This document shows positions 1 through 64,000 of a stretch of 64,000 bases of DNA, in pieces. This DNA comes from Dehalococcoidales bacterium (GTDB lineage Bacteria; Chloroflexota; Dehalococcoidia; Dehalococcoidales; BS750m-G39), in the NCBI GenBank assembly GCA_034419075.1, contig DAOULR010000001.1:1766-65765 (forward strand). The letters run 5' to 3'. A program made the translations under genes and the position numbers. Each line of letters begins with the position of its first letter. Within the stretch, counting starts at the first letter, position 1. The notes beneath the pieces were generated by a model. The model had not been told where the DNA came from and ran no database searches. It was given only the letters and a program-made list of their open reading frames with translations.

Positions 1-920
1 CACCTCAATGCATTTCGGGGAGAACCAGCTATCACCGGGTTCGGTTGGCATTTCACCCCTACCCACAGCTCATCTGACAGTTTTGCATCACTGACCAGTT
101 CGGGCCTCCACTTCGATTTTATCGAAGCTTCACCCTGGCCATGGGTAGCTCACCCGGCTTCGGGTCTAATCCGTGCAACAAAGTCGCCCTGTTAGGACTC
201 GCTTTCGCTACGGCTTCGCAACGCAAGTTGCTTAACCAGCCACACAGATTAACTCACCGGCTCATTCTTCAATAGGCACGCCGTCAGAGCCCGAAGGCTC
301 CTCCGACTGCTTGTAAGCACATGGTTTCAGATTCTATTTCACTCCCCTCCCGGGGTGCTTTTCACCTTTCCCTCACGGTACTGGTTCACTATCGGTCATC
401 AAGGGTGTTTAGCCTTGCCCTGTGGTCAGGGCGGCTTCCCACAGGATTTCTCGTGTCCCGTGGTACTTAAGTACAGACCAGGAGCTTACCCCTTTCGTTT
501 ACGGGACTGTCACCCTCTATGGTTACCCTTTCCAGGGACCTTCAACTAGGGTTGGGTTTGTAACTCCTTGACCCATCCTGAGCTAAGTCCGGTCTGACTT
601 GCAACCCCCCATAAGCATAGGCCCCAGAGCCACTGAGCTTACAGGGTTTGGGCTGTTCCCTTTTCGTTCGCCACTACTTAGGGAATCTCTCTTGATTTCT
701 TTTCCTCAGGGTACTGAGATGTTTCACTTCCCCTGCTTACCTCCACCCAGCCTATGTGTTCAGCTGGGGGTACTCAAGGTTAACTTGAGTGGGTTACCCC
801 ATTCGGATATCCACGGTTAAGCTTGCTAGGCAGCTGACCGAGGCTTATCGCAGCCTTGCTACGTCCTTCATCGGCCCTTGATGCCAAGGCATTCACCATG
901 TGCCCTTTCCCGCTTGACCT
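1..920 (-). rRNA. rrl: 23S rRNA, 5' portion (continues beyond window start)
   Basis: The reverse complement of ~838-920 reads GGTCAAGCGGGAAAAGGGCACATGGTGAATGCCTTGGCATCAAGGGCCGATGAAGGACG, the conserved 23S 5' end. Conserved 23S segments continue to position 1. The 5' end is approximate. Confidence 0.97.
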
Positions 921-947
921 GCTTCAGATTTGATATTAGTCAGTCAA

Positions 948-1009
948 TATTCAATTGTTAAGGTGCTTAATACATAACTAAACGGCTTGGCGATTTGCAC
1001 CAAGCCGTT
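948..1009 (-). promoter_or_regulatory. rrn antitermination leader: boxB-like hairpin and boxA-like element
   Basis: Perfect 10-bp inverted repeat AACGGCTTGG (981-990) / CCAAGCCGTT (1000-1009), followed on the minus strand by GCACCTTAACAATTGAATA (boxA-like), just before the 23S 5' end. Confidence 0.6.
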
Positions 1010-1066
1010 CTTGGTTAAATCACCAAAGACCCTAGTTATGTATCAACGCCGTTCATAGGTAGCCAA

Positions 1067-1095
1067 ATACTAGCATAGTGGCGCCGCTTTGTCAA
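1067..1095 (-). promoter_or_regulatory. sigma70-type promoter for 23S rRNA
   Basis: Minus strand TTGACA (1095-1090), 17 nt spacer, TAGTAT (1072-1067), with an extended -10 TG. Confidence 0.75.
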
Positions 1096-1139
1096 GACGA
1101 TTTATTCATAAATTCCCCATGAATTTTAGGTATTGGTTG

Positions 1140-1169
1140 TTGACAGTTAGCCGCTGGCTGTGGTAGTAT
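1140..1169 (+). promoter_or_regulatory. sigma70-type promoter for the rpsL superoperon
   Basis: TTGACA (1140-1145), 18 nt spacer, TG-G-TAGTAT (1164-1169). Confidence 0.65.
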
Positions 1170-1306
1170 ATCAAGTTGCCGTTTGTTAGTTCGGCTGACA
1201 GTTAAAGATTGAAATTTTTTAGGGCTCAATCAGCAACGTCAGCTTGTGATGGATGAGCTATGGCTCATCCATTTAAATTGTATGCAGTGGAGGAATAACT
1301 AAAAAA

Positions 1307-1783
1307 GTGCCTACGGTTAACCAGTTAGTGCGCAAGGGACGCAGCCGGGCGGCTAAGAAGACTAAGGCGCCCGCGTTGCTGCTTAGCTATAATGCGCTGC
1401 GGAATAGAATGGTCACGGGGCGGGGTTCTCCCCAGAAGCGTGGGGTCTGCGTTCAGGTTAAGACCACCACCCCCAAGAAGCCTAATTCGGCATTGCGCAA
1501 GATAGCGCGCGTACGCCTGACCAATCAAATAGAGGTAACGGCTTATATCCCCGGTGAGGGGCATGAGCTTCAGGAACACTCGGTAGTGCTAATCCGCGGC
1601 GGGCGGGTCAAGGACCTGCCTGGCGTTCGCTATCATATTATCCGCGGCGCTCTGGACGCCACTGGTGTGGCTAATCGGCGTCAGGGGCGCAGTAAGTACG
1701 GAAGTAAACGGTCTGCTAGAGGCATAGTCGTGGAGGAGGCTCCGGTGGCGGAGGCGGCGACTGAAGCGGCGGCTGAGGAATAG
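1307..1783 (+). CDS. rpsL: 30S ribosomal protein S12 with acidic C-terminal tail
   Basis: [34 protein letters not shown] motifs; GTG start. Confidence 0.99.
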
Positions 1784-1794
1784 GAGAGAGAGAA

Positions 1795-2265
1795 ATGCCT
1801 AGGCGGTCTCGTGCCACCAGAAGAGAGATAATCCCTGACGCCAAGTACCACAACGAAATCGTCGCCCGGTTAATTAACCGATTGATGCGGTGGGGTAAGA
1901 AGAGTCGGGCAGAGGAGGTAGTCTACGGCGCCCTGGCTATTATGCAGAAGCAGGGTTCCAAGGAGCCGGCGGCTACTTTAGAGCAGGCGGTGAAGAACGC
2001 CACTCCCCAGCTTGAGGTCAAACCCCGACGTGTCGGCGGCGCTACCTACCAGGTGCCCGTCGAGGTCCGCCCGGAGCGGGCCCTGTCGCTGGCTTTGCGC
2101 TGGCTGGTAGCTTCGGCCCGGGCGCGTGGCGGCAAGTCTATGGCGGAGAAGCTAGCGGGGGAACTTAGTGAAGCCGCGCGGGGAGAGGGAACAACTATAA
2201 AGAAGCGTGAGGATACCCACAAGATGGCTGAGGCCAACCGGGCCTTTGCCCATTACCGGTGGTAG
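1795..2265 (+). CDS. rpsG: 30S ribosomal protein S7
   Basis: [27 protein letters not shown] motifs. Confidence 0.99.
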
Positions 2266-2276
2266 AGGATAGTAAG

Positions 2277-4355
2277 ATGTCGGAGCGTTTTCCTTTAGAT
2301 AAAATACGAAATATTGCTATTATCGCTCATATTGACGCGGGCAAGACCACCGTCACCGAGCGCATACTCTATCACACCGGTCGCACCTATAAGATCGGCG
2401 AGGTAGACGAGGGCACGGCGGTGATGGACTGGATGGAAGAGGAGAAGAAGCGGGGTATTACCATCACGGCGGCGGCGACCACCTGCTACTGGCAGGAGCA
2501 CCGCATCAACATCATCGATACCCCGGGCCATGTGGACTTCACCGCCGAGGTGGAGCGCAGCCTGAGGGTGCTCGATGGTGGGGTGGTGGTCTTCGATGCC
2601 GTGGCCGGCGTCGAGGCGCAGTCGGAGACGGTATGGCACCAGGCAGATAGATACAACGTTCCCCGCATCTGTTTCATAAATAAGATGGACCGGGTGGGGG
2701 CTAACTTTGAGCGCACGGTATCCATGATTGAAGAGATGCTGCGGGCTAAACCTCTGGTGGTGCAACTGCCCCTGGGCAGCGAGCCTTCCTTCGAGGGCGT
2801 CATCGACCTGGTGGAGAACAAGGCCTGGCGTTTCGAGGACGACCTTAAAGAGCCGCCCGTGGAGGTGGCCATACCCGAGTCGGAGCAGGCCAAGTGCGCC
2901 CAGGCCCGCCAGACTCTAATCGAGAAGCTGGCGGAGAGCGACGACCAGATACTGGCCCTCTATCTCGAAGGTGCCACCATTTCTCCCCAAGATTTGAGGC
3001 AGGCTTTAAGACGGGTGACCCTGGCGGTCAAAGGGGTGCCCGTTCTTTGCGGTAGTGCCCTGAAGAATAAGGGCGTGCGCCCCCTGCTCGATGCTATTGT
3101 TCACTACCTGCCTTCGCCGGAGGATATGCCGCCGGTGCGGGCTATCGATACCAGGGTGGGGGGTGAGGTTGCCCGTCCGCCCAAGGACGACGCCCCCTTT
3201 TCGGCGCTGGCCTTCAAGGTGGTTTCCGACCCCTTCGTCGGTCGGCTCGTCTATTTTAGAGTCTATTCGGGCACGGTAAAGGTCGGTGCCCAGGTGCTTA
3301 ATTCCACCCGCGGCAAGCGGGAGCGCATCGGGAGACTTTTGCGGATGCACGCCAACCGGCGGGAGGAGGAGGAAGAGGTGGGCGCCGGCGCTATTATCGC
3401 CACGCTGGGCTTAAAGAATACCTTTACCGGAGATACCCTTTGCCATTACTCCCAGCCCGTGCTCCTGGAGGCCATCCGCTTCCCCGAACCGGTCATCTCG
3501 GTATCCGTCGAGCCCAGGACCAGGGCTGACCAGGACAAGCTGGGGGGAGCGTTGCAGAGGCTGACCGAGGAAGACCCCACCTTCCGCGTCAACTACGACC
3601 AGGAGGCGGGACAGACGATTATTTCGGGCATGGGCGAGCTTCACATGGAGTTCCTGGTGAGCCGACTTATCAGCGAGTTCGGGGTGGAGGCCAAGATAGG
3701 CAAGCCCCGCGTATCCTACAAGGAAACGATTACCCAGCCCGTTGAGGTTGAGGGCAAGTTCATCCGCCAGAGCGGCGGGCACGGCCAGTACGGGCATGTC
3801 TTTATCAAGCTGGAACCAATGGAGCGGGGCGGCGGCTTCCAGTTCGTCGACCGCATCAAGGGCGGGGCGCTGCCCAAGCAGTTTATCCTGGCCGCCGAGG
3901 TCGGCATCAAAGAGGCTATGGAGACGGGGGTGGTGGCCGGCTATCCCGTAGTCGATGTCAAGGCCACCCTCTACGACGGCAGCTATCACGAAGTCGATTC
4001 TTCGGATATAGCCTTTAAGATGGCCGGTTCCATGGCGCTGCGGGACGGCGTGGCTAAGGCCAAGCCCATCCTGCTCGAGCCCATCATGAAACTGGAGATA
4101 GTTGCCCCTGAACAGTTCCTGGGTGATATAATGGGAGACCTCAACTCCAGACGGGGACATATTGTGTCCGTCGGGGCGCGTGAGACTATGTCGGTTATTC
4201 GCACCCTGGTACCGCTGGCGGAGACTTTTGGCTACGCCACTAATCTTCGTTCGCTGACGCAGGGTCGGGCGGCTTACTCACTGGAGTTCGACCACTATGA
4301 CCAGGTGCCGTCCGAGTTGGCTGACCAGATAACGGGCAAGGCGATGGCCCGATAA
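2277..4355 (+). CDS. fusA: elongation factor G
   Basis: [27 protein letters not shown] motifs. Start placed at ATG 2277 (MSERF), downstream of the rpsG stop. Confidence 0.98.
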
Positions 4356-4367
4356 AAGAGGTAGAGT

Positions 4368-4679
4368 ATGCCTAAACAAAGGATTCGCATCAAGCTAAAG
4401 GGTTACGACCACAAGATTCTCGACCTGTCGGTGGAACAGATTGTGGCCGCTGTGGAGAGGACAGGGGCGGTGGTGGTGGGGCCGGTGCCGCTGCCCACGC
4501 GCATCCAGAAGTACAGCGTCATCCGTTCCCCCTTTATCGACAAGGACTCTCAGGAGCAGTTCGAGATACGGACGCACAAGAGACTAATCGACATCGTGGA
4601 GATGACATCCAAGACTATCGATGCCCTGAGCAGCCTCAACCTCCCCGCCGGGGTGGAGATAGACATTAAATCTAATTAA
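4368..4679 (+). CDS. rpsJ: 30S ribosomal protein S10
   Basis: [30 protein letters not shown] motifs. Confidence 0.99.
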
Positions 4680-4698
4680 ATCTTAGGTTTATTAAACA

Positions 4699-5322
4699 AT
4701 GGTTAACGGTATTATTGGCAAAAAGTTGGGCATGGCGCAGGTCTTCGCCGAATCGGGTGAAGCCGAGGCGGTGACTGCTATCCAGGCGGGGCCCTGCGTG
4801 GTGACCCAGCTTAAGACGGATGATAAAGAAGGCTATAAGGCTGCCCAGCTCGGCTTCGGAGAAGCCAAAAGGCTCAACTCCCCCCGCAAGGGGCACCTCA
4901 AGAAGCTGGGGCAGTTCCAATATCTTCGGGAGTTCAGGGTGGCTGACACCGAAGGGATTAAGGTTGGTGATAAGATTGACGTGGGGCTGTTTAAAGAAGG
5001 CGACCTGGTCGATATTACCGGTGTCTCCAAGGGCAAGGGCTTTGCCGGCGTGGTGAAAAGGCACGGTTTTGCCGGCGGACCCAAGACCCACGGGCAGTCC
5101 GACCGCCACCGCGCCCCCGGCTCTATCGGGGCGACGACCTCGCCGGGTAGGGTGCTTAAGGGGAAGCGCATGGCGGGGCATATGGGTACCGATAAGGTGA
5201 CGGTGCGTCACCTCAAGGTATATAAGGCCGACCCCGAGCGCAACCTGTTGCTGGTTAAGGGGGCCGTTCCCGGCGCCAAGAACGGGCTGGTGCTTATCGA
5301 GAAACGGGAGGGGAAGAAATAA
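4699..5322 (+). CDS. rplC: 50S ribosomal protein L3
   Basis: [29 protein letters not shown] motifs. Confidence 0.99.
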
Positions 5323-5327
5323 AGACA

Positions 5328-5966
5328 GTGGAAGTTCCGGTTTACAACCTCGCTGGCGAGGTAGTGAAAAACATTGAGCTGAGCGACGAAGTCTTCGCCG
5401 TGCCCTTTAACGAGGCGGTGGTGCACCAGGCGCTGGTCAGGCAGCGGGCGAACGCCCGACAGGGCACGTCCAGCACCCAGACCCGCGGCGAGGTAACCGC
5501 CAGCACGGTCAAGCTCTTCCGGCAGAAGCACACCGGTATGGCGCGCGCCGGCAGCCGTAAGTCGCCGATAAGGCGAGGGGGCGGAGTTACCTTCGGGCCC
5601 AAGCCCAGGGACTACCGCCAGGACATGCCCAAGAAGATGCGCCAGCTGGCGATAAGGTGTGTGCTCTCGGCCAAGGCCAGGGACAAAGAGCTCAAGGTCT
5701 TTGAGGAGCCCAAGTTCGACCAGCCCAAGACCAAAGAGATGGCTGGGGTGCTGGCGGCACTGGGAATCAACTCCTCAGCCCTTATCGTTACCGATATGCC
5801 CGAGGAGAATCTAGTTAAGTCGGCGCGCAACCTGGCGGGGGTTAAGACCCTGCCCGCCCACATAATCAGCGTGGCCGACATTCTATCCTATAAGATGTTA
5901 CTGATGACGGAGTCGGCGGTGCGCCGCGCCGAACGGCTCTGGGGGGGTGGCCATGCATCTGTCTGA
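5328..5966 (+). CDS. rplD: 50S ribosomal protein L4
   Basis: RQKHTGMARAGSRKSPIRRGGGVTFGPKPR motif. Confidence 0.99.
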   Translation: MEVPVYNLAGEVVKNIELSDEVFAVPFNEAVVHQALVRQRANARQGTSSTQTRGEVTASTVKLFRQKHTGMARAGSRKSPIRRGGGVTFGPKPRDYRQDMPKKMRQLAIRCVLSAKARDKELKVFEEPKFDQPKTKEMAGVLAALGINSSALIVTDMPEENLVKSARNLAGVKTLPAHIISVADILSYKMLLMTESAVRRAERLWGGGHASV

Positions 5967-6240
5967 GGTATTGCGCCGTCCCCTGGTGACGGAGAAGAAT
6001 ACCGCCATCCAGGCGCCTCAGGGCAAGTACGCCTTCGAGGTCGCCGCGAGGGCGAACAAGGACCAGGTTAAGCTGGCCGTGGAGAAGGCTTTTAAGGTCG
6101 ATGTCACTCAGGTCAACGTGATGACCGTGCCGGGACGGAAGCGGATGATGCGGGGCAGAATGGTGATGACCCCGTCCTGGAGAAAGGCGATCGTCACTCT
6201 TAAACCTGGCGATAAAATAGAACTGTTCGAGGGGGTCTAG
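5953..6240 (+). CDS. rplW: 50S ribosomal protein L23
   Basis: RPLVTEK, KAVEKAFKVDV, WRKAIVTL motifs; operon position. Confidence 0.98.
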   Translation: MHLSEVLRRPLVTEKNTAIQAPQGKYAFEVAARANKDQVKLAVEKAFKVDVTQVNVMTVPGRKRMMRGRMVMTPSWRKAIVTLKPGDKIELFEGV

Positions 6241-7068
6241 GTGCCACTAAAGCAATATCGTCCCACATCTCCCGGCCGACGGGGCATGACCGGTTCCAGC
6301 TTTGAGGAAATAACCAAAGCCAAGCCGGAAAAGTCTCTGCTGGCCCCCAGGAAGAGGAAAGCGGGGCGAAGTAACCAGGGAAAGATAACGGTGCGTCACC
6401 GCGGCGGCGGCGCCAAGCGAAGACTGCGTGTACTGGACTTTAAGCGCAATAAGCTGGGCGTCCCTGGCCGCGTGGCTGCTATTGAATACGACCCCAATCG
6501 CTCGGCCCGTATCGCTCTCATCCACTATGCCGACGGGGACAAGCGCTATATACTCGCCCCCAACGAGCTTAAGGTGGACGACAGCATAAAATCGGGCCCC
6601 GATGCCGAGGTCAAACCGGGCAACGCCCTGCCCATGAAGCAAATCCCCACGGGCACCCTGATACATAACATCGAAATGGAGGTGGGAAAGGGGGGACAGC
6701 TGGTGCGCAGCGCCGGAGTCGCCGCCCAGCTGATGGCTAAGGAAGGAAACTACGCGCTGGTGCGCCTGCCCTCGGGTGAGATGCGGCGTATCAGCATCGA
6801 CTGCCTGGCTACTATCGGTCAGGTGGGTAATGTCGACCATCGCAGTGTTAATCTGGGCAAGGCAGGCCGCAAGCGCTGGTTGGGCTGGCGGCCTACAGTG
6901 AGGGGTTCGGCGATGACTCCCCGCGACCACCCCCACGGGGGTGGGGAGGGTAGAGCCCCCATAGGCTTGCCCGGACCGAAGACACCCTGGGGCAAGCCGG
7001 CCTTGGGCTACAGGACGCGCAAGGCCAAGGCTTCCGACAGAATGATTGTCAAGCGTAGGGGGAAGTGA
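6241..7068 (+). CDS. rplB: 50S ribosomal protein L2
   Basis: [34 protein letters not shown] motifs. Confidence 0.99.
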
Positions 7069-7072
7069 CATA

Positions 7073-7366
7073 ATGTCGAGGTCAACCAAAAAGGGTCCGG
7101 CGATTGACGCCAAGCTGCTTAAGAAAGTGGAGGCGCTGAACCGCTCTGGGGAGAAGGCGGTGATAAAGACCTGGTCGCGCTGGTCTACCGTCATGCCCCA
7201 GATGGTGGGTCTTACCATCGGCGTCCACGACGGGCGGCGGCACGTGCCCATCTTCATCACCGAGAATATGGTGGGGCATAAGCTGGGCGAGTTCGCCATA
7301 TCCCGAACCTTCCGGGGCCACGGCTCCAGGGGGGAAAAGGTGACCCAGGTAAGGAAGAGGCCTTAA
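7073..7366 (+). CDS. rpsS: 30S ribosomal protein S19
   Basis: [18 protein letters not shown] motifs; start at ATG 7073. Confidence 0.99.
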
Positions 7367-7374
7367 GAGTATAA

Positions 7375-7713
7375 ATGGAAGTAAGAGCCGTATCTAAAGA
7401 TACCGGCATATCGCCGCGCAAGGTGCGCCCGCTGGTGGATATGGTGCGGGGCAAGAAGGTGGACGAGGCATTAACCCTGCTTCAGTTCACGCCCACCCCC
7501 ACCGCCCGCGTGGTGGCCAAGGTGGTGAAATCAGCCGCGTCTAACGCGGAGAATAATTATCAGATGGAACCAGCCGACTTGAGAATCGTCAACATATTTA
7601 CCGGCGAGGCGAGGACGTTAAAGAGGTTTCGCGCCCGGGCCAGGGGGCGAGCCAGCCGTATTCTCAAGCGTTCCAGCCATATCACCGTCGTCGTCGCTGA
7701 GGAGGAAGAGTAA
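7375..7713 (+). CDS. rplV: 50S ribosomal protein L22
   Basis: ISPRKVR, SAASNAENN, KRSSHITVVV motifs. Confidence 0.99.
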   Translation: MEVRAVSKDTGISPRKVRPLVDMVRGKKVDEALTLLQFTPTPTARVVAKVVKSAASNAENNYQMEPADLRIVNIFTGEARTLKRFRARARGRASRILKRSSHITVVVAEEEE

Positions 7714-8859
7714 TTGGGTCGTAAGGTTCACCCGTTCGGTTTCAGGCTAGGGGTCGTGCGCAACTGGCAGGCCAAGTGGTATGCTGACAAGAGCTATCTC
7801 GACTTCCTGCAGGAAGACCTGCAGCTTCGGAAAGCTATTGCCGCCGGATATGCCGAGGCGGGTATTTCGCTGGTGGAAATCGAGCGCCAGGCGAATAAGG
7901 TAGCTATAACCATCCATACCGCCCGCCCCGGTGTCGTCATCGGACGAGGGGGGCAGCGGGTGGATGAGATGAGGGCGAAGCTGGAAGAGCTAATCGGCAA
8001 GAGGATTCAGCTGAGTATCCTGGAGGTACAGCAGCCCGAGCTGGATGCCCACCTGGTAGCCAAGTCGGTGGCCGAGCAAATCGAGCACCGGGTGGCTTTC
8101 CGACGGGCGATGAAGCAGGCCATGTTCCGCACCATGCAGGCCGGAGCCAAGGGCATGAGAATCAGTTGTTCGGGCCGGCTGGGTGGTGCCGAGATAGCCC
8201 GCCGCGAGGTTATGCATCAGGGGCAGGTGCCCCTGCATACGCTGCGGGCCGATATCGATTACGGCTTTACCGAGGCGCGCACCACGCTAGGGCGCATCGG
8301 GGTTAAGGCCTGGGTCTACCGGGGCGACATTCTCCCCGAGACCACCCGGCCCGAGGCTGAGGAAGCCCCCGAAGCCGCTGAAGAGGCAGTAAAGCCACCG
8401 GCAGCGCCGCCGAAGAGGGCTAAGGCAAAAGCAGAAGCAGTCGCTGAAGAAAAACCAGAAGCTAAACCGGAGGCGGTCGTAGAAGAGAAAGAAGAAGCGG
8501 TCGCTGAGGAAAAGCCAGAGGCAAAGGCGGAGGCTGTCGCTGAGGAAAAACCTAAGGCGAAAGCGAAAGCGGTCGCTGAAAAGAAACCTAAGGTAAAGGC
8601 GGAGGCGGTCGTCGAGGAGAAGCCGAAGAAGAAGACCGCCAAGCCGAAGAAAGCGGCAGCGAAGAAGGCAGAGAAACCGGTAGAGGAGGCTCCAAAAGCG
8701 GAGAAAAAAGCCGAAAAGCCAGCGGAACCTCCCAAGGCGGAGAAGAAGACGACCAAGCGCAAAACCAAGAAGACCACCGGGGAGAAAGCCCCCGTAGCCG
8801 AGGATAAAGAGGAGAAAGATGCTACAGCCCAAGAGGGTGAAGTACCGCAAGAGTCATAA
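7714..8859 (+). CDS. rpsC: 30S ribosomal protein S3 with ~170-aa low-complexity C-terminal extension
   Basis: [46 protein letters not shown] motifs; TTG start. Confidence 0.98.
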
Positions 8860-9259
8860 GGGACACCGCCGGGGCAGCGCCCAGTCGGGTAACAGCGTTG
8901 ACTTCGGTGATTTCGGCCTGAAGGCGCTGGAATCGGCCTGGCTTACCAGCCGGCAGATTGAGGCAGCGCGGCGGGCAATCACCCGTTATATACGCCGTGG
9001 CGGCAACGTCTGGGTGCGCGTCTATCCCGACAAACCGGTGACCAAGAAACCCGCCGAGACCCGGATGGGTGGGGGCAAAGGCGCCCCCGACCACTGGGTG
9101 GCGGTGGTTAAACCGGGCCGGATGCTCTTTGAGATGGGTGGAGTCAGCGAGGAGGTGGCCAAGGGAGCCATGCGCCTGGCGGCGCACAAGCTGCCCATAA
9201 GCACCAAGTTTGTGGCCAGGGATACCGGCGCCGTGGAGGCGGGGGGTGATGCTGGATGA
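8819..9259 (+). CDS. rplP: 50S ribosomal protein L16
   Basis: [29 protein letters not shown] motifs. Confidence 0.99.
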
Positions 9260-9453
9260 AGCTGGAGGAGATTAGGGCGCTGGGTAACGAGGCGTTAGCC
9301 AAGCAGCTGGAGGAGGCTCATCAAGAGCTGTTTAACCTCCGCTTTCGCCTGGAGACTAAGCAGCTGGTGAACCACCGCGAGCTTGCCCGGGCCCGAAAGC
9401 AGATTGCCAGAATCGAAACCGTAATCAAGGAAAGAGAACTGGGGATAAGGTGA
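9256..9453 (+). CDS. rpmC: 50S ribosomal protein L29
   Basis: [17 protein letters not shown] motifs; operon position. Confidence 0.97.
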
Positions 9454-9959
9454 TGACCGAAGAGACCAAGCGAAAAGTCAGGCTGGGGCATGTGGTCAGC
9501 GACCGTATGGATAAGACGGTGGTGGTGGAGGTCTCTGGCCCAAAGCGGCACCCTTTGTATAAGAAGACCATCCGCCGGGTGGTCAGGTATAAGGCTCACG
9601 ATGAGAAGAACGAGTGCCAGATAGGGGATAAAGTGCGAATTGTGGAGACCAGGCCCCTTTCCAAAGAGAAGCGGTGGCGGGTGGCGGAGATAATTACCAA
9701 GGGCGAAGTGGTCGAGGTTTCACCCGAAGAGATAACCCGGGAGGACCTGGAGAAGGTTATACCCGAGAAGAAGGCTAAGGAAGCCGCCGAGGTCAAAGCC
9801 GAAGCCAGCGAAGAACTGAAGGAAGAGGTCAAGCCCGAAGCTAAGGAAAAGGCCAAGAAAGAGGCCAAGGCCGAAGCCAAGGAAGAGGCTAAAGAAGAAA
9901 TCAAAGAAGACACTGAAGAAGAGAAGAAGGAAAAAGCCGATAAAGAAAGCTCGGAATAG
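9453..9959 (+). CDS. rpsQ: 30S ribosomal protein S17 with ~85-aa E/K-rich C-terminal extension
   Basis: [36 protein letters not shown] motifs. Confidence 0.98.
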
Positions 9960-9965
9960 ATAGCT

Positions 9966-10334
9966 ATGATTCAAGCCTATACCAGAATGAAAGCGGCCGA
10001 TAATACCGGGGCCAAGGAGATAATGTGCATCAACGTCCTGGGCGGCACCAGGCGCAAGTACGCCCGCGTGGGCGATATTATCGTGGCCTCGGTAAAGAAG
10101 GCGACGCCGAGAGGGGTGGTCAAGAAGGGGGAGGTGGTCAGGGCGGTGATTGTTCGCTGTGTCCAGCCCTATCGGCGGACTGACGGCTCTTACGTCAGGT
10201 TCGACGAGAACGCCGCCGTCATTCTAACCGATAAGAATAACCCGAAAGGGACGAGGATATTCGGGCCGGTAGCCAGGGAGCTGAGAGACAAGGACTTCAC
10301 CAAGATTATCTCGCTGGCGCCCGAGGTACTGTGA
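9966..10334 (+). CDS. rplN: 50S ribosomal protein L14
   Basis: [34 protein letters not shown] motifs. Confidence 0.99.
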
Positions 10335-10648
10335 AAATGAACATCAGAAAGAACGATACCGTGCTGGTTATCGCCGGTAAGGACCGGGGGAAAAGGGGCC
10401 GAGTGCGCTTTGCCTACCCCAAGAAGGAACGGCTGCTGGTAGAGGGTATCAACTTTGTCAAGAAACACAGCCGCGCCCAAGGCGCCGTCAGGCAGGCGGG
10501 TATCATTGAGCGCGAGGCGCCTATCCATATCTCGAACGTTATGCTGATATGTAATAAGTGCGATAAGCCAGTCCGGGTCGGGTCGCGCTTTCTGGCCGAT
10601 GGCCGTAAGGTCCGCTTCTGCCGGTCCTGTGGGGAGGTGGTTGATTAA
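10331..10648 (+). CDS. rplX: 50S ribosomal protein L24
   Basis: [15 protein letters not shown] (KOW), EAPIHISNV motifs. Confidence 0.99.
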
Positions 10649-11191
10649 ATGTCGGCGCTTAAAGAGAAATATAAGGCCGAGGTCGTGCCCGAGCTAATGA
10701 AGAGCTACGGCTACAAGAACGTAATGCAGGTACCGCGCCTGGAGAAGGTGGTGCTTAATATCGGCCTGGGCGAGGCGATACAGGACGCTAAGGCGCTGGA
10801 GTCGGCGGAGAAGGACCTGGCTGCCATTACGGGGCAGCACCCCATTACCACCCGTTCCAAAAAGTCTATCGCCGCCTTCCACTTAAGAGAGGGCATGACC
10901 ATCGGGATGAAGGTGACGCTGCGCGGGGAGCGCATGTACCACTTCTTCGATAAGCTGGTAAACGTGGCCTTGCCCCGAATACGCGAGTTTCACGGGGTCT
11001 CCCGCGATGCCTTCGACGGGCGGGGCAACTATACCCTGGGGTTTAAGGAGCAGGTCGCCTTCCCCGAAATAGATTACGATAAAATAGAAAAGGTGCGGGG
11101 GCTGGAGGTGTCAATCGGCACCACGGCTAAGACCGACGACGAAGGCAGGCAACTGCTGGAGATGTTGGGTATGCCCTTTGTTCGAGACTAA
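10649..11191 (+). CDS. rplE: 50S ribosomal protein L5
   Basis: [26 protein letters not shown] motifs. Confidence 0.99.
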
Positions 11192-11203
11192 AACGGAGTA
11201 GGA

Positions 11204-11389
11204 ATGGCCAAGAAGTCAAAAGTCGAAAAGTCAAAGCAATCGCCCAAATACAAGGTGCAGCAGCACAACCGCTGCCTGCTCTGTGGGCGACCCAGGGCCT
11301 ATATTCGCAAGTTTGGCTTGTGCCGGATTTGCTTTAGAAAGTTAGCTCTGGCCGGGCAGATTCCCGGAGTGAGAAAATCAAGCTGGTGA
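11204..11389 (+). CDS. rpsN: 30S ribosomal protein S14 type Z (zinc-binding)
   Basis: 61 aa; RCLLCGRPR...LCRICFR CxxC pairs. Confidence 0.98.
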
Positions 11390-11396
11390 AGTGGAT

Positions 11397-11795
11397 ATGA
11401 CTATCTCTGACCCAATAGCCGATATGTTGACCAGAATACGCAACGCCATTATGGCGCGGCACGATTCCGTGCTGGTGCCGACGTCGAGAATGAAGCTGGC
11501 TATCGCCCGCATCCTTAAAAAAGAGGGCTTTATCGCCGAATACGAGGTGATGAAGAGCAAACCGCAACGGGCGATACGCATCCACCTCAGGTACGACGAT
11601 AAGAATGAGTCCATCCTTTCCGGACTGGAGAGGGTGAGCAAGCCTGGCCTTCGGGTCTACGTGGGGCGGGACGAGATTGCCCGCGTTCACGGTGGCCTGG
11701 GCATCGCCATTCTCTCCACCTCTCAGGGCGTAATGACTGGACAGCAGGCCTGGAAAAAAGGAATCGGCGGAGAACTGCTATGTCACGTATGGTAA
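11397..11795 (+). CDS. rpsH: 30S ribosomal protein S8
   Basis: [29 protein letters not shown] motifs. Confidence 0.99.
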
Positions 11796-11813
11796 TAAAC
11801 AGGGGTGATAGCA

Positions 11814-12365
11814 ATGTCTAGAGTGGGCCTGATGCCGATAGAGGTGCCCGATGGAGTCAAGGTTGACCTCGGAGACACAGTCAAGGTGAGCGGCCCCAAG
11901 GGCGAACTCAGCCGCCGCTTTAACCCCGACATGAAAATAAAACTGAAGGATAACGTGCTCACGGTGTCGCGGCCCAGCGATAGTAAGGAACACCGCTCCC
12001 TGCACGGGCTGACGCGCAGCCTGCTGGCCAACATGGTGCAGGGGGTAACCACTGGCTTTGAGAAGCACCTCGACATCGTCGGGGTTGGCTACCGGGCGGA
12101 AAAGACGGGGGATAAGCTGACGCTGCGCATCGGCTATTCCCACCCCGTCGAGGTAACCCCTCTGCCTGGCCTGACGCTGGACGTGGAGGGGGGCAATCAC
12201 ATCAAGGTCAGCGGCATCGATAAAGAGGTCGTCGGCGAGATGGCCGCCGAAATCAGAGCCATCCGCCCGCCCGACCCCTATAAGGGTAAGGGCATCAGAT
12301 ATACCGGTGAGATTGTCCACCTCAAGGCGGGCAAGGCCGGTAAAGCGATAGGTCAGAAGGTATAA
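11814..12365 (+). CDS. rplF: 50S ribosomal protein L6
   Basis: [28 protein letters not shown] motifs. Confidence 0.99.
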
Positions 12366-12730
12366 TGGTTAAAGGTGGAACCAGAGCAGCCAGAGTAAGA
12401 AGGCACGCCCGGGTCAGGGCCAAGATGAAGGGCACTGCGGCTAGCCCGCGGCTCTGCGTTTTTCGCAGCCTGAACCACATCTATGCCCAGGTCATCGATG
12501 ACGAGAAGGGGCATACACTGGTGACGGCTTCGACGCTTGACCAGGAGATAAAGCCCAGTGTCAACGGCAAAGCCAAGTCGGCCAGGGCGGGGCTGGTCGG
12601 CACCCTGGTGGCCAAGCGTGCCCTGGATAAAGGCATAAAACAGGTCGTTTTCGACCGTGGCGGCTACAAATATCACGGGCGGATTAAGGCCCTGGCCGAG
12701 GCGGCCCGTGAGGCCGGACTCAAGTTTTAG
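12365..12730 (+). CDS. rplR: 50S ribosomal protein L18
   Basis: [24 protein letters not shown] motifs. Confidence 0.99.
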
Positions 12731-12747
12731 GGGGAGTTTTAGCCGAA

Positions 12748-13290
12748 GTGAAAGGACCCATAAGCAAGATAGACCCGACCGAGCTGACGCTAAACGATAA
12801 GCTGGTCTACATCAACCGCGTGACCAAGGTGGTGAAGGGGGGCAAACGCCTAAGCTTCAGCGCCCTGGCGGTGACCGGCGACGGTAACGGCATCGTGGGC
12901 ATCGGCGTGGGCAAGGCTAACACCGTGCCCGAAGCCATCAGCAAGGCCAACGCCATCGCCCGCAAGAACCTGCTCAAGGTGCCTTTGAGCGGGACGACTA
13001 TCCCCTACGAAATAACGGTCAAGTTCAGCGCCGCCAAGGTACTACTGAAACCCGCCGCCCCGGGCACGGGTATTATTGCTGGGGGCAGCATACGGGCGGT
13101 GGTGGAGGCGGCTGGCATCAAGGATATTCTGACCAAGTCGCTGGGAAGCGCCAACCGCATTAACACGGCTAAGGCGACCATAGTTGCCCTCAGCCAGCTT
13201 AAGGTTCCCGAAAAGGAGATAGCTAGGCGGCAGACCGGTATCGAGCCTGGTGAAGACAAGGAGGTTGAGGAGGAGGTCGTCGGTGGCTAA
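12748..13290 (+). CDS. rpsE: 30S ribosomal protein S5
   Basis: [28 protein letters not shown] motifs. Confidence 0.99.
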
Positions 13291-13465
13291 GCTGCGGGTA
13301 ACCCTGATTAAGAGCGGCATCGGCTATGCCCAGGACCAGAAGAAAACGTTAAAGGCCCTGGGGCTTAACCGCTTAAATAAGAGCATGGTGCATAACGACA
13401 ACTCCTCAATACGCGGTATGCTCGATAAAGTGAAGCACCTGGTTAAGGTGGAGGAAGCCAACTGA
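13283..13465 (+). CDS. rpmD: 50S ribosomal protein L30
   Basis: [28 protein letters not shown] motifs; GTG start at 13283. Confidence 0.97.
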
Positions 13466-13929
13466 TGTTACAGGAGAAACTTTCACCCTCTCCCGGCTCC
13501 AAGAAAGACCGCAAGAGAGTGGGCCGTGGGGATGGCAGCGGTAACGGCACCTATTCGGGACGGGGCTCGAAAGGGCAGAAGTCCCGTGCTGGTTACAAGA
13601 TGCGCCCTGGCTTTGAGGGGGGGCAGTTACCCTTAATCAAGCGCCTACCGCGTAAGCGCGGCTTCACCAACCCCTTTAAAGTGGACTACAGTCTGGTGAG
13701 GCTGGATAAGCTCAGCGTTTTCGAGCCCGACAGCGAGGTGACGCCAGAGAAGCTGATGGCCGCAGGTATAATAAAATCGTTGAAGAACCCGGTTAAGATT
13801 CTGGCCGGCGGCGAAATCAAACACGCCCTGACGGTGAAGGCCAACAAGTTTTCGGCGGCGGCTAAGGCCAAGATAGAAGCCGCCGGCGGCAAAGCCGAGG
13901 AGGTGGGCAGTGGCCCAGAAGCAAAGTAG
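13465..13929 (+). CDS. rplO: 50S ribosomal protein L15
   Basis: RVGRGDGSG, GRGSKGQKSR, FEGGQLPL motifs. Confidence 0.99.
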   Translation: MLQEKLSPSPGSKKDRKRVGRGDGSGNGTYSGRGSKGQKSRAGYKMRPGFEGGQLPLIKRLPRKRGFTNPFKVDYSLVRLDKLSVFEPDSEVTPEKLMAAGIIKSLKNPVKILAGGEIKHALTVKANKFSAAAKAKIEAAGGKAEEVGSGPEAK

Positions 13930-15220
13930 ACCGCGACTGCTGCAGGCCATGATTGACGCCTTCAGTCTGCCCGATTTGAGGCGGCGGATTCTGATTACCA
14001 TCGGCATCCTCATCATCTTCCGCTTCATCGCGCACGTACCCCTGCCCGGGGTTGACCTTGATGCCCTGAAAGAGCTGTTCGAGAGCAACGCCCTGCTGGG
14101 TATGCTCAACATGTTCAGCGGCGGTGCTATGAAGAGCTTAAGCGTGGCGGCAATGGGGGTATATCCTTATATCACGGCCTCCATCGTGATGACGCTGCTG
14201 GTGCCCATCATCCCCAAGCTGAGAGAGATTTCCCAGGAAGGGGAGGCGGGCCGGGACCGGATTAACCGCATTACCCACTGGCTGACCGTCCCCCTGGCCG
14301 GGCTTTCTGGCTACGGGCAGTTGGTCTACTTCCAGCACCAGGGCGTCATCGGCAGCACCGCCATCTTGCCCATGATAGCCATGATAGTGTCGATGATAGC
14401 CGGCACCATGTTCCTGGTCTGGCTGGGCGAACGTATCACCGAGCACGGCATCGGCAATGGGGTATCCATAATCATTTTTGCCGGCATTGTCGCCGGCTAT
14501 TGGGAAACGGCGGGAAATCTGTTCCTGACGGCGGAGCAAAATCTTTGGGGTGTGGCTGTTTTTGTTCTGATCGCTTTAGCCACCGTCGTCTTTATCGTCT
14601 ATTTTACCGAAGCCCACCGCCGCGTCCCCGTCCAGTATTCACGGAGCGTCTTTCGCGGCGGGCGTATGTACCGGCAGGCGGGCTCGACCCATATCCCCTT
14701 AAGGGTAAACACGGCGGGGATGATACCTCTTATCTTCGCCATGTCTCTGGTCATCTTCCCCGGCGTGGTGGCCAGCTACTTTATGAATCCGGCGGGTTCC
14801 GACCCTAACTTTGCCAACACGATATATAACCTGTTTAACGCTAGCAACGTTTTCTACTGGGGGCTCTATTTCCTGCTCACCATTGGTTTTGCCTTCTTCT
14901 ACACCATGGTCATCTTTGAGCAGCAGGACCTGCCCAATGCCCTGCAGCGGCAGGGAGGGTTTATCCCCGGCATCAGGCCGGGACCGCATACTAAGGAATA
15001 TCTGGACGGGGTGATAAAGCGCATTACCTGGGCCGGGGCTTTGTTCCTGGCTATAGTGGCCATAATGCCCTTTATCATCCAGCTTGTCAGCGGCATATCG
15101 GGAACGCAGGTACAGCTGTCCAGCATGGGTATGCTTATCGTCGTCGGTGTGGTTTTGGACACTATGAAGCAGATGGAGGCGCAGCTGGTGATGCGGCGCT
15201 ATGAGGGGTTCATTAAATAG
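13910..15220 (+). CDS. secY: preprotein translocase subunit SecY
   Basis: Multi-TM protein; PYITASI, GIGNGVSIIIFAGI, GGFIPGIRPG motifs. Confidence 0.99.
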   Translation: MAQKQSRPRLLQAMIDAFSLPDLRRRILITIGILIIFRFIAHVPLPGVDLDALKELFESNALLGMLNMFSGGAMKSLSVAAMGVYPYITASIVMTLLVPIIPKLREISQEGEAGRDRINRITHWLTVPLAGLSGYGQLVYFQHQGVIGSTAILPMIAMIVSMIAGTMFLVWLGERITEHGIGNGVSIIIFAGIVAGYWETAGNLFLTAEQNLWGVAVFVLIALATVVFIVYFTEAHRRVPVQYSRSVFRGGRMYRQAGSTHIPLRVNTAGMIPLIFAMSLVIFPGVVASYFMNPAGSDPNFANTIYNLFNASNVFYWGLYFLLTIGFAFFYTMVIFEQQDLPNALQRQGGFIPGIRPGPHTKEYLDGVIKRITWAGALFLAIVAIMPFIIQLVSGISGTQVQLSSMGMLIVVGVVLDTMKQMEAQLVMRRYEGFIK

Positions 15221-15225
15221 GGAGA

Positions 15226-15882
15226 ATGGTGTATATTGTCTTTCTGGGAGCCCCAGGCGCGGGCAAGGGAACACAAGCCGCCAGTGTGGCGCGCAGGTTG
15301 AAGCTGGACTATATCGCTACCGGTGACCTGTTTCGGCAGGCGTTGGAGCGGGGGACCGAGCTGGGCTTAAAGGCGAAGTCCTATATGGAGAATGGGGTGC
15401 TGGTCCCCGACCAGATAACGATAGATATGGTTCTGGAGAGGCTTTCGGCTCCAGATAGTGGGGGAGGGGCGGTCTTCGACGGCTTTCCCCGCAATCTGAA
15501 GCAGGCAGAGGCTCTGGATGAAGCCCTGGCTCGTCAGGGCAAATCAATAGATAAGGTGGTGTACATTAAGGTATCGGAGGCGGAGGTGTTAAAACGCTTA
15601 AGCGGGCGGCGGGTCTGCCGAGTTTGTCAGGCACCCTACCACCTCACCGATTCCCCTCCCAAGGTGGAGGGGCGGTGTGACCAGTGCGGCGGCGAGCTCT
15701 ATCAGCGCCCCGACGATACCGAGGAGAGCATTAAAAAGCGGCTGGAGGTCTACTCGAATGAGACCGCTCCGCTTATCGACTATTACCGCCGGGACGGCAA
15801 GCTGCTGGAGATAGCCGGCGAGGGAGGTGTCAAAGTGGTGGGGGAGAGGATAGTTGCTGCCCTGGGTGGAGAACGTTTATAG
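15226..15882 (+). CDS. adk: adenylate kinase (zinc-lid type)
   Basis: GAPGAGKGTQ, DGFPR, CRVC...CDQC lid, QRPDD motifs. Confidence 0.99.
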   Translation: MVYIVFLGAPGAGKGTQAASVARRLKLDYIATGDLFRQALERGTELGLKAKSYMENGVLVPDQITIDMVLERLSAPDSGGGAVFDGFPRNLKQAEALDEALARQGKSIDKVVYIKVSEAEVLKRLSGRRVCRVCQAPYHLTDSPPKVEGRCDQCGGELYQRPDDTEESIKKRLEVYSNETAPLIDYYRRDGKLLEIAGEGGVKVVGERIVAALGGERL

Positions 15883-15886
15883 TTAA

Positions 15887-16651
15887 ATGAGTATCATTAT
15901 TAAGTCGGAGCGAGAGATTGCTCTGATGCGCCAGGCGGGGAGGATTGTCAGCACGGTGCTTGACATCCTGAGCCGAAGGGTGAAAGCGGGTATGAAAACG
16001 AAGGAACTGGATATAATCGCCGCTAAAGAGGCGGAGAAGCTGGGGGGTACCCCCTCCTTTAAGGGATATCGGGGGTTCCCGGCCAACTTGTGCGTCTCGG
16101 TAAACGAAGAGGTGGTGCACGGCATACCTGGCGAGCGCATTTTGCGCCAAGGTGATATAGTATCACTAGACTTCGGCGCTATCTATAATGGTTTTCACGG
16201 CGACGGCGCCGTTACGGTGGGGGTGGGGGAGATAGACCCGAAGGCAAGGGAGCTTATGGAGACGACCAAGGGAGCTTTGGTGGCGGGTATCGCCGCCGCC
16301 CACGCCGGAGCCAGGCTGGGCGATGTTTCGGCGGCCATACAGGGCTATGCCGAGGGGAAGGACTATTCGGTGGTGCGCGAGTATACCGGGCACGGTATCG
16401 GGCGTGAGATGCACGAAGAGCCACAGATACCCAACTTCGGGGTGGTGGGGACGGGGCCGGTGTTAAAAAAGGGCATGACCATTGCCCTGGAGCCGATGTT
16501 AAATGCGGGCGACTGGCATACCCGGCTCGGCAGCGACCAGTGGACGGTGCTGACCGCCGATGGTAGTCTTTCCGCCCACTTTGAACATACGATTGCTATT
16601 GCTGGCGAGGAAGCCGAGGTGCTTACCGCCAGAGAAGGAGTTTATGCCTAA
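15887..16651 (+). CDS. map: methionine aminopeptidase type I
   Basis: [31 protein letters not shown] motifs. Confidence 0.99.
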
Positions 16652-16862
16652 GAAGGAGGCCATTGAGGTCGAAGGTACGGTGGTCGAGCCCCTGCCTAAC
16701 GCCATGTTCCGGGTCGAGCTGCCTGACGGCCACAAGGTTCTGGCCCACATCTCGGGCAAAATAAGATTGCATTACATCAGAATCCTGCCTGGGGATAAGG
16801 TCCTGGTGGAGCTTTCCCCCTACGACCTGAGCCGCGGGCGGATTACCTATCGCTTTAAGTAG
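16644..16862 (+). CDS. infA: translation initiation factor IF-1
   Basis: [33 protein letters not shown] motifs; start at ATG 16644. Confidence 0.99.
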
Positions 16863-16876
16863 TGCGGGGATGAGTT

Positions 16877-16990
16877 ATGAAAGTAAGAGCTTCAGTCAGA
16901 AAGATATGTGAAAAGTGCAAGATAGTGAAGCGGCGTGGGGTGGTCAGGGTTATCTGTTCCAACCCCAAGCATAAGCAGAGGCAGGGCTAA
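16877..16990 (+). CDS. rpmJ: 50S ribosomal protein L36 (not in the ORF track)
   Basis: Hand translation gives [37 protein letters not shown]. Confidence 0.99.
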
Positions 16991-17013
16991 GCCTTGCTGG
17001 AGGAGGCTTGTAG

Positions 17014-17403
17014 ATGGCGCGTATAGCCGGAGTTGATATACCGAAAAACAAGCAGGTCTTGTTCTCGCTGCAGTATATCTATGGCATCGGCCCTTCCCTA
17101 AGCCATAAGATTCTGGCCCAGGCCAAGGTCGACCCCTATACCAAAGTCAGCGACCTGGCCGAGGAAGAGGTCAACCGCCTGCGCGAGATTATCGACCGCG
17201 AACATAATGTCGAGGGCGAACTACGCAAAGAAGTCGACCTCAACATCAAACGCCTCATCGAAATCGGCAGCTACCGGGGCACCAGACACCGCCACGGGCT
17301 GCCGGTGAGGGGGCAGCGCACCCGCACCAATGCCCGCGCCAAGCGTGGTGCCCGCAAGACGGTAGCCGGTAGGGGGCAGCGGCGCGGCATGACCAAGAAG
17401 TAG
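17014..17403 (+). CDS. rpsM: 30S ribosomal protein S13
   Basis: [24 protein letters not shown] motifs. Confidence 0.99.
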
Positions 17404-17428
17404 TTGAGCTTGTCAGAGGAGAGATAGT

Positions 17429-17821
17429 ATGGCACAGAAGAAACGCAGCAAAGCCAGAAGGCGGGAGAAGAAGTCCGTACCGACAGGTAGGGCTTATATC
17501 CAGTCCAGCTTTAATAACACCATAGTCACCCTTACCGACCCCCAGGGCAATGTTATCGCCTGGGGCAGCTCGGGTTCGGCGCGCTTTAAGGGTTCGCGCA
17601 AGGGCACCCCTTATGCGGCGCAGCTGGCCGCCCGCGACGCGGTGCGCAAGGGTATGGAGCACGGTTTGCGCCAGGTTGAGGTCTTCGTTAAGGGGCCGGG
17701 CAGTGGCCGCGAGGCGGCCATTCGTTCCCTACAGGCTTCAGGGCTTAACGTTACCAGCATCCGGGACGTAACCCCGATACCGCATAACGGCTGTAGGCCG
17801 CGCAAGAGGAGGCGGGTCTAA
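17429..17821 (+). CDS. rpsK: 30S ribosomal protein S11
   Basis: [34 protein letters not shown] motifs. Confidence 0.99.
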
Positions 17822-18448
17822 ATGGCCAGATACGCATCGGCCGTTTGTCGCCTCTGTAGGCGCAGCGGCGAGAAGTTAATGCTCAAGGGCAGTCGCTGCT
17901 TCACCCCCAAGTGTGCCTTCGAACGGCGCGCCAAGCCGCCGGGGCAACAGCCCATTCGGCGGCGGCGGCTCTCCGACCGGGGGGGACAGCTTAGAGAGAA
18001 GCAGAAAGCCCGCTACAGCTACGGCATGATGGAAAGGCAGTTCCGCCGTCTCTTCGGGGAGGCGGAAAGGCAGATAGGTATCACCGGCGAGAACCTCTTG
18101 GTGCTTTTAGAAAGACGGCTGGATAACGTCGTCTATCGGCTGGGGTTCGCCGATTCACGCGCCCAGGCCCGCCAGGTGGTCCAGCACGGGCATATTATCA
18201 TAAACGGGCACAAGAACGATGTGCCTTCATCTCTGGTCAAGGAAGGCGACGTCATCGGCTGGAAGAAGAGCAGCACCAAGAGCAACTATTACCAGCAGGT
18301 TGCCGCCGCTATCGAAAGCAAGGTTATCCCCAGCTGGTTGAGTCTGGACGGGGAAAATCTGGTGGGTCGGGTCTTGTCTGTGCCCACCCCTGAAGATGTC
18401 GAGGCCAAATTCCAGGGGCAGAGCATAGTCGAGTTCTATTCACGGTAA
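17822..18448 (+). CDS. rpsD: 30S ribosomal protein S4
   Basis: CRLCRR, QLREKQK, LERRLDNVVYRLGF motifs. Confidence 0.99.
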   Translation: MARYASAVCRLCRRSGEKLMLKGSRCFTPKCAFERRAKPPGQQPIRRRRLSDRGGQLREKQKARYSYGMMERQFRRLFGEAERQIGITGENLLVLLERRLDNVVYRLGFADSRAQARQVVQHGHIIINGHKNDVPSSLVKEGDVIGWKKSSTKSNYYQQVAAAIESKVIPSWLSLDGENLVGRVLSVPTPEDVEAKFQGQSIVEFYSR

Positions 18449-18472
18449 GTCACCTGATAGGGAGGTAGCACA

Positions 18473-19426
18473 TTGTCTCGTTTGGCTATAGCCAATATAG
18501 AGTGTGTGGACAGCCAGGATAACTTCGGCCGTTTCTACGTCGAGCCGTTGGAGAAGGGCTTTGGCGTTACCCTGGGCAATGCCCTGCGGCGCGTGCTCCT
18601 GGGCTACCTTCCCGGAGCGGCGGTGACTAGGGTTAAAATCGAGGGGATTCAGCACGAATTCTCGACCATACCCTATGTCAAGGAAGACGTCACCGAATTT
18701 CTGCTCAACATTAAGGCGATTAGGCTGAAGTCCCTTTCCGAGCAGCCAGGCAAGCTGATACTGGAGGTGGAGGGTGAGAAGCGGGTTACCGCCGCCGACA
18801 TTGCCGCCTCCACCGACTTCGAGATTGCCAACCCCGAGCTTTACCTGGCCACGCTGGATTCGCCCGAGGCCAAGCTCTCGGTGGAACTCGATGTCGAGCT
18901 GGGCGAGGGCTATCGGGAGGCGGAGTCGGGCGACAACATGCCCGTGGGGACGATTCCCATCGACGCCGTCTTTACCCCGGTGCGCAAGGTCAACTTTAGC
19001 GTCGAGCCGGTGCACGTCAGCCGCGAGATGCGGCGGGAACGTTTGGACCTGGAGGTCTGGACGGACGGCACCATAACCCCGGTGGACGCCATCAGCCGCG
19101 GCGCCGAGATTCTGGTGGAACAGCTGACGCCCTTTATCGATTATGCCAAGGTCTCCCGACTGGAGGAGGAGAAGGAGATGATCCGCGCCTCCATCAGCGA
19201 GGAGAAATACGATATGCCCGTGGAACAGCTCGACCTCTCCGTGCGCACCATGAACTGCCTGCGGCGCGGCGGCATCGCCACCGTGGGCGAGCTGATAAGC
19301 CGCGGCGAGAAGGGGCTTTTGGCCCTGCACAACTTCGGGCAGAAGTCACGACAAGAGGTAGAGGAGAAGCTGGATTCGATGGGGCTTTCCCTGACGGCGG
19401 CGGTCAAAGAGGAAGAGGAGAGCTAG
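18473..19426 (+). CDS. rpoA: RNA polymerase alpha subunit
   Basis: [37 protein letters not shown] motifs; TTG start. Confidence 0.99.
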
Positions 19427-19431
19427 ACGAT

Positions 19432-19785
19432 ATGAGGCATAACGTGGCTGGGAGGAGACTGGGGCGGTCTTCGGCGCACCGCAAGGCGCTCTACCGCAAC
19501 CTGGTCACCGACCTTTTAAACCATGAGAAGATAACCACCACCGAGGCCAAGGCTAAAGAAGTGCGCAGCCTGGCGGAGAAAATGATTACCCTGGGCAAGG
19601 ACGGGAAACTCGCCGCCCGCCGGCAGGCACTGGCCTTTATCCTCGACGAGAATATAGTGGACAAGGTTTTCACCATGCTGGCACCGAGGTACGCCGAGCG
19701 CCCGGGTGGCTATACCCGTATCATCAAGCTCGGCCCGCGTTTAGGCGACGGGGCGCCGATGGTGCAACTGGAACTGGTCGAGTAG
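19432..19785 (+). CDS. rplQ: 50S ribosomal protein L17
   Basis: [30 protein letters not shown] motifs. Confidence 0.99.
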
Positions 19786-19795
19786 GGAGGTTTAT

Positions 19796-20575
19796 GTGGC
19801 CGAGACCACCAAGATTTTATTAGTCATGGAATACGACGGCAGCCGCTACCACGGCTTTCAGTGGCAGGACGGCCAGCCCTCTATTCAGGGGGAGGTCGAA
19901 AAGGCGCTGGCCAAGCTCACCGGGGAGAGGCGGCGGGTGATTAGCGCCAGCCGCACCGACGCCGGCGTCCACGCCAAAGGCCAGGTGGTCAGCTTCCGGA
20001 CAGGGTCGGCGCTTTCCACTGACAGCTTCGTCAGTGGCCTAAACCACTATCTGCCCCACGACATCGCCGTCAGGGAGGCTTACCGGATAGACGATAAGTT
20101 CCACGTACAGCGGGAGGCCATCAGCCGCGAATACAGCTACTACATCCTGAACCGCCCCACCCGTTCCCCGATGCGGAATGGCTTCAGCTATCAGGTGACG
20201 GGAGAGCTGGATATCGAGGCCATGAACCAGGCCTGCGCTATCCTGGTCGGCGAGCATGACTTCGCCTCTTTCGCCGCCCGCAACGGCACCGTCGATAAGA
20301 GCACGGTGCGGCGCATATTTAAAGCCGTGGTGGAGAGGGAGGGGGAGATGGTCATCTTCAACATTTCGGCCAACTCCTTCCTGATGCACCAGGTGCGCAA
20401 TACAATAGGGGCGCTTATCAAGGTGGGCCAGGGAAAGATGACCATAGAAGAATTTAGGAGTATACTCGAGGCCAGAGAGCCGGCGCTGGCGGGACCGACC
20501 GCCCCAGCCTGCGGGCTTTGTCTTAACCGGGTGAATTACCCCGAGCCTCTGGAGAATTATGATGAAAACCTATAG
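19796..20575 (+). CDS. truA: tRNA pseudouridine(38-40) synthase
   Basis: [30 protein letters not shown] motifs. Confidence 0.98.
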
Positions 20576-20993
20576 CACCAAGGCTTCGGAGATTGAGCGC
20601 CAGTGGCACGTGATTGACGCCTCGGATAAGATTCTGGGCAAGCTGGCTACTGAGGCGGCTAAGCTGCTCATGGGCAAGCACAAGCCGACCTTCAGCCGCC
20701 ACCTGGATACGGGCGATTTCGTCGTCATTATCAACGCCGAAAAGGTTCGCTTTACCGGTAAGAAGGCGGAGCAGAAGCTCTACCACAGCCATTCTGGATA
20801 CCCCGGGGGATTGAAGACCATCAATCTGGAGAGGATGATGGCGGACAACCCTGCCCGTGTCATTGAACATGCCGTCAAGGGCATGTTGCCCCATAATCGT
20901 CTGGGGGCTAAAATGCTGAAGAAACTCAAGGTCTATGCCGGTGAGGAGCACCCTCACCTGGCTCAGACCGGGGCTAGCTCGAAGGGGGATTAG
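20562..20993 (+). CDS. rplM: 50S ribosomal protein L13
   Basis: [29 protein letters not shown] motifs. Confidence 0.99.
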
Positions 20994-20999
20994 AGAAGA

Positions 21000-21407
21000 T
21001 TGGTTCAGACTGAGAAGAAACAGCGCTATTTCTACGGGACGGGACGGCGTAAGACGTCCATCGCCCGCGTGAGGCTGGTGCCGGGCACGGGCGAGATTAT
21101 CGTCAACGGCATCCCCTACGAGGAGATGTTTGTTCGCGCCGAGCACCGCCGCATAGTAACCAAGCCGCTGTTGGTTACCGAGAGCCTGGATAAGTATAAC
21201 ACCGTGGTCAAGGTGGCGGGGGGTGGCATAACCGGGCAGAGCGGCGCTATCTCTCACGGTATCGCCCGTGCCCTGGTAAAAGCCGACGAGAGTCTGAAGA
21301 CGGTGCTGCGCCAGAACGGACTGCTCACCAGAGACCCTCGTGTCAAAGAGAGGAAAAAGCCCGGGCTCAGGCGGGCGCGCAAGGCGCCTCAATACACCAA
21401 GCGCTAA
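21000..21407 (+). CDS. rpsI: 30S ribosomal protein S9
   Basis: GTGRRKTS, GGGITGQ, LTRDPRVKERKKPG, QYTKR motifs. Confidence 0.99.
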   Translation: MVQTEKKQRYFYGTGRRKTSIARVRLVPGTGEIIVNGIPYEEMFVRAEHRRIVTKPLLVTESLDKYNTVVKVAGGGITGQSGAISHGIARALVKADESLKTVLRQNGLLTRDPRVKERKKPGLRRARKAPQYTKR

Positions 21408-21429
21408 AATCGTCCCTCCCAGAATTTCC

Positions 21430-21458
21430 TTGACGCCCAAAGTTACGGCGGGTATAAT
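21430..21458 (+). promoter_or_regulatory. sigma70 promoter of the tRNA cluster
   Basis: TTGACG (21430-21435), 17 nt spacer, TATAAT (21453-21458), 16 nt before tRNA-Leu. Confidence 0.85.
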
Positions 21459-21474
21459 CCCTTTGTGTCGTGAT

Positions 21475-21560
21475 GCCGAAGTGGCGGAATGGCAGACGCG
21501 CTACGTTCAGGGCGTAGTGTCCGTAAGGGCGTGAGAGTTCAAATCTCTCCTTCGGCACCA
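21475..21560 (+). tRNA. tRNA-Leu(CAG)
   Basis: GCCGAAG/CTTCGGC acceptor stem, anticodon loop TTCAGGG, long variable arm, GTTCAAAT T-loop, encoded CCA. Confidence 0.96.
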
Positions 21561-21571
21561 TTTTCACCAGG

Positions 21572-21648
21572 GCGCTTGTAGCTCAGTAGGATAGAGCGCA
21601 GCCCTGCGGAGGCTGAGGCCGTGGGTTCGAGACCCGCCAAGCGCACCA
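21572..21648 (+). tRNA. tRNA-Arg(GCG)
   Basis: GCGCTTG/CAAGCGC acceptor stem, anticodon stem CAGCC/GGCTG around loop CTGCGGA, GTTCGAG T-loop, encoded CCA. Confidence 0.93.
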
Positions 21649-21653
21649 TCTTT

Positions 21654-21727
21654 GGGCGGTTAGCTCAGTTGGTTAGAGCATCTGCTTTACACGCAGGGGG
21701 TCAGAGGTTCGAGTCCTCTACCGCCCA
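21654..21727 (+). tRNA. tRNA-Val(TAC), CCA not encoded
   Basis: GGGCGGT/ACCGCCC acceptor stem, anticodon loop TTTACAC, GGTTCGAGTCC T-arm. Confidence 0.95.
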
Positions 21728-21803
21728 CATCCATCCCCTCCAGGACTTGCACATCTACACCTTTTCTCCTCGCACCTCCCGATGGTCGAGTCCTCTGCCG
21801 CCT
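21683..21803 (+). repeat. left copy (attL-like) of a 121-bp direct repeat: tRNA-Val 3' half plus downstream sequence
   Basis: Matches 30130-30250 with 5 mismatches by manual alignment. Confidence 0.93.
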
Positions 21804-21958
21804 AATACCCACAACCCGCTAAGCTTTGAAAGAAGGCCCTTCCGTATCCTCCTCATTAACAATTTGACAACTGGCTCGGAATAGGCATTGACAGGCACTG
21901 TATGGATGGGGGTAGAATTAGCCTAAAGAGGGCGTAATAGCTAATGAGGAGGGGGCCA

Positions 21959-24900
21959 ATGGGTAGATTAAAAATAGTTCTGCAGATACTAGTCATCGCA
22001 GTGCTGGTCACGGGCAGTGTTGTGCCGTTCTTCTTCAACACAGGCTCGGCGATGGCTCAGGAGACTAGGGCATCCCGACTGGCCCCGATTAACCCCGAGG
22101 CCCTTGAGCCAGCCAGTCCTTATGGTTACAGTCCCCCGACTATGGACTTAAGCCACCTCAGCGGATTCCAGATGCGGGAGACGAGTGCGTTACCGGCTCA
22201 GCCGGCTGCTTTTGACTGGAGGGATCAGGGCAAGGTAACTTCGGTGAAGAACCAGGACCCTTGCGGCACCTGCTGGACCTTTGGGACGACCTCCGTTCTG
22301 GAATCGGCGGTCTTGCTGGGCGAGAGTGTCGGCTACGATTTTTCCGAGCAGAGCGTGGCTCTGTGCGTTGACCGCTCCTGGGTCTACCTCTACGACGATT
22401 CTGATGAACCCTGTGGGCTGTTACCAGGTCATGGGGGCGGCAATAGTTTTAAAGCCAGCGAGGTCTTCATCAAGAAAGGGGCGGTTCTAGAATCGTGCAA
22501 TCCGTACAATGGTTCTGGTTTGCAGTGTGATGGGACTTGTGTCTGTGACAGTTGCCCTTCGGTTAAGAGGGTTACCGGTTACAGATATGTAACTGGTGAC
22601 GGGAGCCAAACTGCATTGATAAAAACGGCGGTATATAACCATGGGCCGGTAACCATGTCATTTTATTATACCCCGTCCGCATTATATGATGATTATGACC
22701 CAACTTACCCATATATTTATGACTACTACCCGTGTTCCACGAGCTCCAATCACTTGGTCACGATTATCGGCTGGGACGATGCTGTGCCCCATCCCGACCC
22801 TGACCATTCCGGAACCGGTGCTTGGCTAGTCAAGAACAGCTGGGGGACAACTTGGGGTAACAGTGGCTATTTCTGGCTTGCCTACGATTCAAGCTGCATG
22901 ACTGGGATAGCCTATCTCGAATACGGTGACTACAATCCCAATGAAACACTCTACTACTGGGACGAAGCCGGCTACGTGGTCGATGGTGGTTATTCCGATA
23001 CCTCAGCTTGGATGGCTAGCGTCTTTACCTCGGGGCAGGACGGCAACCTGACCCATGTCGATTTCTGGACAACGGATAACAATGCCGCCTACGAGATTTA
23101 CGTCTATAATGATGGTGACCCATCCGACGGTCTTCAAAACCAGCTCGCCTCCAAGACGGGTAGCTGCGCCGAGCTTGGCTACTACTCTATACCGCTCACC
23201 ACCCCTGTGCCGGTGACCAACGGTCAGCAGTTCACCGTTGCCGTCAAAATGACGACACCTGGCTACACCTATCCCTTGGCCATGGAATACGTGATAGCTG
23301 GCGATTGCGAGCCGCCTATACAGTCCGGTGTTTGTTACACAAGGTACCTGGGCACTGACCCCTGGGAGGACGCTGACGACTTTGCTGAGGTTGGCGTTAG
23401 TGTCTGCCTCCGGGCAAGAATAACCACTACCATGCCACCGCCCACCGAGGTCTGGGTGGACGATGACTTTGACGATTCCACCCCAGGCTGGGGCTACGAC
23501 CACTTTGCCACCATCCAGGAGGGCATTGACGCCGTCTCCGGCAGCACGGTGCACGTGGCGGCGGGATATTACACCGAGAACATCACCCTGGCTGACGGGG
23601 TGGAGGTGTTGGGGGCGGGGGCAAGTGTTACCACTATTGACGGCGACGCCAGCGGCCCGGTGGTGACCGCCGATGGTGTGGGTGCCACCACGGTGCTGGA
23701 TGGCTTCACCATTACCAACGGTTACACGTCTGACGCTGGCGGCGGTGGTATGCGCAACATCAATGGCTCCTCGCCAACGGTGACCGACTGCGTATTCTAT
23801 GACAACTCGACTTATTACCACGGTGGGGGGATGTACAACGTCAATAGCTCGCCGACGATAATCAACTGCACCTTCTCCAGCAACTCGGCTGGTTTTGACG
23901 GCGGCGGGATGCAAAACACCAATTCCGGGGTGACGATAATCAACTGCACCTTCATCGGTAACTCGGCTGGTGACGACGGCGGTGGGATGTATACCTACAA
24001 TAACTGCTCACCCACGGTAACCAACTGCACCTTCTACGGCAACTCAGCTGTTGGCAACGGTGGCGGTATGTACAATGAGAATAACGGCGCACCGACGGTG
24101 ACCAACTGCATACTTTGGGGTGACAGCCCAGATGAGATATACAATGATGGTTCGACACCGGTGGTTAGCTACTGCGACGTTCAGGGGGGATACACGGGAA
24201 CGGGCAACATTGATGCCGACCCCTTGTTTGTCGGTGGCGGCGACTACCACCTACAAGCGGATTCTCCTTGCATTGATGTTGGTGACAACTCGGCACCATC
24301 CATCCCCAGTACCGATTTTGAGGGCGACCCGCGGATTATGGATGGCGACGGCGACACCATAGCCGTGGTGGATATGGGCGTTGATGAGCGCCAGACGTTG
24401 GATAACAATCCACCCAACGCCCCCGACTCCCCAATCTGTGAGGGTGAAGCCAACCCCACCGGTGTCACCGACGACACCCCTGAGTTCGGCTGGACCTTCT
24501 CCGACCCCGACGGCGGAGACACACAGGGGGCCTATCAGATTCTGGTGGCTTCCAGCTCGGCTAACCTGACCGCCGACAACGGGGACATGTGGGACAGTGG
24601 CAAGGTGAGCGGCAGCGACATCGAGGTTTCTTATGACGGCCTGGCTCTTGACTGGTACCAGACCTACTACTGGAAGGTAAAGACCTGGGATAACTACAAT
24701 GCCGAGGGGCCATACTGCAGCGAGCAGCAGTTCACCACCGGTATGCTGTCACACGGACAACTCAGGGTGGAGACATCCCCGGCGGTGCCGACCACGATAT
24801 CTATTGACGGTATACCCAGAAGCGCCTGGGGGCTTAATTGGGTAAAGATGCCACCGGGAGAGTACACTCTATCCTTCACCGATACCTTCGGCTATCTTGC

Positions 24901-25516
24901 CCCGAGCGAGATTGAGGTGACCTATGAGGGTGAGGATGCGATTACTCAACCCGTAACCGACCCGATAACGGTCTATGCTGATGAGACTACCGAGGTTATG
25001 GTGCACTGCATCCAGTTAGGTAATTTGTGGGTGAGTACTGACCCAATGGTAGCCACCATTATCTCGCTTGACGGTGTTCCACCGTCCAACAACTGGGGCT
25101 TCTGGGTGGACTTGCTCCCCGGAGACTACAACCTCTCCATAAGCGATGTTATCGTCTATAAGACGCCGATAGAGGTCGAGGTCACCTATCCCGGGCAAGC
25201 GCCAGTTATTCAGGCCATAACCGCCCCGATAACAGTCGAGGCCGGGGGTACTACGGCCGTGGTCATCCACTTCATACGGCTGGGAAACCTGAAGGTGGAA
25301 ACATCGCCGAATCTTGCGGCCACGATATTCGTCGATGGCGAGCCGATGAACGACTGGGGGTTCTGGGTGGACCTGGAGGCGGGGGATTACACCGTATCCT
25401 TCGAGGATATGGACGGCTACCTGACGCCGCCCCCGACCGTGGTCACCATCACCGCGGGGGTGACGACCTATGTTACCGGAGATTACGACAACGGGGAAAC
25501 CATAGTAACTCCATAA
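21959..25516 (+). CDS. secreted multidomain protein: papain-like C1A cysteine peptidase, lectin-like domain, parallel beta-helix, Ig/Fn3-like domain, PEGA-like repeats
   Basis: Signal peptide; QDPCGTCWTF (catalytic Cys), NHLVTIIGW (His), KNSWG (Asn); GGGMYN repeats; three C-terminal repeats with WGLNW/WGFWVDL. ATG 21959 is preferred over 21944 because of the RBS. Confidence 0.88.
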   Translation: MGRLKIVLQILVIAVLVTGSVVPFFFNTGSAMAQETRASRLAPINPEALEPASPYGYSPPTMDLSHLSGFQMRETSALPAQPAAFDWRDQGKVTSVKNQDPCGTCWTFGTTSVLESAVLLGESVGYDFSEQSVALCVDRSWVYLYDDSDEPCGLLPGHGGGNSFKASEVFIKKGAVLESCNPYNGSGLQCDGTCVCDSCPSVKRVTGYRYVTGDGSQTALIKTAVYNHGPVTMSFYYTPSALYDDYDPTYPYIYDYYPCSTSSNHLVTIIGWDDAVPHPDPDHSGTGAWLVKNSWGTTWGNSGYFWLAYDSSCMTGIAYLEYGDYNPNETLYYWDEAGYVVDGGYSDTSAWMASVFTSGQDGNLTHVDFWTTDNNAAYEIYVYNDGDPSDGLQNQLASKTGSCAELGYYSIPLTTPVPVTNGQQFTVAVKMTTPGYTYPLAMEYVIAGDCEPPIQSGVCYTRYLGTDPWEDADDFAEVGVSVCLRARITTTMPPPTEVWVDDDFDDSTPGWGYDHFATIQEGIDAVSGSTVHVAAGYYTENITLADGVEVLGAGASVTTIDGDASGPVVTADGVGATTVLDGFTITNGYTSDAGGGGMRNINGSSPTVTDCVFYDNSTYYHGGGMYNVNSSPTIINCTFSSNSAGFDGGGMQNTNSGVTIINCTFIGNSAGDDGGGMYTYNNCSPTVTNCTFYGNSAVGNGGGMYNENNGAPTVTNCILWGDSPDEIYNDGSTPVVSYCDVQGGYTGTGNIDADPLFVGGGDYHLQADSPCIDVGDNSAPSIPSTDFEGDPRIMDGDGDTIAVVDMGVDERQTLDNNPPNAPDSPICEGEANPTGVTDDTPEFGWTFSDPDGGDTQGAYQILVASSSANLTADNGDMWDSGKVSGSDIEVSYDGLALDWYQTYYWKVKTWDNYNAEGPYCSEQQFTTGMLSHGQLRVETSPAVPTTISIDGIPRSAWGLNWVKMPPGEYTLSFTDTFGYLAPSEIEVTYEGEDAITQPVTDPITVYADETTEVMVHCIQLGNLWVSTDPMVATIISLDGVPPSNNWGFWVDLLPGDYNLSISDVIVYKTPIEVEVTYPGQAPVIQAITAPITVEAGGTTAVVIHFIRLGNLKVETSPNLAATIFVDGEPMNDWGFWVDLEAGDYTVSFEDMDGYLTPPPTVVTITAGVTTYVTGDYDNGETIVTP

Positions 25517-25539
25517 CTGGGCTATCTTAATTCAGCAGC

Positions 25540-26709
25540 GTGAAATTGAGAATAGGGATTCTACAAGAGACATTCCTGCCCTTTATCGGGGGGAGTTCCT
25601 ACCGATGCCACCAGGTGTTCAAGCGGCTGGCTAGGGCGGGCCATGAAATAGATGTCTATACCGCGCAGCTCTCCCCGGATTTTAAGAGCGAAGAGGAGAT
25701 AGACGGGCTGCACGTCTATCGCATCGCTACGCCCAAGGGCTTGTTGAAAGACGGGGGTGAATCGCGGGTGGTTTCTGATGCCCTGAGATTCACCATTGGT
25801 TCTTTTCTAAAAGCGGCCAGGAACGGGCGCTATGATATCTACGAAGTGAACCATTCGCCCCTTTTCCCCGCCTTTGCCGCCGAATTACTCTTAAAGATTA
25901 AACGGGTGCCGGTTTCCATCACCTTCCACGAGATCTGGAAGGAGCTCTGGTTTAAATACATCAGAAGCAAGCTTACCTGTCATGCCGGTATATTTTTAGA
26001 GCGGTTGACCACCAAAATGGGCAGTCACATCATCGCCGTGAGTGAAACCACTAAAGAGCGTCTAATAAATTGCTACAAAGTTAAACCCGAAAAAATCAGC
26101 GTCATCAGCAACGGGGTCGAGCTCGGTCTCTACCGGAGGGCAGCTCGCCCTAAAATACCCTATAAGATTGTCTATCTGGGCCGGTTGAACGAGCATAAAA
26201 AAGTCGACCTGCTTATCAAAGCCTTCCGGAGGGTCAAACAATCTATTCCCGAAGCGACACTGCAAATCGCAGGGGAGGGGCCCCAGAGGTCCAGGCTCGA
26301 AGGCTTAAGCCGAGGTACGCCCGGCATCACTTTTTGCGGGTCGGTATCAGAAGAAGAGAAAGCGAGAATCCCCAGCTCCGCCTGGCTTTACGTGCTGCCG
26401 AGTATCCGCGAAGGGCAGGGCATAACCCTGCTTGAGGCGATGGCCAGTCAAACACCTACCGTGGCTGCCTTTGTCGACGGCTCAGGTGTCATCAGCGTTA
26501 TTGAAGACGGTAGGAACGGGCTGCTGGTAAAGCCAGAGGCGGAACAGCTGGCCGAGGCCATCCTGAGATACAAACGCTCCCCTGCGCTCTACGCCCGCGT
26601 CCAGCGGGAGGGGCTGAAGTTCGTCGAACCTTTGGATTGGGACAGTATCGCCGCGCAGCACGAGAATCTCTACAGGAGTATGCTCACTGAAAAAGCCGCT
26701 CGTCTATAG
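25540..26709 (+). CDS. glycosyltransferase family 4 (GT-B)
   Basis: PFIGG, YLGRLNEHKKVD, PSIREGQGITLLEAMAS (EX7E) motifs. Confidence 0.93.
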   Translation: MKLRIGILQETFLPFIGGSSYRCHQVFKRLARAGHEIDVYTAQLSPDFKSEEEIDGLHVYRIATPKGLLKDGGESRVVSDALRFTIGSFLKAARNGRYDIYEVNHSPLFPAFAAELLLKIKRVPVSITFHEIWKELWFKYIRSKLTCHAGIFLERLTTKMGSHIIAVSETTKERLINCYKVKPEKISVISNGVELGLYRRAARPKIPYKIVYLGRLNEHKKVDLLIKAFRRVKQSIPEATLQIAGEGPQRSRLEGLSRGTPGITFCGSVSEEEKARIPSSAWLYVLPSIREGQGITLLEAMASQTPTVAAFVDGSGVISVIEDGRNGLLVKPEAEQLAEAILRYKRSPALYARVQREGLKFVEPLDWDSIAAQHENLYRSMLTEKAARL

Positions 26710-26749
26710 CATTCTGGCTGCCATCTGCCTGGCCAACTTCCTCTGGATA

Positions 26750-28735
26750 ATGCGCCTGAACAGCCTCTATTGCCTGCCACCCGGATCCGATTCCTTTCAC
26801 TGGTTGATGCACGCCAACGCCCTGGTTTCCGGCATGGGCTTCCCCATGTGGGACGAGGGGCTGTGGCAGTACCCGCCGCTGTCGCTGGTGTTCCTGGGGC
26901 TGTTCGCTAAGGTTTTCGGCGGTCTGTTCGGGCTAAAGATATTCGGGGCACTGGTGCTGGCCGTTCTGCCCTTCTCCTTCTTTGTCTTGGTGAGGAAGAT
27001 GTTCGGCTCTTCGGTCGGCTTGGCGGCGGCGGCGTTTATGGCCATCACCCCCATCTTTTACGAGATGTGGGGCTACGGTATGTACCCCAATCTTTTCGGT
27101 TTCTCCATTCTATTTCTTACCCTCTTTACCATTATCAAGTTTATGGAGGAGAAAAACCGAAAGTGGGGCATTATCGCCATAGCCATGAGCGTCATCCTCA
27201 TGTTTTCCCATCACCTGACCAGCATTGTTTTTCTGGTATCTGTAATCTTATGGACAGTGCTTTGCCTAGCGACAAGGCAACGCGTCCGGGAGCTGGCGTT
27301 GGTCAGCGTGGCCGCTTTTATAACCTTCGGTCTGTACCGCACCATTGTCACGCCGCAGTTCACCATATTTAATCCCAGCGCGCTCTTCGTACTTACTGTG
27401 GACTACGATAGATTCCTCTGGGTCTTTAAACACCTGTCCATTTTCATCGTAATCGGCCTGTGTATCGTTTACAGCTGCTATCGTATCTACAAGAGCAAGC
27501 CCGCTTACTCGCTTATGCTTATTTCGCTGGTGGCATCCTCATTTGCTATAGCCTACGGTCTGCCCTTATTCAGAATCGTCCTCGACCAGGCCAGGTTCTT
27601 AATCTTCAGCCTGCCCGCCTTTATTATCGGGGTGGCCTACCTCATCTATGAGATTAAGCCCTCGGCCCGAATCAAATCCCTGACTATAATTATCGTGGTG
27701 GTGGCGCTCTTGAGCGTCAGCGGCTATATCGGGGTGAGGACCAGCTGGGAAATAAATCGCTTCACCCGCTGCTCCAGCGCCGAGATTACCACGGCGCAGT
27801 GCGACGGCGACATCAAGGAAATGGTAGATTGGGTTAAGGCCAATACTGACGGAAACGATGTCTTTGTCGCCGAGCAGTATCTGTCCAAACCTATTATCGG
27901 GCTGGGGGAAAGGCGCGCCCTGGAGGCGATTAACCCTGCCTACCTTTTCATGGAAGGCGAAATCGAACGCTCAATAATTGCCGACAGCCTGCTCAACGCC
28001 AACTATGAGATTAACCACCCCTCCTTTAGAATTAGGGACCAGTACCCGTTGCAGAACCATAACCCTATTGTCGGGCTCTGGGAGCGCGGTTATTACCACG
28101 ATATCATCTATTTCTCAGACGAGTTACTTCAGGTGGAATTGATAGAGGACGGCTATACCTTCATTGAGTCACCCCGCGCCCAGTTATCGGAATTGGAGTC
28201 GCCGCTATCCGTCAGCTATTTTAATCCTCGCGTGACCATCAGCCGGACGGTCGAGATTGAGGAGGGGGGCGTGCGCGTCATCTTCTCCGCCGAGCCGCGG
28301 GGCCAGGATGTAACGCTGGTCAGTATGACGGTATACGGCTGGCGGCCCTGGCATAATTATAACCTGAGGGAAATCATCTTCAGCGAACCAGAGCTTATTT
28401 TGGTCGACGATGATGTCAACGCCCGCATCACCCCCCAGGGTTATACCCAGTTGGACTACTATCTGGCTGACCCGATTTATGAACAGGCGGGCTTCAGGGC
28501 CACCTTCGAGCCCGAAAATAACCATATCATAGCCGATTTCTTTATTCCCTACCGATATCACGCCGAGGGGGAGCCCCAGATATTTGAAGCAGAGAGGTTG
28601 ATTGAGGAATATGGCGTCGCTTATTTCGCCGTGCTCAACGGGGACGAAAGGCAGACTTGGTTTTTGGAGAATAATCAGTATACTATAGTATATAGTAATT
28701 CGTCGATAACTATTTACGGCGCCAGACGAGGATAG
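26750..28735 (+). CDS. polytopic membrane protein, GT-C (ArnT/PMT-like) glycosyltransferase; true start probably upstream (CTG 26687)
   Basis: About 11 hydrophobic segments, an early PGSDSFHW loop, YPPL motif, and a large soluble C-terminal domain. Confidence 0.65.
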   Translation: MRLNSLYCLPPGSDSFHWLMHANALVSGMGFPMWDEGLWQYPPLSLVFLGLFAKVFGGLFGLKIFGALVLAVLPFSFFVLVRKMFGSSVGLAAAAFMAITPIFYEMWGYGMYPNLFGFSILFLTLFTIIKFMEEKNRKWGIIAIAMSVILMFSHHLTSIVFLVSVILWTVLCLATRQRVRELALVSVAAFITFGLYRTIVTPQFTIFNPSALFVLTVDYDRFLWVFKHLSIFIVIGLCIVYSCYRIYKSKPAYSLMLISLVASSFAIAYGLPLFRIVLDQARFLIFSLPAFIIGVAYLIYEIKPSARIKSLTIIIVVVALLSVSGYIGVRTSWEINRFTRCSSAEITTAQCDGDIKEMVDWVKANTDGNDVFVAEQYLSKPIIGLGERRALEAINPAYLFMEGEIERSIIADSLLNANYEINHPSFRIRDQYPLQNHNPIVGLWERGYYHDIIYFSDELLQVELIEDGYTFIESPRAQLSELESPLSVSYFNPRVTISRTVEIEEGGVRVIFSAEPRGQDVTLVSMTVYGWRPWHNYNLREIIFSEPELILVDDDVNARITPQGYTQLDYYLADPIYEQAGFRATFEPENNHIIADFFIPYRYHAEGEPQIFEAERLIEEYGVAYFAVLNGDERQTWFLENNQYTIVYSNSSITIYGARRG

Positions 28736-28747
28736 CAAGGAGGTGGC

Positions 28748-28903
28748 ATGTCACTACAGATACAGCCATACTACGAGATACTCCCCCCTTTCTGGACGGC
28801 TAAGACGATAGGCTTTATCGCCCTGGGTGCTGCGGCTGTCTGTGCCATAGGTTACTTGATTTACCTCTACCATGATAGAATCGCCGACTTTTTCCGGCGC
28901 TGA
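28748..28903 (+). CDS. 51-aa single-TM small protein (not in the ORF track)
   Basis: AGGAGG RBS then ATG; translates as MSLQIQPYYEILPPFWTAKTIGFIALGAAAVCAIGYLIYLYHDRIADFFRR*; fills the gap in the operon. Confidence 0.7.
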   Translation: MSLQIQPYYEILPPFWTAKTIGFIALGAAAVCAIGYLIYLYHDRIADFFRR

Positions 28904-28930
28904 TAAGAAAGTTCTGTCTGGGGGAGCGAA

Positions 28931-29284
28931 ATGTTTGCCGTTTTGATTAACGTCTCCTTTGCCGTGCTGGCGGCGGTGGGTACAGTGAGCCTGGGGCTGG
29001 CTTTCCGACAGCGTGGGGCCCTGGAGCTGTCGGTGCCCTATCTCTGGTCGCTGGTGACCAATAAATGGTTCATATTGGCCCTGGTGCTGGGCTTTAGCTC
29101 GCTGTTTTTCCGCTACGCACTTTTGAAATTCCAGGGGCTGGCCCAGTCCTCCTACTATCTGCAAACATCCCTGATTGCCGTCTATATCCTATCCTTTTTC
29201 GTTTTGGGGGAGCAGTTTACGATTAAAATGGGTATCGGCGCTATCCTTATACTAGGTGGAGTTACCCTTATCGGTATAGGCTGA
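28931..29284 (+). CDS. small 4-TM DMT/EamA (SMR/ArnE-like) membrane protein
   Basis: 117 aa, four hydrophobic helices, LSFFVLGEQFT..GIGAILILGGV C-terminal pattern. Confidence 0.75.
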   Translation: MFAVLINVSFAVLAAVGTVSLGLAFRQRGALELSVPYLWSLVTNKWFILALVLGFSSLFFRYALLKFQGLAQSSYYLQTSLIAVYILSFFVLGEQFTIKMGIGAILILGGVTLIGIG

Positions 29285-29877
29285 TGACGGAGTGGGACGC
29301 TTTCTGGGAGAAGAGAACCAAGCGGGAAAAGACGTTAAACCGTCTGGGAGTTATTTTTAACCGCGCTTTTGCCCGACACATCGCCCGCTACATGAAGGCA
29401 AATTGCTCTGGTGGGCCGATCCTGGAGATAGGAGTGGGGCGGGGGGTCTGTTCCAAGACGCTCAGCCAAATGGGCTATGACTGCACCGGCGTCGATAATT
29501 CGGAGTTTGCCTTAAAACTAGCTAAGAAGGAAAACCTCAACGCCATTTTTGCCGATGCTCGCCAGCTTCCTTTCGGCTCGAAAACGTTTGAGGTGGCTTT
29601 CAGCCAGGGATTGCTGGAACACCTTTCTCCCAATGACAGGCTTGTCGTCTTGAGCGAGATGCGCCGCGTGGCCCATGTCGTCATCAATTCGGTGCCGATG
29701 AAATACGGGGTGATGGATATTGGGGAGAGGGCTTTCCGCTGTTTCGGCCGGAAGTGGCCTTATCCAGATGAGAAGAAGTATAAAAAATCCGAGTTTGTCG
29801 AATTGATGACAACCTGTTTTAAAACGGTGAGAGTTGAGCAGTTCTGGTGCGTGGACTGGATAGCCTATTGTAAGTGA
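29284..29877 (+). CDS. class I SAM-dependent methyltransferase
   Basis: ILEIGVGRG motif I, GVDNS, ADARQLPF, GLLEH motifs. Confidence 0.9.
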   Translation: MTEWDAFWEKRTKREKTLNRLGVIFNRAFARHIARYMKANCSGGPILEIGVGRGVCSKTLSQMGYDCTGVDNSEFALKLAKKENLNAIFADARQLPFGSKTFEVAFSQGLLEHLSPNDRLVVLSEMRRVAHVVINSVPMKYGVMDIGERAFRCFGRKWPYPDEKKYKKSEFVELMTTCFKTVRVEQFWCVDWIAYCK

Positions 29878-29963
29878 TTTTATATTTGATTTAGCCGTTA
29901 TATGAGGAAGGGCAGTCTTTTCCCTTGAATAAAAAAGTCCGTTTTGTTCAATTTCGCAATAGC

Positions 29964-29992
29964 TTGATTTAAACTACTACCATAGCTACAAT
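29964..29992 (+). promoter_or_regulatory. putative sigma70 promoter pointing into the right att repeat
   Basis: TTGATT (29964-29969), 17 nt spacer, TACAAT (29987-29992), followed by AAGGAGGT RBS and ATG 30033. Confidence 0.55.
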
Positions 29993-30032
29993 CCCATAAG
30001 GTAAATAAATACAGCTTAAGGAGGTAAAAAGG

Positions 30033-30383
30033 ATGAAACAAAGAGCACCTGCTTTACCAGATTCCCCAACCTTCCAACAGCTTTGGGATGCTCTTGGCTC
30101 AAAGCTAATTGAAGCCGCACAGGAGCGATTGCTTTACACGCAGGGGGTCAGAGGTTCAAGTCCTCTACCGCCCACATCCATCCCCTCCAGGACTTGCACA
30201 TCTACCCCTTTTCTCCTCGCACCTCCCGATGGTCAAGTCCCCTACCGCCTTTACTCACCACTCCACCAGGGATGCAAGTCCTCTACCGCCTCTCATCACT
30301 TGGGCCACCATCAGAAACGCAGTGTAGCCTGCCTTAAGAGATACCCAATGCTTGGGAAGCTTTTTCGATATCGGGTGGCTTAA
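30033..30383 (+). CDS. hypothetical ORF reading through the tRNA-Val-derived repeat (possible gene remnant)
   Basis: Strong RBS and promoter. Only the first ~32 codons are non-tRNA-derived sequence. Confidence 0.35.
   Translation: MKQRAPALPDSPTFQQLWDALGSKLIEAAQERLLYTQGVRGSSPLPPTSIPSRTCTSTPFLLAPPDGQVPYRLYSPLHQGCKSSTASHHLGHHQKRSVACLKRYPMLGKLFRYRVA
30130..30250 (+). repeat. right copy (attR-like) of the 121-bp direct repeat, includes a tRNA-Val 3' fragment
   Basis: TGCTTTACACGCAGGGGGTCAGAGGTTCAAGTCCTCTACCGCCCACATCCATCCCC..., matching 21683-21803. Confidence 0.93.
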
Positions 30384-30759
30384 CCCAGAGGATGGCTCCA
30401 TAACGCCAGTCGCCGGTGTCAATGGCTTGCATGGCTGTGATGTTGACCCCGGCTTGTTCTAGCTTGCCAAGTATGTCGGCGACAGCACCTACGTGTTCCC
30501 ACTCCCAAACCAGGAAAGCAACCTTTGGTCCCACCAGCTTGACCCCTGCTTTTTGTGCCGCCGCAACGAGGGCATCTCCGCTGGATGGCACGAGGTCGAG
30601 CTGACTACGCTGCTCGCTCAATGGGAAACCATTGAAAGCGATCAGATTGACACCTTGTCCCTTGAGTACCTTGAAAACCTTAGCCGCCGCTCCAGCCTTA
30701 TTGGGAACCACAGTGTAGTAGTAATTAATACGCTCAATACGCTGCTCAACACTGCTCAT
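30334..30759 (-). CDS. tandem ACT-like domain protein
   Basis: Two beta-alpha-beta repeats (VPNKAGAAAKVFKVLKGQGVNL; EHVGAVADILGKLEQAGVNI). AGGAGGT RBS supports the start at 30759. Confidence 0.7.
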   Translation of the reverse strand: MSSVEQRIERINYYYTVVPNKAGAAAKVFKVLKGQGVNLIAFNGFPLSEQRSQLDLVPSSGDALVAAAQKAGVKLVGPKVAFLVWEWEHVGAVADILGKLEQAGVNITAMQAIDTGDWRYGAILWVKPPDIEKASQALGIS

Positions 30760-31025
30760 GGCAGGCACCTCCTGTGAGGAAATCGGCTTGATTTATCTTA
30801 GCTTATCATAGGCGGGTCGGGTTGTGTAGTCAAGCAAAAGCGTTCTACATTTCTCCATCACTCAGAATGTTACTCATGAAAAATGCGGCATGGATGTGGC
30901 TTAATCCCGTTTCTCCTCGTATGCTATAATGGCTTTATCTCCAATTATGGTCGGAAATCATGGAAGAAAGCTTTTTATAACCAAATCATGGAAAGTTATT
31001 AAAGGAAGGATAAAATAATAAAGAG

Positions 31026-33125
31026 ATGAAAAGATTTGAAAAACTGCTCTCACCATACTACATAGGTAAGGTAAAGACCAGAAACCGGCTAATCAAATCA
31101 GGCGCGTCGACACTGTACTGGCACGACGATGAGCTCCATATGAACAAGACAATGCTAGCCTACTACGAGGCCATAGCCAGGGGCGGTGTCGGTCTATTGA
31201 TAGTAGAATCCCCAACTATTGATTATCCTTCGAGTTCCCGCTGGAGCCAGATATACCGCTTTGACGATGATAAATACATTGAGGGCATGAGCGAGCTGGT
31301 ACAGGTAATCCACAAGCACGGCTGCCCGACCTTCATGCAGATGGTCCACCTCGGCCCCTGGCAGAACCCGCTGTTCTCTAACCAACCACCTATTTCCAAC
31401 CTACCGCCAGTAGGAGCCTCGCCGGTCAAACTGGATTCACCGGGCGATTTTCAGCGTGACTTGATTAGAGAACTCACCATCCCCGAGATTAAGAAAATCG
31501 TGGATAAGTTTGCCTCTGCCGCAGTGCGGGCGCAAAAGGCTGGCTTTGATGGGATAGATATAAACGCCGGCAGCACCCATTTGATGCATAACTTCCTGTC
31601 TCCGTTCTGGAACCGAAGAAAGGATGCTTATGGTGGCAGCCGGGAAAACAGAGCCCGATTCTTAGCCGAAATCATCAAGGAAATCAAAAGTCGTTGTGGA
31701 CAGGACTTCCCGGTCGCGGTCTGTATGAACGGCATCGAAATCGGCCGGACCGTCGGTGTCGATGACAACCAGTGTATGACAGTTGAAGATAGCCAGGGGC
31801 TAGCCAGGATAATAGAGGCGGCTGGCGCCGACGCCATTCAGGTAAGAAATCAGTGGTTGGGCTACCACGTCGGCGGCTTTCTCCCTGACTACCTTTTCTA
31901 CCCGGAGCCTCCCATCCCCCTGAAAGACTTTCCCAAAGAGTACAACGCCAGCCATCGTGGGGATGGAGCTAATATATACCTGGCCGAAGGCATGAAAAAG
32001 ATACTATCCATTCCCATCATCGTGGTCGGCAGACTTGACGCTGAACTTGGGGAGAAAGTCCTGCGTAAAGGCCAGGCCGACTTTATCGCCACAACCCGGA
32101 ACATCTTCGCCGACACCGAGTTTCCCAACAAGATTGCCGCGGGAAGATTGGAGGATATTGCCCCCTGCACGCAATGCGGCACCTGTTTGGACCAGACTAT
32201 CCAGATGAAACGGCGCTGCCGGATTAATGCGGCTATAGCCACTGAGAAGTATACCGTCGACCCAGTAAAGAAGCGAAAACAGGTAGTCGTGGTTGGCGGT
32301 GGGCCAGCCGGTATGGAGGCGGCCAGGGTGGCGGTGCTGAGGGGACACGAAGTAACCCTTTACGAGAAATCGTCTAAGCTGGGCGGACTTCTCGACCTAG
32401 CGGCGCTGATAAAAGGAGTCGAGCTTGAAGACCTGCCCGGCATGGTCCGCTACCTTAGAACTCAGCTTAATAAACTTGGAGTAAAGATAAGGCTCGGCAA
32501 AGAGGTTGATAGCTCGATAATCGAGGAGACCAAGCCAGATGTGGTCATCGTAGCCAGTGGCGGCACGCTTACCGTACCGGAGATAACCGGCATAAACAAC
32601 AAGAATGTGGTCACGACTCCCGCTCTGCACCGTCGGGTGAAGCCATTCTTGAGACTTTTCGGGCCGAGACTGCTGGGCTGGCTGACCAAATTCTGGTTGC
32701 CCATCGGCCAGAGGGTCGTCGTCATCGGCAGTGGCATACACGGTTTTGAAACTGCCGAGTTCCTGGTCAAGCGCGGCCGGAAGGTCACCATCGTGGACAC
32801 CGCTGAGGAGCCGGGCGAAGGGATGATAGACTTCCGTCTGGGGTTATCTCTGGACTGGTTCGATAAAAAAGGGGTGACCCTGATTAACGGCGTTAAGTCT
32901 ATGGAGATAACGGCTAAAGGGCTGAGCTTCGTTAGCCGGAAAGGGAAGAAAGAGACCCTGGAAGCCGATAGCGTTATCCCCACCGCGCCGCTGACGGCAA
33001 ACACCAGCTTATTTAAGAGCCTTGAGGGGAAAGCCCCTGAGGTTTATGCCATTGGCGACTGTGGCCAGCCCCGCATGATAGTAGACGCCATTGCCGATGG
33101 CTGGCAAATCGGTAATAAGATATAA
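31026..33125 (+). CDS. NADH:flavin oxidoreductase (OYE-like TIM barrel + 4Fe-4S + FAD/NAD domains; FadH/BaiCD family)
   Basis: ARGGVGLLIVE, AGFDGIDIN, CTQCGTC...C, VVGGGPAGMEAA motifs. Confidence 0.92.
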   Translation: MKRFEKLLSPYYIGKVKTRNRLIKSGASTLYWHDDELHMNKTMLAYYEAIARGGVGLLIVESPTIDYPSSSRWSQIYRFDDDKYIEGMSELVQVIHKHGCPTFMQMVHLGPWQNPLFSNQPPISNLPPVGASPVKLDSPGDFQRDLIRELTIPEIKKIVDKFASAAVRAQKAGFDGIDINAGSTHLMHNFLSPFWNRRKDAYGGSRENRARFLAEIIKEIKSRCGQDFPVAVCMNGIEIGRTVGVDDNQCMTVEDSQGLARIIEAAGADAIQVRNQWLGYHVGGFLPDYLFYPEPPIPLKDFPKEYNASHRGDGANIYLAEGMKKILSIPIIVVGRLDAELGEKVLRKGQADFIATTRNIFADTEFPNKIAAGRLEDIAPCTQCGTCLDQTIQMKRRCRINAAIATEKYTVDPVKKRKQVVVVGGGPAGMEAARVAVLRGHEVTLYEKSSKLGGLLDLAALIKGVELEDLPGMVRYLRTQLNKLGVKIRLGKEVDSSIIEETKPDVVIVASGGTLTVPEITGINNKNVVTTPALHRRVKPFLRLFGPRLLGWLTKFWLPIGQRVVVIGSGIHGFETAEFLVKRGRKVTIVDTAEEPGEGMIDFRLGLSLDWFDKKGVTLINGVKSMEITAKGLSFVSRKGKKETLEADSVIPTAPLTANTSLFKSLEGKAPEVYAIGDCGQPRMIVDAIADGWQIGNKI

Positions 33126-33164
33126 GAAGAGAGCTAGCAAAAATTTCACGGAAAGAGGTGCGTC

Positions 33165-33671
33165 ATGACCTTAGAGGAAATGGGAAAAAGGCTGAAGGCG
33201 GCCGAGGGTGCTCTAGAGGAGTTGGGCAAGAGGGTCAGGGTTACCGAGGATATTCAGGAGATTCACGAGCTACAAAGGCGCTATATTAATGCCCTGATAT
33301 GCACCGAGTGGGACGATTGCGCCGACTGCTTTGCCGAAAACGCCAAGGTCGATGTCTACCTCCACGAACCAATCGAGGGCAACGCCGCCATTAGAAAGTG
33401 GTTCAAAGAGGAGCTTTCCAAGACACATGCCGGCAAGGAAGGTGACATTGTCGTTCACCCCGTTATCAAAGTCGACGGGGACAAGGCCACTGGTAAATGG
33501 CTGCTGTATATGATGTATTGCTACCCCCGCACCGGGCAATCGCTATTCTGGGTACAGGGATTCTATGATAATGAGTATGTAAGAGAGAACGGAAAATGGA
33601 AAATCAGCCTTATGTATTGGCGGGAGCGCATGGGGCTGCCCGGCAGCGGCCCGCCGGAGGGCCTTTGGTAA
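33165..33671 (+). CDS. SnoaL-like / NTF2-family protein
   Basis: DIQEIHELQRRY, W...F.ENA, YDNEYVRENGKWKIS motifs. Confidence 0.85.
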   Translation: MTLEEMGKRLKAAEGALEELGKRVRVTEDIQEIHELQRRYINALICTEWDDCADCFAENAKVDVYLHEPIEGNAAIRKWFKEELSKTHAGKEGDIVVHPVIKVDGDKATGKWLLYMMYCYPRTGQSLFWVQGFYDNEYVRENGKWKISLMYWRERMGLPGSGPPEGLW

Positions 33672-33690
33672 ATAAAACCGGGAGGGCACT

Positions 33691-34731
33691 ATGAAAGTTG
33701 CCGTGTATGAAGGAGAAAGGTCCCTAAAGTTGCAGGAGCGGCCAAAGCCAAAGGCCGCCCCCGGCGAGGTAATTGTCAAGATAAAGTACTGCGGCATCTG
33801 TGGCACCGATGTCCACGCTTATCTGCACGAAGGGCTGCTACCGCCAGGGCTGGTCCTGGGCCACGAGAACGTGGGTACTATCGCCGAAATGGGAGAGGGG
33901 GTCGAAGGCTGGAAGGTAGGTGAGCGCGTGGTAGCTGGCCCTCCCGGAATGTGCGGAGAATGCTACTACTGTAAGCATGGCTACCCCACCCTCTGTGAGA
34001 CCGGCTTCAGCCGGACCAACGGACTCGCCCCGGGTCACGACGGCGGCATGGCGGAGTATATGAAGGTGCGCGAGCCGAAGACCATGCTGCACCGGATTCC
34101 CGATGAAGTCTCCTTTGAGGATGCCGTCCTGATGGATACCATCGCCGTGGGCCTGCGCGGAGTCCTGCAGTCTAAGTTCCGCTTTGGGGATAACGTGGTG
34201 GTGGTCGGCGCTGGCTCTATCGGATTGGGGGTCATACAGTGGCTGAAATTGGGCGGGGCGAGGCATATTACCGTCCTCCAACCTTCCCCCCAGAAACGGG
34301 AGCTTGCCCTCAAGTTCGGTGCCGATGTGGCTTTGAACCCTCTGGAAGAAGGCGATGCCCTGGAGGGGAAGGTCAAAGCCTTCTACGGCGGCATCGGGGC
34401 CGATGTCGTCTTTGAGTGTGCCGGCACGCCCCAGGCAGTTAAGACAGCTCTAGAGGTCGTCAGGGGCGCTGGTCAGGTGCTGCTCCTCGGCGTAAGCGGC
34501 GAGGAGACGCCTTTAGTCGAGGCAATGCTGGTGCAGCGGGAAATAGAGCTTAAGGCCACTCTGGCCTATGGCGAGGATGAAATTCGCCTGTGCCTTGATT
34601 TTCTAGCGCGGCGTCGCTTCAATACCGAGGGCATGGTGTCGGACATTATCAGCCTTGATGACATCGTGGAGAAGGGGTTTGAAAGGCTGGCAACAACCAA
34701 GGGTCTGGTAAAGGTCCTGGTGGCTCCATAG
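33691..34731 (+). CDS. zinc-dependent medium-chain alcohol dehydrogenase
   Basis: CGICGTDVH, GHE, CGECYYC...C, GAGSIG motifs. Confidence 0.93.
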   Translation: MKVAVYEGERSLKLQERPKPKAAPGEVIVKIKYCGICGTDVHAYLHEGLLPPGLVLGHENVGTIAEMGEGVEGWKVGERVVAGPPGMCGECYYCKHGYPTLCETGFSRTNGLAPGHDGGMAEYMKVREPKTMLHRIPDEVSFEDAVLMDTIAVGLRGVLQSKFRFGDNVVVVGAGSIGLGVIQWLKLGGARHITVLQPSPQKRELALKFGADVALNPLEEGDALEGKVKAFYGGIGADVVFECAGTPQAVKTALEVVRGAGQVLLLGVSGEETPLVEAMLVQREIELKATLAYGEDEIRLCLDFLARRRFNTEGMVSDIISLDDIVEKGFERLATTKGLVKVLVAP

Positions 34732-34747
34732 CTTGGAGGCAACTAAT

Positions 34748-35668
34748 TTGGCCGAAACAAAGCAGCCCAAAATAATTGGCTTGTCATGTGGTAGAGTAAA
34801 CGGCAACTGCGAAATACTTCTAAAAGAGGCCTTGATGGCCGCTGAAGAGCTGGGGGTTCAATCTGAAATAATCCGTGCTATGGAGCTAAGAGTAAAACCA
34901 TGCAAAGGTTGTGAAGCCTGCACTATAGCACTGGGAAGGGGCAAAGAACCGAGGTGTGCCATCACCGACGATGATGTTCCCTGGATTTTGGACAAGGTTC
35001 TAGTGGAGGATTGCGCCTTGATAGTTAGTGCCCCAGTATATCACTTAAGAGCTAACTCATATTTTGAGGCAATTCACGAAAGAATGCTGCCAACCATGTT
35101 CCGGCACCCGGAAATTACTGAGAAAACAAGGATAGGTGGTATTATCTGCGTCGGCGGCGGAGAACCCGAGTGGACGCCCCTAGGTCTCACCTCGATTAAC
35201 ATTTTTATCCAGCATACCCGCAAGCTGGTCGACCAGATGCAGTCCAATTTTTATCAGCGACCGGGCTCAGTCCTGCTGGAGAAGAAATACATTGAACGAG
35301 CCAGAAAACTGGGACAGAATGTGGCCAGGGCGATGATGATGCCGATCGAAGAGGTGAAATACGTCGGCGAGGATACCGAAGCATCCTGTCCCGTCTGCCA
35401 CGGCGACGTCTGGAAGGTGCCGGGCGAACTCTCTGATGTCTACTGCCCAGTATGCTGGGTACACGGAACCATACATGCCGACGGAGACAAGCTGAAGGTT
35501 AAGTGGGACGAAGACAATGTAAAGAATCCCCGATTCTCCACAAAATTCATCGGCAAGCACCTGGATTTCATCACCGAATCGCACCAAAAATTCTTTACCG
35601 AAGGCCAAAACAAAATAAAAGGGCAGTTAGAGAAATACACCTCGTACGGTAAAATCATAAAGCCGTGA
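34748..35668 (+). CDS. flavodoxin-fold protein (NADPH-dependent FMN reductase / iron-sulfur flavoprotein family) with C-terminal CPVC..CPVC
   Basis: GRVNGNCE, PCKGCEAC, SAPVY motifs. TTG 34748 follows a GGAGG RBS. Confidence 0.8.
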   Translation: MAETKQPKIIGLSCGRVNGNCEILLKEALMAAEELGVQSEIIRAMELRVKPCKGCEACTIALGRGKEPRCAITDDDVPWILDKVLVEDCALIVSAPVYHLRANSYFEAIHERMLPTMFRHPEITEKTRIGGIICVGGGEPEWTPLGLTSINIFIQHTRKLVDQMQSNFYQRPGSVLLEKKYIERARKLGQNVARAMMMPIEEVKYVGEDTEASCPVCHGDVWKVPGELSDVYCPVCWVHGTIHADGDKLKVKWDEDNVKNPRFSTKFIGKHLDFITESHQKFFTEGQNKIKGQLEKYTSYGKIIKP

Positions 35669-35731
35669 TATTGATTCAGGTTTCAAGAATTACTAGCCCA
35701 GTTAGTAAATGGTTTGGAAAAGGGAGGGCCC

Positions 35732-36319
35732 ATGCTGTTCGAGGAAGTTAACCAGCTCTTAGAGCCAGGATATCTGCCCATGGAAACCGGCTATTGCCGC
35801 TTACCGAACGGGCAGTCGTTTGCCGCCACTCTGGTCAGGATGCCCGGCTGCCAGGCGAAAATGCTCGACTGGTGGTTTGGCTCTTTTCTTAGAGATACTG
35901 AGACCTATAAGCAATGGGACCCAAAAGCTCACCTGCGTTTTGAGTGGGACGATAAATGGAGTCCGGGACACTATATTGGTGCCAGCCACTATGGTGAGGA
36001 ACACTTGGCCGGAGAGGTGCTTAAGTTCGTAGTCAAATTTGATGACCCTGCCCTATTCTTCGACACCTCCAGGTTTAAGGAAGCCAGGGTGGGGGCTGTC
36101 GTCTGTGGCCAGGGCTTTCTCCCTGACGGAACGCCGGACGGGCGTTTTGTTCATCTTGCCCGCGATACCGACTATGGCTGCGAAGTACGCAGCCGATTCT
36201 GGATTTATAGTGGCGACGAGAAGATAGCCCGGGGGCATATGGAGCATTGTCTTTCTGAAATGGGTTATATGGCTGACTTGCTACCTAGTGTCTATCCCAA
36301 GGAGCCTGGTGACCAATAG
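35732..36319 (+). CDS. DAPG hydrolase PhlG-like protein
   Basis: METGYCRLPNG, MPGCQAKMLDWWF, WDPKAH, RSRFW, HCLSEM (HxxxE) motifs typical of PhlG-family domains. Confidence 0.8.
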   Translation: MLFEEVNQLLEPGYLPMETGYCRLPNGQSFAATLVRMPGCQAKMLDWWFGSFLRDTETYKQWDPKAHLRFEWDDKWSPGHYIGASHYGEEHLAGEVLKFVVKFDDPALFFDTSRFKEARVGAVVCGQGFLPDGTPDGRFVHLARDTDYGCEVRSRFWIYSGDEKIARGHMEHCLSEMGYMADLLPSVYPKEPGDQ

Positions 36320-36356
36320 TTATCAGTGGGCCGGTAACGGCAACGCGCTTACCGTT

Positions 36357-37136
36357 TTACTTTCCCAATACTATGCCCGCGGGGTCTATTTCCTCACGCA
36401 GTATTCTTAAATGCTCCTCTGAAGGCTCGGGACTGGTGGCAACCTTGTCAGGAATGATAATTTCAAAGCCGCTGTTCTCTTTTACCTCGGCTATACTCAC
36501 GCCCGGATGTAACGAGATTAATTTAAGCCTTTTTGTTTCCTCATCGAAGCCATAGATGCCCAGTTGGGTGATAACCCGATACGGTCCTGTGCCGGCCGGT
36601 AATCCGACCCTTTCCCTACCCCCCGGCCCGTCTAAGTAGCCGGGGGTGGTTAAGAAATCGACCTTGCTGACGAAGGTTCTCTTTGACTGATTGGTAATAG
36701 TGGTTATGAGCCTTTGCGAGAAAGAGGCTACATCATTAGCCCCGCCACTACCGGGCAAGCGAACTTTGGGCAAGTCATGGTCACCTATAACGGTAGTGTT
36801 GATATTTCCGTACCTGTCCATCTGGGCGGCGCCTAGGAATCCAAAATCTATATATCCCGCTTGGGAAATTGACATAACATCGTGCATGCTGGAGGCAGCT
36901 ATAGCTCGATGAAAGGTTCTGGATTCGCCAACCGATATGGCTAGTTCAGGTAGCTGAGGTCCTACCCCACCAGCCTCAAACACGATAAGTAAATTAGGGG
37001 CATGCGTTTTCTGCGCCAGTGTGGCGGCTATTATGGGAAGCCCCGTGCCCACAAAAACAGATTTTTTGTCCTCTAAGACACTGGCGCCACTGAATGCCAG
37101 GAATTCCCTTAGATTATATCTATCTTCTTTTATCAT
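36357..37136 (-). CDS. family I CoA-transferase beta subunit (glutaconate CoA-transferase B-like)
   Basis: VFVGTGLP, LIVFEAG, GAAQMDRYGNIN, RLPGSGGAND motifs. Confidence 0.9.
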   Translation of the reverse strand: MIKEDRYNLREFLAFSGASVLEDKKSVFVGTGLPIIAATLAQKTHAPNLLIVFEAGGVGPQLPELAISVGESRTFHRAIAASSMHDVMSISQAGYIDFGFLGAAQMDRYGNINTTVIGDHDLPKVRLPGSGGANDVASFSQRLITTITNQSKRTFVSKVDFLTTPGYLDGPGGRERVGLPAGTGPYRVITQLGIYGFDEETKRLKLISLHPGVSIAEVKENSGFEIIIPDKVATSPEPSEEHLRILREEIDPAGIVLGK

Positions 37137-37173
37137 ACATCTAAATCCCCGCTTTCCTAAGTAAGGCCGAAAC

Positions 37174-38184
37174 CTATTTCCGCCATGGAGCCCTCATTGG
37201 TTCTTTAAGGAATTCCCTCCTCTTCAAGTAGTCCAAGCGCTCTATGCCACCGCAAAGCTCCAGATAGTCCTCAAAGTTATTAACGCTAAAAACATATTTC
37301 TGCAGGTACTCATCCACACCCGGTGCGGTTTTACTCAGCTTGAGCCATTCCGCTATGTGGTCTTCGTCATAGTAATACATCCCGGGCATCTCAGTGGGGT
37401 GTGAGCCATACGGAGCTTCAACAACGGCATCGACGACAAAGAAGGGGATGCTTGTTTTCCAGGGTTCTCCCCGGATAGATTCATTATCTATTATTTCCTC
37501 GGTAGTAATTATTAGTCTCCGAGCGCACCTGGAGAGTTCAAAGTCTTCCACCAAGATGCCATCTATTTGAGCATTACCATATACGTCACAACGGTGGACA
37601 TGGATGAAGGCCACATCAGGATAAGCCGCCGGAATCAGATTGATTGGCTTGCCCGAGAAGGGGTCAGTGACTACCTTGCAACTACTATAACTACCGGTAT
37701 CAGTACCAAGCAGGTTACGACTGGGTATAAAGGGAAGCCCCATCATCGCCGCCAGCCACCGCCATTGGTAGCCGGCGTTGCTGGTTTCGGCAACTACCTT
37801 ACATTGGCCACTCTCTACCATCCTCCTCGAAGCCGGAGATAATCCCCTAAGCTCATGGCCGAAGGAATACGCCACCTCTACCTTATTTACACAGCCTGAA
37901 CCTACTAAAAGGTCAAGGTCATGGACGGCGGTTTTACCAGCCATACTCAGATTACGCTTCTTTTGCCTGATTATCTCGTAAATGATAGACATGGACACTC
38001 TTACGTGCCCGAACCCACCACTAGCGATAAAATCTCCATCATGAACAAATTTAGAGACGGTCTCCTGGGCTGACATGGTTTTATCCTTTAGCTCGCGAGA
38101 CTTGTTTTCAATCACCCATCTTCTAGCCTCATCCGGGTCGTGCCAACCCAAAAGTTCTCCTTTGCCTTCTTTTAGTACCTCCAT
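37174..38184 (-). CDS. family I CoA-transferase alpha subunit (glutaconate CoA-transferase A-like)
   Basis: VHDGDFIASGGF, AAMMGLPFIP, PDVAFIHVHRCD.YGNAQI motifs. Confidence 0.9.
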   Translation of the reverse strand: MEVLKEGKGELLGWHDPDEARRWVIENKSRELKDKTMSAQETVSKFVHDGDFIASGGFGHVRVSMSIIYEIIRQKKRNLSMAGKTAVHDLDLLVGSGCVNKVEVAYSFGHELRGLSPASRRMVESGQCKVVAETSNAGYQWRWLAAMMGLPFIPSRNLLGTDTGSYSSCKVVTDPFSGKPINLIPAAYPDVAFIHVHRCDVYGNAQIDGILVEDFELSRCARRLIITTEEIIDNESIRGEPWKTSIPFFVVDAVVEAPYGSHPTEMPGMYYYDEDHIAEWLKLSKTAPGVDEYLQKYVFSVNNFEDYLELCGGIERLDYLKRREFLKEPMRAPWRK

Positions 38185-38256
38185 CTTCGCCTCCTCAATT
38201 TAAATAACCTAACTCGAGCTAATTATAGCCGGCTCTCCTATCAAAAATACATTTTA

Positions 38257-40407
38257 TCACGCCTTATAGATCCTGCAGAGCAGCGCCCGGAATGTCACCG
38301 AGCCCATGGCCGGGTCGTAGGGAGGTTCGTTGCTGGTGAGGACGTTGGCGTTGCTTTTCCATAAACCATGGTCCGGGGCTGGGTCTTCAGGGTACCACCA
38401 TGATGCTTGGGCCGCCACCACTCTGGGGTCCAACCCGGCAAAAAGTTCAGCTAGTTGCTTTATTCTACCCCTCGGCGTTTCAATCCACACCCATTCTCCA
38501 TCCTTAATCCCCAGCTTTTCCGCAGTCTCAGGATGGATTTGCACTATTGGGTATGGCTGTCTTTCTCGCAACCGGGGTAGCTGACGGTATTGGGAATGAA
38601 AATAGTAGGGCGAGCGAGCGCCCGTAGAAAGGATAAAGGGATATTCCTGAGCCAGTTCTGGAGTTGAATAAGGGCTTTCGTTGGGTTCAATATAATAGGG
38701 CAGGGGGTCATAACCGAGCTTTTCCATTTTAGTCGAGTAGAGTTCCACTTTTCCTGTATTGGTGGCAAAGCCGCCCCCCTTTCTCCAGTAGTCTGTCTTA
38801 TATTTATAGTAGGGCTGCTCTTTGCCCATCTTGGCCAGAAATCCCAACCGACTAAATTCCTTCCAGGTTATATTGGCTTTTCTCAGTTCGTAATCAAGCA
38901 TCTCTTCAACGCTGTCAAACCAGTATTCGGGGGCAAGCCTTTTGCCAAGCTCATTGAATATCTTGTTGTCTGGCCAGGCTTCTCCCGGAGGGTCTACCAC
39001 TTTGTTTATGGCACCAATAATGAAACGAGGGTGCATATCATGAATGTCATCTGTCTCCAGCCAGTGGGCCGCCGGCAGGACTATGTCAGCATACTCGGCA
39101 GTGGGGGACATATAAAGGTCGACTACGGATAAAAACTCTACGTTTAATAGGGCCTCTTTTACTTCTTTAGTATTGGGGTAAGCCACCAGCGGGTTAGTTC
39201 CCTGGAGATGCATGACCCGGATGGGGGCAGTCCCTTCCTTCAACTGCTTAAACATGGTATGCATATGAGCCATGGCGAGAGAACCCAGTAGCTTAAATCT
39301 ATCGGCTCCGATGGCGGTCTCCTTCGGTGCCGGCACCTCCCTGGCGAAATCTTCCAGCGGACCGGTATCGGGGGGCACCCAGTTAATCATGCTGCCCGGT
39401 CTTTCTATATTTCCCGTAACCGCCATAAGGCAGACTATCGCCCTCAGGGTCTGTACGGAATTATTGTTGGCCTCCAGGGCTTCTCCCATCTGGATGCAGG
39501 CGGGCTTAACCGTAGCCAGTATCCTGGCGGCCTTTACGATTTTTTCCTGCGGGACCCAGCTTATTTCGGACACTCTTGCCGGAGGATAGTCTTGAACCCT
39601 TTGCTTAAGCTTGTCGAAGCCATACGTCCAGTTCTCGACGAACTCCCGGTCATACAGCTCCTCGTTGATTATCACGTTGAGCATGCCGAGGGCCAGGGCG
39701 GCATCGGTGCCGGGCCTGACCTGCAGCCATAGGTCGGCTCTGCCGGCCAGGCGGGTAGCCCTGGGGTCGATGAGTATCAAATGCTCCGCCTTCTTCAGCG
39801 AATTAAGAAACCAGACCGCCATCTCGCCGTCGGCGTTAGTGATTTCCAGTTGTTTTCCCCAGGAAATCTGAGTCTTGGGGTACTCCCCACCCCAGCCGTG
39901 GTAATCACAATACAGTCTGCCCCCGACCATCATGCCGAAAACGGCTAGCTTCGGGCCATAGCAGAAATCGGTGGGCGCGCCCATGTTTGGCGTGCCGATA
40001 GAGCGGGCAAACCTGAAGGTGTATCTATTGTAGCCCCGGCCGGTTCCCTGGCAGATAGCTACGGAACTGGCTCCTGATTCTTCAATACTGCCCTTTATTT
40101 TACCGGCAACTGTCTCTAAGGCTTCTTCCCAACTGATTCTTTGCCACTGACATCCTCCCCTCTCCCCTTTTCTCTTCATGGGATATAGAATCCGGTTGGG
40201 GTTGTAAACATCCTGAATGCTGGCCAGACCCTTGGCGCACATCGTTCCTCTGGTTGCTGAATCCGGGTTGCCTTCAACACGGGTTATCCTGCCGTTCTCC
40301 ACAGTAGCCAGTACCCCGCAGCCGCCGTGGCAGCTCTTGCAGGTAGTCTTGATAACGGCTTTATCAGTGCGTCCTTCCATACCGGCTGTCTCTATGACCC
40401 CAGTCAA
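38257..40407 (-). CDS. molybdopterin (bis-PGD) oxidoreductase, acetylene-hydratase-like clade
   Basis: CKSCHGGC...CAKG 4Fe-4S motif, RILYPMKR, PGTDAALALG, DIVLPAA, HSQYRQ motifs. No Tat signal. Confidence 0.88.
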   Translation of the reverse strand: MTGVIETAGMEGRTDKAVIKTTCKSCHGGCGVLATVENGRITRVEGNPDSATRGTMCAKGLASIQDVYNPNRILYPMKRKGERGGCQWQRISWEEALETVAGKIKGSIEESGASSVAICQGTGRGYNRYTFRFARSIGTPNMGAPTDFCYGPKLAVFGMMVGGRLYCDYHGWGGEYPKTQISWGKQLEITNADGEMAVWFLNSLKKAEHLILIDPRATRLAGRADLWLQVRPGTDAALALGMLNVIINEELYDREFVENWTYGFDKLKQRVQDYPPARVSEISWVPQEKIVKAARILATVKPACIQMGEALEANNNSVQTLRAIVCLMAVTGNIERPGSMINWVPPDTGPLEDFAREVPAPKETAIGADRFKLLGSLAMAHMHTMFKQLKEGTAPIRVMHLQGTNPLVAYPNTKEVKEALLNVEFLSVVDLYMSPTAEYADIVLPAAHWLETDDIHDMHPRFIIGAINKVVDPPGEAWPDNKIFNELGKRLAPEYWFDSVEEMLDYELRKANITWKEFSRLGFLAKMGKEQPYYKYKTDYWRKGGGFATNTGKVELYSTKMEKLGYDPLPYYIEPNESPYSTPELAQEYPFILSTGARSPYYFHSQYRQLPRLRERQPYPIVQIHPETAEKLGIKDGEWVWIETPRGRIKQLAELFAGLDPRVVAAQASWWYPEDPAPDHGLWKSNANVLTSNEPPYDPAMGSVTFRALLCRIYKA

Positions 40408-40417
40408 CAGGCGCTAT

Positions 40418-41335
40418 TTACTTCTTTTCTTTGTGCTTGCTTTTTTCCGTTTTCTTGCTCTCTTCAGCAAGCTTCTTGGCGCGTTCCTCATCGTGGAAAA
40501 GGACCTCTTTGCCGGCAAACCATTCTCTGGAGCTGATATTGGCATGCTCCACATTCTTGCAGAAGTCTCCGAACATTTCCGTGCCGAAGGTCATGTCAAG
40601 GTCGTCAACAATGCGCTGCTTCCAAGGTCTTTTAACAACCTGAGCGGTCAGGCGTCTGACGGTGCGGTGCCGGGCCATGATGAAATCGGCGATTTCATAC
40701 GCTCTGGGGATCAACCTGTCGTATGGAACCACTTCGTTTACCAAGCCATATTCCAGACACTGCTGTGCGGTGAGCTTCTGACTCATATACATGGCGTACG
40801 CGGCTCTCCGGATGCCCATAAGCTCAATTAAGCAGCTGTGGATGCCGTCCCCGGGGACGATATCATACAGGAAGTGTGGGTCAGCAATTACGGCATCTTC
40901 GGCCATAATGCAGATATCGCACATCAGCGCCAGTTCGGCGTGTCCGCCGGTCCCGTTCAGCACGCCAATCGTCGGAACCTCTACGTCCTGAATCATGGCG
41001 ATAAGCATCCGGCGACCGTCAATGAACATATGCTCATACCTGGTGTATTCCGGTTCTGTTATCTCCGGCTTCCAGCTTTCGGGCTCGAATTCGATAATCC
41101 AGTCTTTTCCTGTCCCGGTAAAGATTACCAACTCAATGTCAGAGTCGCTGCCTACAGTACGCCACATCTGGCCTATCGCCCGGTGCAGTTCCATACTCCA
41201 TAACTGCGGCCCTCCGTTTGTATGCATCCTGACCAGAAGTACGCCGTCATCGCGCTTTTCCATAATGAAGTGCTCTTTGAACATCTCCTTATAGTCTTCG
41301 TAATTTGGCCACTTCACGAACTTTGTCCGAGGCAT
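40418..41335 (-). CDS. crotonase-fold protein, 6-oxocamphor hydrolase-like beta-diketone hydrolase
   Basis: VLLVRMHTNGG, HAELALMCD, DPHF..IVPGDG, TEMF motifs. Confidence 0.8.
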   Translation of the reverse strand: MPRTKFVKWPNYEDYKEMFKEHFIMEKRDDGVLLVRMHTNGGPQLWSMELHRAIGQMWRTVGSDSDIELVIFTGTGKDWIIEFEPESWKPEITEPEYTRYEHMFIDGRRMLIAMIQDVEVPTIGVLNGTGGHAELALMCDICIMAEDAVIADPHFLYDIVPGDGIHSCLIELMGIRRAAYAMYMSQKLTAQQCLEYGLVNEVVPYDRLIPRAYEIADFIMARHRTVRRLTAQVVKRPWKQRIVDDLDMTFGTEMFGDFCKNVEHANISSREWFAGKEVLFHDEERAKKLAEESKKTEKSKHKEKK

Positions 41336-41441
41336 AATGATTCCTCCTTTATTTTAGGATTTATTTTGGCTCTTGATGGCTCGCTTCTTAAAACCAAGCA
41401 AAGACTTCCCGGTTTAAAAGCTCATACCGCACCGGTTGGAC

Positions 41442-42437
41442 CTATTTTATCTCGTCTTCCTCTTGGCCGCCGTTAATGCGGGGACGGATGACCTTACCCT
41501 TCCTCTCGGCTTTGCGAACCAGGTCGGCTTCTTCGTGAGCCCAGTGCCAGTAATTAACCTCGTGGGGCGAATGCTCGGTGGCGGTGACGTACATCTCGCT
41601 GGCAAAGGAGCCACGCACCTCGTTTGCGATATCTTCCTTCCAGGGCTTGCGGAGTATCTGGGTAGTAATACGCCGGGTTACTCTAGAACCGGTGCACATA
41701 ATGAGCTCAGCGATTTCCCAGGCGCGTTTGTAGCAGGATTCGAGGTCAGGGCAGATCTCATTGACCATACCGAGAGCAAGGGCCTTTCGGGCCGTGATGA
41801 TCTCTCCGGTTAGCTCAGCATAAGCGAATCTCTTGCGGCCCATGAGCTCGCGCCAGGGGATCTGAATGCCGTCACCGGGAACCATGTTGACGCGGAAATG
41901 CATATCCGTCGTCCAGGCATCCTCAGTGCAGAGGGTGATATCGCTTAACAGTACCAGGTCCGTGTGGAAGGCGGCGCCGTTCCAAATCCCGATGGTGGGA
42001 ACCTCAACGTCAAAAATCTGACCTTCTATGTCATTGGTGCCGTCATAGTACTGATATTCATACATCCTCCAGGCCACTTCCGGGTTCGAGGCAAACTCGG
42101 TAGCCGGTTCCCATTTTTGAGTCTTTTCATTGAACTTGCCGATGCCTTTAGTGAAATCCTTGCCCATGCCGCCCAGGATTATGACCTCATTGTCCGGGTC
42201 CCGGCCTGCCCAGTCGAAAAAGTAGTGCAGGGCTTGGTGGTGGGAAGCCCCCCACTGCATGCTGTCGCCGTTGGAATGAAGCCGCGCTTCGAGGATGCCA
42301 TTCTTCCGCTTCATCAGGAGGCAATGCTTGAGCTTTTCCGAGTACTCTTCAAAAGGCACATGGGGAATAGTCCCTATTTCCTCATGCGGCATCTCCTTGC
42401 GCTTTCCAGCATCGGATTCATAATTGGCTCTAATCAT
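41442..42437 (-). CDS. crotonase-fold protein, 6-oxocamphor hydrolase-like beta-diketone hydrolase (paralog)
   Basis: PFEEYSEK, LHSNGDS.QW..SHH, HTDLVLLSD, DMHF..MVPGDG, SEMY motifs. Confidence 0.8.
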   Translation of the reverse strand: MIRANYESDAGKRKEMPHEEIGTIPHVPFEEYSEKLKHCLLMKRKNGILEARLHSNGDSMQWGASHHQALHYFFDWAGRDPDNEVIILGGMGKDFTKGIGKFNEKTQKWEPATEFASNPEVAWRMYEYQYYDGTNDIEGQIFDVEVPTIGIWNGAAFHTDLVLLSDITLCTEDAWTTDMHFRVNMVPGDGIQIPWRELMGRKRFAYAELTGEIITARKALALGMVNEICPDLESCYKRAWEIAELIMCTGSRVTRRITTQILRKPWKEDIANEVRGSFASEMYVTATEHSPHEVNYWHWAHEEADLVRKAERKGKVIRPRINGGQEEDEIK

Positions 42438-42665
42438 TATTTTCTCCCTCCTTTTACTAACTTCACAGGAATTTTTGACCTGCCCTCACTAATGATACCA
42501 CTCTTTAAATAATTATTGACGAAATACACTCTCCTCCTGCAATGTGTCAAGCAACCACAATCCTTCTCAAATCAAAGCTCCGGCGATGCGCTGGGGTTAA
42601 TAGCCAAGCCAAATGAGCTTCCCTAAAGCAACCCAGTACACTGATGCCTACACTACTTTTCTATT

Positions 42666-43967
42666 TTACTGCATTGTGCCGGGTAACCACAGTGCGATTT
42701 GCGGGAGAGCGATGAGGACAGCTATACAAATAGCCTCCGCTATGAGGAACGGGACTATGCTCCGGAATATCTTGCCAACTTTGACATTAATGGCTCCAGA
42801 GAGCAAAAAGGCATCCATCCCCACCGGCGGGGTAACCAGCCCCATTTCTACAAGTATCACCACTATAATCCCAAACCATATCGGGTCAAAGCCGAGGGTA
42901 TGAACAACCAAGGGGAATATAACGGGGATGCTAAGGATAACCGCCGAGATAATGTCCAGGAACATACCCAGAATAATGTAAAGGACAACTACACCCAATA
43001 AAATGAGATAGCGCGAGACTTCCAGCCCGGCAATAAGCTCGCCCATCGCCGTGGTAAGCTGGCTGACGGCAAGGAACTTCATCAGGATATAAGCCCCGAT
43101 GATAAGCAGCATGATCATGGTGGTGGTCTGTGCGGTTTCTAGAATAGCGCTGCGGAACTTCTTGAAGTTAAGACGCCGCATGGAGACAGTGATAAAAAGA
43201 GCGCCGAAGGCACCAACGGCTCCCCCCTCGGTAGGAGTGAAGACCCCCATATAGATACCCCCCAATACCACTATGAACAGGAGCACAGTAGGCCAAGTGA
43301 GTTTCAGCGACACTATCTTCTTCATCCAGCTGGTCTTCGGCCCCGCCGGCCCCGCCTTGGGGTTACGTAGCGTGATAAGAAAGATGGCGAGTGCAAACAA
43401 ACCAGCCAGAAATATTCCCGGGATAAAACCGGCCATATAGAGCTTGCTGATAGAAGTCTCGGTTAGAATGCCGTATATGATGAGCACCACGCTGGGGGGG
43501 ATAAGGAAAGCCAGGCCGCCGGCGCAGGCAATAGAACCAAGCGCCAGATTATCGTCATAATTGTATTTCCTCATCGACGGCAGGGCTACCTTACCCATGG
43601 TGACCAGAGCCGGGGAACTGACGCCGGTGATAGCGGCGAAAGCGGCACAGGCGATAACGGTAGCCATCGCCAGCCCTCCCCGCAACTGTCCCACCCATCT
43701 ATAGGCGGTTTCGTAGAGGTCGGCACCAACCCCCGATTCGAAGAGAACCACCCCCATGAAGATATAGAGTGGGACCGTCGTCATCATGTAGGTAGCCATA
43801 GTGGTGAAGGGAATCAGCGATATTACCCCGCAGGCGGGGTCCCAGCCCCTGATGATGACATAGCCGAAAAAGCCGACCAGGGCCATAGCCGCGCCAACCC
43901 ACATCCGGGCAAAGATAAAGCCCACCAGCACAACCAGCCCGATAGCGCCAATAAGTTCTGGACTCAC
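42666..43967 (-). CDS. dctM: TRAP transporter large permease
   Basis: 433-aa polytopic protein; TVPLYIFMG, LIPPS, TPTEGG, TPPVG motifs. Confidence 0.93.
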   Translation of the reverse strand: MSPELIGAIGLVVLVGFIFARMWVGAAMALVGFFGYVIIRGWDPACGVISLIPFTTMATYMMTTVPLYIFMGVVLFESGVGADLYETAYRWVGQLRGGLAMATVIACAAFAAITGVSSPALVTMGKVALPSMRKYNYDDNLALGSIACAGGLAFLIPPSVVLIIYGILTETSISKLYMAGFIPGIFLAGLFALAIFLITLRNPKAGPAGPKTSWMKKIVSLKLTWPTVLLFIVVLGGIYMGVFTPTEGGAVGAFGALFITVSMRRLNFKKFRSAILETAQTTTMIMLLIIGAYILMKFLAVSQLTTAMGELIAGLEVSRYLILLGVVVLYIILGMFLDIISAVILSIPVIFPLVVHTLGFDPIWFGIIVVILVEMGLVTPPVGMDAFLLSGAINVKVGKIFRSIVPFLIAEAICIAVLIALPQIALWLPGTMQ

Positions 43968-44431
43968 TTCTTAAACGCCTCGGATACTCTCTTAACCAGC
44001 AGCGCTACTATTGATATGGAAAACATAGCCCAGCCCACTGCCATTACCCAATAAAAGGGGGCCTGTGGCACGCTAAGGAGGGAACTGACGTCACTAGAAT
44101 CTATAGCTGCCGGGAAGCTTTGCCAGGTTATGATAGCGAACATGCCCAGGGCAATAAGTAGCGTGATATTGTCAACAATCACCTGAACCCGTCGCGGAAA
44201 TCGATCCATTATAAAGTCTACCTTGATGTGTTTTTCTTCTAGCGCCGCCCATGCCAGCGCTGGAAAAACGATGATTATCATCATTAAACAGGCGAGTTCT
44301 GGGGTACCTAGTATCGGCGAGTTAAAAAAATAACGGCCACAGACATTGGCTGTGACCAGTAGCATCATTACGATTATTACTCCCGCTGATACATAACCCA
44401 TCCACCGGCTTAGCTTGTACAGTATCGTCAT
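43964..44431 (-). CDS. dctQ: TRAP transporter small permease
   Basis: Four TM segments; RYFFNSPI, HIKVDF motifs. Confidence 0.92.
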   Translation of the reverse strand: MTILYKLSRWMGYVSAGVIIVMMLLVTANVCGRYFFNSPILGTPELACLMMIIIVFPALAWAALEEKHIKVDFIMDRFPRRVQVIVDNITLLIALGMFAIITWQSFPAAIDSSDVSSLLSVPQAPFYWVMAVGWAMFSISIVALLVKRVSEAFKK

Positions 44432-44592
44432 TATCTGATCTCCCGACTAGCTCAGGCTAACGATAAACTATCCGCTTTAATAACAATCACCAGCAAGCTG
44501 GAGGGATGAAATGCGGAATAACTTGCCACCAATCCAGGCAATGCGCACCACCCCCCAGCTTGCTAAAGGAGAGACCATGAAGAATATTCTAT

Positions 44593-45633
44593 TTATTCGC
44601 TTAATTCGGCTACTAGCTCCAGAGTCCGGTCATATAGCTCTTGCCCGGGTAGCCCGGCAGCTTCGCAGTCCGCTATCCACTTATCGTGGATTGGCGCCTT
44701 AACCAGGTCACGCCAGACATCTAACTGCTCAGGAGTAAGATAGGTGATGGTATGCCCTTCGACCACAGCCATAGCTTCAACCATGCATATGTCATCCCAG
44801 CTTGTCTGGAACTCCAGCCACTTTGGACCTGAGTCTAAGAGTACCTGCTGAAGGCTATTGGGAAGGCCGTTAAAGAAATCCTTGTTCACAATGACGAACA
44901 TCGGGGTCATGTTAACGCCACTACCGCCGAACACAGTGTGACACTTCAGCACATCCAGCGCCCCGAAGATCCAGCAGACCGGGAAGTGATTGACAACCCC
45001 ATCAACAACTCCTGTCATCAGAGACGGGGTCATCTCCGGTATCGGTATGTCTGACGCTGTGGCGCCAGCTTCCGCTAGTGCCGCAACCGTCATCGCCTCA
45101 GTACTCATGATCCTCAGACCCTGAGCGTCTTCAGGAGTTACCACCACTTTGTCAATGGTGTGGAGGTGCGTCGGGGGCATCATCATAAAACTGAGGATCA
45201 TCAAATTATCATCCCATTCGTCTTCCATCTCGGAAAACTCGTCCATCAGGGTCTGGTAGGCAGCCTCGATGTGCTGTTCGGGCCAGCCCATGAAGGGCAG
45301 TGACATGACAAGGCCCAGCTGGAAACCCTGCTCGCTGTCAATAACGTAGTGGGCAATGTCACAAACGCCGTCTATCGTACCCTGATAAGCCTCGGCGTCA
45401 TTGGCGAGCAAAGCTCCACCATGGATAATATTTATATCAAGTAAGCCCTCACTTTGCTCCTCGACCCATGCTCCCCAATCATCCCAGGCCGCGGCCACGG
45501 TTGACTCCGCCGGATTGTGGTCGTTAACTGTAACCGTGATTGGCCCGGTGATCTCTTCTTCGCAGGCAGTGGCGCACAAAGGCAATGCAATTAACGCCAG
45601 AATTAACAAACCAAAAATTAGAGTCCTTTTCAT
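44593..45633 (-). CDS. dctP: TRAP substrate-binding lipoprotein
   Basis: Lipobox-like ATAC, SLMTGVVDG, VNKDFFNGLP..LQQ motifs; upstream of dctQ-dctM. Confidence 0.88.
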   Translation of the reverse strand: MKRTLIFGLLILALIALPLCATACEEEITGPITVTVNDHNPAESTVAAAWDDWGAWVEEQSEGLLDINIIHGGALLANDAEAYQGTIDGVCDIAHYVIDSEQGFQLGLVMSLPFMGWPEQHIEAAYQTLMDEFSEMEDEWDDNLMILSFMMMPPTHLHTIDKVVVTPEDAQGLRIMSTEAMTVAALAEAGATASDIPIPEMTPSLMTGVVDGVVNHFPVCWIFGALDVLKCHTVFGGSGVNMTPMFVIVNKDFFNGLPNSLQQVLLDSGPKWLEFQTSWDDICMVEAMAVVEGHTITYLTPEQLDVWRDLVKAPIHDKWIADCEAAGLPGQELYDRTLELVAELSE

Positions 45634-45754
45634 CTTTTGCCTCCTAACTATTTAGTGACTTAAAGATAATCCTTTTTTCCTACGATATTTCACCCCCTTC
45701 TCGCTTTAGTGGTGGGAGAGCCGAATTCTCTCCACATATTTTCCTGCCAGCTTG

Positions 45755-45832
45755 TTGCGGTAAGTCTAACAGATATTATATAATATTATAAAAATTGTCA
45801 AGGGGTTGATAATCCATAGCCGTATCAATTTT
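45755..45832 (-). repeat. 78-bp inverted repeat copy 1: promoter/operator module facing the TRAP operon
   Basis: Reverse complement of 49321-49398 with 4 mismatches. Contains TTGACA-17-TAATAT on the minus strand and TTGATA-N11-TATCAA. Confidence 0.92.
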
Positions 45833-45978
45833 TTGTACAAAGTATTCTAGGTACAACTTTAGAGATTGTCAATATCTATATCGGCAATATATAAGGGTGC
45901 CTGCATTCTGCTTGTTGAATGTTGGCTAGAATCTATATTACAATAATAGCCCCAATTAGTTTTGAAAGAGTGTAACAG

Positions 45979-47427
45979 ATGACAGGAATAGGGATCATTG
46001 CTTACGGTGTTCATATACCCCGATATCGGTTAAGCCGTAAGACTATCTCCGAAGCTATGGGCTGGCTGAGCCCTGGAGCCTTACCGGGGGAAAAGGCGGT
46101 GGCTAATTATGATGAGGACAGCCTTACTATGGCTGCCACCGCCGGTTTAGATTGCCTCAAGGAGGTCAACCGGGCCAGGGTTGATAGCCTCTGCTTCGCC
46201 TCCACCACCTTTCCCTATAAGGAGAGAGAGAGCGCCGCTATAATCGCTACAGCCCTTGACCTCAGCCCCAACATACGTACGGCTGACATGGCTAATTCCC
46301 TCAAGGCCGGGACCGAAGCTATCCTCTACGCCGGTGACTCCGTTAAAGCCAAAGGGGCCGGTAATATCTTGGTCTGCGGCGCCGATTACCGTCTGGGCAA
46401 GCCAGGTAGTCCCCAGGAGACAGTCTTCGGGGATGGGGCTGCCGCTTTTCTTCTTGGCAGCAACGGTGTGATTGCCAGCTTGGAGGGCTGGTATTCCACC
46501 TCGTACGATTTTTCGGATTACCGCCGGTCGGAAGGTGATAAATTCGTGCGAGCTGCCGAAGATAGATTCATACGGCAAGCAGGTTACACCAAGTTCATCC
46601 CTGAGGCTATTTCGGGCTTATTAAAGAAGTATAAGCTGGGAACCAAGGACTTTGCCAAAGTAGCTTACCCCTGCCTTAACTTTAGAGAACATGCCGCTAT
46701 AGGGGAAAGGCTGGGCTTTCAGCCGGAACAAATTCAGGAACCTTTGTTTGGCGTGATAGGCGAAACAGGGGTGGCTTCGCCGCTGATTTTGCTGGTGGCT
46801 ATGCTGGAGGAGGCTAAGGCCGGTGATAACATCCTCCTCGCCAGCTATGGAAACGGCGCCGAGGCTCTATTCTTCAAGGTGACCGAAGAGATAGCCAAGC
46901 TAAAGGATAGAGAAAGGCTGAAGAAGTCCCTGGCCGATAGGAGAGAACTAGCCAGCTACGAAAAGTATCTAGCCTTCCGCGGCATAATTCCGGTAGATGT
47001 GGGGGGAGGTGAGGGGGAAGTTGCCCCCACCAAGTTGCCGCTGACATGGAGGGAACGGAAAGCAATCCTGTCGCTTTATGGCTCCAAATGTAAACGCTGC
47101 GGCACTCCCCAGTACCCCCCACAAAGAATCTGCGTCAACCCTGACTGTGGGGCTGTTGATGAGATGGAGGATTACCGCTTCGCCGATAAGAAGGGGGTCG
47201 TTTTCAGTTATACTGCCGATAACGTGGCTTCCTCCATCAGCCCTCCGCTATTATACGGCATGATAGACTTTGAAGGCGGGGGCAGGTTTGTCTTTGAGCT
47301 TGCCGATTGCGATAAGGACTCAATCAGGATAGGTATGCCGGTGGAAATGAGCCTGCGCCGGAAATATATAGATGAGCTACGAGGTATCCATGGCTATTTC
47401 TGGAAGGCGATACCAATAAGAGAGTGA
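45979..47427 (+). CDS. fusion of HMG-CoA-synthase-like domain (no catalytic Cys) and DUF35 Zn-ribbon/OB-fold domain
   Basis: HIPRYRL, DEDSLTMA, NSLKAGT (in place of ACKAG), SYGNGAEA; C-terminal CKRCG..YPPQRIC..PDC and GMPVEM. Confidence 0.85.
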   Translation: MTGIGIIAYGVHIPRYRLSRKTISEAMGWLSPGALPGEKAVANYDEDSLTMAATAGLDCLKEVNRARVDSLCFASTTFPYKERESAAIIATALDLSPNIRTADMANSLKAGTEAILYAGDSVKAKGAGNILVCGADYRLGKPGSPQETVFGDGAAAFLLGSNGVIASLEGWYSTSYDFSDYRRSEGDKFVRAAEDRFIRQAGYTKFIPEAISGLLKKYKLGTKDFAKVAYPCLNFREHAAIGERLGFQPEQIQEPLFGVIGETGVASPLILLVAMLEEAKAGDNILLASYGNGAEALFFKVTEEIAKLKDRERLKKSLADRRELASYEKYLAFRGIIPVDVGGGEGEVAPTKLPLTWRERKAILSLYGSKCKRCGTPQYPPQRICVNPDCGAVDEMEDYRFADKKGVVFSYTADNVASSISPPLLYGMIDFEGGGRFVFELADCDKDSIRIGMPVEMSLRRKYIDELRGIHGYFWKAIPIRE

Positions 47428-47446
47428 TAAGTAAGAGGGAGCAGAA

Positions 47447-48658
47447 ATGCCAGAGGGGATAAAGGACAAGGTTGCCATCATAGGGATGGGGTGTACTAAA
47501 TTTGGCGAGCTTTGGGATAAGAGCGCCGAGGATTTGATGGTTGAAGCCTTTGAGGAAGCCCTTGAAGATGCTGGGATAGAGAAGAAAGATATTCAGGCAG
47601 CCTGGCAGGGCAACCAGTTCACCGAGGTCAATATAGGACACAGTGCCATCCCCTTGGCTACTACCCTTAAGCTACCCTTCATCCCGGTAACACGCGTCGA
47701 AAACCTGTGCGCCAGTGGTACGGAGGCCCTTAGAGCCGCCTGTTACGCTGTTGCCTCAGGCGCCTGCGATATCGCTCTGGCTCTTGGGGTGGAAAAGATT
47801 AAGGATCTGGGCTTCGGGGGTCTTCCCAGGGCTAACGAGGACATAGTGTCCCTCGGCACTAGGGGGAGAGTCATCTTCCCCAACTGGGTTAACCCCAACC
47901 CGGGAATGTTTGCCATGATGGCTAACAGGTATTTCGAGCGGTATGGTCTCAGCATCGAAGAGGGCAAGACAACACTGGCTAAGGTATCCGTCAAAAGCCA
48001 CCACAACGGCTCTATGAACCCCAAGGCCCACCTCCGCCGAGAAATCACCGTGGAAGATGTGCTAAAGGCCCCCATCATCGCCTGGCCTCTAGGCCTGTTC
48101 GACGCCTGTGGTGTAAGTGACGGGTCAGCGGCGGCCATCTTGGTGCGAGCCGATATGGCCAAGAATTTTAGGCCCGACCCGGTTTACATCAAGGCCCTCC
48201 AGGTTGCCGCTGAGTCTGGGGAAAGCCTGTTATACACCGATTATGATTATACTCATGTGGAGACAACCCGCCGCGCCGCTGCCAAGGCTTACCAGGAAGC
48301 CGGCGTTAAGAATCCGCGGGAAGAAATCAGCATGATAGAAGCCCATGACTGTTTCTCCATAACCGAGATGGTTACCTACGAAGACCTGATGATATCTCCC
48401 CCGGGGAAGGCCAAGGAGGATATTGACTCTGGTTTCTTTGAGCTTGATGGCAAGATTCCCTGCCAGCCCGATGGCGGTCTAAAGTGCTTTGGTCATCCCA
48501 TCGGTGCCTCAGGACTCAGGATGCTATATGAAATGTACAAACAGCTTCAAGGCAAAGCGGGGGAAAGACAGGTAAAGAATCCCCGGTTGGGACTCACCCA
48601 CAACCTGGGCGGCCAGCCACCCCTAAGTGTATGCAGTGTCTGTGTCGTAGGTCTTTAG
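47447..48658 (+). CDS. thiolase, SCP2/archaeal-type acetyl-CoA acetyltransferase-like
   Basis: VENLCASG (Cys), EAHDCF, DGGLKCFGHPIGASG motifs. Confidence 0.92.
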   Translation: MPEGIKDKVAIIGMGCTKFGELWDKSAEDLMVEAFEEALEDAGIEKKDIQAAWQGNQFTEVNIGHSAIPLATTLKLPFIPVTRVENLCASGTEALRAACYAVASGACDIALALGVEKIKDLGFGGLPRANEDIVSLGTRGRVIFPNWVNPNPGMFAMMANRYFERYGLSIEEGKTTLAKVSVKSHHNGSMNPKAHLRREITVEDVLKAPIIAWPLGLFDACGVSDGSAAAILVRADMAKNFRPDPVYIKALQVAAESGESLLYTDYDYTHVETTRRAAAKAYQEAGVKNPREEISMIEAHDCFSITEMVTYEDLMISPPGKAKEDIDSGFFELDGKIPCQPDGGLKCFGHPIGASGLRMLYEMYKQLQGKAGERQVKNPRLGLTHNLGGQPPLSVCSVCVVGL

Positions 48659-48695
48659 GTCCTTAAGAGAAATGAGGTAAGGGCGAAGGGAGACT

Positions 48696-48716
48696 TGAAG
48701 TGAAGCTCAGCGGTAA
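48696..48716 (+). repeat. duplicated 5' end of the downstream SDR gene
   Basis: TGAAGTGAAGCTCAGCGGTAA versus TGAAATGAAGCTCAGCGGTAA at 49594-49614 (20/21 identical). Confidence 0.8.
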
Positions 48717-48752
48717 TGAGGGCGTGCCTACCGAACCTCGGCATGTTGGCTA

Positions 48753-49265
48753 TCACTCCTCACTTTTGAAATCAACAAACTGATTAACTAGGTGCTTTCT
48801 AATCTTCCTTAAAGAAGCTGTTAACATCTGCACTTCCTCTTCACCCATTGTAGGCATAGCCGAATTCATAACCTCTAGAGTGTCTGGTAGGCTTGTTCTA
48901 ATTAATTCTAATCCCCTTTTGGTGACGATGATCCTTTTAGTCCTACGGTCTTGGCCGACTAATTCCCTTTTCACCAAACCGTCTCTCTCGAGGACATCAA
49001 TGATCTGGGTAATAGTCTGTTTGGACCGGAGTAACATCCTGCTTAAATCTGTCGGCTTCATTACCCCGCCGTGTATTATCAACGTATGCATGATATCAAA
49101 TCGGCTCCGGTTCTGGCCGATTGTCCTTGCTTTCGCAGTTATATACTTATCCAAGAGCCAGCCAGCATTGAGAAGTTGAACAACTAGTCTAAATCTCAAA
49201 TTATCACCTATCGCTCTAATATCCTCAGCTAAAGATGCCAAGTCGCCGTTGAATTTATCAGTCAT
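48753..49265 (-). CDS. MarR-family transcriptional regulator
   Basis: TITQIIDVLERDGLVKR..GQDRRTKRIIVTKRG winged-helix signature. An AGGAG RBS supports ATG 49265. Confidence 0.92.
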   Translation of the reverse strand: MTDKFNGDLASLAEDIRAIGDNLRFRLVVQLLNAGWLLDKYITAKARTIGQNRSRFDIMHTLIIHGGVMKPTDLSRMLLRSKQTITQIIDVLERDGLVKRELVGQDRRTKRIIVTKRGLELIRTSLPDTLEVMNSAMPTMGEEEVQMLTASLRKIRKHLVNQFVDFKSEE

Positions 49266-49320
49266 TGTATGTCTCCTTAGATTAACTGATTCCGTACTAT
49301 TCAATACACAATTTTAAAGC

Positions 49321-49398
49321 AAAATTGATACGGCTATGAATTATCAACCCCTTGACAATTCTTATATTATTATATAATATCTGTTAGACTTAGCGCAA
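49321..49398 (+). repeat. 78-bp inverted repeat copy 2: promoter/operator module facing the SDR operon
   Basis: TTGACA 49352-49357, TAATAT 49375-49380, TTGATA-N11-TATCAA 49325-49347. Confidence 0.92.
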
Positions 49399-49597
49399 TA
49401 TCAAGTTAGAAATTCAGGGACCCAGTGAAATCTGGGCAAACCGTATCACATCGCTAGCTGTTTTGCAAGTGGTGAAGAGTTTTCGATGGGCTTGGAGGTT
49501 AAGGCGATACCGGGCAAGAAGATAATGGCAGAAACAAGGTTGTTGCTGGAAGTTCTGCCTAGTTTCAGAAACGGTACTTAAGAAAGGGGAAGCTGAA

Positions 49598-50359
49598 ATG
49601 AAGCTCAGCGGTAAGGTAGCCGTTGTTACCGGCAGCAGCCGAGGGATAGGCAAAGCTATTGCCATAGGTTTGGCCAAGGAAGGTGCCAAGGTCGTTGTTG
49701 CCGCTCGAGCGGAAACAGAAAACGAAAAGTTACCGGGGACGATATACAAAACGGCCGACGAAATCCAGGCCTCGGGAGGCTCGGCACTGCCAATAAAGTG
49801 TGACGTGACTGACGAGCAGAGCGTCAATGATATGGTGCAAAAAGCTCTGGCGGAATTTGGCCGCCTGGATATTCTGGTCAACAACGCCGCGGTTGCCTTT
49901 TATTATCCGGTAATAGAAACGCCCCTGAAGCGCTGGGAACTGGTGCTGAGGGTTGGCTTAACTGGTGCCTTTCTCTGCTCAAAAGCAGTCCTGCCTAAAA
50001 TGATAGAACAAAAGAGTGGCAGCATCATTAACATCTCCTCGCTGGCGGCCGACCAGCGGGTTCTCAGAGAGGTCTCTACGGGTGTGGCCTATGCCGTCAC
50101 CAAAGCTGGACTCGACCGCTTCACCCGGGGTCTAGCCGCCGAGGTGGGGTGGTATAATATTGCCGCCAATGCCGTCAAGCCGGCGGGAGTAGTCGATACG
50201 GAGGGGATGAGATTATGGCAGCCGAATGCAGATAAGTCACGGTGGGAGCCGCCGGACCGGATGGTAAAAGTGGTAATTTTCTTGGCCGGACAGGATGCTA
50301 AAGGTGTTACCGGTGTCGTCGCCACCGATGAAGAATTTTGTGTCTGGCACGGACTATAA
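49598..50359 (+). CDS. short-chain dehydrogenase/reductase (SDR)
   Basis: VTGSSRGIG, LVNNAA, NISS, YAVTK (YxxxK) motifs. Confidence 0.95.
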   Translation: MKLSGKVAVVTGSSRGIGKAIAIGLAKEGAKVVVAARAETENEKLPGTIYKTADEIQASGGSALPIKCDVTDEQSVNDMVQKALAEFGRLDILVNNAAVAFYYPVIETPLKRWELVLRVGLTGAFLCSKAVLPKMIEQKSGSIINISSLAADQRVLREVSTGVAYAVTKAGLDRFTRGLAAEVGWYNIAANAVKPAGVVDTEGMRLWQPNADKSRWEPPDRMVKVVIFLAGQDAKGVTGVVATDEEFCVWHGL

Positions 50360-50375
50360 TAGAGAGGACTTTTAG

Positions 50376-51869
50376 ATGGCAATTAAAACACCGCAGGAGT
50401 ATATCGAGAGTATCAGGGATGACCGCGTGGTCTACTATCTCGGGGAGAGGGTCAAAGACGTTACCCAGCACCCTTTTCTGAAGATTTGTATTGACTGGAT
50501 GGCTACAGACTATGTCCTCTCGAATGACCCCCGATACCAGAGCCTACTCACCGAAAAAGATGAAGACGGTGAACTGGTGCCCTTCATCCTGAGTGCCCAG
50601 AAAAGCCGGGAAGACCTGCTCCGGCTGAGGGATATAGTGAAACTCATGGCCAGGGTTTGCTACGGCAAGCCGTCCGGGGCTAAGTTCGTGGGCAAGGATG
50701 GGCTGAATGCCGTGACCGTGGTCTCACAGCGCGTCGACAAGAAATACGGCACACACTATGCCAAAAACGTTGAGGCATATCGCCAATACCTGCAGAAAAA
50801 CGACCTATCCCTGGCCATGGGAATGACCGACGTCAAGGGCGACCGGAGCCTGCGTCCCTCAAAGCAACAGCCCCACCAGGACTATTATGTCCACATAGTC
50901 GACGAGCGTAAAGACGGAATCGTGGTCAGAGGGGCTAAGATGCACATCAGCGAGGCCCCCCTTTCCAACGAGATAATCGTTGTGCCCTGCCGGGCGATGC
51001 AGGAGGATGACAAGGACTACGCTGTTTCCTTCGGCATTAATGCCGATGCCAAGGGCATTACTATGGTCAGCCCTGAAGCAGAAACCAATGAGCCGGGTAA
51101 TTTCTTTGACCATCCCATCACTGCCAGCGTCTATATTAATGATGCCCTCATCGCCTTTGACGACGTATTTATACCTAATGAAAGAATATTTTTGAAGAGG
51201 GAATGGGAGTTCGCTGGCGATATCGCCTATATGTTCGGCGATTTTCATCGCCTCAGTGCCGAGACCTACAAAGCGGCCGAACTTGAAATCCTTACCGGCG
51301 CCGCCGTGTTGATGGCTGAATACAACGGGATTGACCAAGCCTCACACGTTAAGGAAAAACTCACTTGGCTAGCGCAATATACTGAGGCAGTTGAAATTCT
51401 GGGCAGCGCTGCCTGCGAACATTGTGTATCCGAACCTGATTCTGACCTAGTCTATCCCAACCCGATGATCGCCAACATATGCAAGCTCTACTTCGCCGAT
51501 AACTGGCACCAGGCTACCAAGTACGTTCAGGATATTGCCGGGGGTATCGTGGCCACCGTTCCCTCAGCCAAGGACTGGCAGAACCCGGTGACGCACAAAC
51601 TAATGGAAAAATACTTCGGCGGTAAGGAGGGCATTCCTACCGAACACAGGCTCAAGGTTATAAAGCTGATAAAAGATTCTACCTCTGTCTACGAAGACGT
51701 GCTCACTATTCATGCCGAGGGTTCCCCGGCGGCGCAGAAGCTTTCTATATACTCCTTGGCCGATTTTGAAAGGTATAAGGCAGCAGCCAAGAGAGCCGCC
51801 AGGATTAAGGACGGAACGGAACACCCCATCTTTAGCCAACTGCCAGAGTTCCCCCCAGGGATAGCCTAA
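50376..51869 (+). CDS. 4-hydroxybutyryl-CoA dehydratase (AbfD)/HpaB-family flavoprotein lacking the Fe-S cysteines
   Basis: MTDVKGDRSLRPS, GIVVRGAKMH, FDDVFIPNERIF, DIAGG, HAEGSPAAQ motifs. Confidence 0.85.
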   Translation: MAIKTPQEYIESIRDDRVVYYLGERVKDVTQHPFLKICIDWMATDYVLSNDPRYQSLLTEKDEDGELVPFILSAQKSREDLLRLRDIVKLMARVCYGKPSGAKFVGKDGLNAVTVVSQRVDKKYGTHYAKNVEAYRQYLQKNDLSLAMGMTDVKGDRSLRPSKQQPHQDYYVHIVDERKDGIVVRGAKMHISEAPLSNEIIVVPCRAMQEDDKDYAVSFGINADAKGITMVSPEAETNEPGNFFDHPITASVYINDALIAFDDVFIPNERIFLKREWEFAGDIAYMFGDFHRLSAETYKAAELEILTGAAVLMAEYNGIDQASHVKEKLTWLAQYTEAVEILGSAACEHCVSEPDSDLVYPNPMIANICKLYFADNWHQATKYVQDIAGGIVATVPSAKDWQNPVTHKLMEKYFGGKEGIPTEHRLKVIKLIKDSTSVYEDVLTIHAEGSPAAQKLSIYSLADFERYKAAAKRAARIKDGTEHPIFSQLPEFPPGIA

Positions 51870-51918
51870 TTCGGCCCGTGACTTGTTTGGTTATTTTTTG
51901 ATTGGAGGAGGAAAGCCA

Positions 51919-52779
51919 ATGGAAATCAAGAAAGTCGGTGTGGTCGGTTGCGGGTTGATGGGTAGTGGTATCGCCCAGGTCTGTGCCCAATCAGGCTACC
52001 AAGTAGTGGTCTCGGAAATAAACGATGACCTGCTGAATAAAGGGCTGGCATCAATCAATGCCCGGCTGGCTAAAAGTGTGGAAAAGGGGAAGCTCTCCGC
52101 TGAGGAAAGGGACAAAGCCCTCAACCGCATTAAAGGCACTACCAATAGTCAGGACTTCTCTGACTGCGGTCTAGTAATAGAAGCCATTATTGAGAAGGTG
52201 GAGCCGAAGAGGAAGGTATTTGCCAAGCTGGATAAAATATGCCCCAAAGATACCATCCTAGCTACGAATACGTCGGTCTTATCCATAATTGAAATCGCCG
52301 AGGCAACTAAGCGGCCGGACAAGGTGCTGGGGCTGCACTTCTTTAACCCGGTGCCAGTCATGGAACTGGTAGAGGCAATCAAGACCATCGCCACCAGTGA
52401 AGATACTCTTAGAATTGGCACTGAATTCGTTAAGTCCTTGGGAAAGACGGCCATTATCGCCAAGGATACTCCGGGCTTTGTGGTCAACCGCCAGCTGGAA
52501 CCTTTCCTAAACAATGCTATCCGCATGCTGGAAGACGGCGTTGCCACCAGGGAAGACATCGATGCCGGCGTAAAGCTGGGGCTAAATCACCCCATCGGCC
52601 CTCTAGAGCTGGCCGATTTAATTGGCCTGGACACCGTTTACTTTGGCGCCATTGACATGTATGATAAATTCAAAGAGCCCCAATATGCCCCGCCCGTTCT
52701 GCTGGGCAAGATGGTTGCCGCCGGCTGGCTGGGGCGTAAGACCGGAAAAGGCTTTTACGATTACGAAAAACCGGCCTGA
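51919..52779 (+). CDS. 3-hydroxyacyl-CoA (3-hydroxybutyryl-CoA) dehydrogenase
   Basis: VGVVGCGLMGSGIA, ATNTS, GLHFFNPVPVM, HPIGPLEL.D, GRKTGKGFYDY motifs. Confidence 0.95.
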   Translation: MEIKKVGVVGCGLMGSGIAQVCAQSGYQVVVSEINDDLLNKGLASINARLAKSVEKGKLSAEERDKALNRIKGTTNSQDFSDCGLVIEAIIEKVEPKRKVFAKLDKICPKDTILATNTSVLSIIEIAEATKRPDKVLGLHFFNPVPVMELVEAIKTIATSEDTLRIGTEFVKSLGKTAIIAKDTPGFVVNRQLEPFLNNAIRMLEDGVATREDIDAGVKLGLNHPIGPLELADLIGLDTVYFGAIDMYDKFKEPQYAPPVLLGKMVAAGWLGRKTGKGFYDYEKPA

Positions 52780-52839
52780 GTACGGATTAGGTTAGGGTTA
52801 GGGGCATCTTAACGACACCGGGAGTTCTTAAGGTGAGCT

Positions 52840-54360
52840 ATGGAAGCATTTTTTTGGTGGACTGATGAGCAGAAAAAACTGGCTGTCGAAGCCAGGGAGT
52901 TTGTCGATGACCTGATGCCCAGGGCTGAGGAGGCTTCCTGGAAGAAAGAGTTTCCCCGGGACATCGCTGATCGCATCGCCGGTAGAGGGTACTTCGGGGT
53001 TGGCATAGCCAAGGAGAACGGGGGTATGGGGCTGGGTATAACCGGGACCTGCATTGTTAACGAGGAGGTCAGCCGTATGCCGGCTTTGGGACCCGGTATA
53101 TTCACCTCGGCTATGCTGGGAGGGGTTCATCAGATTACCGAGTTCGGCACCGCTGAGCAGAAGGCCAGATTCTTAGCCAGGGTGGCTAAGGGGGAGCTGG
53201 GGGCAGTCGCTCTTACCGAGCCCTTTGTCGGTACCGATGCCGCTGGCATTGAGACTACCGCCCGGCGTGATGGCGACCGGTATATAATCAACGGCAAGAA
53301 GAGGTTCGTGACCGGAGCCGGCACCGCCAGCCGGTACATGCTCTACGCCCGGACCAGTGATGACGCCGAAGCTGTACGCCACAACCGCCACCTTACCGGC
53401 TTCATCGTGGAAAAGGGGATGCCCGGCTTCACTATAGAAAAAATAAACGAACTGATTGCCCTGGATAATATTCACAACGGCTATCTGAACCTGGATGAGG
53501 TGTCGGTGCCGGCAGATAACCGTGTCGGAGATGAGGGCCAGGGCTGGCAGATAATGATGTCGGGGCTTAACTATGAACGGTTAATCTGTGCTACACTGGC
53601 GGTTGGCGGCTTTCGCGAACTGCTTAAAAGCGTGGTTTCCTACGGGCAAAGGCGCGTCCAGTTCGGCCAGCCGACGATAAATATTACCACCAACCAGTTC
53701 AAGATTGCCGACATGCTCACGGAACTTAAGCTGGCCAGACTAGCCACCTACTACGCCGCCCACCTTATGGATTCGGGGCAGCCAGCGGTGGTAGAAGCCT
53801 CTATTGCCAAGCTCTACGGTGCTGATATGCTCATGCAAGCCAGCGTGGAGGCGACTCAGGTGATGGGGGGAGATGGTGCTACCAAATTCTATCCCCTGGA
53901 TAGAATAATGAGGGAGGCCAAGACGGCTCAGATAGCCGGCGGCACCAGCGAGGCGATGAAGCTCCTTATTTACCGGATGGGACTAAGAGAAATGGCCGAA
54001 GAGCTGAAGATGCCGCACCGGGTCATCCACGAGGAGCTGGGGGTGCCTATGCCGACAGCGGAGCCGGCTAAACAACACCAGATTGATGACGATAAGCTGC
54101 TGGGGGTGCTGGCCGAAGACTACCGGGTCAACCCAGGTCTGTACATGAGCCGGGAGGACTTGAAAGCGCGGTTTGACGTGGAGGATAAAGAATTAGACCG
54201 GGTACTGGTATCTCTGGAAGAGAAAGGGCTGGTTAAGCTGTACCGGAGGCGCGGTGCGATTGAGCTGGCTAAGGCGACCTACCAAGGGCTGAAGAAGGCT
54301 AATTCAGCAGAATACTACCGGTGGTTCCCACCGAGGGTCAGAAAAGAAGATATTTTCTAG
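52840..54360 (+). CDS. acyl-CoA dehydrogenase with a ~110-aa C-terminal winged-helix-like extension
   Basis: ALTEPFVGTDA, INGKKRFVT, NYERL, FGQP, QVMGGDG, AGGTSE motifs, then an extra domain. Confidence 0.9.
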   Translation: MEAFFWWTDEQKKLAVEAREFVDDLMPRAEEASWKKEFPRDIADRIAGRGYFGVGIAKENGGMGLGITGTCIVNEEVSRMPALGPGIFTSAMLGGVHQITEFGTAEQKARFLARVAKGELGAVALTEPFVGTDAAGIETTARRDGDRYIINGKKRFVTGAGTASRYMLYARTSDDAEAVRHNRHLTGFIVEKGMPGFTIEKINELIALDNIHNGYLNLDEVSVPADNRVGDEGQGWQIMMSGLNYERLICATLAVGGFRELLKSVVSYGQRRVQFGQPTINITTNQFKIADMLTELKLARLATYYAAHLMDSGQPAVVEASIAKLYGADMLMQASVEATQVMGGDGATKFYPLDRIMREAKTAQIAGGTSEAMKLLIYRMGLREMAEELKMPHRVIHEELGVPMPTAEPAKQHQIDDDKLLGVLAEDYRVNPGLYMSREDLKARFDVEDKELDRVLVSLEEKGLVKLYRRRGAIELAKATYQGLKKANSAEYYRWFPPRVRKEDIF

Positions 54361-54375
54361 AGAAGCGGCATAGGG

Positions 54376-54410
54376 CCGGAAAAGGCTTTTACGATTGCGA
54401 AAGACCCGCA
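54376..54410 (+). pseudogene. remnant 3' end of a 3-hydroxyacyl-CoA dehydrogenase gene
   Basis: Encodes GKGFYDCERPA* versus GKGFYDYEKPA*. 21-bp exact match to 52742-52762. Confidence 0.7.
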
Positions 54411-54434
54411 TAAAGATAGGAGGGCTTTAGACAT

Positions 54435-55106
54435 ATGTCGGAAACAGGGGAATACAAGGAACTTCTAAAAAGACTGGAAAAAGCCGAAAAAAACGCCCAG
54501 ATAGCCAGAGATTGGGTTGAGATTTCTAATCTGCACGGACGTTATAATCACCTTTGTTTAGGCCACTATTGGGAAAAAATCTGCGATGAGCTTTTTGCCA
54601 AGAAGACCCCCGGGGTCAAGGCAGAGATAGTTGAGAGCGGTGTTTTCCACGGCATTGAGGGCGTCAAAAAGGTTTTTATAGAGATGCTGGGCAAGCTCTA
54701 TAACTACGAAGGGAACTGCGCCATCCACGAGCTGACGACGCCGGTTATTCAGATACAACCGGATATGAAAACAGCCAAAGGGATGTGGTTCCATATCGGG
54801 CTTAACACATTTCTTGATCCGGTCAAGGGCGTGATTCCCATATGGCAAGTTATAAAATACAACCATATCTTCGTTAAAGAAGACGGACAGTGGAAGTTCT
54901 GGGACTACCGGGCTCATCTGATGCTACGCAGTTCCTACGAAAAGGCATGGGTTGAAGAACCAGTTATTCAGGGTAGTACTATCAAGGGCGCCAAGGAAGC
55001 CGAAGCGCCCAAACCCGATGAGCCGACCAGTTTCCATCAGCCCTACCCCGGGAAGAAAGGATACTGGGCAGGCCTGCCACTGCCACCGGAATACATTGAC
55101 CTTTAG
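54435..55106 (+). CDS. SnoaL-like / NTF2-family protein
   Basis: EISNLHGRY, IHELTTPVI, KYNHIFVKEDGQWKFW motifs. Confidence 0.85.
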   Translation: MSETGEYKELLKRLEKAEKNAQIARDWVEISNLHGRYNHLCLGHYWEKICDELFAKKTPGVKAEIVESGVFHGIEGVKKVFIEMLGKLYNYEGNCAIHELTTPVIQIQPDMKTAKGMWFHIGLNTFLDPVKGVIPIWQVIKYNHIFVKEDGQWKFWDYRAHLMLRSSYEKAWVEEPVIQGSTIKGAKEAEAPKPDEPTSFHQPYPGKKGYWAGLPLPPEYIDL

Positions 55107-55161
55107 GCTCGGCCTTTATCGGTAAGATAACATTGAGGGGCTTGGGTATAAGTGCTACGGT

Positions 55162-57249
55162 CTAAATAGCACGAGCAATGCGCGCCCCATCGGCAATAGC
55201 ATCTACTATCAGGTTTGGCTCCTTGCAGTCGCCAATGGCGTGGATTTCCGGGGCTAAACCCTTCAGCTCCTTGATAAGCTCTGTATTTGGCTGCAGGGGC
55301 AGCGCTGTCACTATCGTATCGGCTTCGATGGTCTGCCTCTCCCCATCCTTAGTCGTGATGGTCAGCCCTCTGTCGGTTATCTCCTCATAGTTAACCCCGG
55401 GTATCATGACTACCCCCTTTTCATCCAGCCAGTTAAGCAGGTGCGGCTTGATGAATATATCCAACAACCCGTCCCCAATTTCCTCGGCCGTGTCCACTAT
55501 GGTCACCTTCCTGCCTCGCTTAACCAGAAACTCAGCGGTCTGGCAGCCCTGTATATTACCCCCCATGATAACAACCCTTTTACCTAGGGGCATCCAGAAC
55601 CTAGTCAGCCATCTCAGCATCTTGGGGCTCAAGAACCTCAGGAAGCCCTTGAGCCTCTGGTGTAGAGCCTGGCTGGTGACTACATTACGCCTATCTATTC
55701 CCGGCACCTCCGGAATGTTATGTGTCCCTCCCGCGGCGATGATGAGCACATCGGGCTTGACCTCTTCGACAACTGACCGGTCTACCTCTTTACCCAGTTT
55801 TACCTCGACACCCAGCTTGATAAGCTGGGTTCTGTAGTATTTGACCAGGCCCAAGATATCCTCCCGGTCAAACCCCTTCACCAGGGCCGCCAGCACTGTT
55901 GAGCCGCCGAACCGGGGCTCTTTATCGTAGAGTATTACTTCATGCCCCCTCAAGGCGGCCACCTTGGCCGTCTCCATCCCCGCCGGCCCGCTGCCGACCA
56001 CCATAACCCTTTTCTTCTTCTTGGCCGGTTTAAGCTCGTATTCCTTCTCTTTGCCTATAGCCGCGTTTACCTGGCACAGCGGCGGGTTACCGTGTTCATT
56101 ATTATCAAAGCAGGTGGTACAGCCGGTGCAGGGGCGAATATCCTCTAATCTGCCTTCAGCAAGCTTGTTGGGAAGCTCCGGGTCGGCCATCAGACGCCGG
56201 TTGAAACTGATGAAGTCTACGGCACCACGGCGTAGCAATTTCTCACCGAGTTCCGGGTCAAGTCTGCCTATGGTAATGACTGGTATTGATACTACCTTCT
56301 TAACGGCGATGGCTGGAGGCACCCAGCCCCCCACCCCGTGACGGCTATCATCAACCTCTCCTCTCAATGGAAACGGGGTTTCCGGATAAAAAGCGATATC
56401 GGGGAACTGGGTGCTATCACGTTTAGCGGGATCTTTGGGCTTGTTATAAAACTCAACCCTCACGTGAATAGCATCGGCACCGGCGGCTTGCAATATTTGG
56501 GCAATCCCCTGGCACTCCTCAGGGGTTATACCTTTCTCCAGCCCCGGCTCGGCGCCATTAATAAGGGCGATGATGGCAAAGTCCTGGCCGTTGAGCCTTT
56601 TTACCTCTTTGATTATATCAACGACAATCTTGGCTCGGCTTTCCAGGCTGCCGACACCATAGGCGTCTTGGCGTTTATTCCAGGCGCGAGATAAGAAACT
56701 ATTCAGCAGGTGATTACAGCCGGCATTCAGCTCTATGCCCTGAAATCCAGCCCTCTTAGCCCTATTCACCAAGTCGCCGAAGGCTTCTACAATCCCCTCA
56801 ATCTCAACAACGGTCAGCTCCCGGCAAGGGGCTAAATGAGGGAGAGGCAGCTCGCTCTTGCTCAATGATGAAGCGGCTAACGGCTCCGCTCCTGCCTCTG
56901 CCAGAAACGGCGGTAACATCGGGCCTAAATGAAAGGTTTGTACGAAGGCGGGGCAATCATGTTTTCGGATAGCCTCAGCCAGTCTGGTCATATCGGGCAG
57001 ATATTTATCATCGTTCATCAGGTATCCTCGCCCGGGCGGGACACCAAGAGGGGCCGCCCCCACCGTTACAATACCAGCGCCACCTTTGGCTAAAACCTCG
57101 TAGCTATCTATTACTCCTTGCTGGATATGACCATCTTCCCAGGGATAAAAGCCCAGCGTTGAGCCTGTCTTTAATAGACGGTTTCTGGTGCGTACCGAAC
57201 CTATATAACCGGGTTCCAGGAGCTTACGAAACCTTCTGCTGCTAGGCAT
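55162..57249 (-). CDS. NADH:flavin oxidoreductase (OYE-like/FadH/BaiH family), paralog of 31026
   Basis: AKGGAGIVTVG, AGFQGIELN, CTGCTTC...CQVN, VVGSGPAGME motifs. Confidence 0.92.
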   Translation of the reverse strand: MPSSRRFRKLLEPGYIGSVRTRNRLLKTGSTLGFYPWEDGHIQQGVIDSYEVLAKGGAGIVTVGAAPLGVPPGRGYLMNDDKYLPDMTRLAEAIRKHDCPAFVQTFHLGPMLPPFLAEAGAEPLAASSLSKSELPLPHLAPCRELTVVEIEGIVEAFGDLVNRAKRAGFQGIELNAGCNHLLNSFLSRAWNKRQDAYGVGSLESRAKIVVDIIKEVKRLNGQDFAIIALINGAEPGLEKGITPEECQGIAQILQAAGADAIHVRVEFYNKPKDPAKRDSTQFPDIAFYPETPFPLRGEVDDSRHGVGGWVPPAIAVKKVVSIPVITIGRLDPELGEKLLRRGAVDFISFNRRLMADPELPNKLAEGRLEDIRPCTGCTTCFDNNEHGNPPLCQVNAAIGKEKEYELKPAKKKKRVMVVGSGPAGMETAKVAALRGHEVILYDKEPRFGGSTVLAALVKGFDREDILGLVKYYRTQLIKLGVEVKLGKEVDRSVVEEVKPDVLIIAAGGTHNIPEVPGIDRRNVVTSQALHQRLKGFLRFLSPKMLRWLTRFWMPLGKRVVIMGGNIQGCQTAEFLVKRGRKVTIVDTAEEIGDGLLDIFIKPHLLNWLDEKGVVMIPGVNYEEITDRGLTITTKDGERQTIEADTIVTALPLQPNTELIKELKGLAPEIHAIGDCKEPNLIVDAIADGARIARAI

Positions 57250-57297
57250 AAATATACCTCCCGTAGTTACCCCGCTATAGAGAATAGGCTCACGGCC

Positions 57298-58533
57298 TCA
57301 CTTACTCTGAAGAATCCCGCGGGCTATCGTTTCAAAGACGTCATCAGGAATAGACCACTTGCGTATGGAGCCTTCGTTCTTAACCGCCTTCACAATCTCA
57401 GCAATCTGCTCCTTGGTTGCCGAGAGCCCCAGCTCCTCCAGTTTCCTGGCCACCGCCGTCTTGCCGGTCATTTTGCCCAGAACGATATTGTAACCCTTTT
57501 TCCGCCCGATCATCTCAGGCAGACAGATGAAAGGAGCAAAGGGTCTATCGGTATTCTTCAAGCGCTCAATCGAGTCAACCACCATGCCCGATTCAAAGTC
57601 ATACTGGTTGGCCCCGGTTACGGGCTTATTCATGGGAATAGGTATTTTGGTCAGGTCGGAAACCAGCTGGCAAACTGGATAAATCTTATCAAGCTTGATA
57701 CCGGTATCAACACCGAGAAGCATTTCCAGGTCCAGTGCCACTTCCTCGGTAGCCGCATTGCCCGACCTCTCACCGAGGGCGTTTATTGACGTGTGAACCA
57801 CTGACGCGCCTCCGGCCACTGCTGCCAGCATATCCACGGTAGCCAAGCCATAATCATTATGGGCATGCATTTCTATGGGAGTGTCACCCACCCATTCCCT
57901 CAACTTGCCGATGATATAGACTGTAGTCCAGGGCAGACTAAAGCCGTGGGTATCAGCGATAACCACATGGTCAACCCCGGCGTCATTAACCAGGCTCTTA
58001 TACATCCGTTCCAGGAAAGGCATCGGCGCCAGGAAATCATCCCAGGGCATGGTGGCAGTGAAGATGCCGTTCTTCTTGGCGTAGGCGGCCACTCTGACCA
58101 GCCTTTCCAGCATGTCATCCTCGCTCATGCCAAAAAAGACCTTATTCAACCAAGGGTTGCCGGCACACTCAATAACGACACCGTCGGCTCCAGACTCCAG
58201 GGCATTATCGATTTCCCACTCGTTCCAGCGGCAGAGGAAGAACACCTTAGCCTTTCGGGGCATCTTGACCATCTCCTTAGCCACCTCTTTATCCTCATCG
58301 GATACGATGGGAAATATCTCCACACTATGGACTCCCAGTTCGTCCAGCGCCTTAAAGATGCGTATTTTTTCATCGGGGCGCAGGGCAACATGGGGCGCCT
58401 GCTCCGCCTCTCGCAGAGTCACGTCATGGATATAGACCCTGTCAGGCAGGTGGAACTGGTTCCTTACCTCGTCCAAATAATTGAAGTCCGTTATCCAGTA
58501 GTTATCGGTCAACCCGGAGAGTTTCTTCTTCAT
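57298..58533 (-). CDS. DRE-TIM metallolyase, homocitrate/isopropylmalate synthase-like (no regulatory domain)
   Basis: DVTLREAEQ, HAHNDYGLA, GERSGNA, ESG motifs. Confidence 0.88.
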   Translation of the reverse strand: MKKKLSGLTDNYWITDFNYLDEVRNQFHLPDRVYIHDVTLREAEQAPHVALRPDEKIRIFKALDELGVHSVEIFPIVSDEDKEVAKEMVKMPRKAKVFFLCRWNEWEIDNALESGADGVVIECAGNPWLNKVFFGMSEDDMLERLVRVAAYAKKNGIFTATMPWDDFLAPMPFLERMYKSLVNDAGVDHVVIADTHGFSLPWTTVYIIGKLREWVGDTPIEMHAHNDYGLATVDMLAAVAGGASVVHTSINALGERSGNAATEEVALDLEMLLGVDTGIKLDKIYPVCQLVSDLTKIPIPMNKPVTGANQYDFESGMVVDSIERLKNTDRPFAPFICLPEMIGRKKGYNIVLGKMTGKTAVARKLEELGLSATKEQIAEIVKAVKNEGSIRKWSIPDDVFETIARGILQSK

Positions 58534-58639
58534 CCAGTTACCCCCTATAAATTGCTACGATTGAAAGTATATAAGATTCATCGGCAAAAAAAAAGATAAA
58601 AAATTAACAAGATAATAAATTAACAATATACGGAGTAAC

Positions 58640-58668
58640 TTGACGCCGCTGATGGCGGCAGTTATTAT
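58640..58668 (+). promoter_or_regulatory. sigma70 promoter for the nitroreductase gene
   Basis: TTGACG (58640-58645), 17 nt spacer, TATTAT (58663-58668). Confidence 0.6.
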
Positions 58669-58737
58669 TTGCCCATACCTATTTATCCAAAAACGATTGA
58701 ACCGCTTCACCGGAAATAACACCGCAAAGGAGACGAG

Positions 58738-59295
58738 ATGGAAACACTGGAAGCAATAGAAAAGAGGGCCAGTCTAAAAACACATCTCTCAACGCGTGAA
58801 GTTGAACAGGACAAAATAATCAAGGTCCTGGAAGCCGCCAGACTGGCACCCTCAGCAACTAACGAACAGCCATGGCGATTCGTTGTGGTTAAGGGCAAAG
58901 AGAATGTTGAGAATGTGGTAACCAGAGCATCCAGAATGGGGAGAAAAGCGTTTGATGAAGCACCTGTCCTTATTCTCGTATTTGTTAATCCCAAGGACTA
59001 TGTTTTCCCTGATGGGAAAACATTTTATCTTCTTGACATAGGTCTAGCGATGGAAAACGTTCTCTTGGCGGCGACTGACCTTGGGCTAATTACTCATCCG
59101 ATGGCAAGTCTGGACGGGGACAAGCTGAAAGAAATGCTGGGTATTCCTGATGAAATGGAGTTTATCATCGCCACGCCTCTCGGATATCCGGTCGAGAGTT
59201 CCTACGAAGAGGCAGCTCAGGAAAGATTAAGCCAACGCAACCGGAAAGACCTCAAAGAATTGGTTTGTATGAACGCTTGGGGGAGGCCATTTTAG
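58738..59295 (+). CDS. nitroreductase family protein
   Basis: IEKRAS, AARLAPSATNEQPWRFVVV, AATDLGL motifs. Confidence 0.93.
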   Translation: METLEAIEKRASLKTHLSTREVEQDKIIKVLEAARLAPSATNEQPWRFVVVKGKENVENVVTRASRMGRKAFDEAPVLILVFVNPKDYVFPDGKTFYLLDIGLAMENVLLAATDLGLITHPMASLDGDKLKEMLGIPDEMEFIIATPLGYPVESSYEEAAQERLSQRNRKDLKELVCMNAWGRPF

Positions 59296-59481
59296 GCTTA
59301 TCTGCATCTGCGCTATTCACCTCAAGCGGAGGCCGGGCAGTGCACAAAACGGGCTTTTGTTGATAGTCCTTGAGCTACTTTTGAGTTCGGCATTGAAAAC
59401 AGTATGCTTGTATTGAATCTGCCCACTTTTTTAGTCCCCATTACCTTCCTCCCTACCATCAGAATTCTTCCGGCGTTGAGA

Positions 59482-60144
59482 CTAAAGCTCGATGTCTTTC
59501 AAATCCTCGGCCAGAATTAGTCTAGGCTCAGTAACAGCCTGTATCTCGTCCGCCGACCAGCCGGGGGCGACCTCTTTTAGCACCAGTCCCTCTTTGGTAA
59601 CTTCAATAACGGCGATATCGGTAACGATCAAGTCCACGCACTCTCTGGCGGTAAGAGGATAATCACACTCTTTAACAATCCGGTAGTTGCCGTCCTTGGT
59701 GGTGTGTAACATGGCTACAATCAGCTTTTTAGCACCAGCCGCCAGGTCCATGGCACCACCCATACCGATTCCATGCCTTGTTCCCGTTCGCCAGTTTGCC
59801 AAGTCCCCTTTCTCCGATACCTGATAGGCCCCCAGAACGGTGATATCAATATGACCACCTAATATCATGTCAAAGGCTTCAGCGCTGTTGAAAACAGACA
59901 TGCCAGGCGCGGGGGTGATAAACTGAGCTGAGGCGTTAATCAAATCCTCATCTCCTTCGCCCGGGGCAGCCAGTGGGCCAGCGCCAAGTAGTCCAATCTC
60001 ATATTGAAATAAAACAGTCCTGCCCTCGGGAATAAAGTCGGCGGCTAAACTAGGCATGCCATAGCCTAGATTGACCACGTCCCCGTCCTTAAATTCCTTG
60101 GCAACCCTGAGGGCAATCGTCCGTTCGTCGAGTCGCTCTTTCAT
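59482..60144 (-). CDS. 3-oxoacid CoA-transferase subunit B
   Basis: VNLGYGMP, GGHIDITVLGAYQVS..GDLANW, GMGGAMDL motifs. Confidence 0.93.
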   Translation of the reverse strand: MKERLDERTIALRVAKEFKDGDVVNLGYGMPSLAADFIPEGRTVLFQYEIGLLGAGPLAAPGEGDEDLINASAQFITPAPGMSVFNSAEAFDMILGGHIDITVLGAYQVSEKGDLANWRTGTRHGIGMGGAMDLAAGAKKLIVAMLHTTKDGNYRIVKECDYPLTARECVDLIVTDIAVIEVTKEGLVLKEVAPGWSADEIQAVTEPRLILAEDLKDIEL

Positions 60145-60872
60145 CCTCGGCCTCCTGTTGGGCGTATAGGTACTATCCGGTCAACATACAGGCAAGGGGT
60201 GTGAATGTGGTCAGGGTCAAGCTCACCGGGTTGCACCAGATGCTCAACCTCGGCGATAGTTACATCAGCAGCCGTGGCCATTACCGGGTTGAAGGTCCGG
60301 GCAGCTAAGCGATACACCAGGTTTCCCATGGTATCGGCCTTGTGCGCTTTGATAAGGGCGTAGTCTGCCCTCAGTGGGAGCTCAAAGAGATATTCTTGGC
60401 CATTAATTACCCTCTTTTCCTTCCCCTCTTCAATAACGGTGCCAATCCCAACTTTGGTATAGAAGCCACCCATACCCGCTCCCCCGGCCCGTATCCGGTG
60501 CACTAATGTTCCCTGCGGAACTATCTCCAACTCGACCTCGTCCTTATTGAACTGCACTTCAAAGGGTGAAATGGGTGGCAGGTTGCCCAGGGCGGGGAGA
60601 CACGAAATGGCTTTCTTAACCTGGTGATTCTCAAATAGTATCCCGTGGTCGGGGTAGCCATCAGGAGGTCTTACCAGCTTTGACTGTTCCAGCCCATGGC
60701 CCATATGAACCTGTACGAGGGTAAGGTTCTTAGCCCCCTGCCTGGCCAGCGCGTATATCAGATTATGTGGTAGACCCGCCGGCGGTCCAAAGCCACCTAT
60801 GAATATTACCGCTCCATCCGGTATATCAGCTACGGCGGCGTCACAGGAACTGTATATTTTATCTATAGGCAT
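60141..60872 (-). CDS. 3-oxoacid CoA-transferase subunit A
   Basis: IPDGAVIFIGGFG, PQGTL..RIRAGGAG, ADTMGNL, ARTFNP motifs. Confidence 0.93.
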   Translation of the reverse strand: MPIDKIYSSCDAAVADIPDGAVIFIGGFGPPAGLPHNLIYALARQGAKNLTLVQVHMGHGLEQSKLVRPPDGYPDHGILFENHQVKKAISCLPALGNLPPISPFEVQFNKDEVELEIVPQGTLVHRIRAGGAGMGGFYTKVGIGTVIEEGKEKRVINGQEYLFELPLRADYALIKAHKADTMGNLVYRLAARTFNPVMATAADVTIAEVEHLVQPGELDPDHIHTPCLYVDRIVPIRPTGGRG

Positions 60873-60921
60873 CTAGACTGACCTCCTTAATATAGATTTA
60901 GCCCGGCACCTTGAAGGAACA

Positions 60922-62052
60922 CTATAACCCTAACTCCCGGGCTATCTTCTCGCGATGGAAATCAGCATCGCCAAATGCAATCTCGGCGGCCTTGGCCCGC
61001 CTGGTGTATAGCTCTAAGTCTAAGTCTTTAGTCCAGCCAATAGCGCCATGGATCTGGTGACTTAAGGCGGTAACCCGGCGATAGGCCTCACTGCACCAAG
61101 CCTTGGCTATAGCCACCTCTTTTGAACAGGGAAGTCCTTCATCTATCATCCAGGCTGCCTTATAGGTATGGAACCTAGAGGCATCAACATCTATGGCTAT
61201 ATTGACACAATAATGCTGGATGGCCTGAAAACTGCCGATGGGACGTCCGAATTGGGTCCTTTCTTTGGCATAACTAACCGTCATATCCAGAACCCGCTGG
61301 GCCCCACCTACCATATCAGCGCATTTGGCCACAGCTGCCCGCTCCAGAATTTTCCCCACACCCTTCCCAGCCCGGCCGACTTCCCCGATTACACTTTCTC
61401 GTGGCACCTTTATGCTATTAAAGTTGACCTCAAACTGCTTGTCACCGGCTATAGTCTTAAGCAGCGTGTAATCTATGCCGGGGCTCTTGGCATCGACCAG
61501 GAAAAGGCTAACGCCTTGATCCGCCCTACTGCCCTCAGTTCGGGCACTAACAACCAGATAATCAGCGATGTGGGCATCAGGAACAAAGAGCTTGGTGCCG
61601 GTAAGGAGGTATCCGTCTTCATCGGCAATAGCCTGACAGCTAATATCAGCCGGGTCATAACTATCGCTTGGTTCAACTAGAGCTAAGGTGCAGACTATAT
61701 CCCCCCTAGCTATGCGGGGCAAGAGCTTCCCTTTTTGTTCTTCACTGCCCATATCCAGGATAGTCAGACCACCCAGAACTACTGTGGGTAGGAAAGGAGA
61801 GGGCAGGCAAGCTCGTCCCATTTCCTCAAGCAGTACAACCAAGTCTGAAAAGCTGCCCCCATTTCCTTCGTACCTTTCCGGGAATGGTAGTGCCATCCAA
61901 CCCAACTCCGCCATGCTGTGCCATAGCTGGGCTGAATACCCTATCTCATCTTCTTCCATCTCCCTAACCAGCTTCTTAGGGCACTCTTTCTCCAGAAAAT
62001 CACGAGCCGTTCTCTTTAATAGCTCCTGCCCTTCAGAAAGGGAAAAATCCAC
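60922..62052 (-). CDS. acyl-CoA dehydrogenase, short subunit of a heteromeric pair (FadE27/ChsE-like)
   Basis: RTQFGRPIGSFQAIQH, HQIHGAIG, AFGDADFHRE motifs; lacks the catalytic-Glu motifs. Confidence 0.88.
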   Translation of the reverse strand: MDFSLSEGQELLKRTARDFLEKECPKKLVREMEEDEIGYSAQLWHSMAELGWMALPFPERYEGNGGSFSDLVVLLEEMGRACLPSPFLPTVVLGGLTILDMGSEEQKGKLLPRIARGDIVCTLALVEPSDSYDPADISCQAIADEDGYLLTGTKLFVPDAHIADYLVVSARTEGSRADQGVSLFLVDAKSPGIDYTLLKTIAGDKQFEVNFNSIKVPRESVIGEVGRAGKGVGKILERAAVAKCADMVGGAQRVLDMTVSYAKERTQFGRPIGSFQAIQHYCVNIAIDVDASRFHTYKAAWMIDEGLPCSKEVAIAKAWCSEAYRRVTALSHQIHGAIGWTKDLDLELYTRRAKAAEIAFGDADFHREKIARELGL

Positions 62053-62088
62053 CTCTTACCTCCTTAATTCGGGGTTGAACCCTTCAGA

Positions 62089-63270
62089 CTAACCTCGGGG
62101 CAGTCCCAGACCCCTAGTAGCCACGATATTCCTCTGGATTTCTGATGTGCCCGTGAAAAGAGTAAAGGCAAAGGTCTCTAGGTACCAGCGCTCTATTAAA
62201 CCTTGGAGCACCGCCCATTTGGAGCCCTCCGCTAGCTGGCCGAATGAGCCCAAGAGCTTCATGGCCGCATTGGCAGCTCGCTGCTGAGCTTCATAGCTGA
62301 ACGCCTTGCTCATGGATACTTGCGCCGTAGTGGGGAGTCCCCGGCTAGCCAGCCAAGCTCCTCGATAGGAAAGCAAGCGCGCTGTCTCTATTTCGATTTC
62401 TATATCGGCTAGACGCTGCCGAACCAGCGGGTTTCTCCCTTTACCCTCCTCTTTCACATATCGCACCAGCATCTCGAAAAGCCGCCGCATGGTTGCGATT
62501 GGCCCTATATCTAGCCCTCGCTCGAAGTCCAGCAGTGTCATAGCCACCTCCCAACCTTGGTCCTTTTGCCCCAAGATGTTCTTCCGGGGAACCCTTACTT
62601 CATCGAGGAAAACCTCACATAGATTGCCACCACCCCCCATATCGGTTATGGTGCGAACCGTGATACCTGGCGTTGTCATATCTAACAAGAGGAATGTGAT
62701 GCCCATATGCTTTTTGGGGGGAGACGGGTCTGTTCGTACCAAAAGGAAGCACCAGTCCGTCTTGTGGGCACCGCTTGTCCAAAGCTTCCGGCCGTTAATA
62801 ATCAGGCTGTTGCCATCCTCCCGAGCTAAGGTTTGAATTGAGGCTAGGTCAGAGCCTGTTTCGGGCTCGCTAAATCCCTCACACCAGAACCTCTCCCCCT
62901 GGGCAATGGGGGGCAGGTGTTGCTTCTTCTGTTCTTCAGTTCCAAAGCGAATAATGGTGGGAGCAAGCATACCCACCGTGAACCCATCCCAACCAGGGGC
63001 ACCCCGGTAGTGAATCTCCTCCTGCAGAATGGTACCCAGCAAAGGACTACCTTCTCTACCACCGTATTCCTTAGGCCAGCCCAGGGTGAGCCACCCCTTC
63101 TCTCCAAATTTACGCGCCATAACCTTCTGTAGTTCCCATACTCCGTCACGATAACGGTCTTCCGCCGGATTTATCACCGCCAGTTCATGCTCTAAAGGCA
63201 GTTCTTTTTCCAAAAAGTCCCGGACTTCCCGGCGGAAGGATTCCTCTTCAGCACTAAAGCCGAATTCCAT
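62089..63270 (-). CDS. acyl-CoA dehydrogenase, catalytic subunit of a heteromeric pair (FadE26/ChsE-like)
   Basis: WPKEYGG, FSEPETGSDLASI, NGRKLWTS, LDFERG, GTSEIQRNIVA motifs. Confidence 0.92.
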   Translation of the reverse strand: MEFGFSAEEESFRREVRDFLEKELPLEHELAVINPAEDRYRDGVWELQKVMARKFGEKGWLTLGWPKEYGGREGSPLLGTILQEEIHYRGAPGWDGFTVGMLAPTIIRFGTEEQKKQHLPPIAQGERFWCEGFSEPETGSDLASIQTLAREDGNSLIINGRKLWTSGAHKTDWCFLLVRTDPSPPKKHMGITFLLLDMTTPGITVRTITDMGGGGNLCEVFLDEVRVPRKNILGQKDQGWEVAMTLLDFERGLDIGPIATMRRLFEMLVRYVKEEGKGRNPLVRQRLADIEIEIETARLLSYRGAWLASRGLPTTAQVSMSKAFSYEAQQRAANAAMKLLGSFGQLAEGSKWAVLQGLIERWYLETFAFTLFTGTSEIQRNIVATRGLGLPRG

Positions 63271-63273
63271 GGT

Positions 63274-63999
63274 TTATTGGCCTTCCTTAGACTGTTTTAT
63301 CGTTTGGGTAAGTAACGGCACTACCTGATGCAGGTCAGCCACTATGCCGTAGTCGGCAATTTGAAATACCGGAGCCTCGGGGTCGCTATTTATAGCAACT
63401 ATGGTCTCAGATTCCCTCATCCCGGCGAGGTGCTGGACAGCCCCGGATATGCCACAGGCAATATATAGCTTTGGTCTTACAGTTTTTCCCGTTTGACCTA
63501 CCTGATGGGTGCTTGATATCCATCCAGCGTCAACTACGTCCCGCGAGGCGCCAACCTCACCGCCCAAGGCCTTGGCCAACTCTTCGATTAACTCAAATTT
63601 TTCCGGTGTTCCCACCCCCCTACCGCCGGAGACAATAATATCAGCCTCCTCCAGGTTAACGCTCTTTTCTCCCTCTTTGACTATCTCCACTATCCTGACC
63701 ATTGTACTCTTCGGGTCAATATCTAAGGGTATCTTTATTACCTCACCCTTTCTGGCTACATCCCTATCCAGAGCCTTCATAACCCTGGGCCTGACCGTCG
63801 CCATTTGAGGTCTGTTTATTGGCGTTACAATAGAGGCCATAATGTTGCCGCCGAAGGCTGGCCTGGTCTGCACCAACAGACGCGCCTCCTTATCAATGCT
63901 AAGCCCGGTACAATCCGCGGTTAATCCTGTCCCTATCCTCCGGGCGATTCGTGGGGCTAGATCCCTACCCAGGTAAGTTGCCCCTATAAGGAATATCTC
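63274..63999 (-). CDS. etfA: electron transfer flavoprotein alpha subunit (5' truncated by the window end)
   Basis: The frame is open to the window end (GLTADCT, QTRPAFGGN, GGRG, QVGQTG, GISGAVQH, AINSD). Confidence 0.95.
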   Translation of the reverse strand, partial: EIFLIGATYLGRDLAPRIARRIGTGLTADCTGLSIDKEARLLVQTRPAFGGNIMASIVTPINRPQMATVRPRVMKALDRDVARKGEVIKIPLDIDPKSTMVRIVEIVKEGEKSVNLEEADIIVSGGRGVGTPEKFELIEELAKALGGEVGASRDVVDAGWISSTHQVGQTGKTVRPKLYIACGISGAVQHLAGMRESETIVAINSDPEAPVFQIADYGIVADLHQVVPLLTQTIKQSKEGQ

Positions 64000-64000
64000 C

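What the first reader, a model, noticed from the sequence alone, without database searches (positions are those of the whole stretch)
50376..51869. AbfD-like protein that has lost its iron-sulfur ligands and most catalytic residues
Seen: the scaffold closely follows 4-hydroxybutyryl-CoA dehydratase, but CFQRCVGMD becomes SGAKFVGKD and YHRQSYGGCK becomes FHRLSAETYK. All three cluster Cys are gone (only His remains), and the ESMHGAG Glu is replaced (LTIHAEG). The comparison is from my recollection of the C. aminobutyricum sequence. Established: AbfD needs [4Fe-4S] plus FAD, and HpaB relatives need O2 and a flavin reductase. Inference: this is a third, cluster-free activity in this fold, such as an acyl-CoA isomerase or dehydrogenase.
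Basis: partly seen in the sequence, partly recalled or inferred. Interest (0 to 1): 0.6.

Follow-up and report, generated by a model that had tools for sequence, protein, structure and literature searches.

The report
Iron-sulfur-free relative of 4-hydroxybutyryl-CoA dehydratase
This gene encodes a flavoprotein built like the radical enzyme 4-hydroxybutyryl-CoA dehydratase but without its iron-sulfur site; it belongs to a large, unstudied and routinely mis-labelled enzyme branch that carries the catalytic glutamate of ordinary acyl-CoA dehydrogenases and therefore almost certainly does different chemistry.

Summary
ORF 50376-51869 (497 aa) is real, and its best solved relative is AbfD (1u8v, E 7e-78). 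Three of the four [4Fe-4S] ligands are replaced: C99->S100, C103->F104, C299->Y298. His292 is kept. Tyr296 and Glu455 are lost. Thr190 and Glu257 change conservatively (Ser, Asp), so "most catalytic residues lost" is overstated.

This is not a decayed one-off. The protein belongs to a large cluster-free branch found in Chloroflexota, Desulfobacterota, Bacillota, Poribacteria, Binatia, Asgard archaea and Bathyarchaeia. The branch has its own near-invariant signature: H291-R292-x-x-A/G-x-x-Y298-K ... H446-x-E448-G-S. Alignment places E448 on the catalytic Glu (YEG motif) of canonical acyl-CoA dehydrogenases, where AbfD has Ala.

No Cys column is conserved across the branch, so an alternative cluster is excluded as a branch-wide feature. 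It stays open only for the query's narrow subfamily (C95, C205, C347-x-x-C350).

The host is a strict anaerobe, and the gene sits in a beta-oxidation-like operon. An SDR gene is the recurrent neighbour (29 of 78 loci).

My best reading is an FAD-dependent, non-radical acyl-CoA enzyme that starts by C-alpha deprotonation. It would be an isomerase/gamma-elimination enzyme or a dehydrogenase. The substrate is unknown.

The same scan reached this reading earlier on other genomes.

The parts
50376..51869 (+). Cluster-free AbfD/HpaB-fold flavoprotein ('X', 497 aa). Key residues: S100 and F104 (AbfD C99, C103), S192, C205, D256, H291, R292, A295, Y298, K299, C347-x-x-C350, L443, H446, E448.
   Evidence: ORF and translation. 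Pfam HpaB_N+HpaB. AbfD 1u8v E 7e-78 with residue mapping. AF2 model pLDDT 95, Foldseek TM 0.89 to 6vjr and 1u8v. Clade signature.
50362..50367 (+). Shine-Dalgarno GAGAGG, 8 nt upstream of the ATG of X. The SDR stop codon is at 50357-50359, so the two genes are translationally close-coupled.
   Evidence: Sequence read.
49598..50359 (+). Classical SDR (253 aa) directly upstream. It is the recurrent partner gene of the clade. Its nearest solved relatives are 3e03, HSDL2 (3kvo) and the (3R)-hydroxyacyl-CoA dehydrogenase of MFE-2 (2et6).
   Evidence: Pfam adh_short 1.3e-51. PDB hits. An SDR lies within +-4 genes in 29 of 78 loci and at +-1 on the same strand in 17.
51883..52779 (+). 3-hydroxyacyl-CoA (3-hydroxybutyryl-CoA-type) dehydrogenase, directly downstream of X.
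   Evidence: 3HCDH_N and 3HCDH. NCBIfam PRK07819 369 bits, above its cut-off. Orthologues lie next to X in L007 and L009.
52840..54360 (+). Canonical acyl-CoA dehydrogenase (506 aa, with a C-terminal extension that matches no domain), in the same operon.
   Evidence: Three ACAD Pfam domains covering residues 8-379.
54435..55106 (+). SnoaL_4-domain protein (223 aa), the last gene of the co-directional run.
   Evidence: Pfam.
45979..47427 (+). HMG-CoA-synthase-like/PhlA-like condensing enzyme fused to a DUF35 (ChsH2 zinc-ribbon plus OB) domain.
   Evidence: Pfam. NCBIfam PRK04262 228.6 bits, below the 244 cut-off. A 63% identical orthologue sits directly after X in L009.
47447..48658 (+). SCP-x/PhlC-type thiolase.
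   Evidence: Pfam Thiolase_C_1 and Thiolase_N. NCBIfam PRK06157 614 bits. A 79% identical orthologue lies two genes after X in L009.
48753..49304 (-). MarR-family regulator, divergent from the SDR-X operon.
   Evidence: Pfam MarR_2.
49352..49380 (+). Promoter-like site TTGACA-17-TAATAT in the MarR/SDR intergenic region. This is a consensus match only.

Best explanation
SHOWN. X is a full-length, well-folded member of the AbfD/HpaB fold. It belongs to a large, uncharacterised, cluster-free branch. That branch lacks the three Cys ligands of the AbfD [4Fe-4S] cluster. It keeps AbfD's His292, Arg293, Lys300, His458 and the Thr190/Glu257 pair (as Ser/Asp here). It has two near-invariant residues of its own. 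Tyr298 stands in place of ligand Cys299. Glu448 stands in place of AbfD Ala460, at the alignment position of the catalytic Glu of canonical acyl-CoA dehydrogenases. In this strict anaerobe X is the only gene of the family. It sits in the operon SDR - X - 3-hydroxyacyl-CoA dehydrogenase - ACAD - SnoaL, beside a thiolase/DUF35-condensing-enzyme pair, inside a 33-kb catabolic island.

INFERRED MECHANISM. X binds FAD as AbfD and ACADs do and acts on an acyl-CoA thioester without radical or Fe-S chemistry. Glu448, probably paired with the neighbouring His291, removes the C-alpha proton as in an ACAD. Tyr298 projects into the space that the cluster fills in AbfD, next to the substrate's C-gamma, and there gives or takes a proton. 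The most likely outcome is a redox-neutral reaction: a shift of a beta,gamma double bond to alpha,beta (like AbfD's vinylacetyl-CoA isomerase half-reaction) or a non-radical elimination or addition at C-gamma of an oxygenated acyl-CoA. A plain alpha,beta-dehydrogenation (X filling the 'ACAD slot') is nearly as likely. The empty cluster space probably also lets X take a longer or bulkier acyl group than C4. The partner SDR would make or consume the hydroxy/oxo group of the same CoA ester. Substrate identity is unknown. In this window it would be a ring-opened product of cyclic diketone or phloroglucinol-type compounds.
For: Fold and family:
- Pfam HpaB_N/HpaB.
- 1u8v E 7e-78, 6vjr 1e-68, HpaB 2e-50.
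- AF2 pLDDT 95, TM 0.89 to 6vjr and 1u8v.

Ligand loss and retained residues:
- Residue mapping.
- Invariant in 120 close homologues.

Separate clade:
- FastTree gives a 100* split from the Fe-S clade.
- IQ-TREE with ACAD outgroups gives SH-aLRT 100 for the cluster-free group.

Clade-specific residues:
- A295, Y298 and E448 are in >=88% of the clade (Y298 and E448 in all 26 sampled members) and <30% of Fe-S members.
- Over 78 loci: H291 78/78, R292 78/78, H446 77, E448 77, Y298 64 (Lys in 13).

E448 equals the ACAD Glu:
- MAFFT L-INS-i aligns G449 with the Gly of 'Y-E-G-T' in canonical ACADs found in the loci. E-INS-i aligns the whole motif, with E448 on the Glu.
- AbfD reads H-G-A-G-S at that place.

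No clade-wide alternative cluster:
- No Cys column exceeds 54%.
- Some members have only 2 Cys.

Acyl-CoA context:
- Window operon.
- L002/L003: TetR | SDR-X-ECH-thiolase.
- L007: X-3HCDH-ECH-ligase. L009: X-HMGCS/DUF35-thiolase-3HCDH.
- Neighbour families across loci: SDR 29/78, ACAD 11, CoA ligase 9, 3HCDH 5, thiolase 5, ECH 4.
- In 20 operon-like runs with beta-oxidation genes, a canonical ACAD is present in only 2.
- The SDR's nearest solved relatives include (3R)-hydroxyacyl-CoA dehydrogenase.

Anaerobic host:
- No COX1 and no cytochrome bd. CdhC and POR are present. The genome is 94.8% complete.
- X is the single HpaB_N gene in the genome.

Established knowledge used:
- AbfD ligands and catalytic residues.
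- From memory, Martins et al. 2004: the His-ligated Fe of the cluster binds the substrate 4-OH.
Against: - No biochemical datum exists for any member. I found no paper on the clade in the searchable library.
- FAD binding is inferred only from the fold and from the conserved 'TDxKGDRS' motif and Ser/Thr192.
- The E448/ACAD-Glu equivalence rests on a motif-driven sequence alignment. Profile-profile alignment did not reach that region or placed it elsewhere at 2% probability. I had no model coordinates, so I made no structural superposition.
- The window operon already has a canonical ACAD, which argues against a plain dehydrogenase role here.
- Fatty-acid operons often lack their ACAD, so the 'ACAD slot' argument is weak.
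- In Poribacteria the operon is Gfo/Idh/MocA - X - SDR with no CoA genes. Some subclades may therefore not use CoA esters at all.
- The adjacent SDRs are only 29-39% identical to each other outside the close subfamily, so they need not be orthologues.
- The narrow subfamily conserves four Cys of unknown purpose.
Confidence: 0.6

Rival explanations
1. X is functionally an ordinary acyl-CoA dehydrogenase (or enoyl-CoA reductase run in reverse) in an AbfD-shaped scaffold. Glu448 takes the C-alpha proton, a hydride goes from C-beta to FAD, and the electrons leave through ETF or another carrier. This is the second half of the best explanation, listed separately because it predicts net redox chemistry.
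For: - E448 aligns with the ACAD catalytic Glu.
- X is the only ACAD-fold gene in 18 of 20 operon-like runs that also hold hydratase, hydroxyacyl-CoA dehydrogenase, thiolase or ligase genes. An example is L002, SDR-X-ECH-thiolase, which would be a complete beta-oxidation set.
- ETF genes lie in the window at 63274-63999.
Against: - The clade keeps a set of AbfD active-site residues that ACADs do not need (H291, R292, K299, H446, E/D256-S/T192) and adds an invariant protic residue (Y298, or Lys) deep in the pocket.
- A canonical ACAD sits two genes downstream in this operon.
- ETF was not among the recurrent neighbour families. Within the operon-like runs it was scored in only one locus, L043.
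Confidence: 0.28
2. X is still a radical 4-hydroxybutyryl-CoA-type dehydratase. It would bind an Fe-S cluster (or another metal) through alternative ligands: His291 plus the subfamily-conserved C95, C205 and C347-x-x-C350.
For: - In 120 close homologues, C205 is kept in 97%, C347 in 99%, C350 in 97% and C95 in 88%. H291 is invariant.
- C95 lies 5 residues before the old C99 position.
- C347 and C350 sit at the end of the helix that should run antiparallel to the His291 helix (secondary structure; the geometry is inferred).
Against: - Outside the >=56% identity subfamily these Cys are not kept together. Across 78 loci no Cys column exceeds 54%, and some members have only 2 Cys, while H291, Y298 and E448 stay invariant.
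- C95 and C350 are replaced by Ser in some close members.
- Catalytic Y296 and E455 are gone.
- Bulky F104 and Y298 occupy the former ligand positions.
Confidence: 0.07
3. X is an HpaB-type oxygenase component of a two-component flavin monooxygenase. It would use free reduced flavin and O2 to hydroxylate an aromatic compound.
For: - Pfam names both domains HpaB.
- In the trees the HpaB oxygenases emerge from within the same cluster-free group.
- Three Flavin_Reduct genes exist elsewhere in the genome.
- The island deals with phenolic-type substrates.
- Some clade members live in aerobes such as Binatia, Poribacteria and Tepidiformaceae.
Against: - The genome lacks heme-copper and bd oxidases and has acetyl-CoA synthase and several ferredoxin-dependent oxidoreductases.
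- X scores 195 bits against the 480 cut-off of the HpaB equivalog.
- There is no counterpart of the phenol-binding Tyr104 and His142 of T. thermophilus HpaB (residue roles from memory).
- X scores much higher with AbfD than with HpaB (266 against 175 bits).
- No flavin reductase gene lies nearby.
- The neighbours are CoA-ester enzymes.
Confidence: 0.05

Closest known systems
4-Hydroxybutyryl-CoA dehydratase / vinylacetyl-CoA delta-isomerase (AbfD, Clostridium aminobutyricum, PDB 1u8v; Nitrosopumilus maritimus 4HBD, PDB 6vjr)
   Same: - Same three-domain fold (TM 0.89), same length, 32-34% identity.
- Keeps His292, Arg293, Lys300, His458 and the 'TDxKGDRS', 'FDDVFIP' and 'QDIAGG' blocks.
- Keeps the Thr190/Glu257 pair as Ser/Asp.
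- Sits among acyl-CoA genes.
- May share the cluster-independent isomerase half-reaction.
   Different: - Cys99, Cys103 and Cys299 are replaced by Ser, Phe and Tyr.
- Tyr296 becomes Ala and Glu455 becomes Leu.
- Ala460 becomes Glu.
- It lies in a different, fully supported clade.
- Radical dehydration through an Fe-bound hydroxyl is therefore not possible in the known way.
Acyl-CoA dehydrogenases (MCAD type; Pfam Acyl-CoA_dh_N/M/1)
   Same: - Same superfold (Foldseek TM about 0.5, E 1e-10).
- Glu448-Gly-Ser-x-x-x-Gln aligns with the Tyr-Glu-Gly-Thr catalytic-base motif.
- His291 lies on the helix that carries the alternative base in IVD/LCAD-type ACADs (from memory).
- The gene context is beta-oxidation-like.
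   Different: - No ACAD Pfam domain passes threshold. There is only a weak Acyl-CoA_dh_M hit at 20.8 bits against a 33.3 cut-off.
- X is about 110 residues longer.
- It carries AbfD-type active-site residues and a Tyr in the acyl pocket.
HpaB-type oxygenase components of two-component flavin monooxygenases (T. thermophilus HpaB 2yyg; E. coli HpaB; TftD, HadA, SgcC)
   Same: - Same Pfam domains and fold (TM 0.84-0.87).
- Also without an Fe-S cluster.
- Same side of the family tree.
   Different: - 20-27% identity.
- His291, His446 and Glu448 are not conserved in the oxygenases.
- The phenol-binding Tyr and His have no counterpart.
- The host is a strict anaerobe.
Cluster-free AbfD-like proteins noted earlier in this scan on other genomes (e1-2166605, e1-5396983, e1-2112807)
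   Same: Same reading: no Fe-S site, ACAD-type glutamate, unstudied mis-annotated branch. The motif quoted in e1-2112807 (GKPPGAKFVAKDG) matches the query's own close subfamily (for example P0055).
   Different: - Other genomes and other operons.
- New here: the recurrent SDR partner.
- New here: the invariant Tyr298.
- New here: the subfamily-specific Cys set.
- New here: the placement of the HpaB oxygenases within this group.
- New here: the strict-anaerobe evidence for the host.

Membership tests
AbfD (4-hydroxybutyryl-CoA dehydratase, EC 4.2.1.120) | HpaB_N + HpaB domains with the AbfD-like three-domain fold | tested here: met
   Pfam 1.4e-79 and 8.2e-51. Foldseek TM 0.89 to 1u8v and 6vjr.
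AbfD (4-hydroxybutyryl-CoA dehydratase, EC 4.2.1.120) | [4Fe-4S] ligands Cys99, Cys103, His292, Cys299 | tested here: not met
   S100, F104, H291, Y298: only the His is kept. The replacements are invariant in 120 close homologues except position 100 (Ser or Pro).
AbfD (4-hydroxybutyryl-CoA dehydratase, EC 4.2.1.120) | Catalytic residues Thr190, Glu257, Tyr296, Glu455 | tested here: not met
   S192 and D256 are conservative changes. A295 and L443 are losses. Residue roles are as cited.
AbfD (4-hydroxybutyryl-CoA dehydratase, EC 4.2.1.120) | Bound FAD; dehydratase and vinylacetyl-CoA isomerase activity | not testable with these tools
   Needs purified protein.
HpaB oxygenase component (two-component flavin monooxygenase) | Scores above the NCBIfam equivalog cut-offs TIGR02309 and TIGR02310 | tested here: not met
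   194.9 bits against 480.2, and 124.9 against 885.2.
HpaB oxygenase component (two-component flavin monooxygenase) | Phenol-binding Tyr104 and His142 (T. thermophilus numbering; roles from memory) | tested here: not met
   G109 and M148 in the pairwise alignment. Across the clade these columns are G/A and M/L/V. The Arg100 equivalent is ambiguous (K103 or V105).
HpaB oxygenase component (two-component flavin monooxygenase) | Partner flavin reductase and an O2-using host | tested here: inconclusive
   Three Flavin_Reduct genes exist but on other contigs. No COX1 or cytochrome bd was found. CdhC and POR are present. The genome is 94.8% complete.
Acyl-CoA dehydrogenase (ACAD) | Pfam Acyl-CoA_dh_N/M/1 domains above threshold | tested here: not met
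   Only Acyl-CoA_dh_M at 20.8 bits against a 33.3 cut-off. No ACAD hit on the C-terminal part at E <= 10.
Acyl-CoA dehydrogenase (ACAD) | Catalytic Glu in the Y-E-G-T loop | tested here: met
   MAFFT E-INS-i puts E448-G449 on the E-G of YEGT in ACADs from L044, L068 and L084. L-INS-i aligns only the Gly and what follows, leaving the ACAD Glu outside the block. hhalign could not confirm it, so it is met at sequence-motif level only.
Unnamed cluster-free AbfD-like clade (H-R-x-x-A/G-x-x-Y-K ... H-x-E-G-S) | H291, R292, A/G295, Y298, K299, H446, E448, and no Cys at the three ligand positions | tested here: met
   The query carries all of them. Frequencies over 78 loci: 78, 78, 78, 64, 57, 77, 77. 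The query clusters inside the clade with SH-like support of 98-100.

The most novel reading that the evidence does not exclude
The cluster-free branch would be a new flavoenzyme class that performs chemistry at C-gamma of acyl-CoA esters, for example non-radical dehydration of 4-hydroxyacyl-CoA or conversion of 4-/5-oxoacyl-CoA. It would use a Glu448/His291 base and a Tyr298 acid in place of the [4Fe-4S] cluster. That would be an oxygen-insensitive, metal-free answer to the reaction for which AbfD needs radical chemistry. The branch would also be the living intermediate from which the O2-dependent HpaB monooxygenases arose.
Probability: 0.2. Interest if true: 0.75.

Novelty: new variant of a known kind. 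Interest (0 to 1): 0.55.

Why it matters
Databases label thousands of these genes '4-hydroxybutyryl-CoA dehydratase'. abfD is used as a marker gene for the archaeal 4-hydroxybutyrate CO2-fixation cycles and for butyrate fermentation in metagenome surveys (for example). Members of this branch cannot do that reaction in the known way, so such surveys risk false positives in Chloroflexota, Desulfobacterota, Asgard archaea and Bathyarchaeia.

Biochemically, the branch combines the active-site furniture of a radical dehydratase with the base of an acyl-CoA dehydrogenase. In the trees it also lies between the Fe-S dehydratases and the O2-dependent HpaB hydroxylases. It is therefore a good place to ask how one scaffold changed between radical, ionic and oxygen chemistry.

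The branch is abundant in anoxic sediments and aquifers. Knowing its substrate would fill a step in the anaerobic breakdown of organic acids or plant-phenol products.

Tried and rejected
- Complex prediction of X with the upstream SDR (alignments A2 and A4) gave no verdict: score 0.00 against a mark of 0.32. It is evidence neither way.
- hhalign of the clade profile against ACAD profiles aligned only residues 123-395 (94.5% probability). It did not reach E448. A C-terminal-only run gave a 2% probability alignment that I disregard.
- A Pfam scan of the C-terminal part at E <= 10 showed no ACAD domain.
- The first rooted tree, with the mixture model, was killed by the memory limit. I re-ran it with LG+G4. 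The root fell among the Fe-S forms, but on a very long outgroup branch, so I draw no direction of evolution from it.
- Literature searches for a described cluster-free AbfD relative found nothing relevant.
- The Martins 2004 and Zhang 2015 papers are not held.
- The ESM Atlas gave only generic names.
- I considered the SDR as a DECR-type 2,4-dienoyl-CoA reductase feeding a 3-enoyl-CoA to X. No DECR appears among the SDR's 60 best solved relatives, and it has the classical Ser-Tyr-Lys triad, so I dropped the idea as unsupported.
- I considered the SDR as a phloroglucinol reductase. Nothing supported this.
Full report
THE OBSERVATION

The ORF at 50376-51869 (+) is open and encodes 497 residues. 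A GAGAGG ribosome-binding site lies 8 nt before the ATG. The ORF starts 16 nt after the stop of an SDR gene. Pfam finds HpaB_N (1.4e-79) and HpaB (8.2e-51) over the whole length.

Against all PDB sequences the best match is C. aminobutyricum 4-hydroxybutyryl-CoA dehydratase, AbfD (1u8v, E 7e-78). Next come the N. maritimus enzyme (6vjr, 1e-68) and T. thermophilus HpaB (2e-50). It gives this mapping:
- C99 -> S100
- C103 -> F104
- H292 = H291
- Y296 -> A295
- C299 -> Y298
- K300 = K299
- E455 -> L443
- E257 -> D256
- T190 -> S192

The AbfD residue roles (cluster ligands C99, C103, C299, H292; catalytic T190, E257, Y296, E455) are stated in bioRxiv 10.1101/2020.02.05.935528. One correction applies: only Y296 and E455 are truly lost among the non-ligand catalytic residues.

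An AlphaFold2 model built on a 91-sequence alignment is confident (mean pLDDT 95, pTM 0.91). It superposes best on 6vjr and 1u8v (TM 0.89), then on HpaB oxygenases (0.84-0.87), and distantly on acyl-CoA dehydrogenases (about 0.5).

NOT A ONE-OFF

A search of 5.8 billion proteins returned thousands of relatives. The best 120 are 71-91% identical and nearly all 495-500 residues long. They come from Dehalococcoidia, Desulfobacterales, Omnitrophica and unbinned metagenomes, and most are labelled '4-hydroxybutyryl-CoA dehydratase'. In these 120, F104, S192, D256, H291, R292, A295 and Y298 are invariant.

An exhaustive search of 50%-identity representatives found 261 clusters at E <= 1e-30. I mapped the ligand columns on 102 full-length representatives and built a tree. 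The family splits with full support into two parts:
- An Fe-S clade. C103 and C299 are kept in 48 of 59 rows, and AbfD proper is P0151, which scores 661 bits to 1u8v.
- A cluster-free side. It holds the query's group (signature H-R-x-x-A/G-x-x-Y-K), an intermediate group, and the true HpaB oxygenases. P0176 scores 258 bits to T. thermophilus HpaB.

An IQ-TREE run with five canonical ACADs as outgroup again gave SH-aLRT 100 for the cluster-free group. It shows the query's type as a grade from which the oxygenases emerge. The root position lies on a very long branch and should not be trusted.

WHAT DEFINES THE BRANCH

I compared the query's clade with the Fe-S clade. Nine positions are conserved in the former (>=88%) and rare in the latter. 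The striking ones are A295 (AbfD Y296), Y298 (AbfD C299) and E448 (AbfD A460; Gly or Ala in Fe-S members).

A scan of one genome per species returned 80 loci. They come from Desulfobacterota, Chloroflexota, Bacillota, Poribacteria, Binatia, Latescibacterota, Acidimicrobiales, Asgard archaea, Bathyarchaeia and Archaeoglobales. Adding L001, L002 and L004 gave 82 loci whose central gene I could score; 78 of those are cluster-free. In those 78:
- H291 and R292 occur in 78.
- H446, E448 and G449 occur in 77.
- Y298 occurs in 64, with Lys in 13 (a Syntrophales-type subclade).

The stretch H446-A-E448-G-S-x-x-x-Q resembles the Y-E-G-T-x-x-x-Q loop that carries the catalytic base of MCAD-type acyl-CoA dehydrogenases. 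MAFFT E-INS-i places E448-G449 on the E-G of 'YEGT' in canonical ACADs taken from the fetched loci. L-INS-i agrees only from the Gly onwards. AbfD reads H-G-A-G-S there.

Profile-profile alignment could not confirm this, and I had no coordinates for a superposition. The equivalence is therefore supported at motif level only. Two earlier follow-ups in this scan, on other genomes, reached the same reading (e1-2166605 and e1-5396983). I had derived it before reading them.

THE ALTERNATIVE-LIGAND QUESTION

Across the 78 loci no alignment column is Cys in more than 54% of sequences, and some members have only two Cys in total. A cluster is therefore not a feature of the branch.

The query's own subfamily (>=56% identity) does conserve C205 (97%), C347 (99%), C350 (97%) and C95 (88%). 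C347-E-H-C350 sits at the end of helix 323-348. C205 aligns with T203 of AbfD and S197 of HpaB. From memory, that position lies by the flavin. C350 recurs as Cys in about 40% of the whole branch.

I could not measure distances. A subfamily-specific metal site or redox-active Cys pair therefore remains possible, and I put it at about 7%.

HOST AND CONTEXT

The assembly is 1.73 Mb and 94.8% complete. It is an uncultured Dehalococcoidia bacterium according to earlier notes. It has one HpaB_N gene only. It has no heme-copper or bd oxidase. It has acetyl-CoA synthase and several 2-oxoacid:ferredoxin oxidoreductase genes. An O2-dependent hydroxylase role is thus unlikely.

This agrees with three further points. 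The score is far below the HpaB equivalog cut-offs. The HpaB phenol-binding Tyr and His have no counterpart. No flavin reductase gene lies nearby.

The gene lies in a co-directional run: SDR - X - 3-hydroxyacyl-CoA dehydrogenase - ACAD - SnoaL. A divergent MarR gene and a promoter-like site precede the run. A fused HMG-CoA-synthase-like/DUF35 gene and an SCP-x-type thiolase lie just upstream. The wider 33 kb holds the following (earlier notes e1-5122601 and e1-5122605):
- ene-reductase-type flavoenzymes
- two camphor-hydrolase-like crotonases
- a PhlG-like hydrolase
- CoA-transferases
- a TRAP transporter
- more ACADs
- ETF

In a related Dehalococcoidales contig the order is X - HMGCS/DUF35 - thiolase - 3HCDH, with 63-80% identical proteins. 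These genes therefore form a module.

NEIGHBOURS ACROSS THE BRANCH

I clustered the four genes on each side of X in 78 loci. One family stands out: an SDR of about 255 aa occurs in 29 loci and sits at the adjacent position on the same strand in 17. It is upstream in some lineages and downstream in others.

The next families are ACAD (11), AMP-forming CoA ligase (9), TetR (8), Zn-ADH (8), 3HCDH (5), thiolase (5) and crotonase (4).

Operon-like runs include SDR-X-ECH-thiolase (L002/L003) and X-3HCDH-ECH-ligase (L007). Twenty runs contain beta-oxidation genes, and only two of them also hold a canonical ACAD.

The window SDR has the classical Ser-Tyr-Lys triad. Its nearest solved relatives include HSDL2 and the (3R)-hydroxyacyl-CoA dehydrogenase of MFE-2.

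Two cautions apply. The adjacent SDRs are only about 30-39% identical between lineages. In Poribacteria the operon is Gfo/Idh/MocA - X - SDR without CoA genes. The branch may therefore not be uniform in substrate.

MECHANISM (INFERRED)

AbfD uses His292 and its Fe-S cluster: the His-ligated Fe binds the substrate's 4-hydroxyl (from memory, Martins et al. 2004). X keeps the His but replaces the neighbouring ligand Cys299 by an invariant Tyr. That Tyr must project into the space vacated by the cluster, beside the substrate's C-gamma. X also gains a Glu at the ACAD base position.

The simplest picture has four steps:
- FAD is bound as in AbfD and ACADs. The 'TDxKGDRS' block and Ser/Thr192 are kept.
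- The thioester is polarised as in ACADs.
- Glu448, with His291, removes the C-alpha proton.
- Tyr298 (Lys in one subclade) transfers a proton at C-gamma.

This architecture suits a beta,gamma-to-alpha,beta double-bond shift, or an ionic elimination or addition at C-gamma of a hydroxy- or oxo-acyl-CoA. It would equally allow plain alpha,beta-dehydrogenation if a hydride goes to FAD.

I rate the general statement (cluster-free, flavin-dependent, ACAD-like initiation on an acyl-CoA) at 0.6. Within it, redox-neutral chemistry is slightly more likely than dehydrogenation. My reason is that the branch retains AbfD-specific residues that ACADs do not need, and this operon already has an ACAD. The missing cluster should also enlarge the acyl pocket.

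COMPARISON, NOVELTY AND VERDICT

X fails the defining test for AbfD (ligands and two catalytic residues). It fails the test for HpaB oxygenases (cut-offs, substrate residues, anaerobic host). It fails the test for ACADs (no ACAD domains), although it shares the ACAD catalytic motif.

It is a member of an unnamed, widespread, uncharacterised branch. I found no paper describing that branch in the searchable library. This scan has met the branch several times on other genomes.

I class it as a new variant of a known kind, of moderate-to-good interest (0.55). It matters mainly for three reasons. The 'abfD' label is used as a pathway marker. The branch lies between radical, ionic and oxygen-dependent chemistry on one scaffold. 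Its substrate is still unknown.

WHAT DID NOT WORK

The SDR-X complex prediction gave no verdict.

Noticed in passing
window 50376-51869: residues C95, C205, C347, H349, C350 of X: The query's narrow subfamily (>=56% identity) conserves four Cys, including a C-E-H-C motif at the end of helix 323-348. The wider cluster-free branch does not keep them together, although Cys350 alone recurs in about 40% of the branch. They may form a subfamily-specific metal site, disulfide or catalytic thiol.
   Followed up: partly
L013-L023, L063, L072 (e.g. Desulfatitalea alkaliphila L013:8001-9491; Smithellaceae L021): A distinct subclade, mostly from syntrophic Desulfobacterota plus a Dehalococcoidia MAG (L019) and an Asgard archaeon (L063), carries Cys at the old C103 position plus C205, and has Gly295, Lys298, Met299 and Asp443. 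It still has His291, His446 and Glu448. Where neighbours were identified they are an AMP-forming CoA ligase (L021, L023) and a long ACAD (L021).
   Followed up: partly
L024-L030 (Poribacteria genomes): Here X sits in a conserved three-gene run, Gfo/Idh/MocA oxidoreductase - X - SDR, with no CoA-ester genes nearby. Some members of the branch may act on non-CoA substrates.
   Followed up: no
window 45979-48658 and L009:1276-3951: A condensing enzyme (HMG-CoA synthase/PhlA-like) fused to a DUF35 zinc-ribbon/OB domain, followed by an SCP-x-type thiolase, travels with X in two Dehalococcoidales genomes. The trio resembles both the archaeal thiolase/HMGCS/DUF35 complex and the PhlACB acyltransferase. 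A PhlG-like hydrolase lies at 35714-36319.
   Followed up: partly
P0038-P0042, P0051, P0083, L007, L008, L010: The query's subfamily is 69-80% identical between Dehalococcoidia, Desulfobacterota, Bacillota and Omnitrophica. Yet no sampled Dehalococcoidia species genome other than the window's own has a copy above 50% identity. This pattern suggests horizontal spread of a strongly constrained gene.
   Followed up: no
window 52840-54360: The operon's ACAD is 506 aa long. Its three ACAD domains end at about residue 380, leaving a C-terminal extension of about 125 residues with no Pfam match.
   Followed up: no
window 51883-52779: The listed TTG start of the 3-hydroxyacyl-CoA dehydrogenase lies 16 codons before its NAD-binding domain begins. 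The true start may be further downstream.
   Followed up: no
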